A stretch of DNA of 58,634 nt from a virus. Within the stretch, counting starts at the first letter, position 1, and every line of letters starts with the position of its first letter. The notes under the pieces are model-generated. The model saw nothing but the letters and a program-made list of their open reading frames with translations. It made no database searches and was not told the DNA's origin. The stretch lies in IMG/VR virus record IMGVR_UViG_3300045988_080144, one strand, 5' to 3'. This document shows positions 1 to 58,634 of this stretch, piece by piece. The position numbers and the translations under genes are program-made.

Positions 1-79
1 ATCGGGGTACGAATCTTGAAGGAGGTTGTGCGAAATGAAAGTAAGAGGCGACAATGCGCCGGCAAATGCGTTCTCGCTG
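1..79. repeat. Terminal overlap, copy 1 (identical to 58556-58634)
   Basis: Read by eye: 79/79 identical to the window end. Confidence 0.95.
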
Positions 80-93
80 GAGGAGCAGCCTGA
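1..93 (+). CDS. 3' end of the DGR reverse transcriptase ORF (continues 57551..58634 across the circular junction)
   Basis: 58556 (= position 1) is a codon start in the RT frame. Frame 1 stays open until TGA at 91-93. Confidence 0.85.
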   Translation: MGVRILKEVVRNESKRRQCAGKCVLAGGAA

Positions 94-415
94 CAAGCCC
101 GGCTACTGCCTTGTGCGGTTCTATGAGAACGTAGCTCCGTTCTCGGAAACGCAGGGCGAGCTGACGATCTCCGGCTTCGAGTACGATGAGTATTATCTGG
201 AACTGCCATTCTATGACGGGATCTATGATGATATTCTCGGCAGCTTCGACGGCTATTTCGCGCAGGCGAAGCTGGCCGAAGCCGAAAAGGAGACCATTCC
301 GAAGCTGAAACAGCAGGTAAGCGACCTGCAAAGCGTCAATGAAGGACTGTCCGCACAGATCACGCAGGCGCAGCTTGCGCTCTGTGACGTCTATGAGCTT
401 GTGATCGGAGGTTGA
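35..415 (+). CDS. Hypothetical fibre-module protein with C-terminal coiled coil
   Basis: ATG 35 lies 9 nt after GGAGG (21-25); the track ORF begins at TTG 26. The C-terminus KLKQQVSDLQSVNEGLSAQITQAQLAL is heptad-like. Confidence 0.6.
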   Translation: MKVRGDNAPANAFSLEEQPDKPGYCLVRFYENVAPFSETQGELTISGFEYDEYYLELPFYDGIYDDILGSFDGYFAQAKLAEAEKETIPKLKQQVSDLQSVNEGLSAQITQAQLALCDVYELVIGG

Positions 416-420
416 TGGAT

Positions 421-540
421 ATGGCGAAAGTGTATGCCGAGCTGATTCGAAAGGGGCTGAAAACACTTGATGATGTGCCGGAACGACTGCGCGAGGAAGT
501 CCGGCGTATCCTTGAAGAAGATGAGGTCGAGGGCGTATGA
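421..540 (+). CDS. Small 39-aa phage protein (XkdX/CD1375-like class), paralog 1
   Basis: GGAGG 407-411 precedes ATG 421. Product MAKVYAELIRKGLKTLDDVPERLREEVRRILEE. Below the track size cut-off and translated by hand. Confidence 0.6.
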   Translation: MAKVYAELIRKGLKTLDDVPERLREEVRRILEEDEVEGV

Positions 541-593
541 AGCGCCTTCGACTTTTTCTTTTGACTATTCTGTGTGGAAAGGAGGTCGCTGAT

Positions 594-710
594 ATGGCAA
601 TCGTGTATGCGACGTTGATCGTCAAGGGCAAAAAGACGCTCGACCAGGTGCCGGCTCTCATCAAGCCGCAGGTCGAGGAAATCCTGAAGGATCTCGAAGT
701 AGAGATCTGA
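594..710 (+). CDS. Small 38-aa phage protein, paralog 2
   Basis: GGAGG 581-585 precedes ATG 594. Product MAIVYATLIVKGKKTLDQVPALIKPQVEEILKD shares the xxVYAxLIxKGxKTLDxVP motif with 421..540. Confidence 0.6.
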   Translation: MAIVYATLIVKGKKTLDQVPALIKPQVEEILKDLEVEI

Positions 711-716
711 CACGCA

Positions 717-754
717 GCAGGAGGGGCGGCACGGTCTGCCTCTCCTGCATTTTG
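717..754 (+). terminator. Rho-independent terminator candidate
   Basis: gcaggaggggc (717-727) pairs with gcctctcctgc (738-748) with one G-U pair, followed by atttt. Confidence 0.5.
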
Positions 755-775
755 CAAGTAGAGGTGAAAGTGATT

Positions 776-1117
776 ATGACAATCAACGCTGGTGAGTTTC
801 TGATCGCGTTTGTCGCGGCTATGGGGATTCCGTCCGCCATCATGGGCCTTATCGTCTGGAAACTGGAACGGAAAATTGCGGCACGTGATAAGCGCGCCGA
901 AGAGCAGGATGAAGCGCAGAAAGACTTCTTTCTGCTCATGGTGCAGAGTACAGGCGCAGCAATCGCGCTCGGCGAAGCAACCGCCAAGGCAGTACAGCGC
1001 ATTCCAGACGCGAACTGCAACGGCGATATGCACGATGCTCTGAACTACGCAGCCAACATCAAGCATAAGCAGAAGGATTTTTTGACAAAGCAGGGTATTC
1101 ACGCCCTGTATGACTAA
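776..1117 (+). CDS. Putative holin / lysis membrane protein
   Basis: GAGGTG RBS precedes ATG 776. N-terminal TM segment FLIAFVAAMGIPSAIMGLIVW. Sits first in the lysis cassette. Confidence 0.5.
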   Translation: MTINAGEFLIAFVAAMGIPSAIMGLIVWKLERKIAARDKRAEEQDEAQKDFFLLMVQSTGAAIALGEATAKAVQRIPDANCNGDMHDALNYAANIKHKQKDFLTKQGIHALYD

Positions 1118-1132
1118 GGAGGAACACGATTC

Positions 1133-1474
1133 ATGGAATACAACATTACCACCATCATTCAGGCGGTATTTGCGCTGATCGCAGCAGTCATTACCGTCAT
1201 CGTCATTCCGTACATCAAGAGCAAGACCACAGCCCAGCAGCAGACCGATATTGAAGGCTGGGTGAGAGTCGCTGTTTCTGCCGCAGAGCAGCTTTATAAG
1301 GGCTCTGGTCGCGGAGATGAGAAGAAAGCATTTGTGCTTGACTGGCTCAAAAAGCGTCACATCGCTGTTGACGAAGCAAAGCTGGACGCTATGATCGAGG
1401 CTGCTGTGTATTGGCTGAATCACAGTTTCCTCACCGCCGGTGAGCTTTTGACCTCCGGGGGCGACGAAACATGA
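1133..1474 (+). CDS. Holin, LL-H-like family
   Basis: N-terminal TM segment IIQAVFALIAAVITVIVIPYI, then the AAEQLY..G.G.EKKAFVLDWL pattern typical of LL-H holins. Lies immediately upstream of the endolysin. Confidence 0.65.
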   Translation: MEYNITTIIQAVFALIAAVITVIVIPYIKSKTTAQQQTDIEGWVRVAVSAAEQLYKGSGRGDEKKAFVLDWLKKRHIAVDEAKLDAMIEAAVYWLNHSFLTAGELLTSGGDET

Positions 1475-2241
1475 GCGTACGCATCGGGCAGGCGTCGCTC
1501 GGCGAAACTGGCGCGCATGGGCAGAAACCCGGCAATCAGACCGGTCGCGAATTAAACTTCGCGTATTGGTACTCTGGAAGCTGGCTCGGTGTTCTCCGGT
1601 TCAAGGACCGCAGGAAAGCCGAGCTAGCCGCGCAGGCGTGCGAAGCTGGTGTCGGCAACAAGAACATCGGGTACGATCAGGACGGTCGCAACACAGCCTA
1701 CGTCGCTGCGGAAGCGGTAGACTTCATTCTGAGCAAGATCGCAAAGCCCGTAGAAACGGACTGCAGCGCGTTTATGATGCTCTGCGCAATTTCCGCTGGC
1801 GTCGACGCCCTGAAAGAAACCTACCGCAAGCAGGGCAATTCCTGCACGACCTACTGCATGATGCGCTGCTTCCCTGCGACGGGAGAATTTGAACTGCTGA
1901 CTGACCGGAAGTACCTGACATCTGACGCCTACCTGCGCCGGGGCGATATTCTCGTTTCCTCTGGGCACACAGTTATGGCGCTGGAAAACGGAGAAAAGGA
2001 GGACGACATGGACAAAGAAACCTTTACCGAGCTGTTCCGCGAAATGCGGAAAGATCTTCAGGACAATGACTGCAGCGATTGGAGCGAAGCTGCTCGCCAG
2101 TGGGCAGTCAACAACGGCATCGTGCAGGGCGGCGCACCGCTGCCCGACGGCTCCGCGAACTTCATGTGGCAGGACATGATGACGCGCGAGCAGCTCGTCA
2201 CGGTTCTTTACCGCTTCGCGCAGAAGCTCGGCATGATCTGA
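1471..2241 (+). CDS. Endolysin: cysteine-peptidase (NlpC/P60/CHAP-like) domain plus SLH-like C-terminal wall-binding domain
   Basis: Candidate Cys/His catalytic pair ETDCSAF ... GDILVSSGHTVMAL. The C-terminus WAVNNGIVQG...MTREQLVTVLYRF resembles an S-layer-homology motif. Confidence 0.65.
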   Translation: MSVRIGQASLGETGAHGQKPGNQTGRELNFAYWYSGSWLGVLRFKDRRKAELAAQACEAGVGNKNIGYDQDGRNTAYVAAEAVDFILSKIAKPVETDCSAFMMLCAISAGVDALKETYRKQGNSCTTYCMMRCFPATGEFELLTDRKYLTSDAYLRRGDILVSSGHTVMALENGEKEDDMDKETFTELFREMRKDLQDNDCSDWSEAARQWAVNNGIVQGGAPLPDGSANFMWQDMMTREQLVTVLYRFAQKLGMI

Positions 2242-2561
2242 TGGCTCAGAAAAAGCGCAGGAGAAAGAAGCTGGACACGAGCAAACTCGTCTGCTTCCTG
2301 CTGGTCGGGTCTGGCTTGCTTATCACGCAGGAATGTATTTACCTGATGCGCCTGTGCATCAAGTCCAACTATATGGCTTCTGCCGCTTGGTTGACAGCCG
2401 CGCTCAGTCTGGCGCAGGTTATCATCATCACGGGCGGCAAGTGCTATTTTGAGCTGGTCAAGTCCGACCACAAGCGTGGCGGCATCACGTTTGAAGCCGC
2501 CAAGGCAAACGGCTTTCAGGAGCAGGACGCATCGGACAACGTGGACAGCGCCTTTATCTGA
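2241..2561 (+). CDS. Membrane protein of the lysis cassette (106 aa)
   Basis: ATG 2241 overlaps the endolysin stop (TGATG). Basic N-terminus KKRRRKK followed by two hydrophobic segments. Confidence 0.5.
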   Translation: MAQKKRRRKKLDTSKLVCFLLVGSGLLITQECIYLMRLCIKSNYMASAAWLTAALSLAQVIIITGGKCYFELVKSDHKRGGITFEAAKANGFQEQDASDNVDSAFI

Positions 2562-2574
2562 ACACATGAACAAA

Positions 2575-2617
2575 CCCCTCGCATGGCAGAAGTGTCATGT
2601 GAGGGGTTTTCTTTTTT
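2575..2617. terminator. Bidirectional rho-independent terminator between lysis genes and the convergent cargo operon
   Basis: cccctcgcatg ... catgtgagggg stem followed by ttttctttttt on +. The minus-strand reading is followed by tttgtt. Confidence 0.7.
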
Positions 2618-2724
2618 GCGCGGCTCTGGCGGCTCGCTACGCCGTTTTTATATCTGCCCATTGATTCTCTCGTCGCTTTGCGCTGCCTAAACTTGCAAGT
2701 CCAGCAGCGACGCGACAGAGGCGC

Positions 2725-2952
2725 TTACTTCGTGCTATACGCTTTCGGTGTTATCTGAATCACAATCTCGTCACGTTTCAATGTCACGAAATTTATCTTC
2801 GCTTCGAGCGTTCCCGGCATGGACGCGGCTGGCAGCATATACAGGCTGGCAAAATGCCCGATCGTCAATGGTCCGGCTTTCACCACAACCGGAATCTCAT
2901 CACTGGCTGCTCCAATCTGATTACAGAAGTCGAGGACGGTAATTTTCTTCAT
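2725..2952 (-). CDS. Hypothetical protein (75 aa), last gene of the cargo operon
   Basis: ATG 2952 follows GAGGAGG embedded in the upstream gene's end. No recognisable domain. Confidence 0.5.
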   Translation of the reverse strand: MKKITVLDFCNQIGAASDEIPVVVKAGPLTIGHFASLYMLPAASMPGTLEAKINFVTLKRDEIVIQITPKAYSTK

Positions 2953-2954
2953 GC

Positions 2955-3791
2955 TCAATAATCCTCCTCAATACATTCGTCCGCTTCGGTGTAGTATTCT
3001 CCGTCGTAGCCTTTTCCCATAACCTTGTCGTAGCAATCGAAGCAGACCAACCGGAAAGTGATGCCGTGGCAGTCGCGCGTAAAGGTCATGTCCTCCCGCA
3101 GAAACTCGCCCTTGCAGACCGGGCATTCAATCTTCCGCACTTCCTCCCACCCGGTGTCTTCCAAATCGTCGAAACCGTTCCAGACGTCCTCCATGACGAT
3201 CTGCTTTTTCTTATCGACGATCAGACACGCAGCTTCGTCGCCGAACTTTTTGCTTTCGAGCAGAAACAGGTGCGCGGTAAGTGTCTGTGGCTTGCCGTTC
3301 ACGTCCGGGGTAATCTGAAAATCACCCTCGTCAATGATGTACCACGTTCCCTCGTGGCCATCAATCTTAATATTGTCGCTAATCCAACTCAGCATGTGCC
3401 ATCGTTCCGGTTCTCTCACGATTGCCCACGTGCTGAGCGAATCCTGCTTATGCGCGAAATCTTCGATGGCCTCAACCGTTCCACAAGTATCGCAGATGTA
3501 GCAGCCGACACGGCGGCTGAGGGCATTGCGCGTGACACTCTCTGCGTCCATTGTCATCTTCCCGCAGCGGGGACACGCGAAGTGTCCGCTCTGCTTCTTG
3601 GCAAATTCGGCAATGAGAATCCGCGCCAGCGTTTCCTCGTTTGGTTCGATACTTTCGACTTCCCATGCCTCGCGGCCGTCGGCTTTGGCTTTTTCTCGTG
3701 CCTGCTGCTGATCCACTGCGAACACGGCGGCGGTGATCCGCTGGCCGTTGTCACGATTGCGATAAGTGACTGTCCAAGATTTGTTCTCCAT
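2955..3791 (-). CDS. Hypothetical protein with two CxxC...CxxC zinc-ribbon-like motifs (278 aa)
   Basis: AAAGGAG RBS precedes ATG 3791. Motifs CPRCG...CDTCG and CPVC...CFDC. Confidence 0.55.
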   Translation of the reverse strand: MENKSWTVTYRNRDNGQRITAAVFAVDQQQAREKAKADGREAWEVESIEPNEETLARILIAEFAKKQSGHFACPRCGKMTMDAESVTRNALSRRVGCYICDTCGTVEAIEDFAHKQDSLSTWAIVREPERWHMLSWISDNIKIDGHEGTWYIIDEGDFQITPDVNGKPQTLTAHLFLLESKKFGDEAACLIVDKKKQIVMEDVWNGFDDLEDTGWEEVRKIECPVCKGEFLREDMTFTRDCHGITFRLVCFDCYDKVMGKGYDGEYYTEADECIEEDY

Positions 3792-3802
3792 GACGGCTCC
3801 TT

Positions 3803-4033
3803 TCACTCGATAGCAGCTTCGATGCTGCTGATGGCTTCTTCCAGACTGTCCACGGCGCTGGAAAGATTGTCGCAGGCTTCGTCGGCCTTTTCATAGCGTT
3901 CGCTTTCCTGCATATTCTCCGGGATGTTGTCTCGGTATTCTTCTTCCTCGGCCTGAAGGTCTTCGAGGCTGCCTTTCAGCTCCTCCAACTGGTCAATGAT
4001 GGCCTGCAAATTCTTGCGGCGGATTTTATTCAT
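3803..4033 (-). CDS. Small acidic coiled-coil protein (76 aa)
   Basis: Complete ORF. Product LEELKGSLEDLQAEEEEYRDNIPENMQESERYEKADEA. Its stop overlaps the next gene's RBS. Confidence 0.55.
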   Translation of the reverse strand: MNKIRRKNLQAIIDQLEELKGSLEDLQAEEEEYRDNIPENMQESERYEKADEACDNLSSAVDSLEEAISSIEAAIE

Positions 4034-4076
4034 GATTTATCCTTTCAGCCCTCGTAACCTCCGGGGCGGGACTCTA

Positions 4077-4319
4077 TTATGTCAGCTTGAATACCGTGTA
4101 GCAGTAATTTCCGTCTCCGTCGAGGACAGTTTCGGCCGTGCAAAGGTGCGAAAGCGCGATGCTCATCGGCGATCCGTAAGTTCCACGTTCCCACAGCCCA
4201 GCGCGTTCTGCCATGTTCCAGAAACAGCCGACCTCAATTCCGCCGCCGGGAAATGGATGATGCTTTGTGAACCGCGCCCGGATGAAGTTTTCACACCACT
4301 CGACTTTTACGTTTTTCAT
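4077..4319 (-). CDS. Hypothetical protein (80 aa)
   Basis: AGGAGG RBS upstream of ATG 4319. Confidence 0.5.
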   Translation of the reverse strand: MKNVKVEWCENFIRARFTKHHPFPGGGIEVGCFWNMAERAGLWERGTYGSPMSIALSHLCTAETVLDGDGNYCYTVFKLT

Positions 4320-4337
4320 TTGGTTTCCTCCTTGCCC

Positions 4338-4571
4338 TTATGCGTTCTGTGGCTGGATGTCATACGCTTCAGCTCTTTCGACTTCGCCGCCAATCTCCCA
4401 TGAGTACCCTTTGCCAGTGGCTGCGATACAGAAAGCGACGTCTGTGACGATCTTGCCGTTGTCGCCGCCCTCCATAGGGATGATGTTCTTCAGGGCGGGC
4501 GCGAAGCCGAAGGTCATTTTCACGGCGTCTCTGGCAGCTCTCTTGTAATCCATAGCAGTTATCTTCTTCAT
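4338..4571 (-). CDS. Hypothetical protein (77 aa)
   Basis: GAGGAG RBS lies 9 nt upstream of ATG 4571. The longer track ORF (to 4640) would overlap the upstream gene. Confidence 0.5.
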   Translation of the reverse strand: MKKITAMDYKRAARDAVKMTFGFAPALKNIIPMEGGDNGKIVTDVAFCIAATGKGYSWEIGGEVERAEAYDIQPQNA

Positions 4572-4587
4572 GGCGTTGCTTCTCCTC

Positions 4588-5160
4588 TCAGCGCAACCGA
4601 TAGGTTCTGTCCCGGTAGCTGACGCAATATGCGTTGTCATACTTGAAAACCATTACGTAGGCCGTGGCAATGCGGTTGGCCCCAAACTTGCGGCGGATAA
4701 CGCGCTTGGCAATCTCGATGGCCTCACCGGTAAATGTTTTGCTTTTGGAAGAACACTCCTTAGCGATGTACCGCTTGAGGCGCAGCTCTGCAGCGGCCTT
4801 CGCCTCGGCCTCGGTGCCGTACTGCGTACCGCTTACGCGGTTTTCACCGATTTTGAAAAACCGTTCCTGCTGGAGGACTTCGAGCCGGTTGTTCCAGAGC
4901 GTCGCCCAGTTGTCGTTGTTGTTGGGGCGGACATCGGCATCCAGCGCCTTGCCGACGATGATCTCGACGCCCTCAACGTTTGCCGCGTAATCAGAGAAGC
5001 GGTCTACTAAGATGCGGACGATCTCTTTGCCGTCCGTAAGATCGATCTTTGCGGTTTCGCCCTGACTGCCGCTCATGGAAGCGGTATTGATGGAGTAGCC
5101 CTTGGCCAGCCACTCGGCTACGATCTCGGTAAATCTGCGATTGATGTCAGCGTATTTCAT
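4588..5160 (-). CDS. Hypothetical protein (190 aa)
   Basis: AGGAGG RBS upstream of ATG 5160. No recognisable domain. Confidence 0.55.
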   Translation of the reverse strand: MKYADINRRFTEIVAEWLAKGYSINTASMSGSQGETAKIDLTDGKEIVRILVDRFSDYAANVEGVEIIVGKALDADVRPNNNDNWATLWNNRLEVLQQERFFKIGENRVSGTQYGTEAEAKAAAELRLKRYIAKECSSKSKTFTGEAIEIAKRVIRRKFGANRIATAYVMVFKYDNAYCVSYRDRTYRLR

Positions 5161-5173
5161 TTTGTGTTCCTCC

Positions 5174-5202
5174 TTGATATTTTTGCCTTACTCGGTTATA
5201 AT
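5174..5202 (+). promoter_or_regulatory. Near-consensus sigma-70-type promoter on the + strand inside the minus-strand operon
   Basis: TTGATA (5174-5179), 17-nt spacer, TATAAT (5197-5202). Confidence 0.5.
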
Positions 5203-5208
5203 CAAGGT

Positions 5209-5285
5209 GGCCGGGGTAAGGCTCCCGGCTCACCTTTTGGGGTGTTTGAGTAGCGGGTCTGTGGAAGGGGCCGCTACTCTTTTTA
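5209..5285 (+). ncRNA. Candidate ~77-nt antisense small RNA
   Basis: Lies downstream of the 5174-5202 promoter. Contains a stem-loop at 5204-5236 and a perfect 9-bp stem gagtagcgg/ccgctactc (5248-5279) followed by T5 (5280-5284). No ORF. Antisense to an operon intergenic region. Confidence 0.4.
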
Positions 5286-5286
5286 T

Positions 5287-5400
5287 TTACTCATCCATGA
5301 TGCGCTTGACGCTTTCGCGGAGTTCTTCGAGCGTTTCGCACTTCTCGATGAGTTCGAGGATTGCTTTCAACAGCGCCTCGGTAACGTTCACGTCGTTCAT
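5287..5400 (-). CDS. Small helical protein (37 aa), first gene of the cargo operon
   Basis: GAGGTG RBS precedes ATG 5400. Product MNDVNVTEALLKAILELIEKCETLEELRESVKRIMDE, translated by hand. Confidence 0.45.
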   Translation of the reverse strand: MNDVNVTEALLKAILELIEKCETLEELRESVKRIMDE

Positions 5401-5447
5401 TCACCTCGCTCCTTTCAAAAAGCTGTTCGGCTTTGCCTTACACTCAT

Positions 5448-5476
5448 ATATTACACCATTTTCGTGTACTTGTCAA
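5448..5476 (-). promoter_or_regulatory. Promoter of the minus-strand cargo operon
   Basis: Minus strand reads TTGACA (5476-5471), 17-nt spacer, TAATAT (5453-5448). Confidence 0.55.
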
Positions 5477-5518
5477 TAGAAAAGTTAAACATTTTCGTGA
5501 AATCGTAAAACTTTTTTA

Positions 5519-5547
5519 TTGACGTATAAACGGAAATGGTGTATATT
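5519..5547 (+). promoter_or_regulatory. Divergent promoter of the HTH regulator genes
   Basis: TTGACG (5519-5524), 17-nt spacer, TATATT (5542-5547). Confidence 0.55.
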
Positions 5548-5571
5548 CGTACTAGAGGGAGGTGGTGCAAG

Positions 5572-5817
5572 GTGTCGGTTTCAAAAAAGGTCAAAGCCCT
5601 GCTGCTGGAGCGTGAAAAGAAGCAGTCGGATTTGATGGAAGTCTTAGGTATGAGCAGTAAGCAGAGCCTAAGCAACAAGTTCTCAAACGAAAGATGGTCT
5701 GCCGACGATCTTGTAAAAATAGCCGAATACTGTGGCTGTAAGCTGGCGTTCGTGTTACCGAATGGCGAACGGATTGTAATTGCAAATGATGATTCGACGG
5801 ACGGAATCGAAGGTTAG
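5572..5817 (+). CDS. XRE-family HTH regulator (81 aa)
   Basis: GTG 5572 lies 9 nt after AGGGAGG. Product KKVKALLLEREKKQSDLMEVLGMSSKQSLSNKFSNERWSADDLVKIAEYCGCKL is HTH-like. Confidence 0.6.
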   Translation: MSVSKKVKALLLEREKKQSDLMEVLGMSSKQSLSNKFSNERWSADDLVKIAEYCGCKLAFVLPNGERIVIANDDSTDGIEG

Positions 5818-5827
5818 GAGGTTTTTT

Positions 5828-6109
5828 GTGAACTACGACGAAATCATGGAGCGCGGCATCAGAAGGACGATCATTTCCTTTGACCCGTTTCTAAAGCGCG
5901 AAGACGTGCGCGGTCTGACCGACGCGCAGGTTGGCAAAAAGTTCGGTCTGGCAACAAAGACAGTCAAAGCGATGCGGCTGCATCAGGACGTTCCCTTTGA
6001 GACGATCCAGATCCTGTGCCATCAGCTCCAATGCCAGCCCGGCGAGATTCTGAACGCCATAGAGGTCTATACGATTCCCGCAAAAGGAGAAAGCCCGGAC
6101 GCATGGTAA
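5828..6109 (+). CDS. Putative DNA-binding protein (93 aa)
   Basis: AGGAGG precedes GTG 5828. The segment LTDAQVGKKFGLATKTVKAMR is HTH-like. Confidence 0.5.
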   Translation: MNYDEIMERGIRRTIISFDPFLKREDVRGLTDAQVGKKFGLATKTVKAMRLHQDVPFETIQILCHQLQCQPGEILNAIEVYTIPAKGESPDAW

Positions 6110-6119
6110 GCGTCCGGGC
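6093..6119. terminator. Hairpin between convergent genes
   Basis: gcccggacgc (6093-6102) pairs with gcgtccgggc (6110-6119), a perfect 10-bp stem overlapping the stop codon. Confidence 0.5.
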
Positions 6120-6132
6120 TTCGGGGAGCAAG

Positions 6133-6387
6133 TCAGGTATGTAGTTTGAAGCCGGCTCGCGTCCTTACCCGCGGCTCGCTGTTCGGCACACGGATAATCA
6201 GCTCTTCGAGTTCACAGTCCAGTGCTTCGCATATCAAATCCAAATGCTCAAGGCTGATGCGCTCGGCAAATTCGTGGTAGTAGTCGTTGATGGTAGACGG
6301 ACGTATGCCAGTTGCGCGAGCGAGATCAGCCTGCGTCCAGCGCCTTTCGCCGAGGCGCGTGGACAGTAAAATCCTAATCATAGCCAT
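6133..6387 (-). CDS. XRE-family HTH regulator (84 aa)
   Basis: Product LGERRWTQADLARATGIRPSTINDYYH is a canonical HTH_3-like motif. Confidence 0.7.
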   Translation of the reverse strand: MAMIRILLSTRLGERRWTQADLARATGIRPSTINDYYHEFAERISLEHLDLICEALDCELEELIIRVPNSEPRVRTRAGFKLHT

Positions 6388-6444
6388 GCTCCTTTACGAG
6401 AAAATATAACAAGTATTTTCTCATTTTGCATGGAATCGTTAGGT

Positions 6445-6463
6445 TATAACGAACTTCGTTATA
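6445..6463. promoter_or_regulatory. Perfect 9-bp inverted repeat (operator candidate)
   Basis: tataacgaa-c-ttcgttata, upstream of the 6133..6387 regulator. Confidence 0.4.
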
Positions 6464-6506
6464 GAAAATAAAGCCGCTATGTGGAGAAATCCAGCATAGC
6501 GGCTTT
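6461..6506 (-). terminator. Minus-strand rho-independent terminator between divergent genes
   Basis: 12-bp stem aaagccgctatg/catagcggcttt. The minus-strand reading is followed by tattttct. Confidence 0.5.
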
Positions 6507-6565
6507 CGCTACATAGCGATAAAATAAATACGGGGGCATGACCCAAGAGAACAGGAGGAGTCTAT

Positions 6566-6874
6566 ATGTCTAAAAGTGATTTTGATGTCAGGTCATACGC
6601 ATATCAAAGCACCGATGAATCGGGCGGCGGGATGGTTCTTGCCTATTTTAACGGAAATCAAGAAGTACCAGATGAAACACTTCTGTGTAACGGAAAATCT
6701 TATCAGCGAGTGGATCGCCTTGGAATTGATTATGACTCCATCCCAGACCACCAGAGATATTCCCTTGCCAAAATGGCGATTGACGTTACACAGCAAGTAA
6801 TGAACGACCCGGAACTCAGAGCGAAATACGATCAGTATATCAAAGAAAAGAGACGCAGAAAGAATAGCAAATGA
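6566..6874 (+). CDS. Hypothetical protein (102 aa) in an AT-richer island
   Basis: AGGAGG RBS and complete ORF. Basic C-terminus KEKRRRKNSK. Confidence 0.5.
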   Translation: MSKSDFDVRSYAYQSTDESGGGMVLAYFNGNQEVPDETLLCNGKSYQRVDRLGIDYDSIPDHQRYSLAKMAIDVTQQVMNDPELRAKYDQYIKEKRRRKNSK

Positions 6875-6912
6875 ACCGCAACATGAACCACAAAACATAG
6901 TTTTAAAGGGTC

Positions 6913-6938
6913 ATGCACCTCAAATGAACCTCGATTTT
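6913..6938 (+). repeat. Direct repeat copy 1 (arm-type integrase site candidate)
   Basis: atgcacctcaaatgaacctcgatttt compared with atgcacctcaaaatgaatctcatttt at 7135-7160. Confidence 0.5.
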
Positions 6939-6980
6939 TTATGTTTTTCTTTGCTCGGTTATATCAGAGTTTATCAAAAG

Positions 6981-7016
6981 AAAAAAGCCAGAAACCATTG
7001 CGGTTTCTGGCTTTTC
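6981..7016. terminator. Strong bidirectional terminator downstream of int
   Basis: A6, then the perfect 10-bp stem gccagaaacc/ggtttctggc, then TTTT. Confidence 0.75.
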
Positions 7017-7134
7017 TTGAAAACTCAACGCTTCGAGAACTGCGGTGCGCGTCTCGCGGCTTTGAGACCGTACTTCTGAAATCCTCGCGTGAAAAGTCCC
7101 CTATTTTCAATGACTTTACGATTTTATAATTTCT

Positions 7135-7160
7135 ATGCACCTCAAAATGAATCTCATTTT
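7135..7160 (+). repeat. Direct repeat copy 2 (overlaps the integrase stop codon)
   Basis: See 6913-6938. An additional atgcacc lies at 7174-7180. Confidence 0.5.
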
Positions 7161-8350
7161 GGATTATTTGCAAATGCACCATTGACCTTTGAGATCAGGT
7201 CTTTCGGCTGATTATAGGTCAGATGCGCGTAGATGTCCAGTGTTATTTTCGCGTGTTCGTGACCGGCAAGAACCTGCACGGTCTTGACATCTACTCCCGC
7301 CAGCAGAAGGTTTGTGATGTACGTATGCCGAAGCTGGTGTGGCGTTACCTGAAAGTCCATGCTATATACAACATTTGCATTGTGCGCTGCCTTTTGACCC
7401 AAAACCGGCGTGACGGTGTGCTTGATTTTCTGCCCATTCACATATCTGGTGTAGGTGCGCTCCTTGGTGCTGCGGACAGTGACATACTTCCAGAGCCTCC
7501 CCCATTGTGTGCCAGACAACGACTGCCCCTCGCTGCTTGCAATGACATAATCCGAAATCGAAGATTCTTTCACTTCTTTCAGACAATCGACGAGCTGCGG
7601 AGGAATTGGGATTGTCCGCTTTGCCGCTTTTGTTTTCAACTCGGTTGTCACGACCGGGCGGTTGTGTTCGATGTGCCAGGCACGGCAAACGATGATGTGC
7701 GGCGCAGCCCCATCCAGGAATACGCTATCCCATTGCAGTGCGAGGGCTTCTTCTCTGCGCAGGCCCGCATACAGGCAGAGCATAATAAACGGATATGGCG
7801 GCAGACCGCGCACCGCGTCCAAGAGGGTCTGCACCTGCTCTGTGGTGAGCGCCGTTTTCTCTTTCGGCGCTTTGCCGCCTTTTGGATTCAGATTCTTGCA
7901 CGGCGATTCGTCGATGATTTTGCTTTGCTCTGCCGATGTGAAAATCAGCTTGTACAGCATCTGGACGCTGCGGTAGATCGACGCCGATTTTGATGCAGCC
8001 TTTGTAATCGCCATCTTCACATCGTCGGGCGTGATCTCCTGCATATACCGATCGCCTAGCGGCTCGATGATATAGATTTTGACCTTGGAGGTATAGTCAG
8101 CCAGCGTAGTTACCCGAATGCTCGAAGTCTGCATGGTAAGCCACTTTTCTGCATACTCCCGGACTGTGGGATTCTCGCGCCGATACACAGCTTCTTCGAT
8201 CTGCCGCTGGGCAAGAGCGACCTTTTCCGTTAGCTCATCTGGCGTCTGCGCGTAAAGGGCGATGTATTTGCCCTCCGGCCCCTTGATGCGCTTCCGGTAT
8301 TCATTTCGGCTGGGGATAAACTCATATGTTGGTTTCTTCGGCCGAGCCAT
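7154..8350 (-). CDS. int: Tyrosine recombinase / phage integrase
   Basis: C-terminal catalytic signature HQLRHTYITNLLLAGVDVKTVQVLAGHEHAKITLDIYAHL (R..HxxR..Y) and an N-terminal SAM-like core-binding region. Confidence 0.9.
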   Translation of the reverse strand: MARPKKPTYEFIPSRNEYRKRIKGPEGKYIALYAQTPDELTEKVALAQRQIEEAVYRRENPTVREYAEKWLTMQTSSIRVTTLADYTSKVKIYIIEPLGDRYMQEITPDDVKMAITKAASKSASIYRSVQMLYKLIFTSAEQSKIIDESPCKNLNPKGGKAPKEKTALTTEQVQTLLDAVRGLPPYPFIMLCLYAGLRREEALALQWDSVFLDGAAPHIIVCRAWHIEHNRPVVTTELKTKAAKRTIPIPPQLVDCLKEVKESSISDYVIASSEGQSLSGTQWGRLWKYVTVRSTKERTYTRYVNGQKIKHTVTPVLGQKAAHNANVVYSMDFQVTPHQLRHTYITNLLLAGVDVKTVQVLAGHEHAKITLDIYAHLTYNQPKDLISKVNGAFANNPK

Positions 8351-8402
8351 TTAGCATATCCCCCTTATGAGTGTGAAATGTTTCCTTTTAGCTGTACTTG
8401 GC

Positions 8403-9017
8403 TTACTGAGCTTCTTCCGGAAGGAAAAGCAGAAGGTCATCATTTGCGGACTGAATTTCAGAAATCAAATCGCTGACATTGGAAGCGAAGTGGCCTCTTG
8501 AACCAGACGGATTGAGAATGGTATCGTAAAGCTCAGAGTATCCGTCATAGAGTGCACGCACACCAGCGTCAATCTCTGCAGCTTCTGCGTTATCTCCGAA
8601 GTCTGTCAGAATTAGCTCTTTGTATGCTGAACAGATGCTTTCATAATTAGCTTCAACCGTTTCTTGCGACTCGTCGCTATTTTCGGCGAGCCAAGTAAAC
8701 GCCTTATCAACCATGCCGTCGCTCAGGCTTCCGAGCGCTTGCCAGTAGTTATTCTCGTAGTTTCCCATGTTGGCTAAGATCACGCTTGCCGCATACGCTT
8801 CGCTTCTGAAATCGGAGACACTTTCTTTGTAGGCTTCCAAGTCAAACTTGTCGGCTTCGATGGCATCTTCCTCGACCGTAGCATCAACTTCTGCTTCCTT
8901 TGCTGATTCCTGAGCAGCGGAATCTGGCTGCGCTGCTCTATCTGCCGAGCCGCTCCCACAGGCGCAAAAGGTTAAAACAAAAATGGAGATAAGGGCAGCG
9001 ACGATAAATTTCTTCAT
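8403..9017 (-). CDS. Secreted lipoprotein (204 aa), lysogeny-module cargo
   Basis: Signal peptide MKKFIVAALISIFVLTFCAC-GSGS with a lipobox-like Cys. Acidic mature region. Confidence 0.6.
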   Translation of the reverse strand: MKKFIVAALISIFVLTFCACGSGSADRAAQPDSAAQESAKEAEVDATVEEDAIEADKFDLEAYKESVSDFRSEAYAASVILANMGNYENNYWQALGSLSDGMVDKAFTWLAENSDESQETVEANYESICSAYKELILTDFGDNAEAAEIDAGVRALYDGYSELYDTILNPSGSRGHFASNVSDLISEIQSANDDLLLFLPEEAQ

Positions 9018-9090
9018 GGCTTCATTTCCTCCTTGTCGAAATCAAGAGAATGTTATATTTTCACGAAAAAAACCGCAAGCTGTCAGTCTG

Positions 9091-9099
9091 TGGTATAAT
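9091..9099 (+). promoter_or_regulatory. Extended -10 promoter element
   Basis: TGgTATAAT at 9091-9099, 42 nt upstream of ATG 9141. Confidence 0.4.
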
Positions 9100-9140
9100 C
9101 ATAATTGCGCCGGCAGCCCATGAGAAAAGGAGATACTGCA

Positions 9141-9302
9141 ATGTCGAGCAAAGAACTGTTGGCCATACTATGCCTTTTGGACAAGACCCCCGATGCCGTA
9201 AAGAGGAAGTTTCTTATTTTTCTCCATCAGCTGCAAGAAAGCGAAGAAAAGAGATTGCTTGCTGCTTCTTCGCTTCGGACAGACCAGCTAGAAGCGAAAT
9301 GA
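9141..9302 (+). CDS. Small 53-aa ORF convergent with, and overlapping, the 3' end of the repressor gene
   Basis: AAAGGAG RBS lies 8 nt before ATG 9141. Product MSSKELLAILCLLDKTPDAVKRKFLIFLHQLQESEEKR. Overlaps 9214-9302 antisense. Confidence 0.4.
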   Translation: MSSKELLAILCLLDKTPDAVKRKFLIFLHQLQESEEKRLLAASSLRTDQLEAK

Positions 9303-9591
9303 TTTCCATATCGACCGATGCCTGCCCGTCCTCGTCACTGAGGACGGGCTTTTTTACGTCTACGTCCATATCATCAACGAGAGTAAAAAGCTCATTCAGC
9401 GACGTGTGCATTCCCGTAGCAAGTTTATTCAGTGCCTGAAGGGTCGGCGTAATCTTTTCTCCTGTGCTGGGGTTGACTCCTCTCTCGATCATGCTGATAT
9501 ATCCGTTTGAGAGTCCACATTGCAGCGCAAATTGGCGTTGAGAAAGCCCATTTTCTGTTCTGTACTTAATAACGAGGTCTTTAAGTGTCAT
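9214..9591 (-). CDS. CI-like repressor, XRE HTH (125 aa)
   Basis: GGAGG RBS precedes ATG 9591. Product LSQRQFALQCGLSNGYISMIERG is an HTH. Divergent from the cro-like gene. No S24 peptidase domain. Confidence 0.75.
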   Translation of the reverse strand: MTLKDLVIKYRTENGLSQRQFALQCGLSNGYISMIERGVNPSTGEKITPTLQALNKLATGMHTSLNELFTLVDDMDVDVKKPVLSDEDGQASVDMEIISLLAGLSEAKKQQAISFLRFLAADGEK

Positions 9592-9619
9592 AGCGACGCC
9601 TCCGTGTTTTGTTAAGTTT

Positions 9620-9648
9620 ATTATACATTGAGCAGCCATAAGCGTCAA
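9620..9648 (-). promoter_or_regulatory. Repressor-gene promoter
   Basis: Minus strand reads TTGACG (9648-9643), 17-nt spacer, TATAAT (9625-9620). Confidence 0.6.
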
Positions 9649-9665
9649 GGTGTCCGTAAAATTTT

Positions 9666-9683
9666 TTGAACATTTTTGTTCAA
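9666..9683. promoter_or_regulatory. Palindromic operator candidate between the back-to-back promoters
   Basis: TTGAACA-tttt-TGTTCAA. Confidence 0.45.
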
Positions 9684-9688
9684 TTCGC

Positions 9689-9717
9689 TTGACAGCAATG
9701 TAATTGCGTGGTAATGT
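9689..9717 (+). promoter_or_regulatory. Early rightward (cro) promoter
   Basis: TTGACA (9689-9694), 17-nt spacer, TAATGT (9712-9717). Confidence 0.6.
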
Positions 9718-9722
9718 GTTCG

Positions 9723-9748
9723 TGTCAAGCGGATTAAACATCTTGACA
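9723..9748. promoter_or_regulatory. Inverted-repeat operator downstream of the cro promoter
   Basis: TGTCAAG-N12-CTTGACA. The GTCAAG/CTTGAC half-sites also overlap both -35 boxes (9643-9648 and 9688-9693). Confidence 0.5.
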
Positions 9749-9764
9749 GAAAGGAGGTTAAGCC

Positions 9765-9965
9765 GTGGGATACCGCATCAAAGAAGTCCGCGAAGAAAAG
9801 CGCATGACGCAGGAAGAGCTCTCCGCTAAAAGTGGAATTAGCCGCACTACGATCTCCGGTTTGGAGAACGGAACCGTGCGTTCTACTTCAACAAAGACGC
9901 TTTTGAAGATCGCTACTGCGCTGGAAACGACCGTGGACAATATTTTTTTTGCCGATAGTGTTTAA
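9765..9965 (+). CDS. Cro-like XRE HTH regulator (66 aa)
   Basis: AGGAGG precedes GTG 9765. Product MTQEELSAKSGISRTTISGLENG. Confidence 0.75.
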   Translation: MGYRIKEVREEKRMTQEELSAKSGISRTTISGLENGTVRSTSTKTLLKIATALETTVDNIFFADSV

Positions 9966-9998
9966 CCTATTAAACACCGAACAAGAAAGGAGGACGCA

Positions 9999-10157
9999 AT
10001 GAACAACTATTCCATTGAAATTGAAGTTCCAGAGGGCAAAGTCAAGGAAATCCTCGACCGCCTGACAGCAGCACAGGAAACCATCTACCGGTGCTACAGC
10101 GAACTGGAAAGTCTTGGCGTGCTGGTTGTAAGAGAAAAGACCACCAGCGGCAACTGA
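9999..10157 (+). CDS. Small hypothetical protein (52 aa)
   Basis: AGGAGG RBS precedes ATG 9999. Translated by hand; below the track cut-off. Confidence 0.45.
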   Translation: MNNYSIEIEVPEGKVKEILDRLTAAQETIYRCYSELESLGVLVVREKTTSGN

Positions 10158-10172
10158 TGGTCTTTCTCGGAG

Positions 10173-10346
10173 CTATTCGTTTTTCTCTACTTCCTGAACA
10201 AAGGTATTCAGAACTTTGGCAACTCCATCAATGACACGGTTAATGTCATCAACAGTCGCTGGAGTACCGAGCGTTGCGCTGGACGGACGGGAATAGAACT
10301 TAAAATCCCGAATGGCTTGACGCAATTTTTGAGTATCGATTTCCAT
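10173..10346 (-). CDS. Small hypothetical protein (57 aa)
   Basis: GGGAGGG RBS precedes ATG 10346. The upstream part of the track ORF lacks an RBS. Confidence 0.45.
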   Translation of the reverse strand: MEIDTQKLRQAIRDFKFYSRPSSATLGTPATVDDINRVIDGVAKVLNTFVQEVEKNE

Positions 10347-10441
10347 GAAATAGCCCTCCCTTCTCCGTGAAATTCGGCAGGGCACGCCGTATTTCCAGTA
10401 TATCACGGCAATTGGAAGGTAGGCAATGAACGGGAGGAAAT

Positions 10442-10642
10442 ATGTTTCCAAACTTAACGGCAGGGATGGCGCGTGAAAACGTAACCATTTCGGATTTGGC
10501 ACGAACAATCCACAGAACCGACCGTAGCGTGCGAAACAAAATGAGCGGGAGACAGGATTTCAGATGGTCAGAAATCAACGCAATCAGAGATCAATTTTTC
10601 CGCGGTCAATCCATTGAGTATTTGTTTTCCAAGGCTAACTGA
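10442..10642 (+). CDS. Small HTH-like regulator (66 aa)
   Basis: GGGAGG RBS. Product VTISDLARTIHRTDRSVRNKMSG. Confidence 0.55.
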   Translation: MFPNLTAGMARENVTISDLARTIHRTDRSVRNKMSGRQDFRWSEINAIRDQFFRGQSIEYLFSKAN

Positions 10643-10661
10643 AGACAGGAAGGAGGCATCT

Positions 10662-10997
10662 ATGAACAGAACATTCTCCACGCCGAAGCGGTGGGGAAAA
10701 GACGCTACCCACGATGAAACCTACGCGCACTTCGGCTACGAAGAGAAAATTGAACACGGCGTTGGTGCTGGCTGCTGGCCGAACGATGGCGAAACTATCA
10801 TGCGTCGGCTGCGGCTCCTGCCGGAGATTCTGGAGCAATACTCCGACCCGAAAAAGAAAATCCGAATCGTATTTGACTACGACCCGGATTTCCCGAGGGC
10901 GCTATTTCAGCTTTGGGGCTTGGAAGAAGTTGACTGGGAGAGCATCAAAGCTGCGTGCAGCTGCACCCCAGAGGAATCAACAGAAAGGAGCATATGA
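10662..10997 (+). CDS. Hypothetical protein (111 aa)
   Basis: GGAGG RBS precedes ATG 10662. Confidence 0.5.
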   Translation: MNRTFSTPKRWGKDATHDETYAHFGYEEKIEHGVGAGCWPNDGETIMRRLRLLPEILEQYSDPKKKIRIVFDYDPDFPRALFQLWGLEEVDWESIKAACSCTPEESTERSI

Positions 10998-10998
10998 C

Positions 10999-11220
10999 GT
11001 GAGTACGTTACTTACCCGAAAGGAGGCAGCGGCCAGACTTGGCATAACCGTTATGACGCTGGATGCGGAACGCAGCAGCGGGCATCTAGCTTATATCCAG
11101 CGGAAGCCCGGCGGAAAGGTCTGGATTACCGAAGAAGCGATTGCCGAGTACCTCGCCCGCGCAACGCACCCGGCGCGACCTGAGCTGCGGCGTGTTAAGT
11201 CACTGTCCGCACGCGCCTGA
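10999..11220 (+). CDS. Excisionase-family / MerR-like HTH DNA-binding protein (73 aa)
   Basis: AAAGGAG precedes GTG 10999. Product LLTRKEAAARLGITVMTLDAERSSGHLAYIQRKPGGKVWITEEAIAEYL. Confidence 0.55.
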   Translation: MSTLLTRKEAAARLGITVMTLDAERSSGHLAYIQRKPGGKVWITEEAIAEYLARATHPARPELRRVKSLSARA

Positions 11221-11245
11221 AAATTGCAGAAAGGAGGATAAACCT

Positions 11246-11482
11246 ATGCCAAAGGATTTTTTGACAGATGAGCAGGTTGAGCTTGAAATTGAGCGGTTGT
11301 CTGAATCACCCGCTGTCATGCTCGCCAAGCAGGAGCAGCGCATCAAGTATCGCCGTAGGCAGTATATGTATCAGCTTCGATACTTCGAAAAGCGTGGCAA
11401 AGAGCTTATGGCGCAGGGCATCACGCTCGACAATCTGGCAGAAATGGAAAAGGACCTTGAGCCGGGCGGCTTTGAGTCCTAG
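11246..11482 (+). CDS. Hypothetical protein (78 aa)
   Basis: AAGGAGG RBS precedes ATG 11246. Confidence 0.5.
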   Translation: MPKDFLTDEQVELEIERLSESPAVMLAKQEQRIKYRRRQYMYQLRYFEKRGKELMAQGITLDNLAEMEKDLEPGGFES

Positions 11483-11578
11483 CAAAAGAAACGGGGCCGC
11501 TCCGCTGGCACGGAAACGACCCCAGGCACAAAGACCTACCTCGATCATAGCAGTGAAAAATCTTATCGTCAAGGAGGA

Positions 11579-11959
11579 ATGCAGATGCCGAACAATCTGA
11601 AAGAGCTTCGGCTAAAAACAAAAACTCCCGCAAAAGAAATGGTCGCTGTCGTGCAGAACATCTACCCCAAGTACGACATGACAAGCCAGAGCAAGTGCGA
11701 GAACAGCGACGCCTACGGCGTTTGCCTGACGCAAAAGGCGATGAAGCTGCTCTATGCCAAATTTGACCCGGACGGCAGCGTTCGCAAGAGCTTCCGCACC
11801 GCCGATCAGCACAGGCTCAAGGACAAACTGCACGCCAGAATCACCGCCGACGAAGCTGCCCAGCTCAAAGCGCACCTTGCAGCCGACGGCTACGACACTG
11901 TGCAGGACTGGCTCACCGATGTTGTGCGCGGATATATCAGCAAAGGAGATCGCGAATGA
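11579..11959 (+). CDS. Hypothetical protein (126 aa)
   Basis: AAGGAGG RBS and complete ORF. Confidence 0.5.
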   Translation: MQMPNNLKELRLKTKTPAKEMVAVVQNIYPKYDMTSQSKCENSDAYGVCLTQKAMKLLYAKFDPDGSVRKSFRTADQHRLKDKLHARITADEAAQLKAHLAADGYDTVQDWLTDVVRGYISKGDRE

Positions 11960-12261
11960 AATACTACTTCACGTACGGCACGGATGGACAGCCGTTCGTA
12001 GGCGGCTGGACGGAAGTTGAAGCCCCGAACGTCAACTTGGCTTGCGCGGCATTCCGGCTTGCCCACCCCGACAAGGAGCCCGGCATCCTGAATTGCAGCA
12101 GCACATACACCGAAGAAAACTTCCTGAAATCCTGCATGGCTTCCCCGGATGGAAACTTCCGAAAGTTCTGCCATGAACGTATCAGCTTCACGTTCACGGT
12201 CGAGCCATGTGACCCGGATGAGCCTGTTGATTTTGAACGCATGAAAGGAGAATCTACATGA
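11956..12261 (+). CDS. Hypothetical protein (101 aa)
   Basis: ATGA overlap with the upstream gene. Confidence 0.5.
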   Translation: MKYYFTYGTDGQPFVGGWTEVEAPNVNLACAAFRLAHPDKEPGILNCSSTYTEENFLKSCMASPDGNFRKFCHERISFTFTVEPCDPDEPVDFERMKGEST

Positions 12262-12497
12262 TCGTAAATGTCTACTATCGCGACGAAGAAACCGGCAGCG
12301 TCCGCGCCGGACGCCCATACAGCTACCGCTGCAGCATTCCGAACGCCCACGTCGGCATGGAGGTTATCGCCCCCACCGCCAAGCGTGAGGCCCGCGCTGT
12401 GATCTGCGAGATCGACGTCCCGGAAAGCCACATCGACGAGCGGATCTTGCCGCTCCTGAAAGAGATCACGCAGGAGGCGCCATCTGATGGAGAATAA
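12258..12497 (+). CDS. Hypothetical protein (79 aa)
   Basis: Overlapping start/stop with the upstream gene. Confidence 0.5.
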   Translation: MIVNVYYRDEETGSVRAGRPYSYRCSIPNAHVGMEVIAPTAKREARAVICEIDVPESHIDERILPLLKEITQEAPSDGE

Positions 12498-13347
12498 CCT
12501 GATCGTCGTAAAACAGCTTCCTATCATCGAAGACCAGCTTCGGCAGGTCAAGGCTTCTGTTGACGAGCGTGTTGCGCAGGTGCTGGCGCTGGCCTGTACC
12601 GAAGCTACCTACAAGGATGTCAAGAAGGCCCGTGCCGAGCTGAACAAGGAGTTTCAGGACTTGGAGGCTCGCCGCCGTGAAGTCAAAAAGGCTATCCTTG
12701 CTCCGTATGAGGCCTTTGAAAAGCTCTACAAGGAATGTGCGGCCGATGCTTTCACCAAGGCAGACGCTGAGCTGAAAGCCAAGATCGCTTCCGTTGAGAA
12801 CGGCATCAAGGGCGCGAAGCGTGACGAAATCGTCGCGTTCTACAACGAATACCGCGCCAGCTTGAATATCCCCGAAGACATCGCGCCGTTTGACCGCTGC
12901 GGCATCAATATCACGATGTCCGATTCTCTTAGAAAGCTGCAAGGACAGGCTTCCTTGTTCTTGCAGAACGTTTCAAACGATTTGCGGATGATCGAAACGC
13001 TGGAGCACAAGGATGAGGTCTTGGTTGAGTACCGCAAATCGCTTTCCGCACCGGAAGCGGCCCTGATCGTTGACCGGCGTCACAAGGAGATGGAAGAAGC
13101 CGCTCGCCGCCGCGCAGCTATGAAATCTGCGCAGGATATTCAGGAGGCCGCGCAGGCCAAAATCGAAGAAGTTCTGAACGAAGAACCGCCTGCCCCCGTT
13201 TCTGCACCCGTCGAGCAGCCCATTCCCACCGAGGTGCCTGCTGAAAAGATCTATCAGGTTTCGTTCCGCGTCCGCGGCGGCATTGACAAGCTGAAAGCAC
13301 TCAAAGAATTTCTCGTAAATGGAGGTTACGACTATGAGCAGTTCTAA
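12487..13347 (+). CDS. DUF1351-like phage protein (RecT-associated)
   Basis: Product IVVKQLPIIEDQLRQVKASVDERV with long coiled-coil architecture. Its position directly upstream of recT is typical for this family. Confidence 0.55.
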   Translation: MENNLIVVKQLPIIEDQLRQVKASVDERVAQVLALACTEATYKDVKKARAELNKEFQDLEARRREVKKAILAPYEAFEKLYKECAADAFTKADAELKAKIASVENGIKGAKRDEIVAFYNEYRASLNIPEDIAPFDRCGINITMSDSLRKLQGQASLFLQNVSNDLRMIETLEHKDEVLVEYRKSLSAPEAALIVDRRHKEMEEAARRRAAMKSAQDIQEAAQAKIEEVLNEEPPAPVSAPVEQPIPTEVPAEKIYQVSFRVRGGIDKLKALKEFLVNGGYDYEQF

Positions 13348-14281
13348 CATCGCGCCTGCGAAGAAGCAGACGTTCTCCGTCGCTATCACCACGGAAAACT
13401 ACAGAAACCTTATAAACAACACGCTGAAAGAACCGGGGCGCGCAAACCGCTTCATCGCATCGATCACGTCCGCCGTCGCTATTACCCCGGCGCTTCAGAC
13501 TTGTGACCCCGGCTCCATCCTCGCCGGTGGTCTGCTGGGCGAAGCCCTGAATCTCTCTCCTTCGCCGCAGCTCGGCCAGTATTATCTCGTTCCGTTCAAG
13601 CAGAAAGCCAAGTATGACCGTGAAGGTCACCTGCTTTCGCCCGAATGCTCCAAAGCACAGTTTGTCCTTGGTTACAAGGGATATATCCAGCTTGCGCTTC
13701 GCAGCGGCCAGTATCGGAAACTGGGCTGCATGGAGATTCGGCAAGGCGAATATTTGGGGAAAGATCCCGAAACGGCAGAACCGCGATTCAGGTTCATTGA
13801 GGATGACGATCTGCGTGAAAGGCTTCCGATCGTTGGCTACATGGCGCACTTCGAGTACCTGAATGGTTTCCGGAAGCGCATCTACTGGTCGCGTGAAAAG
13901 GTTCTCAACCATGCGGATACATATTCTCAGGCGTTCAGCAAGGAGGCCTACGACAAGATTCAGAACGGCCAGATCGCCGACAAGGATATGTGGAAGTACT
14001 CCTCGTTCTGGTACAAGGACTTTGACAGCATGGCTCAAAAAACGCTGCTTCGCCAGCTTATCAGCAAGTGGGGCATCATGTCCACAGAAATACAGCAGGC
14101 GTTTATTGATGACGGATCTGTCCTGACTGCTGACCCGAGGACTGGTGAAATCATTACCGACCATTCCGACGAGCTGGAGCTTACGACCGACGCTCCGCAG
14201 CCGGCCGTTGAGGGCAGCGCCCCGGCACAACTTCAGGAGAACGCCGGTGAACCGGAGCAGATTGACCTCAATTCGCTGTAA
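13334..14281 (+). CDS. recT: RecT-family single-strand annealing recombinase
   Basis: GGAGG RBS. Product LNLSPSPQLGQYYLVPFK...QFVLGYKGYIQLALRSGQY is characteristic of RecT. Confidence 0.8.
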   Translation: MSSSNIAPAKKQTFSVAITTENYRNLINNTLKEPGRANRFIASITSAVAITPALQTCDPGSILAGGLLGEALNLSPSPQLGQYYLVPFKQKAKYDREGHLLSPECSKAQFVLGYKGYIQLALRSGQYRKLGCMEIRQGEYLGKDPETAEPRFRFIEDDDLRERLPIVGYMAHFEYLNGFRKRIYWSREKVLNHADTYSQAFSKEAYDKIQNGQIADKDMWKYSSFWYKDFDSMAQKTLLRQLISKWGIMSTEIQQAFIDDGSVLTADPRTGEIITDHSDELELTTDAPQPAVEGSAPAQLQENAGEPEQIDLNSL

Positions 14282-14931
14282 TGAGTGTTCCGTACGAAGT
14301 CCTTGCAACCGGCTCTACCGGCAACGCCGTTGTGATCGACGGGCAGATTCTCGTCGACTGCGGCGTTCCGTACAAGGTCGTGAAGCCAGTTGCAAAAGCT
14401 CTCAGGCTTGTTCTGCTGACACACTGGCACGGAGATCATTTCCGGAAAAGCACGCTCCACGCCCTCGCAGCGGACCGACCGGCGCTCCGTTTCGGCTGCT
14501 GCCGATGGCTGGTGCGGCCTCTGGTGGAAGCTGGCGTCAAGCCCGCAAACATCGACCTGTACGATTTTGACCACCGATATAGCTACGGTGATTTTACGGT
14601 CGAGCCTGTGCCACTGGTGCATGACGTTCCGAACTGCGGCTACAAGCTGCTGCTTCCGGCTGGAAAGGTCCTCTACGCCACTGACACAAACAACCTGAAC
14701 GGGATCTCAGCGCCGAACTTCGACCTCTACCTGCTGGAAGCGAATTACGAGGACGAAGAAATCCAAGCCAGAATCAGCGAGAAAAAGGCAAACGGCGAAT
14801 TCGTCTATGAGCGGCGGGTACTGGGGACGCATCTTTCCAAGGCAAAGTGCGACGATTTCATCTATCGGAACATCGGGCCGACCGGCGAGTACGTTTACCT
14901 GCACGGCCACGTCGAGGAGGAAAAAGCGTGA
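14281..14931 (+). CDS. MBL-fold metallo-hydrolase (possible nuclease partner of RecT)
   Basis: HxHxDH motif LLTHWHGDHF. TAATG overlap with recT. Confidence 0.65.
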   Translation: MSVPYEVLATGSTGNAVVIDGQILVDCGVPYKVVKPVAKALRLVLLTHWHGDHFRKSTLHALAADRPALRFGCCRWLVRPLVEAGVKPANIDLYDFDHRYSYGDFTVEPVPLVHDVPNCGYKLLLPAGKVLYATDTNNLNGISAPNFDLYLLEANYEDEEIQARISEKKANGEFVYERRVLGTHLSKAKCDDFIYRNIGPTGEYVYLHGHVEEEKA

Positions 14932-15467
14932 ACGGTTTCCTGAAAGACATCACCTACGCCCGCAGCGGCGAATATATCCTGTCGATCTACACGCGGGAAA
15001 GCTGCAAGGACCTTTGGAAAAACTTCGGCGAGCGGCCGATCACGTTCTCCATTGCAAAGAAAGCTGATCCTCGTGGGCTTCGCGCCAACAACTACGCATG
15101 GGCACTCATTGAGCAGCTCGCGGCCAAGCTGAAAACCGACAAGGAATCCGTCTACGAGGAAATGATTCGGCGCTACGGTGTCGGTGAAAGCTACATCGAC
15201 GAAGCTGGGAACGAATGCAAGGTGCTGTTTTCCCTGCGCGACGGTGTGCCGCCGCGGCTTGTGGCCAGACACTATGCCGAGATCGGCGTCGGCTACATCG
15301 AGGGCAAAAAATTCATCCACTACCGCGCCTTGAAAGGCACAAGCGAGTACACCGCTGCCGAGATGGCTGCGTTCCTCGACGGTATCATCGCCGAGTGTGA
15401 GGAACAAGGTATTCAGACCGGCCCGCCCGAAAAAACAGATCAGTACAAGGAGGCGAAGAAGCCTTGA
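14928..15467 (+). CDS. NinB/Orf-like recombination mediator (putative)
   Basis: GTG 14928 overlaps the upstream stop. RANNYAWALIEQLA and GTSEYTAAEMAAFLDGIIAECEEQGI resemble the lambda NinB layout. Confidence 0.4.
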   Translation: MNGFLKDITYARSGEYILSIYTRESCKDLWKNFGERPITFSIAKKADPRGLRANNYAWALIEQLAAKLKTDKESVYEEMIRRYGVGESYIDEAGNECKVLFSLRDGVPPRLVARHYAEIGVGYIEGKKFIHYRALKGTSEYTAAEMAAFLDGIIAECEEQGIQTGPPEKTDQYKEAKKP

Positions 15468-15844
15468 CCGTTTATTGCGATTACTGCGGCCACAAAGCCG
15501 CGCTGGTCGATGATTCCGAGATCTATGGCCGCAGCTTCGGCCACACCGCGTATCTCTGCAGAAACTGTGGTGCATACGTCGGCTGCCATGGCCGAACAGA
15601 CAAGCCCCTCGGCCGTCTGGCCGATGCCACACTCCGGAAATGGAAAATGGCAGCTCACGCCTCGTTCGACCCTCTCTGGAAAACCGGGCCGTTCCGTGGG
15701 CGGCGCAAAGCCGCCTACGGCTGGCTCGCTGGACAAATGGGACTTCCGGTCGAGAAGACGCACATCGGTATGTTTGACGTGCCTCAGTGTCAGGAAGTCA
15801 TCAAGATCATTGAAAAAGGAGATTTCAAAAATGCTCAACTTTGA
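15464..15844 (+). CDS. Zinc-ribbon phage protein (DUF3268-like)
   Basis: Product CDYCGHKA...CRNCGAYVGCHGRTDKPLGRLA...LRKWKMAAHASFDPLW. Confidence 0.5.
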   Translation: MTVYCDYCGHKAALVDDSEIYGRSFGHTAYLCRNCGAYVGCHGRTDKPLGRLADATLRKWKMAAHASFDPLWKTGPFRGRRKAAYGWLAGQMGLPVEKTHIGMFDVPQCQEVIKIIEKGDFKNAQL

Positions 15845-16088
15845 TAAGAAAGACGCTCATGTTTATCCGTTCGACGAATCGCCCGGCGCCGGTATCATCA
15901 TGGACGTCGATCTGGAACAGCTCATCCGCGAGTCCGAGCGGCTGCGGGTCTGTGAAACAATTCTTCACAGCAAAAACCAGCGCGACGCACTCGAAGCCAT
16001 TTTGGGAATGCCCCGCGCTATTGTGATTCCGAATGATGACGCGCCCGAAGCAGATGCAGTGTCTTCGCAGGAGGGGAAGACATGCTGA
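15831..16088 (+). CDS. Hypothetical protein (85 aa)
   Basis: AAGGAG RBS precedes ATG 15831. Confidence 0.45.
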   Translation: MLNFDKKDAHVYPFDESPGAGIIMDVDLEQLIRESERLRVCETILHSKNQRDALEAILGMPRAIVIPNDDAPEADAVSSQEGKTC

Positions 16089-16498
16089 ACCGCATTGTTC
16101 TCATGGGACGTCTGACGCGCGACCCAGAGCTTCGCCGAACGCAGAGCGGCACGGCGGTTGTCTCCTTCTCCATCGCCTGCGACCGCGATTACGCGGCGCA
16201 GGGCGCGGAGCGGGAAACGGATTTTATCGACATTGTTGCGTGGCGCGGTACGGCTGAGTTCGTAGAGAAGTATTTCAGCAAGGGGCGCATGATCGTCGTG
16301 GGCGGTCGGCTTCAAATCCGCAACTGGCAGGACAAGGAAGGCAACAAGCGCCGCTCGGCCGAGATCCTTGCCGACAGCGTTTACTTTGGCGATTCTAAGC
16401 GCGATGGTGACGGCGGCAAACCCAAGGGCGAGCCGACCTACGACCCGACCGGCGGCTTCTCGCAGCTCGCGGACGATGACAGCGAATTGCCGTTCTAA
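16082..16498 (+). CDS. ssb: Single-stranded DNA-binding protein
   Basis: Product MLNRIVLMGRLTRDPELR...; OB fold; acidic tail DDDSELPF. Confidence 0.9.
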   Translation: MLNRIVLMGRLTRDPELRRTQSGTAVVSFSIACDRDYAAQGAERETDFIDIVAWRGTAEFVEKYFSKGRMIVVGGRLQIRNWQDKEGNKRRSAEILADSVYFGDSKRDGDGGKPKGEPTYDPTGGFSQLADDDSELPF

Positions 16499-16509
16499 GG
16501 AGGTCTCTC

Positions 16510-17355
16510 ATGGCAACAGGCAAAAGATTCTACTGGATGAAGCTCAAGGAGAGCTTTATGACCTCCGACACCATTGACTACTTTATGTCACAGCCAGACG
16601 GTGCAAACTACGTTGTTCTCTATCAGATGCTTTGTCTCAAGACCATCAACACCGATGGTCGCTTATCTCGACAGATCGGTGAGGTCGTTATCAAATACGA
16701 CATTCCGAAAATCCAGCGCGATCTCAAATGGTTCTCTGCGGACACAATCCGCGTGGCGCTCAATCTCTACAAATCCTTTGGTCTTGTCTACGAGGACATC
16801 GACGGCGTTCTTGTTCTCGCAGATCACAACAATCTTGTTGGGTGCGAGACAGACTGGGGCGAAAAGAAGCGCAGGCAACGTAATTCCCCGGCGCTCCAAA
16901 GTGGGGACAATGTCCCCACTGATGTCCCCACAACTGTCCCCACAGAGATAGAGAATAGAGATAGAGATAAAGAGATTAGAGATAAGAGTTTAGATAAAGA
17001 CACAGATATAGAGGATACGGAGGATTCTTGCGCAGAGCCGGAAACCGTCTCCGCGCCGCCGATCATCAGCATCATTCTGAACGACAAGTCGCTCTTTGAT
17101 GTGTCTCCGGAGGATTACAACCGCTGGTGCGAGCTGTACCCAGCCGTCAATGTCATGCAGGAGCTTCGGAAAATGTCGAGCTGGAGTACCGACAATCCCA
17201 AAAGACGCAAAACAAAATCCGGAATCCGTCGGTTTATCAACGCTTGGCTTTCCAAGGAGCAGGACAAAGGTGGCCAGTATCGCTATCAAGGCAACGGCTC
17301 CAGCGGCAACGTCTTTACCGACATCGCGGAGGGCATGAGAAATGGACAGGCTTGA
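16510..17355 (+). CDS. Phage replisome organiser (DnaD-like N-terminal domain)
   Basis: Product KRFYWMKLKESFMTSDTIDYFMSQPDGANYVVLYQMLCL is typical of the replisome-organiser N-terminal region. Confidence 0.7.
   Translation: MATGKRFYWMKLKESFMTSDTIDYFMSQPDGANYVVLYQMLCLKTINTDGRLSRQIGEVVIKYDIPKIQRDLKWFSADTIRVALNLYKSFGLVYEDIDGVLVLADHNNLVGCETDWGEKKRRQRNSPALQSGDNVPTDVPTTVPTEIENRDRDKEIRDKSLDKDTDIEDTEDSCAEPETVSAPPIISIILNDKSLFDVSPEDYNRWCELYPAVNVMQELRKMSSWSTDNPKRRKTKSGIRRFINAWLSKEQDKGGQYRYQGNGSSGNVFTDIAEGMRNGQA
16901..17012 (+). repeat. Iteron cluster plus AT/purine-rich tract inside the organiser gene (ori candidate)
   Basis: gtggggaca / tgtcccca x3 (16901-16944), then (a)gagata-type repeats at 16945-17012. 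Confidence 0.5.
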
Positions 17356-17899
17356 AACGGCTGATATTCTGGCGGTTCTGAAAGCGGCCTACCCGCAGTT
17401 CTATAACGGCCTCAGCCCCAAGGAGGCAAACAAGATCGTCGATCTCTGGGCTGAAATGTTCAAGGATGAGCCTGTTATGGTCGTTGCCGTTGCAGTAAAA
17501 GCCATGATCGCCTCGCGGACGAATACGTTTCCCCCGAACATCGGCGAAGTCAAAGAGCAAATCACGAAGATGCGTATGCCGAAGGAAATGACCGCCGCCG
17601 AGGCGTGGACGCTGGTCTACCGGGCGATTGCAAACAGCGGCTACAACGCAAAAGAGGAATACGACCGTCTGCCGCCTACAATTCAGCGGCTTGTCGGTTC
17701 ACCGCAGCAGCTTCGGGAATGGGGCATGATGAACGCCGAAACAGTGCAAAGCGTGGTCGCTTCCAACTTTCAGCGCTCCTACACGGTGCGCATCAAGAAC
17801 GATCGGGAGTACATGGCGCTCCCGTCAGACATAAAACAGATGATCGCCGGTGTCGCGCAGCAGTTCGCGCTCGGTGATGGAAATGAGAATGGAGGATGA
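17342..17899 (+). CDS. Replication protein, helicase-loader-like (G39P-type, tentative)
   Basis: Product ILAVLKAAYPQFYNG...VDLWAEMFKDEP. Sits directly after the organiser. Confidence 0.4.
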   Translation: MDRLETADILAVLKAAYPQFYNGLSPKEANKIVDLWAEMFKDEPVMVVAVAVKAMIASRTNTFPPNIGEVKEQITKMRMPKEMTAAEAWTLVYRAIANSGYNAKEEYDRLPPTIQRLVGSPQQLREWGMMNAETVQSVVASNFQRSYTVRIKNDREYMALPSDIKQMIAGVAQQFALGDGNENGG

Positions 17900-17903
17900 G
17901 GAT

Positions 17904-18581
17904 ATGAAAAGATGGGCAAGGCGCAACCTGCCTACGGTTGTTCTTCTGGCGGCGCTGGTTCTGCTCGCCGCGTTGGTGCTTGCGATTGCGATGCCACGCG
18001 AAACCGAAAATACGCCTGTTGTTTCCGCGGCAATTTCGCCGACGTTTGACGAAGCGGCCTATCAGAGCCGCTTGGAGGTCGAAGCCTACGCGGAGGTCGA
18101 ACACGAAACCGCCGATATTCCCGGTACATACGATCTGCCAGAGCCTCCCCAAGAGGCAGACAGCAAGCCTTGCGGGAAAGGCGGCTTCGAGTGCCAGGAC
18201 AAAGAGGACTGGGAGCGCCTTGCCATTGTGATCTATCAGGAAGCCGGCGGCGACGATGTGTGCGATATGTGCCGCTATCGTGTGGCCGACGTTGTTCTGA
18301 ATCGCGTGGCCGATCCTCGCTACCCCGATACCATCGAGGGCGTTCTGATGGACAACAAATACGGTCTGCAATGGGGGCTGCTCTCCGTGACCGGAATCGT
18401 CTGGCCTGATAAGGCAAGCGAGCCGGGCGAAGCCGCCGCCGTGCAGCGGGCGTGGGACATTGCGGCCGACGTTCTCGAAGGGCATCACAGCGACCTCGAT
18501 GGCAATTACATTTGGTGTTCCGAGTACAAGCAGGGTTCCGAAGTGATCTACTGCAACGGCATTTACTTCGGCGTGGGTTAG
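17904..18581 (+). CDS. SleB-type cell-wall hydrolase with N-terminal signal anchor
   Basis: TM segment LPTVVLLAALVLLAALVLAIA. Product WERLAIVIYQEAGGD...VADVVLNRVADPRYPDTIEGVL. Confidence 0.6.
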   Translation: MKRWARRNLPTVVLLAALVLLAALVLAIAMPRETENTPVVSAAISPTFDEAAYQSRLEVEAYAEVEHETADIPGTYDLPEPPQEADSKPCGKGGFECQDKEDWERLAIVIYQEAGGDDVCDMCRYRVADVVLNRVADPRYPDTIEGVLMDNKYGLQWGLLSVTGIVWPDKASEPGEAAAVQRAWDIAADVLEGHHSDLDGNYIWCSEYKQGSEVIYCNGIYFGVG

Positions 18582-18590
18582 GAGGCAGCC

Positions 18591-19097
18591 ATGGCGAAAG
18601 ATCCAAAACGGCAGCTTCTCGGCAAGATCGCCCGCCAGAAGGGCCAGTATTTCGAGCAGCGGCTTGACAGCACCTTCGATTACTACCGCGAGCGCGGCTA
18701 TGCAGAGATTGAAAAGACGCCTGAGCCGATGAAAGTTATCAAGCCAGAGGGCAACGGTCGCTTCTTGGCCTGCTACACCAAGAAAGCGCAGGTTGACTAC
18801 AAAGGCACGCTCAAGGGCGGCAGGACGGTCCTGTTTGAAGCCAAGTTCACAGCCACAGACCGGCTGACGCAGGATCGCGTTATCGACAAGCAGGCTTCCT
18901 ACATGGACAGACACCAGCGGCTCGGCGCCCGCTGCTTCGTCGTTGCCGGCTTTTCGACCGACGAGGTCTACAAAATCCCTTGGGCCGACTGGCAGAACAT
19001 GAAAACGTTGTTCGGCCGAAAGTACGTAAAAGAAACCGATCTACAAAATTACAGAGTGAAGACAGCTTGGAATGGAACGCTGTTTTTGCTCGACTGA
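18591..19097 (+). CDS. recU: RecU-type Holliday junction resolvase
   Basis: Product GQYFEQRLDSTFDYYRERGYAEIEKTPEP...DYKGTLKGGRTVLFEAK matches the RecU architecture. Confidence 0.65.
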   Translation: MAKDPKRQLLGKIARQKGQYFEQRLDSTFDYYRERGYAEIEKTPEPMKVIKPEGNGRFLACYTKKAQVDYKGTLKGGRTVLFEAKFTATDRLTQDRVIDKQASYMDRHQRLGARCFVVAGFSTDEVYKIPWADWQNMKTLFGRKYVKETDLQNYRVKTAWNGTLFLLD

Positions 19098-19118
19098 TGA
19101 CTGAAAGGAGTCACTACC

Positions 19119-19871
19119 ATGAGTGAAATTTCGATGTATGAAGCGCAGAAAAAGAAGATGGAAGGTTTATGCGAAGAACACGACCTGACGTATCGCTTCC
19201 AGAAAGACACCTATCCGCCCACATTCACAATCTCCCCGATTCAGGGCATGGACGCCCAGCTCTCCATGCTGGAGAACGTCGAGGAAGCCGGGTATATCAG
19301 CCCCGAAGCCAAAATGACGTGGATCTTCAAGGATGGTTCGCTGGAAACCAAGGTCACCGGCGGCACCTTTACGATTGCAAAGACGCTGCGGACGAAGATC
19401 GAATCTGTTCTGACGAAGATGCTGACGTACTGGATGCAGTATTTCTTCCGCGACGTCATGGAAAAACGCAGCCTCAAAGACGGCATGATGCCTGTCATCA
19501 ACGAGGACGAAGTCGAAGATGATGATGCCTACGAGGAAGATCCGGAAGATTCCGATGACGCCGAGGCCCCTGAAATGCTCGACGGCGATGACGCAGAAGA
19601 TGGCGCGGACGATGATCTCGGCGACACCGCCGACAGCTCCGATGCCACGGACGATGATCTCTACAATCAGGCTGTCAGCATTGTGCGCATGGAGAACAAG
19701 GCGACTGTTTCTCTCCTCCAGCGCCGCCTGAATGTCGGCTATGCCCGCGCCGCCCGCATCATGGAGCTGCTGGAGGAAAACGGCATTGTCGGACCGTTCG
19801 CTGGCTCGAATCCGCGCGAAGTCCTTCCTGCCGACGAGCCGGACGATGTGGAGGGCTCAGACGATGAATAA
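19119..19871 (+). CDS. Protein with a poly-acidic tract and a C-terminal FtsK-gamma winged-helix domain
   Basis: C-terminus LYNQAVSIVRMENKATVSLLQRRLNVGYARAARIMELLEENGIVGP. The D/E-rich run is encoded at approximately nt 19500-19660. Confidence 0.6.
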   Translation: MSEISMYEAQKKKMEGLCEEHDLTYRFQKDTYPPTFTISPIQGMDAQLSMLENVEEAGYISPEAKMTWIFKDGSLETKVTGGTFTIAKTLRTKIESVLTKMLTYWMQYFFRDVMEKRSLKDGMMPVINEDEVEDDDAYEEDPEDSDDAEAPEMLDGDDAEDGADDDLGDTADSSDATDDDLYNQAVSIVRMENKATVSLLQRRLNVGYARAARIMELLEENGIVGPFAGSNPREVLPADEPDDVEGSDDE

Positions 19872-20055
19872 TCAGAACCCGCCTCTGCTCAAACGGGATG
19901 ATTACAAAACCATCAAGCACATGAACCGTGAAGACCTGACGAAATACCTCTATCGCATCTACCGGCGCGGCTTCGATGCTGGTGTCGAGTCCACCAAAGG
20001 CAAGGTCACCAAGCGTTCCATCGTACCGCCTGAACCGGCGCAGACGGAGGAATAA
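19864..20055 (+). CDS. Hypothetical protein (63 aa)
   Basis: ATG 19864 overlaps the upstream gene's end. Confidence 0.4.
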   Translation: MNNQNPPLLKRDDYKTIKHMNREDLTKYLYRIYRRGFDAGVESTKGKVTKRSIVPPEPAQTEE

Positions 20056-20058
20056 GCC

Positions 20059-20919
20059 ATGGGAAGAAGTGTGCCGCACAATCTGAAAAGCACCCATCAG
20101 ACGGAGTTTGTAAAGATCTTCAACTCCCTCTGCGGCCGCTACGGCCGCTGGGAAATCTGGCAAGATTTCGTAACGCTCGCCGCAATCGCGATTTCAAATA
20201 CCGTTGACCGGAGTCAAGCCGCTGAGCGTGAAAAGACGTACATGACGATTGCCGGAAAGTACAAGCCCGAAGAAATGCTCAAATTCTCGCAGATGCTCCA
20301 AGAGGTCGTGATTGGTATGGATTTTAACCCGGACCAGGACTTTCTCGGTGAGCTTTACATGGCGCTTGATCTGGGCAATGACCACGCTGGACAGTTTTTC
20401 ACGCCCTATAATGTCTGCCGTATGATGGCCGAGATCACCGGCACAGACCTCCAAGCGCGTGTAGAGCGGGACGGCTGGATCTCCGTCAACGATTGTGCCT
20501 GCGGTGCAGGAGCGTTGCTGGTGGCGTTTGCAAACGCCTGTACGCGGCAGAAAATCAACTATCAGACCTCTGTGCTTTTTGTAGCACAGGACATTGACTA
20601 CATCGTTGGTCTGATGTGCTACCTGCAGCTATCGCTCATGGGCTGCGCCGGGTACGTCGTGATTGGCGACACGCTTCTTCATCCCTCAACAGCACTTGAC
20701 CGCCGGGGGCTTATCCCCCGGCCAGACCAGAACATATGGTACACCCCGTTTTATTTCCGCGACATCTGGCACTACCGCCGCATTTGGGCGCAGATGGATT
20801 TACTGCTTCAGACAGACGAAAAACCCGCCGAGCAAGTTACCGGCAAGTTAAAATCGTCTGCCGCGCTGCCGCCCTTGCCCTTGCAGGAAACGAAAACCGG
20901 GCAGCTCACACTATTCTGA
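20059..20919 (+). CDS. N6-adenine DNA methyltransferase-like protein lacking a recognisable catalytic NPPY/F motif
   Basis: GQFFTP (HsdM-type motif) and NDCACGAGALL (SAM-binding motif I) are present. No (D/N)PP(Y/F) before the stop. Confidence 0.5.
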   Translation: MGRSVPHNLKSTHQTEFVKIFNSLCGRYGRWEIWQDFVTLAAIAISNTVDRSQAAEREKTYMTIAGKYKPEEMLKFSQMLQEVVIGMDFNPDQDFLGELYMALDLGNDHAGQFFTPYNVCRMMAEITGTDLQARVERDGWISVNDCACGAGALLVAFANACTRQKINYQTSVLFVAQDIDYIVGLMCYLQLSLMGCAGYVVIGDTLLHPSTALDRRGLIPRPDQNIWYTPFYFRDIWHYRRIWAQMDLLLQTDEKPAEQVTGKLKSSAALPPLPLQETKTGQLTLF

Positions 20920-20943
20920 CAGAAAGGAGGAATCGCCTGACAC

Positions 20944-22245
20944 ATGGGAAAATGGACGGACGATCAACTTCAATATCTCCGCGAGCATAGTCGCTCACAG
21001 CCGGCAGCGGCTATTGCCGCAGCGCTTGGCCGGACGGAAGGGTCTGTACGACAAAAGAGGCGTTCGCTCGGACTGCAAAGCTATCACGCAGGATGGACAA
21101 AAGCAGAAGAACAATTCCTCCAAGATCAATGGGGTGTCATGTCAATCCCCGCGATTGCGAAGCGTCTTAACCGCTCCGTTGAGGCTGTCATCGTACGGAA
21201 AAACAGACTGGGACTTGGCCCGGTTCTGTTCGGCGGCGACTACATATCCATGAATCAGCTTATAATCGCCGTTTGCGGCACCAATGCCGGTGGGAACTAC
21301 AAGCTGAAAAGCTGGGTTGAAAACCGCGGCCTCCCGATTCACACAAAGCGCGTCAATCAAAACAGTTTTCGTGTCATTCGGCTCAATGAGTTTTGGAAAT
21401 GGGCAGAACAGCACCGCTCGTTCATTGATTTTTCCAAAATGGAGCCGTTGGCGCTGGGCGAGGAGCCTGCATGGGTAGCCGAGCAGCGCAAGAAGGACTT
21501 TCAGGCATTTGCCATCCAGCGGAAAGACCCATGGACACCCGATGAAGACGCGCGGCTGAAAATGCTGCTTCAGCAGCATCGGTACGGATACGCTGAGCTT
21601 TCTGATATACTGCGTCGGTCCGCAGGCGCGATCCAGCGCCGGTGTAACGACCTCGGTATAAAAGAGCGTCCTGTCAAGGCCGACAATCATGGTTCATCCG
21701 CAGCTTGGACACAGACCGACTTCGATGTGCTGGCAGACGGAATCCGAAAAGGCAACAGCTACACCGCCATTGGCAAGGCACTCGGCAAATCCGAAAAAGC
21801 CGTGCGTGGGAAAGTTTATTTCGTCTATCTGACCGAGAATCAGGACAAAGTACGCGCCATGCTCAAAGATCAGCCTTGGGGTTATGGCGCGCCAGACCCG
21901 ACCGTAAAGCAGGCGGTACACCTGTCCAGAACGCGAACAGAAACCCTGCAAACACTTGAAATGCTCTGCTCAGTGCTCCGCAAGCGCATCAACGACATTG
22001 ACGATAATCCCTACTGGCAGCGGCTCATGTGCGCAAACTGGGATGAAGTCAAGGGTTGCAATCTCTGTGCCAACTGCGACGAATGCACCGAGTTCCGCAG
22101 AATCCCACCACAGCATTGCGCCCGGTGCGGCCGTTCTTTTATCGAGCGCAAAGAAAATACCTTCTGCCCGGCCTGCCGGCTGGCGCGGAAGAAACAAGCG
22201 CAGCGCCATTGGTGCCGCGTGAATGGAGCGCAGACGCGCTCCTGA
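20944..22245 (+). CDS. Protein with four Myb/SANT-like HTH repeats and a C-terminal Cys-rich zinc-ribbon region
   Basis: Repeats WTDDQLQYL.., WTKAEEQFL.., WTPDEDARL.., WTQTDFDVL.. The C-terminus carries CNLCANCDEC...CARCG...CPAC. Confidence 0.55.
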   Translation: MGKWTDDQLQYLREHSRSQPAAAIAAALGRTEGSVRQKRRSLGLQSYHAGWTKAEEQFLQDQWGVMSIPAIAKRLNRSVEAVIVRKNRLGLGPVLFGGDYISMNQLIIAVCGTNAGGNYKLKSWVENRGLPIHTKRVNQNSFRVIRLNEFWKWAEQHRSFIDFSKMEPLALGEEPAWVAEQRKKDFQAFAIQRKDPWTPDEDARLKMLLQQHRYGYAELSDILRRSAGAIQRRCNDLGIKERPVKADNHGSSAAWTQTDFDVLADGIRKGNSYTAIGKALGKSEKAVRGKVYFVYLTENQDKVRAMLKDQPWGYGAPDPTVKQAVHLSRTRTETLQTLEMLCSVLRKRINDIDDNPYWQRLMCANWDEVKGCNLCANCDECTEFRRIPPQHCARCGRSFIERKENTFCPACRLARKKQAQRHWCRVNGAQTRS

Positions 22246-22263
22246 ATGAAAGGAGATTCGCAA

Positions 22264-23670
22264 ATGCCTCAAATTGTAAACATCGCAATCGACCGTCTTT
22301 TCCCTCACGCTGACAACCCGCGCAAGGATCTCGGTGATCTGTCGGAGCTTGCCGCAAGCATCAAGGCCAGCGGCATCCTGCAGAACCTGACGGTCGTTCC
22401 GGATGAACCGGACAACTCCAATACGGACTTTACCATCATCATCGGTCACCGCCGCTATGCCGCCGCGAAGATTGCGGGCCTGACGGAGCTGCCGTGCGTG
22501 GTGGTCGAAATGTCCGAGCGCGAGCAGCTTCAGACCATGCTTGTTGAGAATATGCAGCGCAGCGATCTGACCGTCTATGAGCAGGCGCAAGGCTTCCAGA
22601 TGATGCTCAACATGGGTGATTCCGTAGCTGAGATCGCAGAAAAGTCCGGTTTTTCGCAGACCACCATCCGACGCCGCGTGAAGCTGCTCGACCTCGACCG
22701 CCAGAAATTTCAGAAAGCCGAAGCTCGTGGCGCAACACTCAATGACTATTTGGAGCTTGACAAACTGGACAGCCCCGAAGACAAGAACAAGGCGCTTGAC
22801 GCAATCGGCACGGCGAACTTCAACAGCGTTCTGAAAAGCCTGATTTCCGAGCAGGAAATCCAAAAGAAACTTGCTGAATGGACTGAAATTGCAGACAAGT
22901 TTGCATATCAGATTGAAAGAAGCGGCGAATTCAACGGTACGACGGTCAATATGGTCTACCACGCCGGCTACAGCCGCTGGGATTTGAAGAAAGAAATGAC
23001 CATACCAGAAGACGCGAGTGATGTTCGATACTTTTACAGGAAGGATTCTACCGGAATCACACTCTACAGGGAACGCCAGCAATCGCAGCAGCCAGACCCC
23101 GAAGCCGAAGCCCGCGAGGAACGGCGCCGCAGAGACGAACAGGCCGAAAATGAATTTGCGGAAGTCGCGGAGGCCCATTTTGAACTGCGCAAGGATTTCA
23201 TCAAAGAGCTTCCGAACAGCGTATTCAAACAGCACATGAAGGAAATCTCTTTGTTCTGCGTGGCAACAACAGAGTCAATCGATGGTGGCTACTGCAATTC
23301 CATCAACCCTCGGTTCTGCGCCCAGCTCCTCGGCATGAGACTTTCGCCAGACGATGAAAACGAAGATTTTTGCGACATGGGCTTTGTCCACAGCGCGGCG
23401 GAAGCCCAGCCGGAAAAGCTGATTTTCTGCTGCTGCTATTCTGCCCTCGATGACGAGGACATGAGCTACTACCGGCGCGTGTGGAACATGAACCACTACG
23501 AATATGAGCTTTGCGAAAATTCGGACTTAGATCACATCTATGAAATCCTCGAAACGCTCGGCTATGAAAAGTCAGACGATGAAGAAGAAATGGCCGAAGG
23601 TACGCACCGGCTCTTTGACACATACGGTGCGCAGCCGGACAAAACTACGGAGGATTCCGATGATGAGTGA
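22264..23670 (+). CDS. ParB/Srx-like nuclease-domain protein (468 aa)
   Basis: AAAGGAG RBS. Product IDRLFPHADNPRKDLGDL..LAASIKASGILQNLTVVP...IIIGHRRYAAAKIAG. Confidence 0.75.
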   Translation: MPQIVNIAIDRLFPHADNPRKDLGDLSELAASIKASGILQNLTVVPDEPDNSNTDFTIIIGHRRYAAAKIAGLTELPCVVVEMSEREQLQTMLVENMQRSDLTVYEQAQGFQMMLNMGDSVAEIAEKSGFSQTTIRRRVKLLDLDRQKFQKAEARGATLNDYLELDKLDSPEDKNKALDAIGTANFNSVLKSLISEQEIQKKLAEWTEIADKFAYQIERSGEFNGTTVNMVYHAGYSRWDLKKEMTIPEDASDVRYFYRKDSTGITLYRERQQSQQPDPEAEAREERRRRDEQAENEFAEVAEAHFELRKDFIKELPNSVFKQHMKEISLFCVATTESIDGGYCNSINPRFCAQLLGMRLSPDDENEDFCDMGFVHSAAEAQPEKLIFCCCYSALDDEDMSYYRRVWNMNHYEYELCENSDLDHIYEILETLGYEKSDDEEEMAEGTHRLFDTYGAQPDKTTEDSDDE

Positions 23671-23827
23671 TGTTTTGACCGAAATGTGCGTCTTGGGCGG
23701 CTGCGCCGCCCATCGCGCCATCACGGATGCCTGTAAGCATTGCGGCAATTACCGGGCCGAAATCGAGTCCTGTCAGGCACTTCCGCTGCCGGACGCACCG
23801 GAGGAAGGAGACAAGACAGATGCTTGA
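23660..23827 (+). CDS. Small Cys-rich protein (55 aa)
   Basis: ATG 23660 overlaps the ParB gene's end. Translated by hand. Confidence 0.35.
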   Translation: MMSDVLTEMCVLGGCAAHRAITDACKHCGNYRAEIESCQALPLPDAPEEGDKTDA

Positions 23828-24284
23828 TATTTGCCCAATTTCGCTTGCTGAGGCAAATACTTTTGTTTTGGAGCATCACCGCCACCACAAGCCAGTTGTA
23901 GGACACAAATTTTCCATCGGCTGCACCGATGGAGAGAAAATTGTTGGTGTTGCAATCGTCGGACGCCCCGTATCGAGATACATGGACGACGGCTGGACCT
24001 TGGAGGTAAACCGCTGCTGCACGGATGGCACGAGGAATGTATGCAGTATGCTATACGCTGCCGCATGGAGGGCCGCCCGCGCGATGGGCTATCACAAGCT
24101 GATTACATACATCCTCGATACCGAGCCGGGGACAAGCCTCAAGGCGGCTGGCTGGAAATGCGTCGGGCAGGCAGGAGGCCCGCGATGGACAGGCAAGCGC
24201 CGTCCGGAGGTCGACCTGTGCCCGGCACAGATGAAAATTCGCTTCGAGCGGGAGGAAGGAGATCAGCATGAGTCAAAAACGTGA
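23820..24284 (+). CDS. XF1762-family (GNAT-like) phage protein (tentative)
   Basis: Product ISLAEANTFVLEHHRHHKPVVGHKFSIGC..GVAIVGRPVSR..TLEVNRCCTDGTRNVCSMLY. Confidence 0.4.
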   Translation: MLDICPISLAEANTFVLEHHRHHKPVVGHKFSIGCTDGEKIVGVAIVGRPVSRYMDDGWTLEVNRCCTDGTRNVCSMLYAAAWRAARAMGYHKLITYILDTEPGTSLKAAGWKCVGQAGGPRWTGKRRPEVDLCPAQMKIRFEREEGDQHESKT

Positions 24285-24462
24285 AAAACGGAAACGCCGC
24301 GAGCGGCGCCGGGAATATGCGCTGGAACTCCGGTGCTGGCAGAACAATGAGCCGCCGAAGATTTTATTCTGGCGCTGGCGCAAATGGTATCGCTCAAAGC
24401 CGACGTTGAAGGATGGCGGACATTGGAGCGTGAAGGGCACGTGGAGGATGTTCTATGATTAA
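24268..24462 (+). CDS. Small basic protein (64 aa)
   Basis: Overlapping gene chain; Arg/Lys-rich N-terminus. Confidence 0.4.
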   Translation: MSQKREKRKRRERRREYALELRCWQNNEPPKILFWRWRKWYRSKPTLKDGGHWSVKGTWRMFYD

Positions 24463-24775
24463 GACGCTTCTACTCGGAATCGGAGCTATAGGACTCGGCC
24501 TTACTCTCGCGACTCTGCTCATCTTCACCTACATAGGGATTCGGGAGCTTATTTTCGAATTGCGGATGAAAAAGGTTATGCGCTTTCTCGATACGCCAGA
24601 GGGCAAGCAGAAACTCGAAGATCTTTCAGACGCAGTTAGCCGAGAAACCGGCTTGCCGAAGTGGGCGCTTTTCTGCGGAGCCGATGAGTTTGGCAACATC
24701 ATCGTTTCGCCAAGATCACCTGATGCTCATATCAAGCAACACGAAATGGAGGATGAAAACAATGGCCGCTTGTAA
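24455..24775 (+). CDS. Membrane-anchored protein (106 aa)
   Basis: N-terminal TM segment LLLGIGAIGLGLTLATLLIFTYIGI. Confidence 0.5.
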   Translation: MIKTLLLGIGAIGLGLTLATLLIFTYIGIRELIFELRMKKVMRFLDTPEGKQKLEDLSDAVSRETGLPKWALFCGADEFGNIIVSPRSPDAHIKQHEMEDENNGRL

Positions 24776-25019
24776 AGCGTGTATGGCTGCGCTCGTCTGG
24801 ATTAAGACAGCAGCCGGGAAATCCATCCCCTGCGATGCTACCCCGCGCTACTACATCGAAAAGCCGCGCGTCGGCAGCAAGAAAATCGTCACCCCAAACG
24901 GGCAAGTGCTTTCGTGCGAATACACGGAAGACCCGGCCAAAGCAACCGGCGTGGGCTATGTGCCGCATTGGGCCACCTGCCCCTATGCTAGACAGTTCAG
25001 GAGGAAGCAGAATGGATAA
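24762..25019 (+). CDS. Small Cys-containing phage protein (85 aa)
   Basis: GGAGG precedes ATG 24762. Product CKAC...PHWATCP. Confidence 0.45.
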   Translation: MAACKACMAALVWIKTAAGKSIPCDATPRYYIEKPRVGSKKIVTPNGQVLSCEYTEDPAKATGVGYVPHWATCPYARQFRRKQNG

Positions 25020-25476
25020 GCTCACATGGTACGACAACGACGGCGGTATTATGTGCCGTCGCGGGTATGAGGCTGCATTGGCGCGGCTGGCTTCTTACGA
25101 AGCTACGGGGCTGACACCGGAGCAGGTGGTGAACGCCAAAACCATTATAGAATCCGCTTTCGCGGATGATACATCGAAAGCCGAACGAATCAGAAAGCTG
25201 CTGGCCGCTGATAAAGAGGACCGTGTTATGATCCTGCCGTGCAAGGTTGGGGATGCGGTGTGGTTTGCGCGATCTGCATATAGGCAGGTAGACAACCCAA
25301 TAGAGGCCACAGTGACGGGGTTCGCAAGCTACGGCACGACCGGCGAGCTTATATTTACAACGATGACTGTAGAAGGTCAGATAACGAGAAGATTTCTGGA
25401 ACATCAAATCGGCAAAACCGCATTTCTCAGCTTAGAAGAAGCCGAGCGGGCTTTGGAGGAACTGAAAAATGTCTAA
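25012..25476 (+). CDS. Hypothetical protein (154 aa)
   Basis: GGAGG RBS precedes ATG 25012. Confidence 0.5.
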   Translation: MDKLTWYDNDGGIMCRRGYEAALARLASYEATGLTPEQVVNAKTIIESAFADDTSKAERIRKLLAADKEDRVMILPCKVGDAVWFARSAYRQVDNPIEATVTGFASYGTTGELIFTTMTVEGQITRRFLEHQIGKTAFLSLEEAERALEELKNV

Positions 25477-25663
25477 GCCGAAAAAGCTGGGTATGCCAGC
25501 CGCCTATACCTCGAACGCCAGAGCTGATTTCCTGCGCCGCCCAAAATCGGCGGAACGTCGGAAATGGACTGTCGCAAGCGACGATCGACTGGCGCGTATG
25601 GAACAGAAACAGATGGAACGTGAAAAGGAGACTATGAACTATGACCAGAAAACGCGCAGTTAA
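25469..25663 (+). CDS. Small basic protein (64 aa)
   Basis: Overlaps neighbours in the gene chain. Confidence 0.4.
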   Translation: MSKPKKLGMPAAYTSNARADFLRRPKSAERRKWTVASDDRLARMEQKQMEREKETMNYDQKTRS

Positions 25664-25886
25664 GCTGCTGATGGCTCGCGGATATAGCCGCAACCGCGCA
25701 AACGGGCTGATGCGGAACAAGACACCCGGCGACAGCAATTTCCAAGCATACAACGCATATCTGCGTTGCGAGAGAATCTGCGATGCATTTGACCGGCTCT
25801 CAGGCTGCTTTTACAATTATGGTGCTTCTGCGGACGTTCTTGCCAAAGCTCTTTTCTCTTTTGGCAAGTCTTTGACCGGGAGGTGA
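25641..25886 (+). CDS. Hypothetical protein, paralog A (81 aa)
   Basis: The N-terminus MTRKRAVKLLMARGYSRNRANGLM is shared with 25891..26205. Confidence 0.5.
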   Translation: MTRKRAVKLLMARGYSRNRANGLMRNKTPGDSNFQAYNAYLRCERICDAFDRLSGCFYNYGASADVLAKALFSFGKSLTGR

Positions 25887-25890
25887 CGGC

Positions 25891-26205
25891 ATGAAGCGAA
25901 AAAGAGCGTTAAAGATACTGATGGGCGCTGGCATGAGTAGAAACGACGCCATCCGGTTCATCCGAGAACCTTTTGCAGTTGAGAATGATGCCAAAGTCTT
26001 CGTTGGCCTATACAGAATGGCTGTCAGAAAATCTCACGTGCATATCATGGCCGATGGCGACAAAACGTTCATTCGTTTCATTCCGAAGAACAAGCAGCCA
26101 CGTTGCTACTTCAACACGCACCTCGAATGCCCCACAGACCGCGTTTGCACGATTTGCCGAAATCTCAATTCCCAAGGTAGGGGGTATTGCGATGCCGAGG
26201 ATTGA
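25891..26205 (+). CDS. Hypothetical protein, paralog B (104 aa)
   Basis: N-terminus MKRKRALKILMGAGMSRNDAIRFI. Confidence 0.5.
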   Translation: MKRKRALKILMGAGMSRNDAIRFIREPFAVENDAKVFVGLYRMAVRKSHVHIMADGDKTFIRFIPKNKQPRCYFNTHLECPTDRVCTICRNLNSQGRGYCDAED

Positions 26206-26377
26206 TGAATTGACCTGCCGGTTTTGCGGTGCGGACAGCCGCTGCAAGGTCGAGGAAGTATATCCGCGTCCAAGAACACCGCCCATGTTTTGCGTCAGGT
26301 GTTATAATTGCGGTAGAGCGGGTACACCGAAAGGCACAAAGAAAACCGCAATCCGGGCTTGGAAAAAAGCAAAGTAA
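26192..26377 (+). CDS. Lar-like restriction-alleviation zinc-ribbon protein (61 aa)
   Basis: Product LTCRFCGA...VRCYNCGRAG...AIRAWKKAK parallels Rac Lar CPFCG...CNGC...ALERWNKR. Confidence 0.45.
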   Translation: MPRIDELTCRFCGADSRCKVEEVYPRPRTPPMFCVRCYNCGRAGTPKGTKKTAIRAWKKAK

Positions 26378-26398
26378 CGATGGAAAGGGGCGGCACAC

Positions 26399-26821
26399 AT
26401 GACTCTGGCGGAACTGAATGGGCATCTTGATCTTGTCCAGCAGCTTCAGAAAACAGAAGAATTGATTCAGGGCTTGTGGAATGCTGCCGTTCCTGGGGCG
26501 CAGAAGCTGGATGGAATGCCACACGCCTCCGGCGTCAATGACAAGGTCGGCGTCCTCGGCGCGGAGATCGCGGACATGGAGACGCAGCGCGACGCGCTGA
26601 AAGAACAGATTGCCAGAAGCGAGGAAACGATCGCTGTCTGGATCGCCGGAATCGAGGATAACACCACACGCCTTGTATTCCGGCTGCGTTTCATCCGAGG
26701 CATGCCGTGGAAGGTAGTTGCAAGTGTGCTTGGTGGGCGAAATTCCGAGGATGGCGTCAAGTCCATATGTTATCGCTTCCTCGGAACTTGCCCCGCCATG
26801 ACGCGCGCTGACGCGCTGTGA
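26399..26821 (+). CDS. ArpU/RinA/DUF1492-type late-gene transcriptional activator (sigma-70 region-4-like)
   Basis: Size and position upstream of the packaging genes fit this class. The C-terminus RLVFRLRFIRGMPWKVVASVLG is HTH-like. Confidence 0.5.
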   Translation: MTLAELNGHLDLVQQLQKTEELIQGLWNAAVPGAQKLDGMPHASGVNDKVGVLGAEIADMETQRDALKEQIARSEETIAVWIAGIEDNTTRLVFRLRFIRGMPWKVVASVLGGRNSEDGVKSICYRFLGTCPAMTRADAL

Positions 26822-26882
26822 CGCTTGCAATCACCCCTAAGATGTGATTTCATGTAAACTGTAAAATTCCAAATCAAGCCGG

Positions 26883-26917
26883 GCGGCGCTCCTGATCGGG
26901 GCGCTGCTCATTTTATT
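26883..26917 (+). terminator. Rho-independent terminator candidate
   Basis: gcggcgctcc / ggggcgctgc form a 10-bp stem (two G-U pairs) with loop tgatc, followed by tcattttatt. Confidence 0.5.
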
Positions 26918-27027
26918 CGGAAGGAGGGCTTGCCTCCACGATGCTCCTTGCGTGGAGGATGGCTCGGACCTGCGGCGTATCGCCAACGCTGCCGGCTGCG
27001 GGTACATCGAAAAAAGGAGGAAACCCT

Positions 27028-27042
27028 ATGTTGCTCACATGA
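27028..27042 (+). CDS. Leader mini-ORF MLLT* coupled to the PAPS-reductase gene
   Basis: AGGAGG 27015-27020 lies 7 nt before ATG 27028. Its TGA (27040-27042) overlaps ATG 27039 as ATGA. Confidence 0.3.
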   Translation: MLLT

Positions 27043-28181
27043 GCGGCGCGGGGTCAGCAGCAATGATCTACTTGCAAAACAACGTATTCGATGAAGCATT
27101 GGAACGGCTGCGGATGATCTTCGACGGCCACGACGATGTGATCGTCAGCATGTCCGGCGGCAAGGACAGTACAGTTCTTTTCCGCATGGCGCTTATGGTT
27201 GCGCAGGAGCGCGGGCGTCTGCCGCTCAAGGTATTCTGGCTCGATCAGGAAGCTGAGTGGCAAGCGACGGTGGACTATATGCAGCACATCATGGAGCTGC
27301 CCGAAGTCACGCCGTACTGGTATCAGATCCCCTTTGAATTCACAAACACGCTCTCCCCAGAGAAGAATTTCATCAGTGTTTGGAATCCGGAGGACAAAGC
27401 GATCTGGATTCACCCGCAGCACCCGCTCTCCATCAAGGAAAACCCCAGCAGCGAAAACCGATTCCATGAGCTTGTCAACGTCCTCCCGTCTTACTGCACC
27501 GATTCTGAGAATTGTGCCGTGCTGGTGGGAATGCGCATGACGGAAAGCCTGAACCGGCGCGTTGCTATCACGCAGCATGAAGCCCGATACAAAGGCGTGA
27601 CGTGGTGCAAGAAGAAAGTTGGCAGGTGTCAGGTGTTCTGGCCGATCTACGATTTCACCAACGATGACATCTGGACAGCCATTGCCAAGAATCACTGGGC
27701 GTATAATCGCGTCTACGATCTGCAATACCAGTGGGGCTTGGCCAAGGAGGCCATGCGCGTCTCAGCGCTCATCCACGAAACCGCCTGGCACTCGATTGAA
27801 ATGCTGCAGGAGTTTGAGCCGGACACCTACAACAAGTTCATCCGTCGCGTATCTGGCGTCGGTACATTCGCCCATACCTTTGACAGCGGCGACATCATCC
27901 CGCGCCAGCTCCCCTTTGCGTTCCGTTCGTGGCAGGAATACCGCGACTATCTGCTTGCCAATATCGTGAAGCCCGAATACCACGAGCTGTTCCGAAACCG
28001 CTGGAAGAATCAGACCGGAGACGAATGGTATCGTGTCCATGTCAAAGAGATCGTCCTGAATGATATTGATGGCACGAACAACGCGAATGCCCGCTCCCGT
28101 TTCCGCATCCGGGAAAAGGCTCCCACCTATCGCAAACGCGACGCCGCGCAGTTTGAGCAATATATGGGCAGCAAGAAATGA
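27039..28181 (+). CDS. PAPS-reductase/PP-loop ATPase family protein, IbrA/DndC-like
   Basis: PP-loop VSMSGGKDS; C-terminal IbrA-like region WTAIAKNHWAYNRVYD. The start is ambiguous (27039 or 27063). Confidence 0.75.
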   Translation: MSGAGSAAMIYLQNNVFDEALERLRMIFDGHDDVIVSMSGGKDSTVLFRMALMVAQERGRLPLKVFWLDQEAEWQATVDYMQHIMELPEVTPYWYQIPFEFTNTLSPEKNFISVWNPEDKAIWIHPQHPLSIKENPSSENRFHELVNVLPSYCTDSENCAVLVGMRMTESLNRRVAITQHEARYKGVTWCKKKVGRCQVFWPIYDFTNDDIWTAIAKNHWAYNRVYDLQYQWGLAKEAMRVSALIHETAWHSIEMLQEFEPDTYNKFIRRVSGVGTFAHTFDSGDIIPRQLPFAFRSWQEYRDYLLANIVKPEYHELFRNRWKNQTGDEWYRVHVKEIVLNDIDGTNNANARSRFRIREKAPTYRKRDAAQFEQYMGSKK

Positions 28182-28750
28182 TTTCAGATCAGCCCATTCA
28201 TCAGGTCGAGTGGATACCCATTGAAAAGGTCCACGCAAACGACTACAACCCCAACAGTGTTGCCACGCAGGAGATGAAGCTGCTTTATCGCTCCGTCAAA
28301 GCGGATGGCTACACGCAGCCCGTCGTTACCATCTACGACGAAAAGAAAGACCGGTATGTTATCGTCGACGGCTTCCACCGATACAGCATCATGCGCAGAT
28401 TCAAAGACATCTACGCTTCATGCGAGGGGAAGCTGCCCTGTGTTGTGCTTCATGGCAAGACCATGAATGATCTCATGGCCTCGACCGTTCGGCACAACCG
28501 CGCCAGAGGCAAGCACTCCATTAACGGTATGTCCAATATCGTCATGGAAATGCTGATGAACGGCGCGACCGACCTGCAGGTCTGCAATGAGCTTGGCCTA
28601 GAACCGGAAGAGCTGGTGCGCCTCAAGCACATCACCGGATATGCGAAGCTCTACGAAAACAATTCATTCACACGCGCTGCGATCTCCGAGAATCAGGCGC
28701 GTCAGCTTCAGAAGTATCGAAAGGAGGCTGGCGCTGATGGAGATTGTTAA
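28178..28750 (+). CDS. ParB-like domain protein, IbrB/DndB-like
   Basis: Product IPIEKVHANDYNPN...YVIVDGFHRY...RHNRARGKH. ATGA overlap with the upstream gene. Confidence 0.7.
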   Translation: MISDQPIHQVEWIPIEKVHANDYNPNSVATQEMKLLYRSVKADGYTQPVVTIYDEKKDRYVIVDGFHRYSIMRRFKDIYASCEGKLPCVVLHGKTMNDLMASTVRHNRARGKHSINGMSNIVMEMLMNGATDLQVCNELGLEPEELVRLKHITGYAKLYENNSFTRAAISENQARQLQKYRKEAGADGDC

Positions 28751-29396
28751 TCAGATCGTGATGAAGAAGATTTCCGAGGTCAAGCCCTATGTCCGCAATC
28801 CCCGGAAAAACGATAAGACGGTCAACCTGCTTGTCGAGATCATTCCGAAGGTTGGCTTCAACGTGCCGCTGGTCATCGACCGCAACAGTATCATCGTCAA
28901 AGGTCATGCCCGTTATGCTGCCGCCATTCGGCTCGGCATGGAGGAAATACCCTGCGTCGTAACAGACGCCGACGAAGAAACGATCAAGCTCGACCGTCTG
29001 GCCGACAACCGCATTTCCGAATTCTCCGAGTGGATCAACGACGAGCTGCTCCACGAGATCGATATGCTCAACCTTGACTTTGACTTCGATCTCGAATCCC
29101 TTGGCTTCCCTGCTCCCAGCGACGATTTTGACGCCGATGCTCTTTTCGATGACGGGGTGGTCGGTGAATCCGAAGAGGACCGCCGTGCCAGATACCAAGC
29201 CTATCTGGATAACGCCGCAAAGGAAGAAGCGCAGAATGCTGCAATCACCACGCAGGAGCAGGTAGACCGCGCCAAAGCGTCCGCTCTGAGCGTAGCCGAG
29301 AAGCCGCCCAAGTATGCCAAGGTCGTTTGTGAGCATTGCGGCCACGTCATGTTCATCAAGGAGGGCGATGCAGTTTTCTCCGTAGAACAATCGTAG
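28737..29396 (+). CDS. ParB-like nuclease-domain protein with C-terminal zinc ribbon (219 aa)
   Basis: Product ISEVKPYVRNPRKNDK...IIVKGHARYAAAIRLGMEEIPCVV; the C-terminus carries CEHCGH. Confidence 0.7.
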   Translation: MEIVNQIVMKKISEVKPYVRNPRKNDKTVNLLVEIIPKVGFNVPLVIDRNSIIVKGHARYAAAIRLGMEEIPCVVTDADEETIKLDRLADNRISEFSEWINDELLHEIDMLNLDFDFDLESLGFPAPSDDFDADALFDDGVVGESEEDRRARYQAYLDNAAKEEAQNAAITTQEQVDRAKASALSVAEKPPKYAKVVCEHCGHVMFIKEGDAVFSVEQS

Positions 29397-29477
29397 CCAC
29401 CGGTAATTATTCATAAGGGCTGGGTGGGTATGCAGCCAATCCCCTGTCAAATCCGTACCGATGTGAGGCGATAAACG

Positions 29478-29651
29478 ATGCAAGAACAAGAGAAGATTCC
29501 TGTCTGGGTGCAGATCGTCAATGGAAAGACGGTGTGCATCTGCCATCGAGGGCGCAAAGGCTGCAAGAAGCCCTGCGAGAAGGACGTTGTCACGCGCGAT
29601 AAGTTTGCTGGGTGGCTGGGTATCATGCGTCGTGATCGATTCGGCCGCTGA
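29478..29651 (+). CDS. Small Cys-rich protein (57 aa)
   Basis: GAGG RBS precedes ATG 29478. Product KTVCICHRGRKGCKKPCEKD. Translated by hand; not in the track. Confidence 0.4.
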   Translation: MQEQEKIPVWVQIVNGKTVCICHRGRKGCKKPCEKDVVTRDKFAGWLGIMRRDRFGR

Positions 29652-29939
29652 AAAGGTACTGTCGGGAGGGGGCGGCATCTGTTGCGGGCTCGACGACCCC
29701 ATTTTTCGCCTAGTTAGTTTCCTGTTTTTCTGGTAATTTCGTTACGATTACCGCTGGAATGTGCGCAGGTATCGACGCAGATACCGCGCATTTTTCATAC
29801 CACAGCGCGGGTGAGGCATACCGCGCTGACCTCCTAAGTTCATATGACCACATCGGGGTAAGGGTCACGCCCGTGCAGCACGGGTGCTGCGGTGAAATTC
29901 CGCTGAGCCCCCTCGAAAAAAACGAAAGGAGCTTGCTAT
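29652..29939 (+). other. Highly structured non-coding region upstream of terS (cos and/or regulatory leader candidate)
   Basis: No credible ORF. Hairpins or palindromes at 29732-29752, 29762-29790 (followed by T5), 29802-29827 and 29868-29890. Confidence 0.35.
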
Positions 29940-30506
29940 ATGGCTGAAACGAGACTCAAGATTGATGCCGAAGCTGAAATCAGCACGACAGAGCTGGCCG
30001 CGATCCTCGGCGTGACGGCGCGGCGTGTGCAGCAGATGGCGCAGGACGGAACAATCGTTCCGGTGCGACGCGGCTACTTCCAGCTCGGCGACGCGGTTCA
30101 GCGATATATCAATTTCCTTTCCAAACCGCAGATCAGCGAGGCCGAGCAGAAGCTGGAAACAGCGAAGCGGCAGTCCGAAGCGCAGCTCAAGCTCTCCAAA
30201 GCTCAGCTTGCGAAGATGGAGGTCGAGGAGCTGAAAGGCAAGCTGCACCGCTCGGAAGATGTGGAGGGCTTCACGGAAGATCTAATTTACACCATCCGCG
30301 CTGCGCTGCTGTCGCTTCCGGGGCGGCTGTCGGTTGACGTCACCGCCGCGCAAAGCCCGGCTGAGGCTGCCGAGATCATCCGCAAGGAAGTCCATAAGGT
30401 CATGCGCGAGCTGGCTGCGCATCACTACGATCCTGAGAAATACGCCGAGAAAGTAAACGAGCGGCGCGACTGGAGCAATGCGGGGCGCAGCTATGACGAA
30501 GAATGA
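29940..30506 (+). CDS. Terminase small subunit, Nu1-like HTH
   Basis: Product ISTTELAAILGVTARRVQQMAQDGTIVPVRRGYFQLGDAVQRYINFL. Lies directly upstream of the GpA-type large subunit. Confidence 0.75.
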   Translation: MAETRLKIDAEAEISTTELAAILGVTARRVQQMAQDGTIVPVRRGYFQLGDAVQRYINFLSKPQISEAEQKLETAKRQSEAQLKLSKAQLAKMEVEELKGKLHRSEDVEGFTEDLIYTIRAALLSLPGRLSVDVTAAQSPAEAAEIIRKEVHKVMRELAAHHYDPEKYAEKVNERRDWSNAGRSYDEE

Positions 30507-32481
30507 GGCAGCGGCCGATGCGCTGAAAAAAGCCGAAGCCGAACGCCAAGCCAAACGTCGCGGCGCGGCACGTCTGAACAAGGCCATGCGCAAGGCGCTG
30601 GCTGGCATGACGCCGCCTGATGACCTTACCGTCACCCAATGGGCAGAAGCCAAACGCCGCCTCTCTGCTGAGAGCGCAGCCGAACCCGGCCCGTGGCGTA
30701 CAGAGCGCACGCCCTATCTGCGCGAGCCGATGGACGCTTTTACGGACCCAAAGGTTCGGCACATCGTCATGGTGGCCGCATCGCAGGTCGGCAAGTCCGA
30801 GTTTCTGAATAACTGCATCGGCTACATCATTGACGAGGACCCCGGCTCTATTCTATTCATTCATCCCACAACCATTGACGCGCAGGAGTATTCCAAGCTC
30901 CGTATCGCGCCGATGCTGCGCGACAGTCCGGCTCTGCGGCAGAAGATCGCCGCGCCGAAAAGCCGCGACTCTCACAATACGATTCTCCAAAAGGCCTATC
31001 CGGGCGGCATCCTTACGATGTGCGGCTCGACCGAGGCACACGCGCTGGCATCAAAGCCTATCCGCTATGTGTTCGGCGACGAACGCGACCGATGGGCAAC
31101 GAGCGCCGGCAATGAGGGTGATCCGTGGGATCTGGCAATGGCCAGGCAGACCACGTTCTATAATGCGAAGGCCGTCGAAGTATCAACTACGACGATCAAA
31201 AATGCCAGCGCCATCGAAGCTGCCTACTACACAGGCACGATGGAGCGGTGGAACTCCAAATGCCCGCATTGCGGCGAGTACCACGAAATCCGCTGGTCTG
31301 ATATTCGCTTTGAGTACGACGAAATCATCGTCTCTCACAAGAAGACCTACAAGGTCAAGAAGGTGTACTACACCTGCCCCGGCTGCGGCTGCATTTCCAC
31401 GGAAGCGGAGATGAAACGCGCCCCGGCAAAATGGATTGCCGAGAATCCGGAAGCCTACGGCCAAGGAACCCGTTCTTTCTGGCTGAACGCTTTCGTCAGC
31501 CAGTGGGCTTCGTGGGAATCTATTGTCCTGAAATATCTCAATGCGCTCGGCAGCACGAAAAAGATGCAGGTCGTTTTCAACACCTGCTTCGGCGAGCCGT
31601 GGGAAGATCGCGGTGACATCGAGGATGAGGATTCCCTGCTCGCTCGCCGTGAGGACTACGGCAAGGACAAAAACGGTGAGCCGGTAGAGCTGCCGCCGGG
31701 CGTCCTCGTTTTGACGGCTGGCGTTGATACGCAGGATGACCGCATGGAGTATGAGATCGTCGGGCACGGGTTCTTCGGCGAAACATGGGGCATTGAAAAA
31801 GGAATCGTCATGGGACGCCCGGATGATGACGCCACATGGAACAAACTCGATGAAGTTGTGTTCGACCGTGTGATGCGTTTTGAGAACGGCGTCGGCCTGC
31901 GGGTGTCTATGTCCTTCGTGGATGAGGGCGGTCACTTCACGCAGAGCGTTCGCGCTCAATGCAACGCCAGAATCAGCAAGAAGGTATTCTGCATCAAAGG
32001 TATGCCAGGACAGGATAAGCCCTATATCTCGCCGCCGAAAAAGCAGAAGATCTTCGTCAATCAGATCGCTGTCGGCACCTGCTGGCAATATCAGCTCGGC
32101 GTCGATTCCGGAAAGGAAATCATCATGGATAATCTGCGCGTACAGACGCCCGGACAGAAATATTGCCATTTCCCGAAGCGCGACGATTACGGCAGCGCCT
32201 ATTTTGCGGGGCTGCTGTCGGAAACGAAGGTTTATGATCCGAATAAGAAGCAGCCGTGGTCGTGGAAGAAGATTCCCGGACACGAGCGCAACGAGCCTTT
32301 GGACTGCCGCAACTACGCGCTGGCCGCGTTCAAGGCTCTGCCCAAGAATCTTGATGAGATTGACCGCCAGATCAAGGCCGCCTCCGGTGTCCGTGTGCCT
32401 GCTCCGCCCTCGGCGAACATCACACCGCCGAAGCGCCGCACGGCGCAGCGCGGCAGGCAGAAATACTACGACGATTGGTAA
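30478..32481 (+). CDS. Terminase large subunit, lambda GpA family
   Basis: Product LTVTQWAEAKRRLSAESAAEPGPWRTERTPYLREPMD; Walker A-like AASQVGKSE. The start may be ATG 30493. Confidence 0.85.
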   Translation: MRGAAMTKNEAAADALKKAEAERQAKRRGAARLNKAMRKALAGMTPPDDLTVTQWAEAKRRLSAESAAEPGPWRTERTPYLREPMDAFTDPKVRHIVMVAASQVGKSEFLNNCIGYIIDEDPGSILFIHPTTIDAQEYSKLRIAPMLRDSPALRQKIAAPKSRDSHNTILQKAYPGGILTMCGSTEAHALASKPIRYVFGDERDRWATSAGNEGDPWDLAMARQTTFYNAKAVEVSTTTIKNASAIEAAYYTGTMERWNSKCPHCGEYHEIRWSDIRFEYDEIIVSHKKTYKVKKVYYTCPGCGCISTEAEMKRAPAKWIAENPEAYGQGTRSFWLNAFVSQWASWESIVLKYLNALGSTKKMQVVFNTCFGEPWEDRGDIEDEDSLLARREDYGKDKNGEPVELPPGVLVLTAGVDTQDDRMEYEIVGHGFFGETWGIEKGIVMGRPDDDATWNKLDEVVFDRVMRFENGVGLRVSMSFVDEGGHFTQSVRAQCNARISKKVFCIKGMPGQDKPYISPPKKQKIFVNQIAVGTCWQYQLGVDSGKEIIMDNLRVQTPGQKYCHFPKRDDYGSAYFAGLLSETKVYDPNKKQPWSWKKIPGHERNEPLDCRNYALAAFKALPKNLDEIDRQIKAASGVRVPAPPSANITPPKRRTAQRGRQKYYDDW

Positions 32482-32493
32482 GGAGCGTGTTTT

Positions 32494-32751
32494 ATGGCAA
32501 GCAGAATCATCATCGAGAAGCGGCTCGCATTCCGCGAAGCGGCGCTTGAAAAGCTCTATGACGCATACACGGCGCTGGTCGACGGCGGCGTGAAATCCTA
32601 CATGATCGATGACCGGCAGCTCACCCGTTTTGATCTCCCGGCGCTGTCGGAAGAAATTAAGCAGATGGAGAATGAGATCGATCAACTGACATCGGAGCTG
32701 AACGGCAGCAAGCGCCGCAAGGCATTCGGCGTCATCCCCCGCGATTGGTGA
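32494..32751 (+). CDS. Head-tail joining protein, gpW-like
   Basis: 85 aa, located between terL and the portal as in lambda. Product YMIDDRQLTRFDLPALSEEIKQMENEI. Confidence 0.6.
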   Translation: MASRIIIEKRLAFREAALEKLYDAYTALVDGGVKSYMIDDRQLTRFDLPALSEEIKQMENEIDQLTSELNGSKRRKAFGVIPRDW

Positions 32752-32883
32752 CCTTTTTCGTGAGGTCACGAAAATGATAAATACAGCAATTCGCCCGAAA
32801 GGGCTTTTGCACGGGCGCTCTGGCGGAGTTTTCTCCTTTCGCCGCCAGAGTGTCCGTTTTCTATTTCACAGGAGGCGAAAGCA

Positions 32884-34491
32884 TTGAGCAAGAGAAATCA
32901 CAGCCGGAGCGCTGCTCCGTATGCCAAGGGCTATAGCGAAGCTGGTGCGAGCGTCACCCGGCGCGCGCTCAAAGGGTTCACCCCAGACAGCGGTTCGCCA
33001 AACGAAGATATTAACCGCAACAACGCCACGCTGCGCCAGCGGTCGAGAATGCTTTATATGGCGTCGCCCGTGGCCACGAGCGCCATCAACACCAACCGCA
33101 CAAAGGTTGTCGGCACAGGCTTGACGCTGAAAGCGACCGTCGACCGCGACCTGCTGGGGCTTTCTCCGGAGGCGGCAAAAGAGTGGCAGCACAAAGCCGA
33201 GATGGAATTTCGGCTCTGGGGCGGTAAAAAGCAGAACTGCGACGCGCTCGGCCTGAACAACTTCATGGCGCTGCAGCAGCTCGCGCTCAAATCGTGGCTC
33301 ATGTCCGGAGACGTGTTTGTCCTGGTGAAGCGTTACCCGGCGGCGCCGCTGAATCCCTATTCTATGCGGCTGCACGTCATTGAAGCAGACCGCGTTTCCA
33401 CACCTACCAACTTCAGCGGAGGCTACACCTACGGCGGCTTCATGGATGCCGTCGTTCCGGACGGGAATCCCGGCGCCGGTCACCGCGTTTTCGACGGCGT
33501 GGAGGTCGACAAAAACGGCCGCGTCGTTGCCTATTACATCAGCAACACCTATCCGCACCAGATCACGACCGAGAAGCAGGAATGGACGCGCGTCCCGGCC
33601 TACGGTGAGCGCACCGGCCTGCCGAATATCCTGCACATCATGGACAGCGAGCGCCCCGATCAGTACCGCGGCGTTCCGTATCTGGCGCAGGTTATTGAAC
33701 CGCTTCTGCAGCTTCGCCGCTACACGGAATCGGAGCTGATGGCCGCGCTGGTGCAGAGCTTCTTCACGGCGTGGATTGAGACGGAAACCGATCCGTCCGG
33801 TACGCCATTCAATGAAGTCGGTACAGGAGACATTGCCGGCGTTCCGACCGCCAGCCCGGATGGCGCTGGCGCGAGCAATATTTCCGACGATCCCAACGAG
33901 TACGAAATGGGGCCGGGTACGGTAGCGCATCTTGCCCCCGGCGAGAAAGTTGTTTTCGGCAGTCCGAATATCCCGACCGCAGGATTCGAGACGTTCGTGA
34001 AGACAATTTGCCGTCTGGTCGGCTCGGCGCTGGAGCTGCCTTATGACGTACTCATCAAGGAATTCAACAGCTCCTATTCTGCGAGCCGCGGTGCGCTGCT
34101 GGAAGCATGGGAAGCGTTCAAAATGCGTCGGTCTTGGTTCGTGAATGACTTCTGCCAGCCGATCTACGAGCTGTTCATGGCTGAAGCTGTTGCGCTCGGA
34201 CGCATCAATGCTCTGGGCTTCCACACAGATCCGCTCTTGCGCGAGGCGTGGTGCGGCGCTCGCTGGATCGGCCCGGTGCAAGGCTCCCTCGACCCGAAGA
34301 AGGAGGCCGAGGCCGCTCTGATGCTGACCAACCGCGCCATCAAGACGAACGATCAGGTCACGCGCGAAATGTCTGGCGGCGACTGGGAAGAAAATGTCGA
34401 TCAGCTTGCGCGTGAAAATGAATTGCTCGCAGCCATCGGGAGCGTACAGCAGCCAGCAGAAAACACACCGCCTGCGAGCGGTGAAGAGTGA
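32884..34491 (+). CDS. Portal protein, lambda family
   Basis: AGGAGG precedes TTG 32884. Size and position match lambda gpB. Confidence 0.8.
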   Translation: MSKRNHSRSAAPYAKGYSEAGASVTRRALKGFTPDSGSPNEDINRNNATLRQRSRMLYMASPVATSAINTNRTKVVGTGLTLKATVDRDLLGLSPEAAKEWQHKAEMEFRLWGGKKQNCDALGLNNFMALQQLALKSWLMSGDVFVLVKRYPAAPLNPYSMRLHVIEADRVSTPTNFSGGYTYGGFMDAVVPDGNPGAGHRVFDGVEVDKNGRVVAYYISNTYPHQITTEKQEWTRVPAYGERTGLPNILHIMDSERPDQYRGVPYLAQVIEPLLQLRRYTESELMAALVQSFFTAWIETETDPSGTPFNEVGTGDIAGVPTASPDGAGASNISDDPNEYEMGPGTVAHLAPGEKVVFGSPNIPTAGFETFVKTICRLVGSALELPYDVLIKEFNSSYSASRGALLEAWEAFKMRRSWFVNDFCQPIYELFMAEAVALGRINALGFHTDPLLREAWCGARWIGPVQGSLDPKKEAEAALMLTNRAIKTNDQVTREMSGGDWEENVDQLARENELLAAIGSVQQPAENTPPASGEE

Positions 34492-34505
34492 AGGAGGAAT
34501 CGGGC

Positions 34506-35744
34506 ATGAAAATGAAAAATGCGCCGGCTATTTCGATCAGCAAAAAGGTCTATACCATGGCCACTACGGATGAATCTGGCAGCTCGGCCGAGATCACCAT
34601 GTATGGCGACATCTATGAGCAGCAGCCGACAAACTGGTGGGGCGAACCCATCGAGGGGCAGTACATTCTGCTCAGTGAGTTTTTGGAGGACCTCAAGCAG
34701 ATTTCTTCCTGCAAGAACATCACAATCCGCATGAACAGCTACGGTGGCGACGCCGGAGCCTCAAATATGATTCATAACCGCCTGCGGGAGCTTTCCCGGA
34801 GCGGCGCAAAGCTCACCTGTATTGTGGACGGCGTAGCCATGTCGGGCGGCAGCATCATCATGTGCGCCTGCGATACGGTCAAGGTCAATCCGTCCAGCAT
34901 CATTATGATTCACAAGTGCTGGCAGTTTCTTTTCGGCGGCTATAACGCCGATGAGCTGCGGGAGCAGGCTACGCAGCAGGACGCATGGGATAAGATGCAG
35001 TCCGAGGTCTACAAGCGAAAAACCGGGCTTTCTGAAACGGTCATCATGCACATGATGGCAGATACAACCTACATGACAGGTCGTGAGGCCATTGAAAAGG
35101 GCTTCGCGGATGAACTGATTGAAGATGCCGAGCCTGTCGGTATCGCCGCCAGTGCGGACGGGCGCAGCCTGTTTGTGCGCGGCAAGCAGTTTCATCTCGC
35201 TCCGGGTATGTTTGCCCCGGACAACATTCCTACGGTCGATTCCGAGGCAGCGGCCCCGGTTGAGGCGAATAAAAACAAGCCGGAGAATCCCGGCGAAGAA
35301 GGAGGAAACTCTATGACACTGGAAGAGCTCCGGGCAAAATACCCGGACGAAATCGCTCAGGCTGAAGCTGCTGCACGGGCCGCTGTCGATCATACCGAAG
35401 CGGTCAATGCGGCGGTTCAGGCCGAACGGGAACGGATGCAGGAAATTGACGAAGTTGCCAGCCTGCTCGATCCTGCCGACGTACGCGAAGCCAAGTATGG
35501 CGAAAAGCCTTGCACCGCCGCCGATCTGGTGATGGCCGACGCGAAGAAGCGTGCAAAGCAGGGCAAGAAATTCTTGTCCGACCTCAAGGACGATGCCGAC
35601 GAATCCAACGCTGAAGACGTTGGCGCGACGCCTCCCCCCGCTGAGGAAGATGAAGAAGACGATGATGCGAAGAAGACCCCGGAAGCGCGGATGGCCGATG
35701 CAAGAGCCAAGGTTTCTGCGCTGTTCGGCAAGAAGGAGGGCTAA
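34506..35744 (+). CDS. Prohead protease (ClpP/S49-like) fused to a scaffold-like C-terminal region
   Basis: Product IRMNSYGGDAGASNMIHNRL...VDGVAMSGGSIIM; Ala/Glu-rich helical C-terminus. Confidence 0.8.
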   Translation: MKMKNAPAISISKKVYTMATTDESGSSAEITMYGDIYEQQPTNWWGEPIEGQYILLSEFLEDLKQISSCKNITIRMNSYGGDAGASNMIHNRLRELSRSGAKLTCIVDGVAMSGGSIIMCACDTVKVNPSSIIMIHKCWQFLFGGYNADELREQATQQDAWDKMQSEVYKRKTGLSETVIMHMMADTTYMTGREAIEKGFADELIEDAEPVGIAASADGRSLFVRGKQFHLAPGMFAPDNIPTVDSEAAAPVEANKNKPENPGEEGGNSMTLEELRAKYPDEIAQAEAAARAAVDHTEAVNAAVQAERERMQEIDEVASLLDPADVREAKYGEKPCTAADLVMADAKKRAKQGKKFLSDLKDDADESNAEDVGATPPPAEEDEEDDDAKKTPEARMADARAKVSALFGKKEG

Positions 35745-35747
35745 GCT

Positions 35748-36155
35748 ATGACGAACCTGAGCAAGAAACTCGGCGAAATGAATTTCGACGGTCTGTTTAC
35801 GGACGTCGTGCCTGCCGTTCAGGTACGCGGTGGCACCATTCGCAAGCAGACCACTTCTGCTGTCACGCTCAAGCGCGGCACGATCCTCGCAAAATCCTAC
35901 GGCACGGCTGGCGACGGCAAGCTGGTGATCCTCGGCTCCACTGCCGCGACCAATGAAACGCTGACGCCGGATTGCGTACTCTGCGACGATGTTACCGTTG
36001 GCAGCGACGCCGACGAAAAGGTTGCAGTCTACACGGCCGGCTGCTTCGACCCCGATAAGGTGAGCGTCGCTGCCAGCTACAGCATCACAGAAACCGACAA
36101 AGACAATCTGCGTATGCGCGGTATCGTCTTCAAGGACGCTACCGCCGCCAACTAA
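35748..36155 (+). CDS. Head decoration protein (gpD-like)
   Basis: 135 aa, located between the protease and the major capsid gene. Confidence 0.6.
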   Translation: MTNLSKKLGEMNFDGLFTDVVPAVQVRGGTIRKQTTSAVTLKRGTILAKSYGTAGDGKLVILGSTAATNETLTPDCVLCDDVTVGSDADEKVAVYTAGCFDPDKVSVAASYSITETDKDNLRMRGIVFKDATAAN

Positions 36156-36167
36156 GGAGGGAAACCC

Positions 36168-37253
36168 ATGAGTGCAGAACTGAATTTCTTTGATACCTAT
36201 GTCCTGATGGCGATCACCGAAGAAATCGTGCCCCGGCAGACGTTCTTCAAGGACCGCTACTTCCCGACCGGCGATGGCGACATCTTCGCGTCTGACAAGG
36301 TGCTGACCGAGTACCGTAAGGGCGACCGCAAGATGGCGGCGTTCGTATCCTCCCGCGCCGGCGATATTCCGATGGAGCGCCGGGGCTACGAAATCCATGA
36401 GCTTCAGCCCGCGTTCATTGCGCCCTCCCGTCTGCTGACGATGGACGATCTGCGCAAGCGCGGTTTCGGCGAAGCAATCTACGCCAACAGCACCCCGGCC
36501 CAGCGCGCAGCCCGTCTGCAGCGTGACGATCTTGCAGACATGGAACTTCGTATCACTCGCCGTGAAGAGTGGATGGCTGTTCAGACCATGATCAACAACG
36601 CCTGCACGATGCAGTCCTACATCGATGACAAGACTGAGGGTGAGAAGCTGTATGTGCAGTTTTACGACACGACGAGCGATCACATCTACACTGTCAACAC
36701 CAAATGGAACGCAACGAACGAGAAGGGCAAAGCGTTCTTCGGCGACGTGAAGAATATGTGCCGCAAGCTCTCCAAGCGCGGTCTTCACGCAGCCGACCTC
36801 GTGATCGGCTCTGATGTTGCCGACGCGATTCTCGGTCTGGATGACGTCAAGACCCTGCTCGACCGCAACAGCGGCATCATCATCGGCACAATCGATCAGC
36901 AGCTCAGCCCCTATGACGGCGTTGTCTACATGGGTACGCTGAACTTCGGCGGCTTCCGTCTCAACGTGATTTGCGTGGACGAAACCTACGTCGATGACAG
37001 CGGTTCAGAGCAGAGGTACTTCCCCGCAACCTCCGCAATGGTCACGGCTCCCGATTGCGGCCACATGATGTACGGCCAGATCACGCAGATCGATTACGGT
37101 TCGACCGACTTTACCACCTACGTTGCAAAGCGTGTGCCGAAGTTTGTCCTTGACCAGCCCGGCGATAAGCGCAAGCTGCGCCTTGCCACCCGTCCGTTGG
37201 CTGCACCGAAAGATGATTGCCCGTACATCTACGCGGCAAACGTCGTGTCCTGA
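36168..37253 (+). CDS. Major capsid protein, lambda gpE family
   Basis: 361 aa. N-terminus LNFFDTYVLMAITEEIVPRQTFFKDRYFPT. Position matches gpE. Confidence 0.8.
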   Translation: MSAELNFFDTYVLMAITEEIVPRQTFFKDRYFPTGDGDIFASDKVLTEYRKGDRKMAAFVSSRAGDIPMERRGYEIHELQPAFIAPSRLLTMDDLRKRGFGEAIYANSTPAQRAARLQRDDLADMELRITRREEWMAVQTMINNACTMQSYIDDKTEGEKLYVQFYDTTSDHIYTVNTKWNATNEKGKAFFGDVKNMCRKLSKRGLHAADLVIGSDVADAILGLDDVKTLLDRNSGIIIGTIDQQLSPYDGVVYMGTLNFGGFRLNVICVDETYVDDSGSEQRYFPATSAMVTAPDCGHMMYGQITQIDYGSTDFTTYVAKRVPKFVLDQPGDKRKLRLATRPLAAPKDDCPYIYAANVVS

Positions 37254-37276
37254 TCGGCGCTTGAAAGGAGTACGGC

Positions 37277-37729
37277 ATGAAAATTGAAATTATCAGCGGT
37301 TCCTACGGCTGGCGTAAAACCAAGGACGCCATGCCGAAGCTCGTTGAGCGTGGCGGCATCTGCGAGGTGGATGAAGCCGAAGCAAGGCGCCTCGTCGCGC
37401 TCGGCGTCGCAGCAATCGTCCACGAAGCAGACGAAGCGCCTGTTGCAAGCGGCAGCACGGTCGAAAGCGGCGACATCCCCTGCGTCGATATGCCCTGTGA
37501 AGAAAACGGCGCAGAGAGCGACGCAGAAGCCCATCTCGACGCGGAGCAGTTGCAGGAAATGACGGTGGCACAGCTCAAAGAGCTTGCCGCCGAGCTTGGC
37601 ATTGAAACGGCGAAGCTCCGCAAGAAAGATGACCTGATTGCGGCAATCGTCGCTGTGCCCGTCGAGCCGGGCGAGGAAATCAGCGAGGACGATCTTCCGG
37701 AGCTGAGCGCCGACGCGCCGCTGGTATGA
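37277..37729 (+). CDS. Hypothetical head-module protein with a Rho-N/SAP-like motif
   Basis: Product LQEMTVAQLKELAAELGIETAKLRKKDDLIAAI. Confidence 0.5.
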   Translation: MKIEIISGSYGWRKTKDAMPKLVERGGICEVDEAEARRLVALGVAAIVHEADEAPVASGSTVESGDIPCVDMPCEENGAESDAEAHLDAEQLQEMTVAQLKELAAELGIETAKLRKKDDLIAAIVAVPVEPGEEISEDDLPELSADAPLV

Positions 37730-38106
37730 GCAAATTCAAGGATATGGTCGCGCGTGACAACGCGCGGACCTTTATGAACCTTGACGAGTTTGCGGAGAAG
37801 CGGATCGTGGTCTACGACGGCGTGACCTACGACGGCGAGGATCACGCCGGTATTCCGGTCGTGCTGTCCGGGCTGAAAGAGAAAGACCGCCGCCAGCTTA
37901 TGAGCGATCATATTCAGGGACTGTTCCTCGTTTCGTCCGTGCTGCATTGCAGGATTCAGGATCTAGGCGGCAACCAACCGGAGAAAGGGACGCGCATGGA
38001 GATCAGCGATCCCGACGACGCTACTTTCTTCCGACGCTTCTACGTCGCCTCGTCGGTCTGCGAGCTGGGCCTGCTTCGCGTGGAACTGGAGGCGTTCAAC
38101 GAATGA
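37726..38106 (+). CDS. Head-tail adaptor candidate (126 aa)
   Basis: Assigned by position only; overlapping start/stop. Confidence 0.4.
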   Translation: MSKFKDMVARDNARTFMNLDEFAEKRIVVYDGVTYDGEDHAGIPVVLSGLKEKDRRQLMSDHIQGLFLVSSVLHCRIQDLGGNQPEKGTRMEISDPDDATFFRRFYVASSVCELGLLRVELEAFNE

Positions 38107-38813
38107 GCAAGTATTCCAAAGCGTACTTCAACCCGTACTCGGATAGCTTTTCCTGTCGTGTAGCTATTGTATCACCAGAGGTGTTGCAGGAGGCTGAGCA
38201 AAGGCTTGCAGAGTTTCCGGGTGGCATGGAATCAGCAATGAAGCGAGCGATGGCTCGCGCAACCGCGTATCTTCGGACGCAAAGCACGAGAGAGATTCGA
38301 AAAAAATACGACATTTCCCGAAAAGCTATTCGCGCGGAGCAGAACATCAAGGTTAGCTATCGCTATTTCAACGGCGTAGAAGCAAAAATCTCATTTCGTG
38401 GCAACAAAATCCCCCTATTCCGCTATGGCGGCGCATCACCGAGCCAACCAACGGTCAATCCCGATAAGACCGTCATGGCCATTGTCAACGGCAATCTTCG
38501 TCCGGTTCATCCGGGCATTGCCGCGGCTGGTCATCAGCTTCTTTCAACAGCTCCGTTTAAGTTTGATAACGCCTTTGTTGCCACAGTCAAAGCAGGAACC
38601 GGTGGCAAGACTCATACGGGTATTTTTGAGCGGACCGGCGGGAGGATGGCCAACGGTGGCGCAGCGATCAAGGAAATCATGGGTTCGTCTGTTCCCCAAA
38701 TGGTAGGCGGTGAGGACGTGGCTGAAAGTCTTACAGATCAGGCAATGGACAAGTTTGAGGAAAGACTGATACATGAGGTTGATGCGATTGTGAAAGGATG
38801 GGTGCCGGTATGA
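38103..38813 (+). CDS. Neck/minor tail protein candidate (236 aa)
   Basis: ATGA overlap at 38103. Located between the head and sheath genes. Confidence 0.4.
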   Translation: MSKYSKAYFNPYSDSFSCRVAIVSPEVLQEAEQRLAEFPGGMESAMKRAMARATAYLRTQSTREIRKKYDISRKAIRAEQNIKVSYRYFNGVEAKISFRGNKIPLFRYGGASPSQPTVNPDKTVMAIVNGNLRPVHPGIAAAGHQLLSTAPFKFDNAFVATVKAGTGGKTHTGIFERTGGRMANGGAAIKEIMGSSVPQMVGGEDVAESLTDQAMDKFEERLIHEVDAIVKGWVPV

Positions 38814-39301
38814 CACGGCTGAATTTACTGGACGCGCTCACGAGCTTCACGAATGAGGTCATGCGCGAAACGCTCCTTCCCGTGCGGCGGCAGAAGGGCG
38901 ACGAGGAAGAACCTGCCGAGCGCCCGCCGCTGGTCTACCGCCAGCGTCTGCCCGATGTCAAATCCGCTACCTCGAAAGCGCCGTACATTCTGCATCAGAT
39001 CGTCACTGGCGAAGATGAGCAGAAGCCCGGCGAGCCGACGGACAGCAGCGTTGAGGTCCGCTCTCTTTTCTGCGTGTACGGTGAAGACGATCAGGAAGGT
39101 GCGCTGCGGCTGCTTACGACGGTCGAGCATTTCCGTCAAGAGCTTCTGATGCACGGCGTAATCGCCAAGCAGTTTGCGCTGGATCTTTCACAGAAGCTGT
39201 CCACACTCTACTACACCGACAACACCGCACCGTACTTCTGCGCGGAGCTGGTGTCGGTCTGGAAAATCCCCAGTGTCAACAGGGAGGCATTTGCATGGTA
39301 A
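38810..39301 (+). CDS. Neck/tail-completion protein candidate (163 aa)
   Basis: ATGA overlap at 38810; assigned by position. Confidence 0.4.
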   Translation: MTRLNLLDALTSFTNEVMRETLLPVRRQKGDEEEPAERPPLVYRQRLPDVKSATSKAPYILHQIVTGEDEQKPGEPTDSSVEVRSLFCVYGEDDQEGALRLLTTVEHFRQELLMHGVIAKQFALDLSQKLSTLYYTDNTAPYFCAELVSVWKIPSVNREAFAW

Positions 39302-39576
39302 AAGCCAAAGGCAAGGCCGGTGCGAAAAGCGCCGGCTTTTGTATGTACATCGGGCCGAGCATCGTCGGCACGATCCAGCAGGCGCGTATTCTGTACGGTG
39401 ACAAGCAGGACGCGCTCGCGCAGATCTCGGCAGCGGTTGAGAAATATCCGCTGATTGCCACGCTGGTTATCCCCGGCGATCAGGTATCCGAGGCAAGAAT
39501 CAAAGTCAAAACACCCGGTAATCTGCTCTATGTGAATTATCACAAGCTGGCAGACCGGAGAAAGAAGGAGGAGTAA
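39295..39576 (+). CDS. Hypothetical protein (93 aa)
   Basis: Complete ORF upstream of the sheath gene. Confidence 0.4.
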   Translation: MVKAKGKAGAKSAGFCMYIGPSIVGTIQQARILYGDKQDALAQISAAVEKYPLIATLVIPGDQVSEARIKVKTPGNLLYVNYHKLADRRKKEE

Positions 39577-39579
39577 CCA

Positions 39580-40995
39580 TTGAAGCATGGCGTATATGTG
39601 CGGGAGCAGAAAACGAGCGTTTCGACGCCCGTTGTCGCTGAATCCGGTGTGCCGTTCGTTGTCGGCACAGCACCGGTTCACTCCGCAGAATCCCCGGCCG
39701 CGCTCTTTACCCCGGTGCTTTGCACCGACTGGGAAGACGCGGTAAAGAAGCTGGGCTATTCCGACGACTGGAAGACCTACACGATCTGCGAAGTCATGTA
39801 CTCGCATTTCAAGCTGTTCCAGCGTCAGCCAATCATCTTCTGCAACGTGCTTGATCCGAGCACCAACAAGGAGGCCGTCGCGGGCGCGGAAGTCACCCTT
39901 TCCGGCAAGCAGGCAAAGCTGCCGTTCGACGCGATCCTGTCCAGTCTCGTTGTCAAGACGGCATCTTCGTCCGAATCGCCGCTTGTCAAAGACACGGACT
40001 ATGCCGCGTACTACTCGGACGGCAACCTTATCGTCGAGACGATCGAGGACGGCGCAGCCAAGGACGCGACCAAACTCTTTATCAGCTACGACAAGGTCAA
40101 GACGACTGAAATCGGCGACGATGATATTGTCAAGGGCATCGAGGCGATTGACCTCTGCATGGCAACCGTCAGCATCACGCCCGACCTCATCATCGCGCCC
40201 GGATGGTCGCATACCAGCACGGTGCAGGCCGTCATGGCGGCGAAGGCCGAAGTCATCAACGGCATTCTCGGCGCAAAGTCCATCTGCGATATTGACTGCT
40301 CCGCCAGCGGCGCACGCAGCTATGACGCCGTCGCCGCGAAGAAGTCCGCGACGAACCTGATCGACCCGGCTCAGATTGCAGTCTGGCCGCAGGTGAAGCT
40401 CGGCAGCAAGCAGTTCCATCTCTCCGCCCAGCTCGCGGGCCTGATGGCGAAGGTGGACAGCGGCAACGACGGTGTGCCGTATGAATCGCCCTCTAATAAG
40501 GCCCTCCAGTGCGACGGCGCTTGCCTGGAAGACGGCACAGACGTCACCCTCACGCTGGAGCAGGCGAACATTCTGAACGCCAACGGCATTTGCACGGCGC
40601 TCAAGTTTATGAATGGCTTCGTGGCGTGGGGCAACTACACCGCCTGCTACCCCAGCAACACCGACATCAAGGACTATTTCATCCCGATCAGCAGAATGTT
40701 CAAGTGGGTCGGCAACTCCCTCATCAAGACGTTCTGGTCGAAGACGGACAGCCCCATGAACCGGCGCCTGCTGGACAACATCAAGGATTCCGCGAACAAC
40801 TGGCTCGCAGGGCTTGTGGGCAGCGAGTATCTGCTCGGCGCCCGCGTTGAGATCCTCGACTCCGAGAATCCCATGACGGACCTCATGGCCGGTATCGTGA
40901 GAATCCACATCTACATGACGCCGCCCAGCCCTGCACAGGAGATCGACTTCGTACTCGAATACGACACCGATTACGTGCAGAGCGCGTTGGCGTGA
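39580..40995 (+). CDS. Contractile tail sheath protein
   Basis: TTG start. N-terminus KHGVYVREQKTSVSTPVVAESGVPFVVGTAPV is typical of sheath proteins; 471 aa. Confidence 0.85.
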   Translation: MKHGVYVREQKTSVSTPVVAESGVPFVVGTAPVHSAESPAALFTPVLCTDWEDAVKKLGYSDDWKTYTICEVMYSHFKLFQRQPIIFCNVLDPSTNKEAVAGAEVTLSGKQAKLPFDAILSSLVVKTASSSESPLVKDTDYAAYYSDGNLIVETIEDGAAKDATKLFISYDKVKTTEIGDDDIVKGIEAIDLCMATVSITPDLIIAPGWSHTSTVQAVMAAKAEVINGILGAKSICDIDCSASGARSYDAVAAKKSATNLIDPAQIAVWPQVKLGSKQFHLSAQLAGLMAKVDSGNDGVPYESPSNKALQCDGACLEDGTDVTLTLEQANILNANGICTALKFMNGFVAWGNYTACYPSNTDIKDYFIPISRMFKWVGNSLIKTFWSKTDSPMNRRLLDNIKDSANNWLAGLVGSEYLLGARVEILDSENPMTDLMAGIVRIHIYMTPPSPAQEIDFVLEYDTDYVQSALA

Positions 40996-41012
40996 CGAAG
41001 GAGGACTGAACA

Positions 41013-41534
41013 ATGGGAATGGTAGATCAGGCCGTAATCAACTTTGCCTGCTACGAAGACGCCAAAGACTTCCTCGGTCTGGCTTCCGTGACGCTGCCCG
41101 ATGTTGATTTCATTGTTGCGACCGTCTCCGGTGCTGGCATTGCCGGCAACGTGGAGGCGCCGATCATCGGCCATATGAACGCCATGACCGCGCAGCTCAA
41201 ATTCCGCACCTTCAGCGCTGAGAGCCTGAAGCTGCTGGAGCCGCGCGAACACAACATCGACCTGCGCGCGCCGCAGCAGGTGTACGACCCGATTGCGGGC
41301 GTTTACAAGACGCAGTCCGTCAAGCACGTCCTCGTGCTTGTTCCGAAGACGCTGTCGAACGGCAATATCGCCCCGGCGTCTCCCACGGACGGCTCTGGCA
41401 GCTACGCCGTGCGCCGCTGGGTGACGTACATCGATGACGTGAAGGTCATGGAGCTTGACCCGTACAACTACATCTGCGAGGTGAACGGTGTCGACTATCT
41501 TTCCGACACCCGCAAGGCCCTCGGCAAATCGTAA
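41013..41534 (+). CDS. Tail tube protein
   Basis: 173 aa, directly after the sheath gene; P2 FII-like layout. Confidence 0.75.
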   Translation: MGMVDQAVINFACYEDAKDFLGLASVTLPDVDFIVATVSGAGIAGNVEAPIIGHMNAMTAQLKFRTFSAESLKLLEPREHNIDLRAPQQVYDPIAGVYKTQSVKHVLVLVPKTLSNGNIAPASPTDGSGSYAVRRWVTYIDDVKVMELDPYNYICEVNGVDYLSDTRKALGKS

Positions 41535-41591
41535 ATCTTTGGGGCGGCGCGCGATGCGTCGCCCCACCACTCTTGAAAGGAGCTATGAATC

Positions 41592-41984
41592 ATGGAAAAC
41601 AAGAATATTCAGAAAACGACCGCAGAGGAAAGCAGTGACATCTTCGCTGTTGCGGAAGATCAGGATAAGAAAAACGCCGCAATCGACTATGCGGCATTTG
41701 TGATGCAGCTTGCAAGGCCGCTCGTTCACGATGAAAAAACCTACACGGAGCTGACCTTCAACTTTGAAGATCTCAGCGGAAATGACTCCCTTGCGATTGA
41801 GCGGGAGCTGCAAATGCTCGGGCATACGGTGATCGTTGCGAACTTTGACAGCGAGTACCTTATCCGTGTTTGCGTCAAGGCGTGCACCGAGAAACTTGGT
41901 CTTGACGCGCTGGGCAAGCTCAGTATCCGCGATTTCAACCGTCTGCGGAACACCGTAAGAGGTTTTTTATCGCGCAAGGAGTGA
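41592..41984 (+). CDS. Tail assembly chaperone (short form)
   Basis: Located between the tube and tape-measure genes. Ends just after a slippery T-run. Confidence 0.65.
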   Translation: MENKNIQKTTAEESSDIFAVAEDQDKKNAAIDYAAFVMQLARPLVHDEKTYTELTFNFEDLSGNDSLAIERELQMLGHTVIVANFDSEYLIRVCVKACTEKLGLDALGKLSIRDFNRLRNTVRGFLSRKE

Positions 41985-42160
41985 TCGTCGGAGATGGCGG
42001 CGTATGGCTTCGCAGGCAATGCCTCGCCATGGCCCGGACGAACAACACTCCGGTAGATTTCTGGTTATCTCTACGTCTCGGCGAATTTTCGCAATGGGTG
42101 AAAGCCTCTAATGCGCTGATTGCCGAGGAAATGGAGAAGCGAAAACAAAAACGCAAGTGA
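41592..42160 (+). CDS. Tail assembly chaperone, -1 frameshifted long form
   Basis: Slippery T_TTT_TTA at 41963-41969. The -1 frame is open from 41969 to TGA 42158-42160 (63 codons: IAQGVIVGDGG...IAEEMEKRKQKRK). Confidence 0.55.
41963..41969 (+). other. Programmed -1 ribosomal frameshift heptamer
   Basis: T TTT TTA in the zero frame (ggt ttt tta). Confidence 0.55.
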
Positions 42161-45100
42161 AAGTGAGGCGGAGATATTGGCATCGCGGAAAGAATATGAG
42201 ATGCTATTTGCGCTTGAAGCGCAGCTTGGCCGCGAGTTTCGCACGACCTTTGCAAAGGCCCGCGGCGAGCTCGGCGACACGGCCGATAGTGCAGAATCTT
42301 TCGGCAGCCGCGCGACACAGGCCGTGGACGCGGTGTCGAGCGTTCTTGCTGCGGCTGGTATCTCCGCTGCGCTTAAAGAAATAAAGGAAGGCTTTGACGA
42401 GTGTGTGCAGGCGTCGATGGATTTCGAGTCTGCCATCACCGGCGTCGCCAAGACGACAGACCTGACAGACGAAGAACTGGCAGATATGTCGGACGCAATT
42501 AAAGCCATGTCCACGGAGATCCCGGCATCTACGACCGAGATCGCCGCCGTCGCTGAAGCTGCTGGCCAGCTTGGCATTCAGAAAGACGCGCTGCTCGATT
42601 TTACGCGCGTTATGACAATGCTCGGCACAGCGACGAACATGACAGCCGAAGATGCCGCAACCGCCCTCGCGCGGTTCGCGAACATTACAGGCATGTCCGC
42701 AGACAATTATGATCGTCTCGGCGCCGTGATCGTTGATCTTGGCAATAACTTTGCAACGACTGAATCTGAGATCACGCAGATGGGTACGCGCCTTGCCTCT
42801 GGCGGCAAGCTGGCCGGTCTGACGGAACCTCAGATCATGGCGCTTGCCGCAGCAATGTCCTCCGTCGGCATCGAGGCCGAAGCTGGCGGCACGGCCATGA
42901 CGCAGACGCTCAATGCCATCGAAAAGGCTGTTGCAACCGGCGAAGATTCTTTACAGAGCTTCGCAGATGTTGCAGGAATGTCTGCGGATTCGTTCGCGGA
43001 AATGTGGAATACGGACGCGCTGGGCGCTCTGACAGCGTTTATCCGCGGGCTTGGCAATCTGGACGAACAGGGCGAAAGCGCTGTTCTGGTGCTGGAAGAC
43101 CTCGGCCTTACCGGCATTCGCCAGAGCAATATGCTAAAATCCCTCGCTCTGGCAGCAGACCAGATGGACAGCGCCGTACAGACGGCAAATACCGCGTGGG
43201 ATGAGAATATCGCTCTGACGAACGAAGCCAACAAGCGATACGCCACCACGCAATCCAAGCTGGATATGATGCAGAACGCCTACAACAACCTCAAGGTTGC
43301 CGTAGGCGATGCTTTTACCCCGGCGCTGCGCGATGCCTACGACGCCGGTACGGACGTGCTGAACGTCCTCGGCGAGTTTGTGCAGGAGAATCCTGCGCTC
43401 GTCAAGGGTGTTGCAACATTCACGGGCGTAGTCGGCGGTGCGACGGTCGCATTGACGGCATACGCCGCAATCTCCAAAGTCATTAAAGCGCTGGACATTG
43501 CCACAACATTCGGTGGAATGGCCGGGCCGATTATGTTGGGCGTGACCGCCGTGGCTGCGCTGGCCGGTGGAATCGTGGCGATGGCTGATGCCGCCGAAGA
43601 CCGTGCGGCTCCGTCCGTAAAGGAATTGACAGAAGCTGCGCGTGACATGAACGAGGCGCTTACCGACGCAAAGTCTGGCTTCGATGATTCTGTCGGCAGC
43701 ACAATGGCAACGGCCACAGTTGCGGAGCAGTATATTGACCGGCTGAAAGAGCTGGATTCTGTTGGTGAAAAAACGACTGCCCAGCAGCAGGAATATCACG
43801 GAATCCTCATGAAGCTGGTTGAGACCATTCCGGAGCTATCCAGCTATATTGACCTTGAAAACGACTCCATCGACGGTGGCACGGCTGCGCTCAAAGCAAA
43901 TACGGACGCATGGGTAGAAAATGCCCGCGCACAGGCATACCAAAACGAGCTTTCCGAGATCTATGCGAAGTATGCCGATGTTGAAATCGAGCGGGCAAAG
44001 CGCCGGGCAGAGCTGACGGATGCAGAGGAAGCCGCGCATGAAGCTACTCAGGCCTATAATGACGCGCTTGCCAAGCAAAATGCGCTTTACGCCGAAGCGC
44101 AGAAAAAGGCTGATGCCTATTACGAAGAAACCGGCGTTCTCCGTGATGCCGAATACTTCCTTGGTGACGAAATCAACGCCGTCAACGATGAGGTCACAGA
44201 CGCCAACATTGCGTGGATTGAGGCCGCGACGCACGTTACAAACCTGAAAGAAGCGATTGAGGAAGACAACAATGCGCTCAGTGCGGCGGATGAAGAAATT
44301 CAGGCCGTAACGGACGCATACGAAAGCCTCACGGAAGCAACGGATGATTCGACCGAAGCAACCGAAAATGCTTCGCGCGGACAGACGGAGCTGAACACCG
44401 AGATCAGCAGCGTCAAGGAACGTGTCGAGGCTCTCCAGCAGGCGTATCAGGAAGCCTATAAAGCTGCCGCAGAAAGCGTTCAGGGCCAATATGCACTATG
44501 GCAGCAGGCAGACAGCATCGTTGCGACCTCTGCGTCCAGCATCAACAGTAATCTCCAAGGCCAGATCACGCATTGGCAGACCTACAACGATAATCTGGCC
44601 AGCCTGCGTGACAGGGCTGGTGATATTGAGGGCCTGACCGAAATGATCGGTTCTTTCGCAGACGGCAGCTCCGACAGCGTGAATGCAGTTGCCGGCATGG
44701 CTGCGGCCAGCGATGAAGAATTGGCCGCGATGGTCGAAAGCTGGAATAAGCTGCGCGAGGAACAGAATAAAGCCGCCGAGGACATCGCAGACTTCCGCAC
44801 CGGCTTCTCTGAAACTATGGACGCGATCAGTGGAGACCTCGAAGCCACCATTGACGACATGGATCTTGGCACGGAAGCTGCAGAAGCCGGTCGTGCGACC
44901 ATTCAGGGCTTCATTGATGGTGCAACCGGAATGCTGCCGACCGTGCAATCGGCGTATTCCCAGCTCGGATACGCCGCCCTCGCTGCTCTCAGCCGAAACG
45001 TGCAGAACAATAATTCTGTTGCTTCGAGCCGTCGCATGAGCGGGTTTTCCCGATATGCCAGCGGCACAACCTCTGCCGAGACCGGTCTTGCCCTCGTCGG

Positions 45101-45356
45101 CGAAGAAGGCCCGGAGTTTGTGATGATGCACGGTGGCGAAGCGGTCTTGAACGCGGCCGACACACACAGCGCCATCGAAGCTATGACTTCCACTTCGGAC
45201 AGCTCCGTTCCAGTGCAGGTCAATATCACCGTCGAGGGCGATGTCAATGACGGCGTTATGGAGCGCCTTGAAACCTATGGCGAGGAATTTGCCGCACAGG
45301 TACGCGCGGTGATTCGAGAAGACAATATCAACGCGCAACGGGGGGCGTACAGATGA
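42120..45356 (+). CDS. Tail tape measure protein
   Basis: About 1078 aa, Ala-rich and helical. The true start is uncertain (e.g. TTG 42177 after GAGG). Confidence 0.85.
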   Translation: MPRKWRSENKNASESEAEILASRKEYEMLFALEAQLGREFRTTFAKARGELGDTADSAESFGSRATQAVDAVSSVLAAAGISAALKEIKEGFDECVQASMDFESAITGVAKTTDLTDEELADMSDAIKAMSTEIPASTTEIAAVAEAAGQLGIQKDALLDFTRVMTMLGTATNMTAEDAATALARFANITGMSADNYDRLGAVIVDLGNNFATTESEITQMGTRLASGGKLAGLTEPQIMALAAAMSSVGIEAEAGGTAMTQTLNAIEKAVATGEDSLQSFADVAGMSADSFAEMWNTDALGALTAFIRGLGNLDEQGESAVLVLEDLGLTGIRQSNMLKSLALAADQMDSAVQTANTAWDENIALTNEANKRYATTQSKLDMMQNAYNNLKVAVGDAFTPALRDAYDAGTDVLNVLGEFVQENPALVKGVATFTGVVGGATVALTAYAAISKVIKALDIATTFGGMAGPIMLGVTAVAALAGGIVAMADAAEDRAAPSVKELTEAARDMNEALTDAKSGFDDSVGSTMATATVAEQYIDRLKELDSVGEKTTAQQQEYHGILMKLVETIPELSSYIDLENDSIDGGTAALKANTDAWVENARAQAYQNELSEIYAKYADVEIERAKRRAELTDAEEAAHEATQAYNDALAKQNALYAEAQKKADAYYEETGVLRDAEYFLGDEINAVNDEVTDANIAWIEAATHVTNLKEAIEEDNNALSAADEEIQAVTDAYESLTEATDDSTEATENASRGQTELNTEISSVKERVEALQQAYQEAYKAAAESVQGQYALWQQADSIVATSASSINSNLQGQITHWQTYNDNLASLRDRAGDIEGLTEMIGSFADGSSDSVNAVAGMAAASDEELAAMVESWNKLREEQNKAAEDIADFRTGFSETMDAISGDLEATIDDMDLGTEAAEAGRATIQGFIDGATGMLPTVQSAYSQLGYAALAALSRNVQNNNSVASSRRMSGFSRYASGTTSAETGLALVGEEGPEFVMMHGGEAVLNAADTHSAIEAMTSTSDSSVPVQVNITVEGDVNDGVMERLETYGEEFAAQVRAVIREDNINAQRGAYR

Positions 45357-45565
45357 GCAGAATCTACACGACTGTGCAGGGCGATATGTGGGATATGATC
45401 GCCTACAAAGAGATGGGCAGCGTGGACTATACCGACGATCTGATGAACGCCAATAGCTCGCTGCTCAGTTATTTCTCCTTTCCCGCAGGCGTCATGCTGA
45501 CAATCCCTGATGTGGTGGAGCGCAGCGCATCTACGCTGCCGCCGTGGAAGCAGGTGCAGCGATGA
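45353..45565 (+). CDS. LysM-like tail protein X
   Basis: Product IYTTVQGDMWDMIAYKEMG...GVMLTIPD. Confidence 0.65.
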   Translation: MSRIYTTVQGDMWDMIAYKEMGSVDYTDDLMNANSSLLSYFSFPAGVMLTIPDVVERSASTLPPWKQVQR

Positions 45566-47115
45566 GCAGCCGAAATCTCGCCAGACGCACAAAAGCCGAG
45601 GTTTCCTTTGGCGGCATCGACATCACAAAATCCATTCAGCCGTATCTTTTGTCGATCTCCTATACGGACAACGAAGAAGACGAAACGGACGATCTGCAAA
45701 TCAAAATCCAAGACCGCGACGATCTCTGGCTCACGCAGTGGCTCGATGAGATCTCTGAAAAGCTGTCCTGGGCATCGCCCTCCGGTGGCAGCGCATCTGG
45801 TGATGCCGTTGTCAGCGAAGCGAACAAATACCTCGGCACGCCGTATGTTTGGGGCGGCAGCAGTCCGAGCGGCTTTGACTGCTCCGGTCTTGTCTACTAC
45901 GCGCTCAACGAAGCTGGAATCAATGTTCCCAGAACAACTGCGCAGGGCTACAAGGATATGGCTACACCGGTCAACGAAGCCACAGCGCAGCCCGGCGACC
46001 TCATCTTCTTCGGCACGCAGGGCGTTGTCGACCACGTAGGTATCTACATGGGCAATGGGCAAATGGTCAATGCGACCGGTTCGTGCGTCCAGATCACAGA
46101 CATCAACACTCGCAGAGCCGGGATTATCAGTTGGGGCAGAATCGGCGGCGCCACGCAGAGCGGCTCTGCTGCCTCTGCACAGGCAGGCACGCAAAGCAGC
46201 GGCTCAGGATCTTCTACTTCCTCTGGCGAACAGGGTGCATCCTCCGATGGCGGCGGCGCAGAAGAACGACTCGCCATGGACGTTGTGTTTGTCCGTGAGA
46301 ACTGGAACAGCGACGGCTCCGACGCGGTGCTGCCGTGCGGAGAATTTGAGCTTGACAACATCTCCTGCAGCGGGCCACCGAACACAGTCTGCATCAAAGG
46401 ATCTTCGATTCCGTTTTCTTCGCAGCTCCGGCAGACCTGCAAGAGCAAGGCATGGGAAAGCTACACGCTTAGCGGCATTGCGAATGAAATCGCCGGGAGC
46501 GGCGGTATGACCTGCATGTATGAATCGGACAGCGACCCATATTATGAGCGCGTCGAGCAGATCGACATGAGCGACATTGAGTTTCTGTCGCAGCTTTGCC
46601 ATGATGCCGGCATTTCTCTCAAGGCAACAAACCGGATCCTTGTACTGTTCGATCAGCGCAAGTATGAGCAGAAGCCAGAAGTCCGCACCATCAGACGCTA
46701 TGACCACAGCTATAAGACGTACCAGCTCAGCACCAGCGCAGCCGATGCGCAGTATGCGTCGTGCCGGGTGTCCTACGTCAACCCCGAAACCGGACAGTGT
46801 ATTGAGGGCATCGCCAAGGTCGAGGGATACACCGAAGACCCGAACAATCAGCAGCTTGAAATCACCGCCAAGGTTGGAACAGTGGACGAAGCGAAGGAGC
46901 TTGCAGAAAAGAATCTCCGTCTTCGCAACAAATTCTGCCGCCAGGCACAATTCCTGCTGCCGGGAGATACCGACCTCGTTGCGGGCGTCAATGTCGCGCT
47001 CAAAGGCTGGGGCGGCTACGACGGAAAATACATCATCAAGCAGGCTGTCCACAAGCTGGACAGCGGCGGCTATACAACGCAGATCTCGCTGCGCATGGTA
47101 TTGGAGGGATATTGA
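45562..47115 (+). CDS. Baseplate hub / gpD-like late control protein with an inserted NlpC/P60 endopeptidase domain
   Basis: gpD-like N- and C-terminal parts. Internal segment GTPYVWGGSSPSGFDCSGLVYY...GDLIFF...DHVGIYMG. Confidence 0.7.
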   Translation: MSSRNLARRTKAEVSFGGIDITKSIQPYLLSISYTDNEEDETDDLQIKIQDRDDLWLTQWLDEISEKLSWASPSGGSASGDAVVSEANKYLGTPYVWGGSSPSGFDCSGLVYYALNEAGINVPRTTAQGYKDMATPVNEATAQPGDLIFFGTQGVVDHVGIYMGNGQMVNATGSCVQITDINTRRAGIISWGRIGGATQSGSAASAQAGTQSSGSGSSTSSGEQGASSDGGGAEERLAMDVVFVRENWNSDGSDAVLPCGEFELDNISCSGPPNTVCIKGSSIPFSSQLRQTCKSKAWESYTLSGIANEIAGSGGMTCMYESDSDPYYERVEQIDMSDIEFLSQLCHDAGISLKATNRILVLFDQRKYEQKPEVRTIRRYDHSYKTYQLSTSAADAQYASCRVSYVNPETGQCIEGIAKVEGYTEDPNNQQLEITAKVGTVDEAKELAEKNLRLRNKFCRQAQFLLPGDTDLVAGVNVALKGWGGYDGKYIIKQAVHKLDSGGYTTQISLRMVLEGY

Positions 47116-47420
47116 TGGACGCAGAAAAAGTGTTAAAGCGGCTCGTTCGCGTCGGAACTGTGACGGACATCGACAATGCCAAGCGAAAAGCGCGAGTGAA
47201 GTTTCAGGACTGCAATATGACGTCCGGATGGCTCTATGTGCTGGACACGCACCCGCACATTCCAGCTTATGACCCTGCGCAGCAGAAGACAGAGTTGCAG
47301 GATGGGCATCAGCACGACCTCACGATCAAGCCGTGGATGCCGCTTGTCAACGACACCGTCCTCACGCTCTATCTGCCTGTGTTCAACGGGGATGGCTTCG
47401 TGCTGGGAGGTATCGGATGA
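47112..47420 (+). CDS. Baseplate spike/assembly protein V-like
   Basis: Product VRVGTVTDIDNAKRKARVKFQD...PLVNDTVLTLYL. Confidence 0.55.
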   Translation: MMDAEKVLKRLVRVGTVTDIDNAKRKARVKFQDCNMTSGWLYVLDTHPHIPAYDPAQQKTELQDGHQHDLTIKPWMPLVNDTVLTLYLPVFNGDGFVLGGIG

Positions 47421-47812
47421 TTGTAGGAGCACTTGGAGACGTTGTCTTTTCAGTTTCGTCGCGCACGCTGAAAACGATCAGCAATTTCGTATGGTCCGGT
47501 TCTGCGCGGTACGCCACGCATGATCTCCATGCCGGCAACAGCATTTCGGAATACACCGGCACAGACCTTGCGAAGATCACCTTTGACATTCAGCTTCTTG
47601 CTTCCCTCGGCGTTGACCCAATGTCCGAGATTTGGCGGCTGTTCGATCTGGAACGGCAGGGCGTGACGCTGCCGCTTACGATTGGCAATCATGGATACGG
47701 CCGCTATCGCTGGACGATCCTGAGCCATAAGACCAAGGCGGAGCATTATGACGGGCATGGAAACATCATCAGTGCGACGCTGAGCATTTCCTTGCAGGAA
47801 TATCTACGATGA
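47417..47812 (+). CDS. Baseplate/tail protein (131 aa)
   Basis: ATGA overlap at 47417. Sits within the baseplate block. Confidence 0.5.
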   Translation: MIVGALGDVVFSVSSRTLKTISNFVWSGSARYATHDLHAGNSISEYTGTDLAKITFDIQLLASLGVDPMSEIWRLFDLERQGVTLPLTIGNHGYGRYRWTILSHKTKAEHYDGHGNIISATLSISLQEYLR

Positions 47813-47824
47813 GGGGCGCACACT

Positions 47825-48148
47825 ATGGGCTACAAAATCACCATGTCGGAGATCGGGCCGATCAGCCTGAACGAAACCGACCCTGTAAAATCCATTCTGC
47901 AGAACGTGTCCATCATCCTGCGGACGATCAAAGGCTCCTGCCCGATGTATCGCGGCTTCGGTATTGACGCTACCTTGATCGACCGCCCGATTCCTGCGGC
48001 AAAGGTGCTGCTTTTCTCTCAAATCCGCGAGGCCATTGAGGAATATGAGCCGCGCGTCCGTGTCAAGAGCGTCGATTTTGATACGCAGGAAGAAATGCAG
48101 GGCGTTCTAAGCCCTATCGTGGAGGTGGAAATCGTCGATGAGTCGTAA
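47825..48148 (+). CDS. Baseplate wedge protein, GPW/gp25 family
   Basis: Product ILQNVSIILRTIKGSCPMYRGFGID...IREAIEEYEPRV. Confidence 0.7.
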   Translation: MGYKITMSEIGPISLNETDPVKSILQNVSIILRTIKGSCPMYRGFGIDATLIDRPIPAAKVLLFSQIREAIEEYEPRVRVKSVDFDTQEEMQGVLSPIVEVEIVDES

Positions 48149-49514
48149 TACCGAATTTCAGTTTGTTTCGACCGACGCTGCGGAAATCACAAATTTTCTG
48201 ATTACCGTTTATGAAAACTTGACCGGGGTGAGCGTCAGACCGGCCAGTCCGGAAAAGCTGTTCGCGCAATGGGTAGCCAGCGTCATCATTCAGGAGCGGG
48301 TCTACAACAACTACACCGCAAATCAGAATATTCCGAGCCGCGCCGAAGGCAAGAACCTTGACGCGCTGGCAGAACTGTACTATCTGCAGCAGCGCCCACA
48401 GGCAAAACCTGCTTACTGCACGGAACGGTTTACGATCTCCGAGGCGCAGACGTTCGCCATCCTCGTCCCCAAGGGGACGCGCGTCACAGACGCCAGCAAC
48501 ACCCTGATCTGGGAGACCGTCGCCGATGCCTACATCAGCGCAGGCGATACCTACGTTGACACCGCCATCCGGTGCCAGACGGACGGCACGGTCGGCAACG
48601 GCTACGCCGTCGGCCAGCTCAACGTGATCGTTGACGTGTTCGACTACTACACGTCCTGCACCAATATCACGACTTCCGACGACGGTTCGGAGATCGCCAG
48701 CGACGAAGAATTCTACGAGCTGATGCGCGAATCCATGTTCGCGTTTTCGACGGCCGGCGCGGTTGGCTCCTACATCTACCACGCGAAATCCGTATCTACG
48801 GAGATTGCTGACGTACAGGCCGTTCGCCCGGCTGTCGTAAAGAAAGTGACGCTTGATCTCTATACGAAAGGCGGCGTCAAGTACGCTTTTTGGGGCGGCG
48901 ACACCATCGACCTGTCCTCTCTGGCGGTCTACGCCAAGGGCAGCAGCACGGCTGCGAGCACCGACACAGATTATACCGTCACCTACGAAAACGGCCTGCT
49001 GCAAGTTGCAATCGCCGCAGACGGCGCGCTGGCAAGCGCGAGCCAGATCGACGTGTCGCTCACCTTTGACGGTGCCGGGCACGTCGATATTTATGTCCTG
49101 ATGAACGACGGAACGATTGCCACGACGGAGATCAAGAACGCCGTCCTTGCCGCCTGTAACGAAAGCAAGGTGCGGCCGCTGGCCGATTATGTCAGTGTCA
49201 AAGACCCCGGCCTCGTTTCGTACAATATCGACTTCACCTACTATGTCCCCACCGACACGACACTCTCCGGTGCGGCGATTCAGGAAGCCGTAGACGCAGC
49301 CGTCGAGGAATACATCGCTTGGCAGTCCGGCAAGCTCGGCCGCGATATTAACCCGGATAAGCTGCGCGACCTCCTGTTCCACACGGGCGTCAAGCGGATC
49401 GTGCTGCGCTCCCCGACCTACAAGGTGCTGGAGGGCGGCAAAAACAACGCCGCGCCGCAGATTGCAAAGCTGGGAACGAAAACAATCGTGAACGGAGGCT
49501 ACGAGGATGAATGA
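48138..49514 (+). CDS. Baseplate J-like protein
   Basis: 458 aa, after the gp25-like gene; J-family layout. Confidence 0.7.
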   Translation: MSRNTEFQFVSTDAAEITNFLITVYENLTGVSVRPASPEKLFAQWVASVIIQERVYNNYTANQNIPSRAEGKNLDALAELYYLQQRPQAKPAYCTERFTISEAQTFAILVPKGTRVTDASNTLIWETVADAYISAGDTYVDTAIRCQTDGTVGNGYAVGQLNVIVDVFDYYTSCTNITTSDDGSEIASDEEFYELMRESMFAFSTAGAVGSYIYHAKSVSTEIADVQAVRPAVVKKVTLDLYTKGGVKYAFWGGDTIDLSSLAVYAKGSSTAASTDTDYTVTYENGLLQVAIAADGALASASQIDVSLTFDGAGHVDIYVLMNDGTIATTEIKNAVLAACNESKVRPLADYVSVKDPGLVSYNIDFTYYVPTDTTLSGAAIQEAVDAAVEEYIAWQSGKLGRDINPDKLRDLLFHTGVKRIVLRSPTYKVLEGGKNNAAPQIAKLGTKTIVNGGYEDE

Positions 49515-50175
49515 GCAGTACGGCCTCACGGTTGAGAACCTGCTGAACGTCCTCCCCGATGTGCTGCGGCAGGATGAAAAAATGCTCGCGCTCGCAACCG
49601 GCGTCGCGGAGATCCTGACGGCGCGGCCGGCCGAGATTGAGCAGAATATGCTCTATCAGCACATCGACACTCTGCCAGAAGATCTTCTCGACCAGCTTGC
49701 GCACGACTTCGGCGTAAGCTGGTGGGACAACGACTGGGATATTGAGCAGAAGCGCGCCACGTTCCGCGAGTCCTGGCACGTTCGCCGCCACCTCGGCACG
49801 AAGTACGCCGTCGAGCTGGCGTTGTCCACTTCGTTCGGCTCCGGTAAGGTGCAGGAATGGTTTGAATATGGCGGCGAGCCGAATCACTATCGCATCTTTG
49901 ACGTTGACATCAGACAGGTCAACGACAATATCCGCACGTTCCTGCAGATCCTCGAAGTTGTCAGCCGTAAGAGCGCGGTGCTGGACAGTATTCGTGCAAT
50001 TTCCGTCCGTGAGCTGATTCTGTACTTCGGCGCGGTTATGAGCGTCACGAAGAAATTCAAGCTCACCACGGGCGAGGTCAATACGGACATTGACATCATG
50101 GGCGACGAAGCCGGGAACGCCCTGTGCGACTGGGACGGCGGTCTGATTATGATGGATAAGGAGGCAACGGTATGA
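49507..50175 (+). CDS. Tail protein I-like (P2 gpI / XkdU class)
   Basis: Product LLNVLPDVLRQDEKMLALA...LLDQLAHDFGVSWWD. Confidence 0.65.
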   Translation: MNEQYGLTVENLLNVLPDVLRQDEKMLALATGVAEILTARPAEIEQNMLYQHIDTLPEDLLDQLAHDFGVSWWDNDWDIEQKRATFRESWHVRRHLGTKYAVELALSTSFGSGKVQEWFEYGGEPNHYRIFDVDIRQVNDNIRTFLQILEVVSRKSAVLDSIRAISVRELILYFGAVMSVTKKFKLTTGEVNTDIDIMGDEAGNALCDWDGGLIMMDKEATV

Positions 50176-51221
50176 CACACTGGTTGACCCCGGATGGGTA
50201 CAACGTCATGCTTCGCGGGCTCATGGGCGACGCGATCAAATTCACACGCATCAAATACGGCAACGGTACGCCGGGTGACGGCGCGAACGATCTGAAGAAC
50301 CCGTTGCTCTCTCTGAAAATTGCTTCTGCGACGCGCAGCGAGAAGTACGTCACACTGTCTGTGTCGTTCAAGAATGTCGAGCTGGAGATCACCGGCTTCT
50401 GGGCAACCGAAATTGGCATTTACGTCGAGGACCCCGACGATTCCACGAAGGAACTCTGCTATTGCATCTGGGAGGAAACAGAGGTCGAGAAAGCCGACTA
50501 TATCAACCCCAACGTCGAGCGCCTGCTTGCATCGCAGTACGACTTTGTGGTGTTCGTCAGCGAGGCCAAAAACGTGTCTGCGGCGCTTGGTGAAACGCTG
50601 GTCTACGCAACCGTTACGGAACTGAACAATCACAAAAACGACAAGAACAATCCACACAAGGTGACCAAGGAGCAGATCGGGCTTGGAAACGTGGAAAACA
50701 AGGCTCTGATCGACCAGACGCCCACCTTTGCGACAGCAAAGGAGCTGTCGGATATTTCATCCGGCGAGAAGATGGGGTCTATCCTCGGAAAGATTGCAAA
50801 GGCGCTGTCACTGCTGAAATCGCACCTTTCCGACTTCAACAATCCGCATCAGGTAAAAGCCGCCGATATTGGCGCCGCTGCGTCGACGCACTCGCACAAC
50901 GCAAATGACATCAACGATGGCACGGTCATTGTGCAGCGCGGTGGTACTGGCCGCAACGAGTGGACGAAGAACTGCATCGTTTTCGCGGACGGTGAGAAAT
51001 CGCTTGGGCAGGTCTCGGCACCATCGGAGGTTTCGCTTCTGGCGCAGGGGCCTGATTCCGCCCCTGTCTTTATGAAGTTGTCCAGTCTGGCGTTGTTTGT
51101 CACCGGCAACACGCCGCCGACGCAGAAGAATCTTTTCTGGATTGATCCGACGCCTGTTACCGGCGGCTTGAAGTATTGGAACGACACCGACTGGGAGCAC
51201 GTTCCTGTTGCTTATTCTTGA
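50172..51221 (+). CDS. Tail fibre protein (proximal)
   Basis: Tail-collar-like N-terminus; NPHKVTKEQIGLGNVENK and NPHQVKAADIGAA...HSH fibre motifs. Confidence 0.7.
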   Translation: MTHWLTPDGYNVMLRGLMGDAIKFTRIKYGNGTPGDGANDLKNPLLSLKIASATRSEKYVTLSVSFKNVELEITGFWATEIGIYVEDPDDSTKELCYCIWEETEVEKADYINPNVERLLASQYDFVVFVSEAKNVSAALGETLVYATVTELNNHKNDKNNPHKVTKEQIGLGNVENKALIDQTPTFATAKELSDISSGEKMGSILGKIAKALSLLKSHLSDFNNPHQVKAADIGAAASTHSHNANDINDGTVIVQRGGTGRNEWTKNCIVFADGEKSLGQVSAPSEVSLLAQGPDSAPVFMKLSSLALFVTGNTPPTQKNLFWIDPTPVTGGLKYWNDTDWEHVPVAYS

Positions 51222-51239
51222 TCTTAGGAGGACTCTCGC

Positions 51240-51533
51240 ATGAAAATTCAGATTGAAGCCGAACTGTCCAATTACATCGAATCCCTGCATTATGACCGTA
51301 ATTCCATTCAGGAGCTGCTGCTCATGGCGTCAAAGCAGGGCTTGAAGGACACCGACGCATACAACGCATGGATGAAGGACTACCTCGGCAAGAGCAAGGA
51401 ATACGAGATCGCAAAAGCGACGCTGGAACGTGAGTTTATCATTCCTGCCGTCGGCAATGCAGCGGTTGACTGGGTGCTTGATTTCTCGACCGCCACGGTG
51501 ACGGTGACGCCGCGGGAGCAGACCGATGACTAG
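51240..51533 (+). CDS. Hypothetical protein (97 aa), fibre-module accessory
   Basis: Complete ORF. Its stop overlaps the rSAM gene start. Confidence 0.45.
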   Translation: MKIQIEAELSNYIESLHYDRNSIQELLLMASKQGLKDTDAYNAWMKDYLGKSKEYEIAKATLEREFIIPAVGNAAVDWVLDFSTATVTVTPREQTDD

Positions 51534-52842
51534 GCCACAGGAAACCTTCACCGATATGCTGGCGCGGCTTTTCCCCATGCCGGGTATCCAGCTTGGCATC
51601 AACTCGCCGCACTCCAAGTGCATTACATTTCAGGTGACGGAAGACTGCAACCTGCGCTGCAGCTACTGCTATCAGGGCTGCAAGACGCACCGGAAGATGT
51701 CGCTTGAAACCGCCAAGGCCGCCGTCGATATGCTGCTCGCCGCAGACGAGCGGACAAATCAGTACATCACGTCCACGGAGGTTGCCGGGGTCGTTCTTGA
51801 CTTTATCGGCGGTGAGCCGCTGCTGGAAGTCGAGCTGATCGACCAGATCCTCGACTACTTCGTGGCGCAGACCTTCCGCCTGCATCATCCATGGGCGACG
51901 CGCTGGAAAGCGTCGATGTCCACAAACGGAACGCTGTACTTCCGCCCGGAGGTACAGCGGTTTTTGGATAAGTGGGCAAAGCACCTGTCGCTCTCCATCA
52001 GCATTGACGGAGATAAGCAGCTCCACGATTCCTGCCGCGTCTTCCCGGACGGCTCTGGCAGCTATGATCTTGCTATCGCGGCCGCGAAGGATTACATGAC
52101 CAAGGGAAACGCCCTTGGCTCGAAGATGACGATTGCTCCCGGCAACGTCGATTATCTGTACCACGCAGTAATCGGTCTGCTGGACGCGGGGTATCGGGCG
52201 ATCAATCTGAACTGCGTTTACGAAAAGGGCTGGACGCTCGACCATGCGGCTACACTCTACACACAGCTCAAACGGCTCGCCGATTTCGTCCTGCTCTCGG
52301 ACGAGCAGCCGTATCTGTCAATCTTCAGCGAAAGCGTCGGCCATCCGCTTCCGGAGGACGATAATCAGAACTGGTGCGGCGGTACGGGGCTTATGCTGGC
52401 GGTTGACTGCGATGGCCTGTTCTTCCCGTGCCTGCGCTACATGGGAACCTCCCTCGGCCATGAGCAGCGGCCCTATGCCATCGGCGATCTGGAACACGGC
52501 ATCAACGTTCTTCCGGAACATCGGGCGCGGGTGGCAGAAATGGCCGCAGTCACGCGGCGCAGCCAGTCCACCGACGAATGCTTTGCGTGCCCGATCGCGT
52601 CCGGCTGCTCTTGGTGCAGCGCGTACAACTACCAATGCACAGGGACTCCGGATAAGCGCGTGACGTACATCTGCCCGATGCACAAGGCCCGCGTCCTGGC
52701 GAACGCCTACTACTGGAACAAGCTGCACCGCAGGCAGGGCGAGAGGACACGGTATCGGCTGGATATTCCCGACGATTGGGCGCTTGAGATCATCTCAGAT
52801 GCAGAGCTGGAAATGCTCAAATCTCTATCCAAGGAGGGCTGA
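51526..52842 (+). CDS. Radical SAM / SPASM-domain peptide maturase (anSME-like; CXXX-repeat-target type)
   Basis: CNLRCSYC (CX3CX2C) near the N-terminus. C-terminal auxiliary-cluster cysteines WCGG...CDGLFFPC...[20 protein letters not shown]...ICPM. Confidence 0.85.
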
Positions 52843-52844
52843 TT

Positions 52845-53567
52845 ATGGCATATATCGAGGCTGAACGCTTCGCGGCTCTGAAAGCGCGTGTCAAGGCCGA
52901 GTGCCTGCGGCGCTGCCATACCGGATCTGTTGCGGAATACGGCGGCGAAAAATACGAATACACGAACAGCCCCACCGAAGATCACACCGTCGACGTGGAG
53001 CATTATGAGAAGCTGGCGCTTCCGCTGTCGAAGATCCACAGCGAGAAAGTGCCGAGCCTTGACGGCCGCAGAATCGTGTTTGACGAGGACATCACCGAGT
53101 TTGAAGCGGCGTTGACGCTCTTTGAAACACGCCCCATGACGGACAAGACGCGGGGTGACTGTGAAACGTCCTGCACGGGAGCTTGCTACACCGGCTGTTC
53201 TGGAGACTGCACAGGCGGCTGCGAAACGACGTGCTCCGGAGAATGTCAAGGTTCCTGCACGGGCTGCGGAAGCGGCTGTGCGAACACCTGCGAAGGCTCC
53301 TGCTCCGGCGGCTGCTATGGCTGCGGCGGCAACTGCACGGGAGGCTGCTCTGGCTCCTGTGATGGTAGCTGCTCTGGTTGCTCTGGTTCCTGTTCTGGCG
53401 GCTGTTCCAGCAGTTGTTCTGGCGGCTGCAAATCGTCCTGCACAGTGACCTGCGGCAACACTGGCTGCGTCGGCTCGTGCCTTGGCCTTTGTTCTGCCGG
53501 CTGCACGACCTCGTGCCAGACGTCCTGCGGCTATTGCGGGACAAACTGCACAGCCGTATCGAAGTAA
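52845..53567 (+). CDS. CXXX-repeat protein: 105-aa N-terminal domain plus 135-aa core with 34 Cys
   Basis: GGAGGG RBS. The core is encoded at 53160-53564. Inter-Cys spacing is 3 residues in 28 of 33 intervals (hand count). Confidence 0.8.
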
Positions 53568-53579
53568 GGAGGTAGCCCT

Positions 53580-54128
53580 TTGGAAATTGCAAGTAAATAC
53601 GAAATCGCTGCGGCGAACCTCGCAATCGCTTTGCAGACGGACACGGTTTCCGTCGAGCAGCGAAGTGAGCTGCGAGCGGCAATCGGCAGCAGCATCGACA
53701 AACTCGTCGACGCGCTCAACATGATTATCGTCTGCTACAACAAGCGAATGTACGCTGGCGAGATCGCGCCCGAAAAAGCCGCAAAGTGCGTCAAGGCAGA
53801 ATACGCCGCCATCGGCCTTTCCAACGTGGTCGCATACGATTATTTCTCCGCGGCGGTCGGTGCGTTCTTCACGCGCAAAACCCTGATGGCGCTGTCGACC
53901 GATGAAAAGCTCGCGTGGGTGAAAACGGTCTTCGAGCAGAACGAACGCTGCGGCTGTCAGCGCGTCAAAGATGCGCTGTTCATCTACTGCCTGCGGCTGC
54001 TGTCGCACATGGGCATCGTCACAGCGGATCTCTCTTTCACGAACCTCGTCATGCGCGAGATCAACGCCATCACGGAAGACCGAAAGAACGCCGCGATCAT
54101 GCCGCAGGCGCTCGTCACGGAATTGTAA
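53580..54128 (+). CDS. Helical partner protein of the rSAM/CXXX cassette (182 aa)
   Basis: AAGGAGG lies 7 nt before TTG 53580. No recognisable domain. Confidence 0.55.
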   Translation: MEIASKYEIAAANLAIALQTDTVSVEQRSELRAAIGSSIDKLVDALNMIIVCYNKRMYAGEIAPEKAAKCVKAEYAAIGLSNVVAYDYFSAAVGAFFTRKTLMALSTDEKLAWVKTVFEQNERCGCQRVKDALFIYCLRLLSHMGIVTADLSFTNLVMREINAITEDRKNAAIMPQALVTEL

Positions 54129-54139
54129 GGGGTGATCGT

Positions 54140-55183
54140 ATGGCAGTAGAAAACGTAAATTCCAAGCCGATTGCCGCTTCTGCGGCGATTGCCGACTTTA
54201 TCCTCGCATCGATTGGCGGCAAGGTTCGCCGTGTTCCGATCAGCACCCTTGCTGAAACACTCACCGATGCCGAAGTTGAGCTTATCAGCGCCGCTGCGTC
54301 TGCGCTGGTGTCGGCTGCGGGCAGAGCCTGTTATATCGGCACAAATGAAAACTGGTACGTATGGGATGGCGCACAGGGCGCGTTCGTCGATTCGGGGTAT
54401 CCATCGCGCGGCACACAGGGCGAACCCGGCGTAATCTTTACGCCGCACGTGACCGAAGCCGGTATTCTGAGCTGGACGAACAACGGCGGTCTTCCGAACC
54501 CAGAACCGGTCAGCCTGCTCGGCCCTGCGGGCGGCGTGACTTCGTTCAATAGCCGTTCCGGTGCGGTCGTCCCGAAAAACGGTGACTATACCGCAGAGAT
54601 GGTCGGAGCGGAAGAAAAAGACGCCGTCAAGAATCACAACGAGTCCGAGACCGCGCACAAAGATCTGTTCAATGCGAAACTGAATAAGGACGGCGACGGC
54701 GGCACTCTGAAACCTACCTTCACGCAGTCCGCAACGAGAACGCAGCTTGAATCCGGTCTGGAAATGAAAGTCCTTCTTGGACGCATTATGAAGTGGCTGG
54801 CCGACCTCGGCTCTGCGGCGTTCAAAGACAGCGGAAATTTTGAATCCGCAGGTGCTGGTGACGCAGCGGTTTCCGCGCACAACACCGCTGTGCAGGCCCA
54901 CGCTGACCTGTTTGCAAAAAAAGCCGGCAAGGGCATCGCGTTCACGCTCACACTTTCTGTCGCAGGATGGTCGAATCTTGCACAGACGCTGGAAGATGCG
55001 CGCTTCCTCGACGCCGAGTATGCCTATATCGTGACGCCGACGGCCGACAGCCTCACGGCGTGGGGCGACGCAGGAATCCGCGTCGGTGACATTACGGAGA
55101 ACGGCAAAATGCCGTTTACCTGCACAGATACGCCGGCAAGCGCAATCACAGTAAATATTTACAGAGCGGAGGTCGCACAATGA
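54140..55183 (+). CDS. Tail fibre protein (347 aa)
   Basis: ATG 54140. Short collagen-like GTQGEPG; fibre-like His motifs ETAHKDLF and AVQAHADLF. Confidence 0.55.
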   Translation: MAVENVNSKPIAASAAIADFILASIGGKVRRVPISTLAETLTDAEVELISAAASALVSAAGRACYIGTNENWYVWDGAQGAFVDSGYPSRGTQGEPGVIFTPHVTEAGILSWTNNGGLPNPEPVSLLGPAGGVTSFNSRSGAVVPKNGDYTAEMVGAEEKDAVKNHNESETAHKDLFNAKLNKDGDGGTLKPTFTQSATRTQLESGLEMKVLLGRIMKWLADLGSAAFKDSGNFESAGAGDAAVSAHNTAVQAHADLFAKKAGKGIAFTLTLSVAGWSNLAQTLEDARFLDAEYAYIVTPTADSLTAWGDAGIRVGDITENGKMPFTCTDTPASAITVNIYRAEVAQ

Positions 55184-57051
55184 GCAAAGTATTTCAGATG
55201 CTCGGCGGAAGCGGCGGCAGTATCAAGCTCGCGTCCATTGAGATCACAACGCCGCCCACAAAGACCGCCTACAAGGCTGGTGAGCAGTTTTCGACGGCTG
55301 GCATGGTTGTCAAGGCGACGTATTCCAACGGCGCCACGCTGATTGCAACAGGCGTATCGGTCGAGCCAAGCGGCGGTCTGGAAGCAGGTCGCACCAGCGT
55401 CACCATCCGATACACGGAGGGCGGCGTATCCTGCACCGCAACACAGGCGATCACAGTCACCAAGACGAATGTGACCGTGCCGAGCCAGAGCGGAAGCCTG
55501 ACCTATTCAGGCAGCTCGCAAAGCCCGGCATGGTACAACTACGATACGACGAAAATGACGCTCGGCGGCACGACCAGTGGCACGAACGCCGGCAATTACA
55601 GCGCGAAGTTTACGCTGAAAGACACAGCCCTCTATCAGTGGGCAGACGGCTCGACCGCTCCGAAAACCGTATCGTGGAAGATCGGCAAGGCAGATGGCTC
55701 ACTGACGCTCAGCAAGACTTCGATCAAGCTGGAAGACGGAAAACTGACAGATTCTTTCACGGTCACACGGCTTGGCACAGGAACAATCACAGCCGTGTCC
55801 AACCGCCCCGATATTGCCAGTGTTTCCATTTCGGGAAATATTGTGACCGTCCACAGCGTCGATGAAAACTCCGGCACGGTTACGATCACGGTTTCCGTTG
55901 CCAGCGACACGAACTACAACGCGCCGGCAAGCAAGACCTGCACCGTGTCGTGCGTGTTCGTGACAATCTTCGGCGTCTGCTGGACGTACAGCAACTCCTC
56001 TCCGGCTCTTTCCCGCCTGACGCCGAGCAACGACCCGAACGGCTATGTCAATGCCGCCGTGTCCTCGGAGCCGAGCGCTGCCATCGGCACAGGCGCTGGC
56101 AGCTCTCCATTCGACGCATTCATGCCGTGGCAAGGCATGGAGGAATACAACATCATCAACGGCGCGGTGTCGTACAAAAAGGGACAGTCCGGATTCTCCC
56201 GCACGTCCTACGATACGATGGTCTTTATCCCTGAGTTTTACTACAAGATCGTCTATAACAGCAGCCAGAGCAAGATCTATTACTACGTTGCAAACGCGCC
56301 GTTCACCGGCTTTGCCAAGCACCCCGGTTCCGGTCGCTATGTTGGACGATACAATACGATCTCCGGCTATGCCTCCAAATCTGGTGCAAATCCGCTGACG
56401 AGCATGACGCGCGCCACAGCCCGCGCAAACTCCCGGAACAAGGGCAGCAAGTGGCAGCAGTACGATTATGCGTCGTGGTGCGCGGTCTGGCTGCTCTATC
56501 TCGTCGAGTATGCAAACTGGGATAGCCAGAGCAAAATCGGCAACGGTATTGTCGGCAATTCCTCGCTGCAGAAGACGGGTACGACGGACAGCATGACCTA
56601 CCACACCGGCACGGTCGCTTCCGCCAGGACAGGCTATGGCGGCGTACAGTATCGCGGCATTGAAAACCCGTGGGGCAATGTCTATGACTGGATTGACGGC
56701 ATCAACTTCAACAACCGCGCGGCTTATATCTGCACCGATCCGTCGAAGTACGCAGACGATACGTCCACCAACTACACGGCGGCTGGGCTCAGCCTGCCGA
56801 GCAGCGGCAATATCAAAACGCTCGGAAACTGCACGGCCCTCCCATGGGCATTTATTCCGACGGGAACCGGTGGCAGCGGCACGACCTACGTGCCAGACTA
56901 CGTGTACTCGTATTCTGGCTGGTGTGTTCTCTGCGTCGGTGGCTACTGCAGGTATGATGCTGCGTACTGCGGCCTGTTCTTTTTCAATGGCAACTACGAT
57001 TCGTCCGGCGCGGGCTCGAGCATCGGCGCGCGCCTCCTTTACGTCCCCTAA
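55180..57051 (+). CDS. DGR target: distal fibre/receptor-binding protein with Ig-like N-terminal repeats and a C-type-lectin/FGE-like C-terminal domain carrying the VR
   Basis: ATGA overlap at 55180. The C-terminus ...YSGWCVLCVGGYCRYDAAYCGLFFFNGNYDSSGAGSSIGARLLYVP matches the TR. Confidence 0.85.
   Translation: MSKVFQMLGGSGGSIKLASIEITTPPTKTAYKAGEQFSTAGMVVKATYSNGATLIATGVSVEPSGGLEAGRTSVTIRYTEGGVSCTATQAITVTKTNVTVPSQSGSLTYSGSSQSPAWYNYDTTKMTLGGTTSGTNAGNYSAKFTLKDTALYQWADGSTAPKTVSWKIGKADGSLTLSKTSIKLEDGKLTDSFTVTRLGTGTITAVSNRPDIASVSISGNIVTVHSVDENSGTVTITVSVASDTNYNAPASKTCTVSCVFVTIFGVCWTYSNSSPALSRLTPSNDPNGYVNAAVSSEPSAAIGTGAGSSPFDAFMPWQGMEEYNIINGAVSYKKGQSGFSRTSYDTMVFIPEFYYKIVYNSSQSKIYYYVANAPFTGFAKHPGSGRYVGRYNTISGYASKSGANPLTSMTRATARANSRNKGSKWQQYDYASWCAVWLLYLVEYANWDSQSKIGNGIVGNSSLQKTGTTDSMTYHTGTVASARTGYGGVQYRGIENPWGNVYDWIDGINFNNRAAYICTDPSKYADDTSTNYTAAGLSLPSSGNIKTLGNCTALPWAFIPTGTGGSGTTYVPDYVYSYSGWCVLCVGGYCRYDAAYCGLFFFNGNYDSSGAGSSIGARLLYVP
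56900..57039 (+). repeat. DGR variable repeat (VR)
   Basis: 128/140 identical to 57280-57419. All 12 differences lie at TR adenines. Confidence 0.9.
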
Positions 57052-57060
57052 TGGGGGACC

Positions 57061-57076
57061 GGGGGCCGCAGCCCCC
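57061..57076 (+). promoter_or_regulatory. GC hairpin downstream of VR (DGR homing-enhancing hairpin candidate)
   Basis: GGGGGC-CGCA-GCCCCC, 21 nt after the VR end. Confidence 0.5.
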
Positions 57077-57141
57077 GTGGGCTTCCGTTTTCAGAGCGGC
57101 ACGTCTTACGCTCTGGCGCGGCAGCGCCATTCCCTATATAT

Positions 57142-57170
57142 CCGCGCGAAGCGCGGCGCGTATATTTTTT
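57142..57170 (+). terminator. Terminator candidate after the target gene
   Basis: ccgcgc-gaa-gcgcgg stem, followed after 9 nt (cgcgtatat) by a T6 run (57165-57170). Confidence 0.4.
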
Positions 57171-57279
57171 CAAAATAACGCATTTCGTTATTTTCTCCCG
57201 TTTTCAGACCTTCCCAGCGCATAGACAGTATAATTCTCGACGGGATTGTCTGCGCAGCTTGTGCGGTGTTTTGGGCTTC

Positions 57280-57419
57280 ACGTGAACTCGAATTCTGGCT
57301 GGTGTGTTCTCTGCGTCGGTGGCTACTACAGGAATGATGCTGCGAACTGCGGCCTGTTCTTTTTCAATGGCAACTACAATTCGTCCAACGCGAACTCGAA
57401 CATCGGCGCGCGCCTACTT
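57280..57419 (+). repeat. DGR template repeat (TR)
   Basis: Non-coding copy of the VR. AAC/AAT-rich in the VR frame (28 adenines). Confidence 0.9.
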
Positions 57420-57550
57420 GTTTGTATGCTCCATTTCTTTGCGCAGGCTCTCCCACACCGCTTGGTGAAAATATTGCCGCTACAGGACGGGCTTTAGTAC
57501 GGCCGAAAGGTATCTGGAAAGACCCCGATGGCAAACAAGGAGCGAGGCAT
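57280..57550 (+). ncRNA. DGR TR plus spacer RNA template region
   Basis: The TR is followed by a 131-nt spacer up to the RT start. A TATAAT box lies at 57229-57234 upstream. Confidence 0.55.
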
Positions 57551-58634
57551 ATGCCAAAAAGAAAAGGATTCCTGTATGAATGGATGTGTGACAAAGAACA
57601 CATCCGCGAAGCCATTGTGTTTGGCGCGAAAGACAAACACGATCGGCGCGACGTAAGACGGGTGCTGGCCGACGTGGACGGCTTCACGGACCGCGTCTAT
57701 GATCTTCTGCAGACGCAGACTTTCGCCCCAGCCCAGCCGAAGAAGCGCAAGATCTTCGACAACAGCAGCCGAAAGTGGAGAGAGATCGAATACGTTCCGT
57801 TCTTCCCCGACGGCATTGTCCACACGTTGATGGTCTTGGCGGCGGCGCCGGTCTTCCTGCGCGGGATGAATTACTGGTGCTGCGCATCAGTACCGGGACG
57901 CGGCGGAAAGCACGCGCTTCGGCGCTGCAAGCGTGTCATTCACCACTGCAAAAAAGGAAGCCGGTACGTCTGCAAAATGGACGTTCACCACTTCTACCAT
58001 TCTGTCGACCGCCGCAAGCTGATCTGGATGCTGGCGCACAAGATTAAGGACAAGAAGTATCTAAAGCTGACGTGGGAGATCCTGCAAACCTGCGAACAGG
58101 GGCTGGCCATTGGCTTTTTCATCTGCCAGTGGCTCGCAAATTTCTATCTTGAGCCGCTCGACCGTTACATTACGACGCTCGACGGTGTGAAGTACAGCGT
58201 GCGATACATGGATGATATTGTCCTCTTTGGCCCGAACAAAAAGAAGCTGCACCGTGCGCGGAAAGCGATTGCCGAGTATCTGCAAAAGCGGCTGCGGCTG
58301 CAGATGAAAGGTAACTGGCAGGTGTTCCCCTTAAAAGCACGGCCGCTGGATTACGTCGGGTATCGCTTTTACCGCGATTATACTACCATGCGCCGAAAAA
58401 ACTTCCTGCGCTTTACGCGCCAATGCCGCAAGGTGCGCAAGAAGATCGAGCGTCACCAGCGGATCGCGTATCGGACGGCATCGGGGCTTTTGAGCCGGAT
58501 CGGCCAGCTCAAGCATTGCAATTCCGCTGCGGCGCGGAAAAAGTATGTTGACCCCATCGGGGTACGAATCTTGAAGGAGGTTGTGCGAAATGAAAGTAAG
58601 AGGCGACAATGCGCCGGCAAATGCGTTCTCGCTG
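57551..58634 (+). CDS. DGR reverse transcriptase (runs off the window end; full ORF 365 aa ending at position 93 after wrap)
   Basis: AAGGAG lies 8 nt before ATG 57551. Motifs KMDVHHFYHSVD, GLAIGFFICQWLANFYLEPLD, VRYMDDIVLFG and LDYVGYRF. Not in the ORF track because no stop occurs within the window. Confidence 0.9.
   Translation, partial: MPKRKGFLYEWMCDKEHIREAIVFGAKDKHDRRDVRRVLADVDGFTDRVYDLLQTQTFAPAQPKKRKIFDNSSRKWREIEYVPFFPDGIVHTLMVLAAAPVFLRGMNYWCCASVPGRGGKHALRRCKRVIHHCKKGSRYVCKMDVHHFYHSVDRRKLIWMLAHKIKDKKYLKLTWEILQTCEQGLAIGFFICQWLANFYLEPLDRYITTLDGVKYSVRYMDDIVLFGPNKKKLHRARKAIAEYLQKRLRLQMKGNWQVFPLKARPLDYVGYRFYRDYTTMRRKNFLRFTRQCRKVRKKIERHQRIAYRTASGLLSRIGQLKHCNSAAARKKYVDPIGVRILKEVVRNESKRRQCAGKCVLA
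58556..58634. repeat. Terminal overlap, copy 2 (identical to 1-79)
   Basis: 79/79 identity, read by eye. Confidence 0.95.

Follow-up and report, generated by a model that had tools for sequence, protein, structure and literature searches.

A variant of the CXXX-repeat radical SAM system in the tail operon of a contractile-tailed prophage

Why would a phage encode a radical SAM (rSAM) maturase among its tail genes, and what becomes of the cysteine-repeat protein encoded beside it? The window analysed here, a stretch of 58,634 nucleotides of viral DNA, encodes terminase, portal, major head, sheath, tape measure and baseplate wedge proteins. A sequence-only reading had drawn attention to three adjacent genes placed in the tail-fibre module. 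All three open reading frames are present on the + strand (51526..52842, 52845..53567 and 53580..54128), and the placement is correct, as a protein matching phrog_2163 and phrog_7037 lies upstream and a phrog_5302 tail protein downstream. The gene set thus sits within a tail morphogenesis operon, whose relevant features are the following.

50172..51221, + strand: tail fibre or virion structural protein, directly upstream of the set; phrog_2163 (E 3.9e-52), phrog_7037 (tail fibre, E 5.6e-22)
51240..51533, + strand: p97, a TIGR04116-like small protein of 97 aa
51526..52842, + strand: radical SAM/SPASM enzyme of 438 aa, TIGR04115
52845..53159, + strand: N-terminal domain of the substrate, about 100 aa; found in 128 sources by jackhmmer
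53160..53549, + strand: CxxxC/CxxC array of the substrate, presumed rSAM target; 34 Cys, C106 to C235
53580..54128, + strand: lineage-specific 182-aa ORF with a TTG start
54140..55183, + strand: downstream context ORF with weak tail matches (phrog_1565, E 0.0065)
55180..57051, + strand: tail protein, phrog_5302 (E 9e-124), with a Big_3 match

The conserved set and the 182-aa ORF form a single + strand operon, linked by Shine-Dalgarno sequences, inside the tail block of a contractile-tailed prophage. Only 2 nt separate the rSAM gene from the substrate gene and 12 nt the substrate gene from the 182-aa ORF, and a Shine-Dalgarno sequence precedes every gene. The gene for p97, which lies outside the range covered by the earlier reading, starts with an ATG that has AGGAGG 8 nt upstream, and its stop overlaps the start of the rSAM gene by 8 nt. 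The TTG start of the 182-aa ORF is preceded by AAGGAGG. A consensus scan found no promoter-like + strand site between 50172 and 55183. Further downstream, the C-terminus of the tail protein at 55180..57051 is the variable region of a diversity-generating retroelement, of which a VR/TR pair is seen.

The enzyme is, by its profile match, a member of the curated family TIGR04115, "radical SAM peptide maturase, CXXX-repeat target family". It scores 474.4 bits against a cutoff of 350 (E 2.8e-142), with an alignment that covers positions 2-359 of the 359 in the model, and an identical protein in JGI is annotated with the same family name. The family that the earlier reading had named is therefore the right one, and its suggested profile search returned this family rather than a grouping with sulfatase maturases. 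Both motifs it had described in the 438-aa protein are present as well: the SAM-cluster motif CX3CX2C at residues 41-48 (C41-N-L-R-C45-S-Y-C48), and a C-terminal SPASM-type set of seven cysteines (C284, C302, C352-x2-C355-x5-C361-x2-C364, C383). In an alignment of 17 sequences, the cysteines of both sets are invariant. The PHROG match is phrog_1802 (E 5e-81), and the closest solved structure is CteB (5wgg, E 1.6e-20). The runner-up families are thioether-forming maturases, namely PapB, in second place, and CcpM, QhpD and SCIFF. The enzyme falls below the PapB model (181.3 bits, cutoff 340) and the SCIFF model (102.1 bits, cutoff 425). A sulfatase maturase identity was rejected, as the anSME model TIGR03942 gives only 55.6 bits against a cutoff of 349 and the operon encodes no sulfatase.

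The presumed substrate consists of 240 amino acids with 36 cysteines, 34 of which lie inside the last 135 residues. The earlier description of a cysteine at about every fourth residue is borne out by the spacing between C106 and C235, where 28 of the 33 Cys-Cys gaps are exactly three residues long and 4 are two residues long. This spacing is far from chance. The intervening positions are mainly S, G and T. Across the arrays of 85 relatives, 70% of the gaps are CxxxC and 27% CxxC, with array spans from 38 to 375 aa, and array length differs even between proteins whose N-terminal domains are 99% identical. Natural variants with a short array measure 157-171 aa. At position +4 from an array Cys there normally stands the next one, and these 85 arrays contain few acidic residues, at about 3% per X position (Asp and Glu each about 1-3%). 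Lys and Arg are almost absent from the window's array. At the DNA level, no tandem repeat is seen in the window's array beyond two short, low-score arrays.

Preceding the array is a conserved N-terminal domain of about 100 aa, hereafter the N-domain, which jackhmmer recovers from 128 sources and which is N-terminal to the Cys array in all but a few of them. The motif at the junction ahead of the first array Cys is likewise conserved. Proteins with the N-domain carry the precomputed Pfam family PF27846.1. The domain order is flipped at one locus of our survey (L056), where the N-domain does not stand ahead of the array, and many loci encode a second array protein without an N-domain. These second arrays and the reversed L056 protein argue against a simple N-terminal anchor followed by a rod, and equally against a simple leader peptide. 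In other loci, some Cys-repeat ORFs occur as in-frame pairs; stop-codon read-through was rejected as an explanation, as the second ORF of each pair begins with an ATG behind a Shine-Dalgarno sequence of its own. An AlphaFold2 prediction of the window's substrate, based on a 13-sequence alignment, has an overall pLDDT of 43.6 and is too uncertain for a fold search. The N-domain is predicted at moderate confidence as four helices (pLDDT 55-74), and the array is predicted with a pLDDT of about 30 and without secondary structure. The substrate matches no annotated tail-fibre family; its sole PHROG match is phrog_6085, of unknown function (E 1.6e-5).

The small protein p97 belongs, as its homologs indicate, to the conserved part of the system; the earlier reading had overlooked it. 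A converged jackhmmer search recovers a single homolog per locus, from 155 of 162 sources in all, mostly adjoining the rSAM gene. The converged set takes in bona fide members of TIGR04116, "CXXX repeat peptide modification system protein", and an hhalign comparison of the phage-type with the TIGR04116-type alignment gives a probability of 95.6% (E 1.3e-8). A direct search with the TIGR04116 model gives no match for the window's p97. On profile evidence, p97 is hence a remote homolog of TIGR04116 that falls below curated membership. Its AlphaFold2 model is confident (pLDDT 97) and consists of a long α-hairpin and a three-stranded sheet. A role as a PqqD-like RiPP recognition element finds no support, as this model has no PDB match better than E 0.4; its BFVD matches are uncharacterised gut-virome proteins only.

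The 182-aa ORF had been presented as the partner gene of the enzyme and its substrate. Its homologs, searched with phmmer and jackhmmer, are confined to relatives with at least 62% rSAM identity, and a conserved partner is thereby ruled out: the ORF is lineage-specific, and the conserved third gene is the upstream 97-aa ORF with its TIGR04116 homology. The observation that the 182-aa protein has no recognisable domain stands, as NCBIfam, Pfam and PHROGs give no match; its sole PDB match is weak (7o0i, E 0.009). In other phages, four other ORF families of about 166-185 aa take the same position after the substrate gene. Comparison by hhalign reveals no similarity among the 182-aa ORF and these positional analogs, and the analog families match neither Pfam nor PHROG entries.

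The arrangement recurs widely. The homologs number about 5400 in all. Relatives are encoded on 348 IMG/VR contigs, and nearly all of the 161 related loci encode the rSAM enzyme, a homolog of p97 and a CxxxC protein on one strand. Nearly every locus with flanking sequence has a CxxxC-rich ORF (at least 6 CxxxC) on the same strand within 4 kb of the rSAM gene. The substrate protein of the window's phage, a common gut prophage, is itself found on at least 1000 metagenomic contigs. In 59 species-representative genomes, most of the genes just upstream of the set match tail-fibre PHROGs and most of those downstream are endolysins, and the baseplate genes of the window are common to 16 related loci. 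The link to phage tail modules, for which a survey of homologs had been proposed, is therefore general and not a single case. Hosts of the system are mostly strictly anaerobic gut Clostridia. Culturable hosts with related prophages include Neglectibacter timonensis SN17 (L011), Eubacterium pyruvativorans i6 (L015), Anaerolentibacter hominis CSJ-1 (L030), Desnuesiella massiliensis (L031), Anaerobacterium chartisolvens DSM 27016 (L042) and Vallitalea maricola (L044). This recurrence of the same gene set in hundreds of prophages suggests that a protein associated with the tail may be chemically modified by phages. Searches of INPHARED returned no match for the window's tail module (megablast) and none for the N-domain or p97 (tblastn), so no cultured phage in that collection has the phage-type system.

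Natural fusions occur in two lineages, at three of the surveyed loci. At two (L153 and L155), the Cys array is fused to two glycine-rich domains of the ALK/LTK type. A 906-aa ORF preceding the fusion has the same type of glycine-rich domain, and the 92-aa ORF in between contains a repeat that we take to be tail-fibre-like. At the third (L156), the Cys-repeat protein and the ORF of about 168 aa that follows it, a positional analog of the 182-aa ORF, form one fused protein.

How does this set relate to known systems? The bacterial CXXX-repeat system (TIGR04115, TIGR04116, TIGR04119 and the targets TIGR04114/04117/04118) is a family defined by bioinformatics. A 2011 paper is said to have been the first description of these families. 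We found no relevant study of the chemistry or biology of CXXX-repeat or TIGR04115 proteins, and literature searches combining rSAM/SPASM with phage tails, ranthipeptide with prophage, and SPN3US with radical SAM likewise returned nothing relevant. The phage set has in common with the bacterial system a TIGR04115 enzyme, an adjoining TIGR04116-like protein and a CxxxC periodicity with small spacers, and it is best read as a variant of this system. The differences are nonetheless consistent. Nearly all bacterial-type loci (L065-L081) encode a second maturase, TIGR04119, separately or fused (the exception being L078, on a short contig), whereas no phage-type locus does. Signal-peptide-like substrates occur at some of these loci, such as L071 and L081, and neighbours resembling a transporter and a peptidase at L065 and L066; the window's operon has no signal peptide, no transporter and no peptidase. 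The N-domain of the phage-type substrate is absent from L065-L081 by jackhmmer, and the substrate fails the curated target models (TIGR04117, 11.4 bits, cutoff 50; TIGR04114, 10.1 bits, cutoff 20). Furthermore, the phage enzyme is only 40-43% identical to those of the bacterial type, and the phage set is located in a tail operon.

The characterised pairs PapB/PapA (freyrasin) and CteB/CteA (SCIFF) share the rSAM/SPASM architecture of the window's enzyme. CteB has about 96 N-terminal residues before the aligned region, which the window's enzyme lacks, and PapA and CteA are peptides, whereas phage-type substrates are proteins of 140-800 aa. In PapA, repeated Cys-X3 motifs are modified one after another, with PapB joining Cys to Asp or Glu at position +4 (PMC9413430). 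Where PapA offers Cys-X3-Asp/Glu, the phage-type arrays normally have the next Cys at +4 and few acidic residues. The PapB precedent is not directly transferable because Asp and Glu are so rare in the arrays, and PapB-like Cys-Asp/Glu links were rejected as the main chemistry on the same ground. A more distant parallel is found in giant phages such as Salmonella phage SPN3US and related Erwinia phages, which have facultative-anaerobe hosts and carry two paired rSAM genes (gp102/gp103 in SPN3US). The best family for gp103 is TIGR04115, at 125 bits far under the cutoff and with about 25% identity. Two genes upstream of gp103, an unannotated 134-aa ORF at about 143413-143817 of NC_027402 ends in a CxxxC array, and a DUF4376 protein and a tail assembly chaperone are encoded nearby. 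No homolog of p97 or the N-domain was detected in phages of this type (tblastn, INPHARED).

We postulate that the locus is a phage variant of the CXXX-repeat rSAM system whose stapled Cys-array protein joins the tail-fibre apparatus, a reading to which we assign a probability of about 0.45. Its structural part draws on where the genes lie and on the two natural fusions. The conserved core comprises p97, the TIGR04115 enzyme and the substrate with its N-domain and array, all expressed late from the baseplate and tail-fibre operon. Using its SAM cluster and two auxiliary clusters, the enzyme would modify array cysteines in the reducing, anaerobic cytoplasm of the host. Judging by PapB and CteB, this modification would most likely yield a series of intramolecular thioether links between the cysteines and adjacent small residues. 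The enzyme has no fused recognition domain, and p97 therefore probably presents or holds the substrate. The resulting product would be a covalently stapled rod or linker, resistant to protease and redox conditions, in or attached to the tail-fibre apparatus, with the 182-aa ORF perhaps serving as a lineage-specific distal partner or chaperone.

The same genes may be read differently. The slot between tail-fibre and lysis genes is also used by phages for cargo, and a site directly upstream of lysis genes is a common accessory-gene position. The modified protein could accordingly be a RiPP-like product and not a virion part, set free when the cell lyses or produced by the lysogen, with a bacteriocin-like, adhesive or signalling function and with the N-domain as a large leader recognised by p97 and the enzyme. 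The parent family matures peptides, and some of its bacterial-type members have signal-peptide-like substrates; this agrees with such a product, and so does the leader/core behaviour of a conserved N-domain, a hypervariable array and a conserved junction motif before the first Cys. Yet the phage-type system encodes no protease, transporter or signal peptide, some substrates have no N-domain at all, and arrays of up to 375 aa that are fused to glycine-rich domains or to the downstream ORF are unlike peptides. The window's genes are moreover coupled within a late tail operon, where a tail fibre gene precedes them and a gene for a tail protein follows. We consider a cargo role unlikely, though the most probable of the alternatives.

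Position among tail-fibre genes is also where fibre chaperones are usually encoded, and the fast-evolving ORFs of about 170-185 aa after the substrate gene behave like many fibre assembly proteins. It is conceivable, if rather improbable, that the modified Cys-repeat protein and p97 help fibres to assemble, as scaffold or chaperone, and do not remain in the finished particle. However, the searches revealed nothing that resembles known tail-fibre assembly proteins, and the fusion of the array to glycine-rich domains suggests a part of a mature protein; we also know of no precedent for a dedicated rSAM enzyme that modifies a transient chaperone. The least probable reading, to which we give very little weight, is a metallothionein-like array that binds metal or Fe-S clusters and is not crosslinked, with the enzyme performing another reaction or using the array as a cluster or sulfur reservoir. 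The CxxC gaps (27%) and small spacers do resemble metal-binding Cys clusters, and we found no published chemistry for this rSAM family. Against it, the enzyme belongs to the SPASM peptide-maturase group, whose nearest characterised members modify Cys of a neighbouring substrate, and the array protein occurs strictly gene for gene with a dedicated enzyme and helper, which points to a substrate paired with its enzyme.

Returning to the stapled tail-fibre component, a broader and more tentative proposal, which we hold to be possible, is that phages of anaerobes use their own rSAM enzyme to staple a Cys-repeat module of the tail-fibre apparatus. Many oxygen-independent links, probably thioethers, would then substitute for disulfides, and a fibre element would owe its length or stiffness to the length of the array.

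Curated databases have listed the CXXX-repeat rSAM family for years, and the distinct three-gene form found in hundreds of prophages, where tail-fibre and lysis genes meet, provides its first biological context. On the structural reading, the enzyme would modify a virion component, for which we know of no other case among phage-encoded radical SAM enzymes. If the modified protein is instead cargo, it would represent a very widespread phage-borne RiPP-like product of the human gut. If the structural reading is true, RiPP chemistry would be applied to a structural protein of the virion, providing covalent stability without disulfides in particles made by anaerobes, and the array would constitute a natural multi-staple scaffold for protein engineering.

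The window is a contractile-tailed phage whose genes include large terminase, portal, major head protein, tail sheath, tape measure and baseplate wedge subunits. Near-identical sequences occur in uncultured Oscillospiraceae contigs, 'Firmicutes bacterium CAG:170' and many IMG/VR viral contigs. The features under study are:

50172..51221, + strand: upstream neighbour, matching virion-structural and tail-fibre PHROGs
51240..51533, + strand: 97-aa small protein, overlapping the rSAM start by 8 nt
51526..52842, + strand: radical SAM/SPASM enzyme (rSAM), 438 aa, with C41-NLR-C45-SY-C48 and a full SPASM-type Cys set
52845..53567, + strand: Cys-repeat protein (the putative substrate), 240 aa, 36 Cys
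53580..54128, + strand: 182-aa ORF, TTG start with AAGGAGG ahead
54140..55183, + strand: ORF with weak tail matches at best
55180..57051, + strand: tail protein, tail-protein PHROG, E 9e-124
56900-57039: variable repeat (VR)
57280-57419: template repeat (TR)
about 57550-58634: reverse transcriptase (RT), continuing past the window end

The sequence-only reading had called the rSAM, the Cys-repeat protein and the 182-aa ORF, and all three lie where it placed them on the + strand. Residue positions confirm its CNLRCSYC motif and C-terminal SPASM-like cysteines (C284, C302, C352-x2-C355-x5-C361-x2-C364, C383). Its Cys at about every fourth residue likewise holds in the array, the Cys-rich stretch from C106 to C235, where 28 of 33 Cys-Cys gaps are of three residues and four of two, and Ser, Gly and Thr predominate in the spacers. 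The 182-aa ORF, described as domainless, matched nothing in NCBIfam, Pfam or PHROGs. Gaps of 2 nt (rSAM/substrate) and 12 nt (substrate/182-aa ORF) separate these genes, each with its own Shine-Dalgarno sequence, and a consensus scan of the + strand from 50172 to 55183 found no promoter-like sites. Elsewhere in the window, a 173-aa ORF (41013-41534), flanked by the tail sheath and tape measure genes, has a match to phrog_55, annotated 'head closure'; this label is perhaps misleading, since that slot normally holds the tail tube gene.

The rSAM belongs to TIGR04115, 'radical SAM peptide maturase, CXXX-repeat target family' (474 bits, cutoff 350), the family named in the sequence-only reading and the name already carried by an identical protein at JGI. 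Runner-up families, all below their own cutoffs, are PapB (181), CcpM (121), QhpD (109) and SCIFF (102), which are thioether-forming or Cys-directed maturases; grouping with sulfatase maturases was not seen (56 against a cutoff of 349). The closest solved structure by sequence is CteB, which makes thioethers in SCIFF; the alignment starts at CteB residue 97, and the preceding N-terminal region has no counterpart in the window enzyme. Three rSAM homologs (P0059, P0089, P0090; 575-594 aa) carry intein/Hint domains (PF07591, PF14890, PF13403).

With an rSAM alignment as query, loci were gathered for comparison from species-representative bacterial genomes (80) and IMG/VR (80). Where the flanks were long enough, nearly every locus has, on the strand of the rSAM and no more than 4 kb away, a CxxxC-rich ORF (at least 6 CxxxC), and the enzyme-substrate pairing is well supported. 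The 182-aa ORF, previously taken for the partner gene, has homologs confined to loci with rSAM identity of at least 62%. The conserved third gene is the 97-aa ORF: a jackhmmer search seeded with it converged with 155 hits, a single one in each locus and mostly adjoining the rSAM. Among these hits are proteins encoded in the remotest loci, with TIGR04116 ('CXXX repeat peptide modification system protein') scores of 61-89 bits. Aligned profile against profile, these and the 97-aa-type proteins matched at a probability of 95.6% (E 1.3e-8, 94 columns), sharing a C-terminal motif, W-x-[LI]-[DN]-F-x-T. The core that persists across loci thus consists of the small protein, the rSAM and the Cys-repeat protein, and the gene set properly begins at 51240. 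Several lineages encode a small protein of about twice the usual length (205-221 aa; L008 3117-3782, L034 9337-9996, L050 9304-9939; P0215, P0220, P0235, P0243, P0255); those among the representative-library hits match the query twice, indicating tandem duplication. P0219 (334 aa) bears one copy at its C-terminus.

The most distant loci (L065-L081, rSAM identity 40-43%), from Bacteroidales, Alphaproteobacteria, Selenomonadales and some Clostridia, constitute a bacterial type; all remaining loci, the window among them, are phage type. Nearly all bacterial-type loci also encode TIGR04119, another SPASM protein, as its own gene or as a fusion with the rSAM; none was found in phage-type loci. Phage-type substrates instead carry a conserved N-domain of about 100 aa (128 sources, 0 in L065-L081; precomputed Pfam assignment PF27846.1). 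Bacterial-type targets are mostly short, some with signal-peptide-like N-termini, and L065 and L066 have, as judged by eye, transporter-like and peptidase-like neighbours.

Curated models already exist for the rSAM family and for its partners in bacteria; in PHROGs the enzyme is represented by phrog_1802 and the array by phrog_6085, and the protein is deposited as 'hypothetical protein [Bacteriophage sp.]'. A full-text literature search returned no paper on the chemistry of the family or on its occurrence in phage tail modules. Salmonella, Erwinia and related giant-phage records match the window rSAM at only about 25% identity. In Salmonella phage SPN3US (NC_027402, about 143413-143817; L162 1497-1901), an unannotated 134-aa ORF ending in a CxxxC array, in a frame different from that of the annotated 'hypothetical protein' gp100, precedes the rSAM gene pair gp102/gp103 by two genes. 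The top family of gp103 is TIGR04115 (125 bits, under cutoff), and nearby genes encode a DUF4376 protein and a tail assembly chaperone.

Linkage to phage tails is general. Relatives are encoded on 348 IMG/VR contigs. In 59 species-level genomes, the closest large ORFs flanking the system, one per side, were scanned against PHROGs: tail-fibre, tail-collar-fibre and minor-tail families dominated upstream, and endolysin and amidase families, with some tail-fibre families, downstream. The baseplate genes of the window recur directly upstream in 16 related loci. Together these place the system at a fixed address, the distal end of the tail module before the lysis genes. Record titles name Oscillospiraceae, Lachnospiraceae, Eubacteriales, Christensenellaceae, Eggerthellaceae and a treponeme as hosts, in a sample biased toward relatives of the query; we take these groups to be strict anaerobes. 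In the window, a diversity-generating retroelement is aimed at the C-terminus of the tail protein 55180..57051. VR and TR (140 nt each) are 91% identical, the downstream copy has A at all 13 of 13 mismatches, and the RT ORF bears the YMDD motif (…VRYMDDIVLFG…).

In a set of 85 distinct phage-type substrates, CxxxC accounts for 70% and CxxC for 27% of the Cys gaps, spacers are small (Asp and Glu each about 1-3% per position), and arrays span 38-375 residues, with the C-terminus mostly 5-8 residues beyond. Proteins with 97-100% identical N-domains total 157, 171, 200, 210 or 240 aa and differ in array length even at 99% N-domain identity (P0121, P0122, P0147 and others against window 52845-53567), and P0142 and P0159 have Ala-rich, frame-shifted C-termini; these could reflect true repeat-length polymorphism or assembly errors. 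Many loci hold two tandem substrate genes (L012 8316-9653; L015 8362-9345; L027 851-1957; L120 8325-9653). The first gene joins the N-domain to a short array; the second, with its own Shine-Dalgarno sequence and ATG, opens 'MACSxGCGTSC…', lacks the N-domain and is almost all array (180-400 aa). In L056 (3544-4221) the order is reversed, array before 'N-domain'.

Natural fusions point to the array as a building block of larger, mature proteins that acts with whatever its neighbour gene encodes. In L153 (6797-9226) and L155, viral contigs of 110-127 kb, an 809-aa protein joins a Cys array to two ALK/LTK-type glycine-rich domains (PF12810, 331 bits). It is preceded by a 906-aa ORF with a like domain and, in between, a 92-aa ORF with a repeat that we recognise as typical of tail fibres. 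In L156 (7992-9623) the Cys-repeat protein continues in frame into an ORF of about 168 aa, which L151 encodes as a gene of its own downstream. Many lineages have such an ORF (about 166-185 aa) after the substrate gene, like the 182-aa ORF of the window, in unrelated families.

PapB forms Cys-to-Asp/Glu thioethers in repeated Cys-X3-Asp motifs (PMC9413430). The chemistry of the window enzyme is inferred by analogy with PapB and CteB. In contrast to PapB targets, position +4 in phage-type arrays is the next Cys and few residues are acidic, so any thioethers would need small residues or neighbouring Cys as acceptors. AF2 gave the array no confident structure (pLDDT about 30) and the N-domain four helices at moderate confidence. 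That the Cys-repeat protein simply binds metal seems improbable beside its pairing with a maturase-family enzyme.

The rSAM lacks a fused recognition domain, which leaves the small protein, the only other universal component, as the probable aid in presenting the substrate. The model of the small protein (pLDDT 97) packs a long helical hairpin against a three-stranded sheet, and viral-model matches were confined to uncharacterised gut-virome proteins. A PqqD-like recognition element is not demonstrable, since no PDB fold match was convincing (best E 0.4).

A RiPP-like cargo is a weaker possibility for the modified protein, and an assembly factor, compatible with the tail-module address, is unlikely. 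No signal peptide, protease or transporter encoded by the phage-type system was found, and with expression presumably within the late tail operon, the product would stay in the cell until lysis. Structural crosslinking, as the sequence-only reading proposed, is plausible. On the most economical reading, to which we give a probability of roughly 45%, the product would be a covalently stapled element of the tail-fibre apparatus.

Follow-up and report, generated by a model that had tools for sequence, protein, structure and literature searches.

A three-gene cassette between phage tail genes

The window (the whole stretch of DNA analyzed here, 58,634 nucleotides; IMG/VR record IMGVR_UViG_3300045988_080144) derives from a phage or prophage with a contractile tail that has gut Oscillospiraceae as hosts. 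Genes for terminase, portal, major head/capsid protein, tape measure, Baseplate_J, and Tail_P2_I are followed by the gene for a fiber-like protein, then by a cassette of three genes, and finally by the genes for two tail proteins. The three genes of the cassette lie on the + strand. The first gene of the cassette (51240..51533) encodes a small partner protein of 97 aa and overlaps the start of the second by 8 nt. The second (51526..52842) encodes a radical SAM/SPASM maturase of 438 aa, and its stop codon lies 2 nt 5′ of the ATG of the third (52845..53567), which encodes a CXXX-repeat protein of 240 aa (the Cys protein). The ATG of the Cys gene is preceded, at a distance of 7 nt, by a Shine–Dalgarno sequence (AAGGAGG; 52831-52837). 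The Cys protein consists of a conserved N-terminal domain (N-domain; residues 1-105; 52845..53159, +), a candidate for a recognition ("leader-like") and/or docking domain, and of the Cys array (residues 106-240; 53160..53564, +). An earlier note on this DNA, made from the letters and a list of open reading frames, had singled out the array and speculated on its structure; absent from that account were the maturase gene, the family names that already exist in NCBIfam and Pfam, and the location within a tail-fiber module.

Directly 5′ of the cassette lies the gene for the tail-fiber-like protein (50172..51221, +; 349 aa), which matched phrog_2163 (virion structural protein; 3.9e-52) and phrog_7037 (tail fiber protein). 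Its C-terminus consists of the motif WIDPTPVTGGLKYWNDTDW, the codons for which start at 51138, and eight further residues. Directly 3′ of the Cys gene, a protein of 182 aa is encoded (53580..54128, +) that starts with TTG and has its own AAGGAGG at 53566-53572. The two tail genes beyond it (54140..57051, +), for proteins of 347 and 623 aa, are outside the cassette and given here as context; the 623-aa protein carries a Big_3 domain and matched phrog_5302 (tail protein). The C-terminus of this protein is the target of a diversity-generating retroelement, with the variable region at 56920-57039 and the template at 57300-57419. Between the two copies of 120 nt, there are 10 differences, all of them at adenines of the downstream copy. 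The reverse transcriptase would lie beyond about 57500, where it is cut off by the end of the window; related contigs contain an RVT_1 gene (365 aa) in the same place. Further upstream, a baseplate hub-like protein (45544-47115; weak match to Phage_GPD) has a peptidoglycan hydrolase domain of the NlpC/P60 type at its N-terminus.

The Cys array is maintained at the protein level

A script count gave 36 Cys in the 240-aa Cys protein, two of which (C20 and C24) are in the N-terminal 105 residues and 34 in residues 106-235. The 33 intervals between the latter measure three residues in 28 cases, two residues in four, and four residues in one. Translation of 53160-53564 yielded the same array as in the earlier note, and the recount reproduced its figures exactly (34 Cys in a core of 135 residues, the 28/4/1 split of the intervals, and only two Cys in the preceding domain). 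The 135 residues include, besides the 34 Cys, 33 Gly, 25 Ser, and 17 Thr, and only six Asp or Glu. When the core was shuffled 100,000 times, CX3C intervals occurred 3.5 times on average and 13 times at most, compared with 28 in the actual sequence. A simple tandem repeat at the DNA level can be ruled out, since the repetition in the DNA is degenerate; Tandem Repeats Finder detected only two short arrays (19 and 39 nt) in the DNA of the array, and its direct repeat copies share 60-78% identity. Comparison of the core with five relatives of equal length revealed nucleotide differences at codon positions 1/2/3 of 5/2/50, 10/6/51, 9/4/53, 5/3/50, and 19/11/70, and not a single Cys codon was altered. 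The periodicity is thus under selection at the protein level, as had been proposed.

The Cys gene is overlapped by several long ORFs, among them 52710-54008 (−), 53092-53682 (−), and 53155-53448 (+). Such shadow ORFs on both strands had also been pointed out in the earlier note; they are by-products of composition. Because the differences between relatives sit at third codon positions and leave Cys unchanged, the + frame of 52845-53567 is the true gene, and the codon-position test rules out that another frame or a shadow ORF takes its place. In several public assemblies (P0002, P0023-P0027, and P0030), the gene is present in frameshifted versions, which leave the Cys frame within the array and continue into the shadow ORF 53482-53724 (window region 53470-53724). 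These are probably due to sequencing or assembly errors in a GC-rich repeat, the alternative being real insertions or deletions.

A conserved N-domain with an array of variable length

The Cys protein has 954 homologs at E ≤ 1e-3, and the array statistics given here were derived from the 120 of them that were listed. Among these 120, the array of almost every full-length member sets in at residue 104-107, and arrays contain 13 to 36 Cys. Pooled, its intervals are predominantly CX3 (2,235), followed by CX2 (480) and CX4 (49); intervals of no or one residue amount to 6 of 2,772 and do not occur in the protein of the window. Family-wide, the onset of the array is conserved as D-C-K/E-x-x-C-T-G-x-C-Y-T-G-C. 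Beyond it, Cys is the sole invariant feature, and the Gly, Ser, and Thr residues between the cysteines show little preference for position. Near-identical phages vary by entire blocks of the array, which results in proteins of 202, 210, or 240 aa. Because the pooled intervals are mostly CX3 and because array length varies by blocks, the alignment of homologs indicates that the Cys register is conserved, whereas the repeat number is free; a register that is not conserved, which the earlier note had named as grounds for abandoning its interpretation, was not seen.

The N-terminal ∼105 residues, previously described as leader-like, indeed form a distinct domain. Across 67 sequences, K13, R23, V29, Y32, E52, and P60 are invariant, and AlphaFold predicted a helical structure with block-mean pLDDT values of 62-86. 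For the array, no structure was predicted (pLDDT about 30). The earlier note had envisaged a Cys ladder with i/i+4 spacing, as on a helix. Such a ladder is supported neither by this prediction nor by the family-wide composition of the array, which contains 24% Gly, 16% Ser, and 12% Thr (Asp and Glu contribute about 5%; 3.8% and 1.3%, respectively).

No match to the N-domain was found in Pfam, NCBIfam (neither NHLP nor Nif11), PHROG, or among PDB folds. The only PHROG match of the Cys protein was phrog_6085, for which no function is annotated, and a search of the viral fold library returned unannotated homologs alone. With the N-domain as the sole query, 162 clusters were retrieved from 1.84 billion representatives; 139 of the representatives returned were new, and an array of eight or more Cys is present in 89 of them. 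Most of the remaining 50 do not reach 170 aa in length and look like fragments. A full-length protein with 99% identity to that of the window (P0001) carries a precomputed assignment to Pfam PF27846, printed as tSAM_targ_Cxxx_rpt, and the same family is recorded on P0006 in three loci (L001-L003). The assignment of the window protein to PF27846 is therefore indirect, via near-identical copies; its direct Pfam search, with a model set that apparently does not include PF27846, gave no match. In some members of the family, additional domains of 130-190 aa precede the N-domain, interrupt it, or follow the array (P0258, P0335, P0292, P0056, P0326, and P0352). Those of P0258, P0335, and P0326 had no match in Pfam, PHROG, or PDB sequences.

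The neighboring enzyme is a peptide maturase of the CXXX-repeat target family

The maturase matched Pfam Radical_SAM and, with 474.4 bits (cut-off 350; model positions 2-359 of 359), NCBIfam TIGR04115, the "radical SAM peptide maturase, CXXX-repeat target family"; its protein cluster bears the corresponding name at JGI ("radical SAM peptide maturase (CXXX-repeat target family)"). The radical SAM motif CX3CX2C is formed by C41, C45, and C48. Nine Cys follow in the C-terminal part (positions 284, 295, 302, 352, 355, 361, 364, 371, and 383), in which a SPASM pattern can be recognized (C284...G297...C302; C352-x2-C355-x5-C361-x2-C364; C371; C383). Because TIGR04115 was matched above its cut-off and because PF27846 is recorded on near-identical Cys proteins, enzyme and Cys target are, as judged from these assignments, a pair of a catalogued kind.

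Altogether, 66 NCBIfam models matched the maturase, nearly all of them for RiPP maturases. Second best after TIGR04115 was PapB (NF047865), with 181.3 bits (cut-off 340; model positions 2-329 of 330). Weaker matches were obtained for CcpM (Cys-rich peptides; 121 bits), QhpD (TIGR03906; 109 bits, cut-off 453), SCIFF (TIGR03974; 102.1 bits, cut-off 425), and the sulfatase maturase TIGR03942 (56 bits), and cyclophane-forming and other maturase models also matched weakly. No characterized family was thus matched above its cut-off. The best PDB chain was 5WGG (E = 1.6e-20), taken here as CteB, the enzyme that installs the thioethers of SCIFF in Clostridium thermocellum. Because the alignment starts at residue 97 of 5WGG (residues 97-425 were aligned), the maturase of the window lacks the counterpart of its first ∼96 residues, presumably the peptide-recognition domain of that enzyme.

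When 50,697 phage records (a collection of cultured phages) were searched by tblastn, the closest matches to the maturase were unannotated fecal contigs with 39% identity, and the Cys protein found no match. Radical SAM proteins with 25-28% identity to the maturase over ∼80% of its length also exist in cultured jumbo phages (Salmonella SPN3US-like and Erwinia phages; H3-H30).

A third conserved partner, sometimes fused to the maturase

An iterated HMM detected the family of the 97-aa protein in 83 loci. Twelve of these 83 matches were to maturase ORFs of at least 400 aa, in which the 97-aa protein forms an N-terminal extension of the enzyme; the fused ORFs comprise roughly 490-560 aa (e.g., in L031, L006, L039, L037, L073, L033, and L041). 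AlphaFold predicted a β strand, four helices, and a β hairpin for the 97-aa protein (mean pLDDT 67). It had no match in Pfam or NCBIfam, a PDB profile search returned hits at chance level only, and Foldseek returned nothing at E ≤ 0.001. A known peptide-recognition fold thus found no support in these searches. A role as recognition element is nevertheless proposed because the maturase is devoid of the N-terminal extension of 5WGG, assumed above to serve recognition, and because the 97-aa protein sits in its place. As no solved fold was matched, it is from position and fusion that this proposal is drawn. One locus (L067) contains two CXXX-repeat genes (5724-6365 and 8991-9641), one on either side of a single 97-aa gene and maturase gene.

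The cassette is inherited within phage tail modules

To survey the genomic context, ∼90 loci were assembled, of which IMG/VR contributed 65, reference genomes 15, and exact look-ups 9. Of the 90 sequences scanned with the iterated HMMs (89 loci and the window's own tail region), 89 were positive for the Cys protein, 85 for the maturase, and 83 for the 97-aa family. For the first 74 loci, tblastn placed the maturase and the Cys gene no more than about 2.6 kb apart, with four exceptions, three of which are contigs that end just past the Cys gene. The linkage persists at Cys-protein identities down to 27% and in either gene order. A gene for a fiber-like protein is found within 4.5 kb in 79 of the 89 loci, and in unrelated contigs, genes for Dit_like, Sheath_initiator, PAAR_motif, and (faintly) Phage_Wedge1 proteins lie just 5′ of the cassette. 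No peptidase or transporter families were encountered among the listed neighboring genes of the loci. Thus, the Cys protein, the maturase, and the 97-aa partner are co-inherited within phage tail modules. The hosts given in the genome records are Oscillospiraceae, Clostridia, Christensenella, and Neglectibacter. Copies with 100% identity occur in an uncultured MAG and in Firmicutes bacterium CAG:170 (L075 and L076). Clostridia and the other hosts named are strict anaerobes.

In most loci, the protein encoded upstream, which varies between 84 and 628 aa, ends with the C-terminal motif WIDT..GGLKYYNGSAW..VPVAY. It is part of a module of ∼40 residues (..PxxxxLLWIDTxxxTGGLKYYNGSAWVHVPVAYT-stop; 51138-51221 in the window), which may be a fiber-joining module. 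The motif is not exclusive to the cassette; five loci (L103-L107) have the former without the latter. The 182-aa protein encoded 3′ of the Cys gene was considered as a universal fourth member and rejected. It matched no family, its own family is present in 42 of the loci only, and hhalign saw no relation to the proteins of 130-200 aa encoded at the same site elsewhere (probability 0.1). We regard it as an accessory.

In two IMG/VR loci (L042 and L043; e.g., L043:9543-10829 and L043:7971-8700), the genes for the maturase and the Cys protein are broken only by in-frame TAG codons. Several of these occupy positions at which relatives have Gln (CSYCY*QNKG versus CSYCYQ). In these phages, TAG is probably translated as Gln, and the cassette has been retained.

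Possible modification of the array and its role in the tail

On balance, we lean toward a joint reading of these results, according to which the Cys array is the site at which the maturase acts, most likely by forming thioethers, and the full-length product probably works with the tail. The maturase and the 97-aa protein would jointly bind the 105-aa N-domain. The enzyme would then, as its family relationship suggests, modify the array by SAM-derived radical chemistry. The most likely product would be many short-range thioethers from Cys sulfur to carbon of the Gly, Ser, and Thr residues between the cysteines, by which a flexible chain of Gly, Ser, Thr, and Cys would become covalently stapled. 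The position of the gene and the domain architecture of the protein suggest that this product stays full-length instead of being cut into a secreted peptide, and that it acts with the tail fibers, as either a fiber/adhesin component or an assembly factor.

Thioether chemistry is favored because the strongest matches to characterized families are to thioether formers (PapB, CcpM, QhpD, and SCIFF). The thioether staple suggested in the earlier note thereby gains indirect support, namely from an adjoining radical SAM/SPASM gene above the TIGR04115 cut-off whose nearest characterized relatives form thioethers; the helical ladder in which the staple had been arranged does not. Since the PapB and SCIFF models stay far below their cut-offs, the chemistry of these enzymes cannot be transferred. 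Moreover, with six acidic residues for 34 Cys, Cys–Asp links of the PapB type cannot be the main product, and the acceptors of thioethers would have to be Gly, Ser, or Thr. A full-length, tail-associated product is favored because the cassette sits between tail genes of the late operon, because the neighboring genes include neither peptidases nor transporters, and because some members carry extra domains of 130-190 aa. None of these three points is conclusive; a position within a tail operon does not by itself prove incorporation into the virion, and a role there is suggested by synteny.

If the array were cross-linked and built into the tail, radical SAM peptide chemistry would be joined to virion assembly, two fields that rarely meet, and enzymologists would gain a substrate with about 30 repeated sites per chain. 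A bolder version, which we put forward tentatively, is that the phage builds its own particle with radical SAM chemistry of the RiPP type, the Cys array of a tail protein being stapled by dozens of thioethers in the reducing cytoplasm of an anaerobe. This would create a protease- and reductant-proof fiber segment, where the phages of aerobes might use disulfides or metal ions. If true, no virion protein with thioether cross-links installed by an enzyme would have been known before, and the Cys protein would exceed all known peptide substrates of radical SAM enzymes in size.

Alternatively, the Cys protein might be the precursor of a phage RiPP with a long leader of 105 aa, the modified core of which would be cut off and released at lysis as an antimicrobial, signaling, or metal-chelating peptide. 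This would agree with the membership of the maturase in the peptide-maturase superfamily, and the combination of a conserved N-domain and a core of variable length resembles that of leader/core precursors. Long leader domains are known from other RiPP classes (NHLP and Nif11). However, the N-domain of the Cys protein belongs neither to these nor to any other family searched, and the extra domains found in some members would be odd for a leader. The gene lies between tail genes of the late operon instead of in a moron position. No peptidase or transporter is encoded among the listed neighbors, even though host enzymes or lysis could serve in their place. To our knowledge, the core, with 135 residues and 34 Cys, also far exceeds those of known radical SAM RiPPs. 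We therefore consider release of a peptide rather unlikely; should it occur, the peptide would rank as an unusually large natural product encoded by a phage.

The role in the tail could also be as proposed in the favored reading while the chemistry differs, for instance, by formation of formylglycine, as in anaerobic sulfatase maturases, or of C–C or other cross-links. SPASM enzymes also oxidize Cys to formylglycine or make C–C links, the sulfatase maturase, cyclophane-forming, and other models do match the maturase of the window weakly, and no characterized family is matched above its cut-off. Yet, the thioether formers score highest (PapB 181, CcpM 121, QhpD 109, and SCIFF 102 versus 56 bits for the sulfatase maturase), and Cys is the only invariant feature of the substrate, which renders chemistry other than thioether formation distinctly unlikely in our judgment.

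A further explanation would dispense with modification of the array altogether. It would then serve as a metallothionein-like rod that binds metal (Zn, Fe, or Cu) or iron–sulfur clusters, or donates the latter, and would merely be needed or used by the radical SAM enzyme. A metal-binding rod was among the structures considered in the earlier note; the array of the window has the 24-25% Cys, the small residues, and the paucity of aromatic ones to be expected of it, and tail fibers and spikes of phages do bind metal ions. Against it stand the lack of CC and CXC pairs in the window and their near absence from the 120 homologs listed. In addition, the linkage of three genes, and the fusion with an enzyme of a peptide-maturase family, are better explained by a relation of enzyme and substrate. 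Taken together, an unmodified rod appears very improbable. Finally, the notion that the array is an artefact, the real gene being a GC-rich shadow ORF or the DNA being low-complexity and non-coding, draws on the long ORFs in other frames and on the other strand but is practically negligible given the third-position bias of the + frame (e.g., 5/2/50) with no change of Cys, the presence of N-domain and array in one frame in hundreds of homologs, the Shine–Dalgarno sequence, and the tight coupling to the flanking genes.

Both the enzyme and its target already bear names in NCBIfam and Pfam; a full-text literature search found no published biochemical or biological study of the CXXX-repeat pair or of TIGR04115, be it of the action of the enzyme or of the role of its product. 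Our survey adds that the system is a cassette of the tail module in phages of gut Clostridia, that enzyme and substrate are joined by a third conserved protein, which some phages encode as a fusion with the enzyme, and that the substrate is a full-size protein, sometimes with additional domains.

Comparison with known systems

Of the maturases that have been characterized, PapB, which acts on PapA (the ranthipeptide freyrasin), provides the best-scoring model, with an alignment over nearly its full length, and both substrates share the regular, short spacing of Cys. According to two reports (PMC9413430, PMC10739248), PapB makes in-line, short-range thioether rings from Cys to Asp or Glu, in a substrate in which Cys are spaced at short and regular distances. 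The score of the maturase from the window, however, is little more than half of the PapB cut-off (181.3 versus 340 bits). The pairing of Cys with Asp or Glu at a fixed spacing is absent from the array, in which six acidic residues face 34 Cys, and the substrate is a 240-aa protein encoded in a phage tail operon instead of a short bacterial peptide.

By sequence, the closest solved structure is 5WGG, and the enzyme to which we ascribe it, CteB, is a clostridial SPASM enzyme that forms thioethers. SCIFF peptides measure about 45 aa and contain six Cys, whereas the target in the window comprises 240 aa with 34 Cys in the array; the SCIFF model TIGR03974 also scores far too low (102.1 versus 425 bits). 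Unlike 5WGG, the maturase of the window starts without the first ∼96 residues, and a separate 97-aa protein is encoded there instead.

A precedent for thioethers in a lasting subunit, as opposed to a released peptide, is offered by QhpD. This SPASM enzyme installs Cys thioethers in a polypeptide, QhpC, that is kept as a permanent protein subunit of quinohemoprotein amine dehydrogenase. TIGR03906 matched the maturase with 109 bits, far under the cut-off of 453; QhpC, in addition, has few cross-links, which lead to Asp or Glu, and there is no phage context. Metallothioneins differ from the array in their CC and CXC clusters and in a Cys content of ∼30%; the array in the window has 25% Cys and neither type of pair.

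The system that corresponds most closely is the CXXX-repeat system of TIGR04115 and PF27846, which is in fact the family to which the cassette belongs: the maturase scores above the cut-off, the CXXX target carries PF27846 in near-identical copies, and the two genes are adjacent. That system was defined by sequence only; the present survey documents its setting in a tail module, its conserved third member of 97 aa, and the fusions of that member to the maturase.

Follow-up and report, generated by a model that had tools for sequence, protein, structure and literature searches.

The window, a 58,634-nt stretch of viral DNA (IMG/VR record IMGVR_UViG_3300045988_080144), very probably carries a functional or very recently functional, accessory-free diversity-generating retroelement (DGR) ordered target, template repeat (TR) and reverse transcriptase (RT), in a temperate, P2-like phage that has a contractile tail and, as hosts, uncultured Oscillospiraceae of the human gut. 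Overall, the DGR is genuine and ordinary and comes from an Avd-less lineage; DGRs are well known, and the Avd-less form found here is less studied and includes a previously unassigned RNA motif. Window positions 1–79 are identical to 58556–58634, the phage genome is 58,555 bp and circular or terminally redundant, and Oscillospiraceae genomes hold prophage copies. Target, TR and RT lie on one strand, and the mapped parts of the element are on the plus strand. As a whole, the original prediction of a complete DGR that diversifies a distal tail-fibre protein was partly supported; its core, the DGR identity, was borne out by mismatch statistics, RT relatedness, target-site features and the predicted fold.

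A repeat finder returned a single 140-nt direct repeat with 91% identity and a spacing of 380 nt, consisting of the variable repeat (VR) at 56900–57039, which covers codons 574–620 of the target gene (mutable part 56900–57022), and the TR at 57280–57419. Homology between the two ended abruptly on both sides, and no additional TR copy was present in the window. By VR/TR alignment and base-by-base count, 128/140 positions were identical and all 12 mismatches fell on TR adenines (12/28 at A, 0/112 at non-A; hypergeometric P = 4.2e-10 that 12 random mismatches all fall on A), with seven A>G, four A>T and one A>C change from TR to VR. The resulting codon effects were N>Y (four times), N>G (twice), N>D, N>S, Y>C and one silent CTA>CTC. 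Coordinates, spacing, identity, A-only mismatches and codon effects thus agreed with the original prediction, which had further taken all 12 mismatches as mutagenic changes; this held for 11 of them. The silent 3'-most mismatch (TR A57416/VR C57036) was counted as a fixed marker because it was identical in 24/24 related elements, and it is of the IMH/IMH* type and not an outcome of mutagenesis. Without it, there were 11 diversified positions among 27 mutable adenines (28 adenines in total). The mutable adenines are spread over 17 codons, and at the 10 of these that are AAY, stop codons cannot arise.

The same layout, with a TR/VR pair differing almost only at A, was found in 50 of the 52 related IMG/VR loci that had sufficient upstream DNA. 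Among 24 close-relative elements there were 10 TRs and 23 VRs, and their TR/VR mismatches numbered 311 at A and 25 elsewhere; nine close relatives had one TR in common and nine different VRs. Lineage-specific non-A substitutions in the TR were mirrored in the VR of the same genome in 90/92 cases, including a T private to the window at TR 57320 that recurs at VR 56940. The constancy of the TR against the hypervariability of the VR, together with this concerted evolution, bore out the predicted adenine-specific transfer from TR to VR. The three nearest 90%-identity target protein clusters contained 1,630, 2,448 and 277 distinct sequences, column entropy was 0.90 in aa 574–620 and 0.12 elsewhere, and the AAY-templated codons were occupied by 7–11 residues.

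For this genome itself, activity is predicted from the lineage. The cassette could in principle be a frozen relic of a once-diversifying lineage, given the single consensus sequence for this genome and a report that some Faecalibacterium phage DGRs lack read-level variation in culture (PMC11792537), but we consider this very improbable: this copy has kept RT, TR, VR, RNA elements (RT-18 and TR-bracketing helix, see below), IMH-like end and hairpins intact, the private TR mutation was copied into the VR, and 23/24 close relatives have distinct VRs. Population-level VR variation has also been reported for Faecalibacterium phages (PMC11792537).

The RT ORF (codons 1–361 at 57551–58634) starts 131 nt 3' of the TR and includes YMDD and IGFFICQWLANFYL, as originally predicted. 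It runs off the window end and, because window 1–79 equals 58556–58634, closes at window position 93 (1–93, stop TGA at 91–93), which gives a full RT of 365 aa. The best solved relative was Bordetella bRT (8ub7, E=3.8e-17), followed by group II intron RTs (2.5e-12), and the nearest deposited RTs came from phages whose TR/VR pairs were verified to be A-biased (FP_Epona 13/13, Arawn 5/5, BPP-1). The RT of BPP-1, the prototype (mtd-avd-TR-brt), is homologous and aligned through IG...Q...AN(F/V)Y and YMDD, whereas the signature here, IGFFICQ, has Cys for the Ser of the canonical [I/V/L]GxxxSQ. The top NCBIfam match was a group II intron RT model (79.8 bits), which might speak for a repeat that arose by ordinary duplication or gene conversion and is A-biased by chance, beside an RT from a retron, group II intron or defence system. 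That match lies far under the model's cut-off of 300 bits, however, and the scores against all curated group II, retron and Drt models were far under their respective cut-offs; intron RNA domains are absent, and the flanking RNA is RT-18. With bRT as best solved relative and the A-only pattern (P=4e-10) recurring in 50/52 relatives, this reading is effectively refuted and its probability close to nil.

The RNA component, consisting of RT-18 and a helix bracketing the TR, was absent from the original prediction. The bracketing helix pairs 57242–57255 (GGGA..GTCTGCGC) with 57441–57454 (GCGCAGGC..TCCC) and comprises 12 pairs, five with compensatory double changes, and broken cells in 1/108; 0/500 column shuffles reached the observed pairing or covariation score. 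Its opening GGGA lies 7 nt downstream of a TATAAT box (57229–57234) that was found at the same relative position in 9/10 divergent relatives (TTTAAA in L037). The box may serve the TR-RT RNA as a promoter -10 element; a consensus scan gave no match to a full sigma-70 promoter. A terminator-like hairpin with T-run (57143–57170), found by consensus scan only, separates the target gene from the transcription unit of the TR. The TR is joined to the 3' strand of the helix by a U-rich linker of 21 nt (57420–57440), which is followed after the helix by RT-18 (Rfam RF03021; 57456–57542) with 76.4 bits and E=2e-13 (gathering score 41.3). The RT-18 match is full-length and contains, in order, a GCUU-tetraloop hairpin, an AAAAUA linker and a long stem with a UAGUA/GAAA internal loop of the sarcin-ricin type (PMC13085918), and at its 3' end takes in the RT ribosome-binding site AAGGAG (57537–57542). 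It occupied the same position in 11 relatives and in phage LBR48, and 6/17 pairs showed compensatory changes. Single-sequence folding of the whole RNA gave no improvement over shuffles (z=+1.2), and a search for primer:template pairing returned nothing convincing. The RF03021 family has no assigned function; Weinberg et al (2017) tied only RT-10 to DGRs and speculated about the remaining RT motifs.

The order of RNA modules was the same as in the TR-RT RNA of BPP-1, namely a TR-flank duplex, a short tetraloop hairpin, an A-rich single strand and a long stem, and the internal loop GAxUA/GAAA of the long stem is common to both. In contrast to BPP-1, the RNA here matches RT-18 and not RF03022 Phage_DGR, and 21 nt stand in place of Sp 3–33, without the Avd-binding stem-loop; the linker is too short for one. 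Also differing from BPP-1, avd is absent: no Avd gene was detectable anywhere in the genome, including by profile search, and no other known accessory gene (HRDC, MSL, recognised CH1) was detected. This absence matches the known accessory-free 'Architecture A', and Architecture A1 (TR-RT core; Wu et al, 2018, PMC5758913) has the same one-strand target-TR-RT layout, likewise without avd, HRDC, MSL or a recognised CH1 gene. The element is thus complete, as predicted, in the sense of an accessory-free architecture; Avd is not detectable, and the RT is whole only across the circular junction. The avd-less RT Lineage 3 has been reported separately from Architecture A1 (PMC5758913), and its Lineage 3a occurs in Bacteroides, whereas the host here is in the Oscillospiraceae.

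Since no Avd or other accessory gene is detectable, whereas bRT without Avd is inactive (PMC6182149), an Avd-independent mechanism was assumed, as already proposed for accessory-free DGRs (Wu et al, 2018, PMC5758913). The inactivity of bRT on its own could also mean that the DGR needs a protein cofactor, either a host Avd-like protein in trans or, as a CH1-like factor, the product of a small acidic ORF (35–415; 126 aa, pI 4.05) whose start lies 59 nt within the RT 3' end. Every RT-18-type relative, to identities as low as 35%, has this overlap, the position was kept in 7/7 further contexts, FP_Epona and LBR48 likewise have a small ORF overlapping the RT 3' end, and small size and acidity are likewise features of the CH1 accessory proteins of Avd-less DGRs (PMC5758913). 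In Firmicutes phages, however, precisely this site is taken by the XkdW-like genes that precede XkdX and holin, and shared synteny alone can thus explain the linkage of the ORF to the RT. The ORF resembles no known family, the proteins at its position are unrelated in distant DGR clades, an Avd-binding stem-loop would not fit into the RNA, and a trans-encoded avd was not found in Avd-less DGR genomes (Wu et al, PMC5758913). The ORF is either a candidate accessory gene or simply a phage gene at the XkdW position, and we regard dependence on a cofactor as unlikely.

The same gene order was found in the cultured Firmicutes phages compared (Lactobacillus LBR48; Faecalibacterium FP_Epona, Roos, Pioen and Lagaffe; Butyrivibrio Arawn), which have baseplate J, P2 gpI-like, fibre/tail protein, TR and RT, followed by a small ORF, an XkdX-like peptide, holin and endolysin. 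FP_Epona and Arawn share verified A-biased TR/VR pairs with the element here, and LBR48 shares RT-18 and the same bracketing helix. RT identity to these DGRs was at most 38%, with no nucleotide similarity, and FP_Epona, Arawn and Lachnospiraceae prophages carry RT-4 RNA instead of RT-18.

The target gene (55180–57051; 623 aa) is the final gene of the baseplate/fibre (tail) module, with lysis genes directly after and only 229 nt between its stop codon and the TR. Over its full length the protein belongs to PHROG 5302 'tail protein' (E=9e-124). The tail assignment of the predicted 'distal tail-fibre protein' was upheld by family and gene position; its place in a distal fibre is putative. In the AlphaFold model (pLDDT 92.9), aa ~17–269 are predicted to form three Ig-like beta domains, and aa ~270–623 a variable-protein-like domain carrying the VR. 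A Pfam search matched Big_3 at aa 25–88 and detected neither FGE-sulfatase nor DUF6273, reported for the Roos and Pioen targets. Among solved structures the best match of the model was the DGR variable protein TaqVP of Thermus aquaticus (PDB 5vf4, E=1.5e-9), with a target-normalised TM-score of 0.48 at a sequence identity of only 15%. Both proteins carry the VR C-terminally in this domain, and the target here has three extra N-terminal Ig-like domains. The fold of TaqVP is C-type-lectin/FGE-like, which is typical of DGR targets, and the fold predicted for the target agrees with the original expectation of a C-terminal variable domain like that of other DGR targets.

Three Ig-like domains followed by a ligand-binding domain, as modelled here, would also be a plausible layout for a surface adhesin. 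The N-terminal 260 residues are Ig-like arrays with structural matches to adhesins and S-layer proteins, a domain search recognised no trimeric fibre shaft or baseplate-attachment domain, and separate fibre-like genes lie upstream (50172–51221 and 54140–55183); in Faecalibacterium phages, DGR targets with Ig domains have been likened to Hoc-like decoration proteins (PMC11792537). In place of a fibre receptor-binding tip, a virion-surface adhesin with a lectin-like domain, whose diversification tunes binding not to the entry receptor but for instance to mucus or other glycans, is accordingly conceivable, though somewhat unlikely in view of the position directly ahead of the lysis genes, the full-length PHROG membership and structural relatives in gut phages that bear tail-fibre names (automated annotations). 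The most likely benefit would be that adsorption adapts to variable host surface receptors, and the predicted programmable host-range switching may apply by analogy with BPP-1. There, too, adenine-specific TR-to-VR differences occur where a gene of the tail module has its 3' end; by comparison, the target here combines Ig-like domains with a larger variable domain, has no sequence similarity to Mtd and comes from a P2-like myovirus of Firmicutes.

In the proposed mechanism, the RNA would begin just after the TATAAT box (about 57241) and run through TR, RT-18 and RT gene. Pairing of the TR flanks, shown by covariation, would hold the 140-nt template as a closed loop beside the RT-18 fold. By analogy with Bordetella bRT, the RT may bind this scaffold, prime in cis from the linker 57420–57440, where the priming nucleotide is predicted to lie, and copy the TR with misincorporation at adenines. 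The cDNA would then replace the VR from 56900 to about 57023, so that, through variation at 17 codons, the C-terminal ligand-binding domain of the tail-module protein could exist in up to about 10^16 variants. Directionality could come from the IMH-like VR 3' end, formed by a G/C run at 57024–57034 (CGGCGCGCGCC) and the fixed C at 57036 opposite A57416, and from a GC-rich hairpin beyond it; in BPP-1, too, the IMH-like end is rich in G/C and shows a fixed difference between TR and VR, and the VR is followed by a GC-rich hairpin. DNA folding placed two hairpins downstream of the VR. The first (57043–57059; GTCCCC-TAATG-GGGGAC) has the target stop codon inside its loop and was kept in relatives. 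The second (57060–57077; CGGGGGC-CGCA-GCCCCCG), with a GC-rich stem and a 4-nt loop, is the candidate target-recognition hairpin/cruciform; the whole clade retains it, and among its members L037 and L086 carry a compensatory change (GGGGGU/ACCCCC), whereas in L078 the loop reads GGAA.

The repeat finder returned a single 140-nt direct repeat in the window, with the variable repeat (VR) at 56900-57039, in the 3' end of the 623-aa target gene (55180-57051, + strand), and the non-coding template repeat (TR) at 57280-57419. These are the same two intervals that the original prediction had assigned to a diversity-generating retroelement (DGR). Counted base by base over the 140 nt, VR and TR had 128 identities and 12 mismatches, and the homology stopped abruptly at either end. 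All 12 mismatches were located at TR adenines (12/12; chance probability 4.2e-10), the TR-adenine specificity by which a DGR is recognized: 12 of the 28 adenines differed and none of the 112 other positions, as originally claimed. The substitutions from TR to VR were A>G in 7 cases, A>T in 4 and A>C in 1, and the predicted list of codon changes in the VR was reproduced on recheck. Neither a third TR copy nor a second VR was found in the window.

The original prediction had attributed the whole set of mismatches to mutagenesis, and this holds for all except the 3'-most one. When TR and VR of the window were aligned with those of 23 close relatives, TR A57416 / VR C57036 (a silent CTA>CTC change) was identical in 24/24 elements; it is a fixed difference and not a product of mutagenesis. 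Hence the mutable template consists of 27 adenines distributed over 17 codons, 10 of which are AAY. These 27 adenines allow for approximately 10^16 possible proteins, and AAY codons cannot turn into stops. The fixed A/C difference is located just 3' of an 11-nt G/C run, CGGCGCGCGCC, at 57024-57034 in the VR and 57404-57414 in the TR. A G/C run with an adjoining fixed difference is the IMH/IMH* arrangement known from the Bordetella element (PMC5758913). Two hairpins conserved across the clade follow 3' of the VR, hairpin 1 at 57043-57059 and hairpin 2 at 57060-57077, the latter with a GC-rich 7-bp stem and a 4-nt loop and with its pairing preserved by compensatory change in two relatives (L037 and L086). 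The window thus has both the IMH/IMH* asymmetry and the GC-rich inverted repeat 3' of the VR that are expected of a DGR. The TAA stop codon of the target is in the loop of hairpin 1, so the 3' end of the coding sequence is also part of a putative target-recognition structure.

Population data were in line with an active element. A protein search yielded more than 3,600 relatives of the target protein, and the three nearest 90%-identity clusters contained 1,630, 2,448 and 277 distinct sequences that differed at A-templated codons. When 31 full-length cluster members were aligned with the window protein, column entropy averaged 0.90 bits in aa 574-620, compared to 0.12 bits elsewhere, and AAY-templated codons encoded 7-11 different residues. 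Relatives of the RT were encoded in 80 IMG/VR loci, 52 of which had enough upstream DNA for analysis; in 50 of these 52, a TR/VR pair with mismatches almost exclusively at A was present in the same layout as in the window. In the 24 closest elements, VRs were more diverse than TRs (23 distinct sequences as opposed to 10), and one TR was common to nine genomes that carried nine different VRs. Their TR/VR mismatches numbered 311 at A and 25 elsewhere. Lineage-specific TR differences at non-A positions were matched by the VR of the same genome in 90 of 92 cases, including a T private to the window at both TR 57320 and VR 56940. The conserved TR, the hypervariable VR and the flow of information from TR to VR that characterize a DGR were all found, and concerted evolution combined with A-specific divergence reads as the signature of continuing TR-to-VR transfer. 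In one related locus, L034 (TR 3730-3869, VR 3350-3489), the VR has T at index 40 of the repeat, as in the window, and the TR of the same locus has C. This rare non-A mismatch is suggestive of recombination between phage lineages or of chimerism in the assembly, and not of mutagenesis.

The reverse transcriptase (RT) gene adjacent to the TR (57551-58634, + strand, continuing at window 1-93) was intact, contained the YMDD motif and matched the Pfam family RVT_1. Scores for the NCBIfam models of group II intron, retron, Drt and Abi RTs were all far below their cut-offs, with the best at 80 bits against 300. The best-matching solved structure was 8ub7 chain A (E=3.8e-17), which we take to be the Bordetella bRT, followed by group II intron RTs (2.5e-12). 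Among deposited phages, the nearest RTs were at most 38% identical and were those of LBR48, the Butyrivibrio phages Arawn and Idris, FP_Epona, crAss-like phages, ANMV-1 and Bordetella phages. A-biased TR/VR pairs were verified beside the RTs of FP_Epona (13/13), Arawn (5/5) and BPP-1. The RT signature of DGRs is [I/V/L]GxxxSQ, the first residue of which (I181 in bRT) promotes adenine mutagenesis (PMC7826257). In the window the signature is IGFFICQ (residues 185-191, 58103-58123), with Ile and Gln retained and Cys in the position of Ser. The variant IG(F/Y)(F/Y)ICQ was seen in those members of the RT-18 clade in which the motif was found (relatives L001-L086), and the Ser was retained in the RT-4 clade, in the relative L078 and in more distant relatives.

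The RNA component of the element was missing from the original description. The spacer between TR and RT is occupied by the Rfam RNA family RF03021 (RT-18) at 57456-57542, scoring 76.4 bits where the gathering threshold is 41.3 and matching positions 1-84 of the 84-position model. Its position was unchanged in all 11 sampled RT-18-bearing relatives, whose RTs were 36-99% identical to that of the window, as well as in the cultured Lactobacillus phage LBR48. Compensatory changes were found for 6 of the 17 predicted pairs across the 11 relatives. The match therefore has a score above the gathering threshold, full coverage of the model and conserved helices, as required for RT-18. The discoverers of RT-18 tied only RT-10 to a DGR, and the role of the other RT motifs was a matter of speculation (PMC5737381). 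A later survey described a sarcin-ricin-type loop in RT-18 and has RT-10 within the same match table (PMC13085918).

Comparative analysis also revealed a helix that brackets the TR, in which 57242-57255, just 5' of the TR, pairs with 57441-57454, just 3' of it. The comparison covered nine divergent elements, LBR48 among them; over these, the 12 pairs of the helix were 99% paired and 5 of them had compensatory double changes. None of 500 column shuffles reached the pairing or covariation score of this helix, and slid registers gave only 32-60% pairing. The helices in the TR region were detected by comparative analysis only: the single-sequence fold of the whole TR-spacer RNA was no better than shuffles (z=+1.2). 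The TR is flanked by structured RNA of the kind expected of a DGR, namely a 5'/3' duplex and, before the RT, a putative RT-binding element. A TATAAT box was found 7 nt 5' of the bracketing helix in nearly all relatives, and a scan for a full sigma-70 promoter found none; from the conservation of the box we infer that it may be a promoter element. Pairing of primer and template, with the linker of 21 nt (57420-57440) on one side and the 3' end of the TR on the other, was considered as well and was rejected, since short UAC/GUA and GCUU/GAGC helices occurred in some relatives and were inconsistent across the clade.

In the Faecalibacterium phage FP_Epona, in Arawn and in a Lachnospiraceae prophage clade, this position is held by RT-4, which has weak cross-similarity to RT-18. 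The RT-4 score was 124 bits in FP_Epona, just under threshold in the Lachnospiraceae prophages and weaker, 49 bits, in Arawn. RT-4/RT-18 match intervals in the compared loci were 4654-4770 (L102), 3875-3971 (L043), 3877-3973 (L088), 4867-4976 (L101) and 702-777 (L100). The matches to the two models overlap at L088, which suggests that RT-4 and RT-18 are related families.

BPP-1 has the Rfam RNA RF03022 'Phage_DGR' (formerly RT-10) between TR and brt. In the Bordetella RNA, the order 3' of the TR is an Avd-binding stem-loop, the primer, and a 'cPRT Stop' duplex of TR-upstream and TR-downstream sequences, accompanied by unpaired adenosines and a short hairpin capped by a tetraloop; then come the thumb ring, which is single-stranded, and a long stem that binds bRT and has interior loops. 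The conservation survey in that cryo-EM study was restricted to Avd-containing DGRs (bioRxiv 10.1101/2023.10.23.563531). The RNA of the window has the same module order: the duplex comes first, then a CACC-GCUU-GGUG hairpin with AAAAUA directly after it, and lastly an interrupted stem of some length. In contrast to BPP-1, this RNA has no Avd-binding stem-loop, and the place of this element between the TR and the 3' strand of the helix is taken by only 21 unstructured nt. An avd gene was also looked for. The target stop codon is only 229 nt from the TR, and the lone small ORF in this interval had no family match. Avd was absent among the 25 Pfam and NCBIfam families listed for 84 small ORFs, and no Avd match at E<=1 was obtained among 9 small basic ORFs and an acidic ORF overlapping the RT. 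With neither of the two BPP-1-type features found, no match to the Avd family and only 21 nt available 3' of the TR, the element is not of the BPP-1 type (Avd-dependent, Architecture B).

The acidic ORF (window 35-415, + strand) encodes 126 aa with a pI of 4.05, begins within the RT gene, overlapping its last 59 nt, and had no family match. The overlap was kept in every RT-18-type relative, at identities as low as 35%, and in 7/7 further contexts, and a small ORF overlapping the RT 3' end was also present in FP_Epona and LBR48. The ORF is either a CH1-like candidate for a DGR accessory gene or a phage gene at the XkdW position, and its tight linkage to the RT is not separable from ordinary phage synteny. 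The layout of the element, a TR-RT core preceded by the target on the same strand and without matches to avd, HRDC, MSL or CH1, is that of Architecture A1. Because the features of the Avd-dependent BPP-1 type were not found, the element belongs with the accessory-free architecture, with the caveat that the product of the acidic ORF could be an unrecognized accessory. A host-encoded Avd-type factor acting in trans is possible, and the conserved overlapping ORF might be a new cofactor. Architecture A accounts for 29% of curated DGRs, RT Lineage 3 was separately reported to be without avd, and Avd-independent retrohoming was proposed for such avd-less elements (Wu et al. 2018, PMC5758913).

By every feature that can be tested at the sequence level the element is a DGR, the variant residue in the RT signature being the sole departure among those tested. 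This assignment is based on the A-specific divergence, the constant TR beside a hypervariable VR, the concerted repeats and the intact, bRT-related RT, together with conserved target-site features and conserved, covarying RNA helices around the TR. Tentatively, and as a reading that we hold a little short of probable, RT-18 would serve as the scaffold for cis-priming and RT binding in the Avd-independent DGRs of Firmicutes phages, with the related RT-4 probably included. The RNA would then be a pared-down version of the Bordetella RNA that lacks the Avd-binding stem-loop. Three modules would be kept: the 'Stop' duplex around the TR, the tetraloop hairpin and its adenosines, and a stem that binds the RT and contains a sarcin-ricin loop. 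In the mechanism proposed for the element as a whole, a TR-RT RNA would be produced from its own transcription start, cDNA would be cis-primed out of the linker, with the first copied base predicted 5' of A57416, the RT would bind RT-18 with no protein cofactor needed, and the GC hairpin would act in target recognition, with receptor adaptation as the presumed biological pay-off.

DGRs are common and well described in gut phages, so that one more changes little. The kind of element is already known; the modest additions are the assignment of a likely function to the orphan Rfam family RT-18 and the pared-down RNA of an Avd-less lineage. The latter provides a concrete, testable RNA model for the Avd-less class, consisting of the bracketing helix and RT-18 and no Avd-binding element. 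If the scaffold reading is true, an RT of approximately 365 aa and an RNA of approximately 300 nt would make up a complete targeted-mutagenesis machine. Such a two-component system would be attractive for engineered mutagenesis because the present tools derived from the Bordetella element require Avd. The lineage is also abundant: its natural VR variants run into the thousands and its near-identical IMG/VR contigs number about 35, which makes it a natural experiment on which residues are selected.

The only Pfam match of the target protein was the Ig-like family Big_3 (aa 25-88), with no Pfam match to FGE-sulfatase, DUF6273 or lectin families, and no solved structure matched it by sequence. 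Its AlphaFold model (57 homologs; pLDDT 92.9) predicts three beta-sandwich domains over approximately aa 17-269 and, C-terminal to them, an alpha/beta domain with the VR at its end. The best solved match of the model was TaqVP, the DGR variable protein of Thermus aquaticus (E=1.5e-9), and the others were Ig-domain arrays. The model also strongly matched many predicted gut-phage protein structures, with automated names among these structural relatives such as 'tail collar fiber protein', 'tail fiber protein' (crAss-like cr55_1) and 'sulfatase-modifying factor enzyme-like'. The whole protein falls in PHROG 5302 'tail protein' (E=9e-124), and the ORF at 50172-51221 matched tail-fibre families in PHROGs. 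The gene order is tail tube, GpU, tail X, gp25, Baseplate J, P2 gpI, fibre genes and the target as the last gene, followed by lysis genes. A location of the target in the tail is likely because of its PHROG assignment and its place at the end of the tail module. It may be a distal fibre subunit, and its diversification may bring about host-range switching, as the original prediction had proposed.

Directly 5' of the target is a gene for a 347-aa protein (54140-55183, + strand), the stop codon of which overlaps the target start (ATGA, 55180-55183). The protein had no Pfam or NCBIfam match and a weak PHROG match, and contains GPAGG...SFNSRSGAV...DYTAEMVGA, which by eye resembles phage fibre repeats; it may be a fibre shaft for attachment of the DGR target. 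Two further genes form a block at 51526-53567 (+ strand) inside the tail-fibre module. The first encodes a peptide maturase of the radical SAM/SPASM type, assigned to the 'CXXX-repeat target' family (NCBIfam TIGR04115) at 474 bits with a cut-off of 350, and the second, directly 3' of it, encodes a 240-aa Cys-rich protein. The C-terminal half of the 240-aa protein has 34 Cys within aa 106-235, and 29 of the 33 spacings are exactly 4 residues. This pair looks like a RiPP-style modification system for a possible structural tail protein. The searched literature yielded no paper on the CXXX-repeat radical-SAM system, and the relative L095 is without the block.

Window positions 1-79 are identical to 58556-58634, and this exact 79-nt terminal direct repeat indicates that the phage genome is complete, with a length of 58,555 bp, and either circular or terminally redundant. 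Its junction lies within the RT gene, and the ORF that leaves the end of the window closes at position 93 to give 365 aa. The phage is temperate, P2-like and contractile-tailed. HTH repressors, an excisionase and a holin are encoded in the genome, as is an integrase-like ORF that was identified solely by reading its translation. The in-house greedy gene caller gave some spurious antisense ORFs and served solely for candidate lists. A megablast search with 48000-58634 found no close nucleotide-level relative among deposited phages. RT-bearing copies were found within contigs of up to 207 kb of 'Firmicutes bacterium CAG:170' and of uncultured Oscillospiraceae MAGs from human guts.
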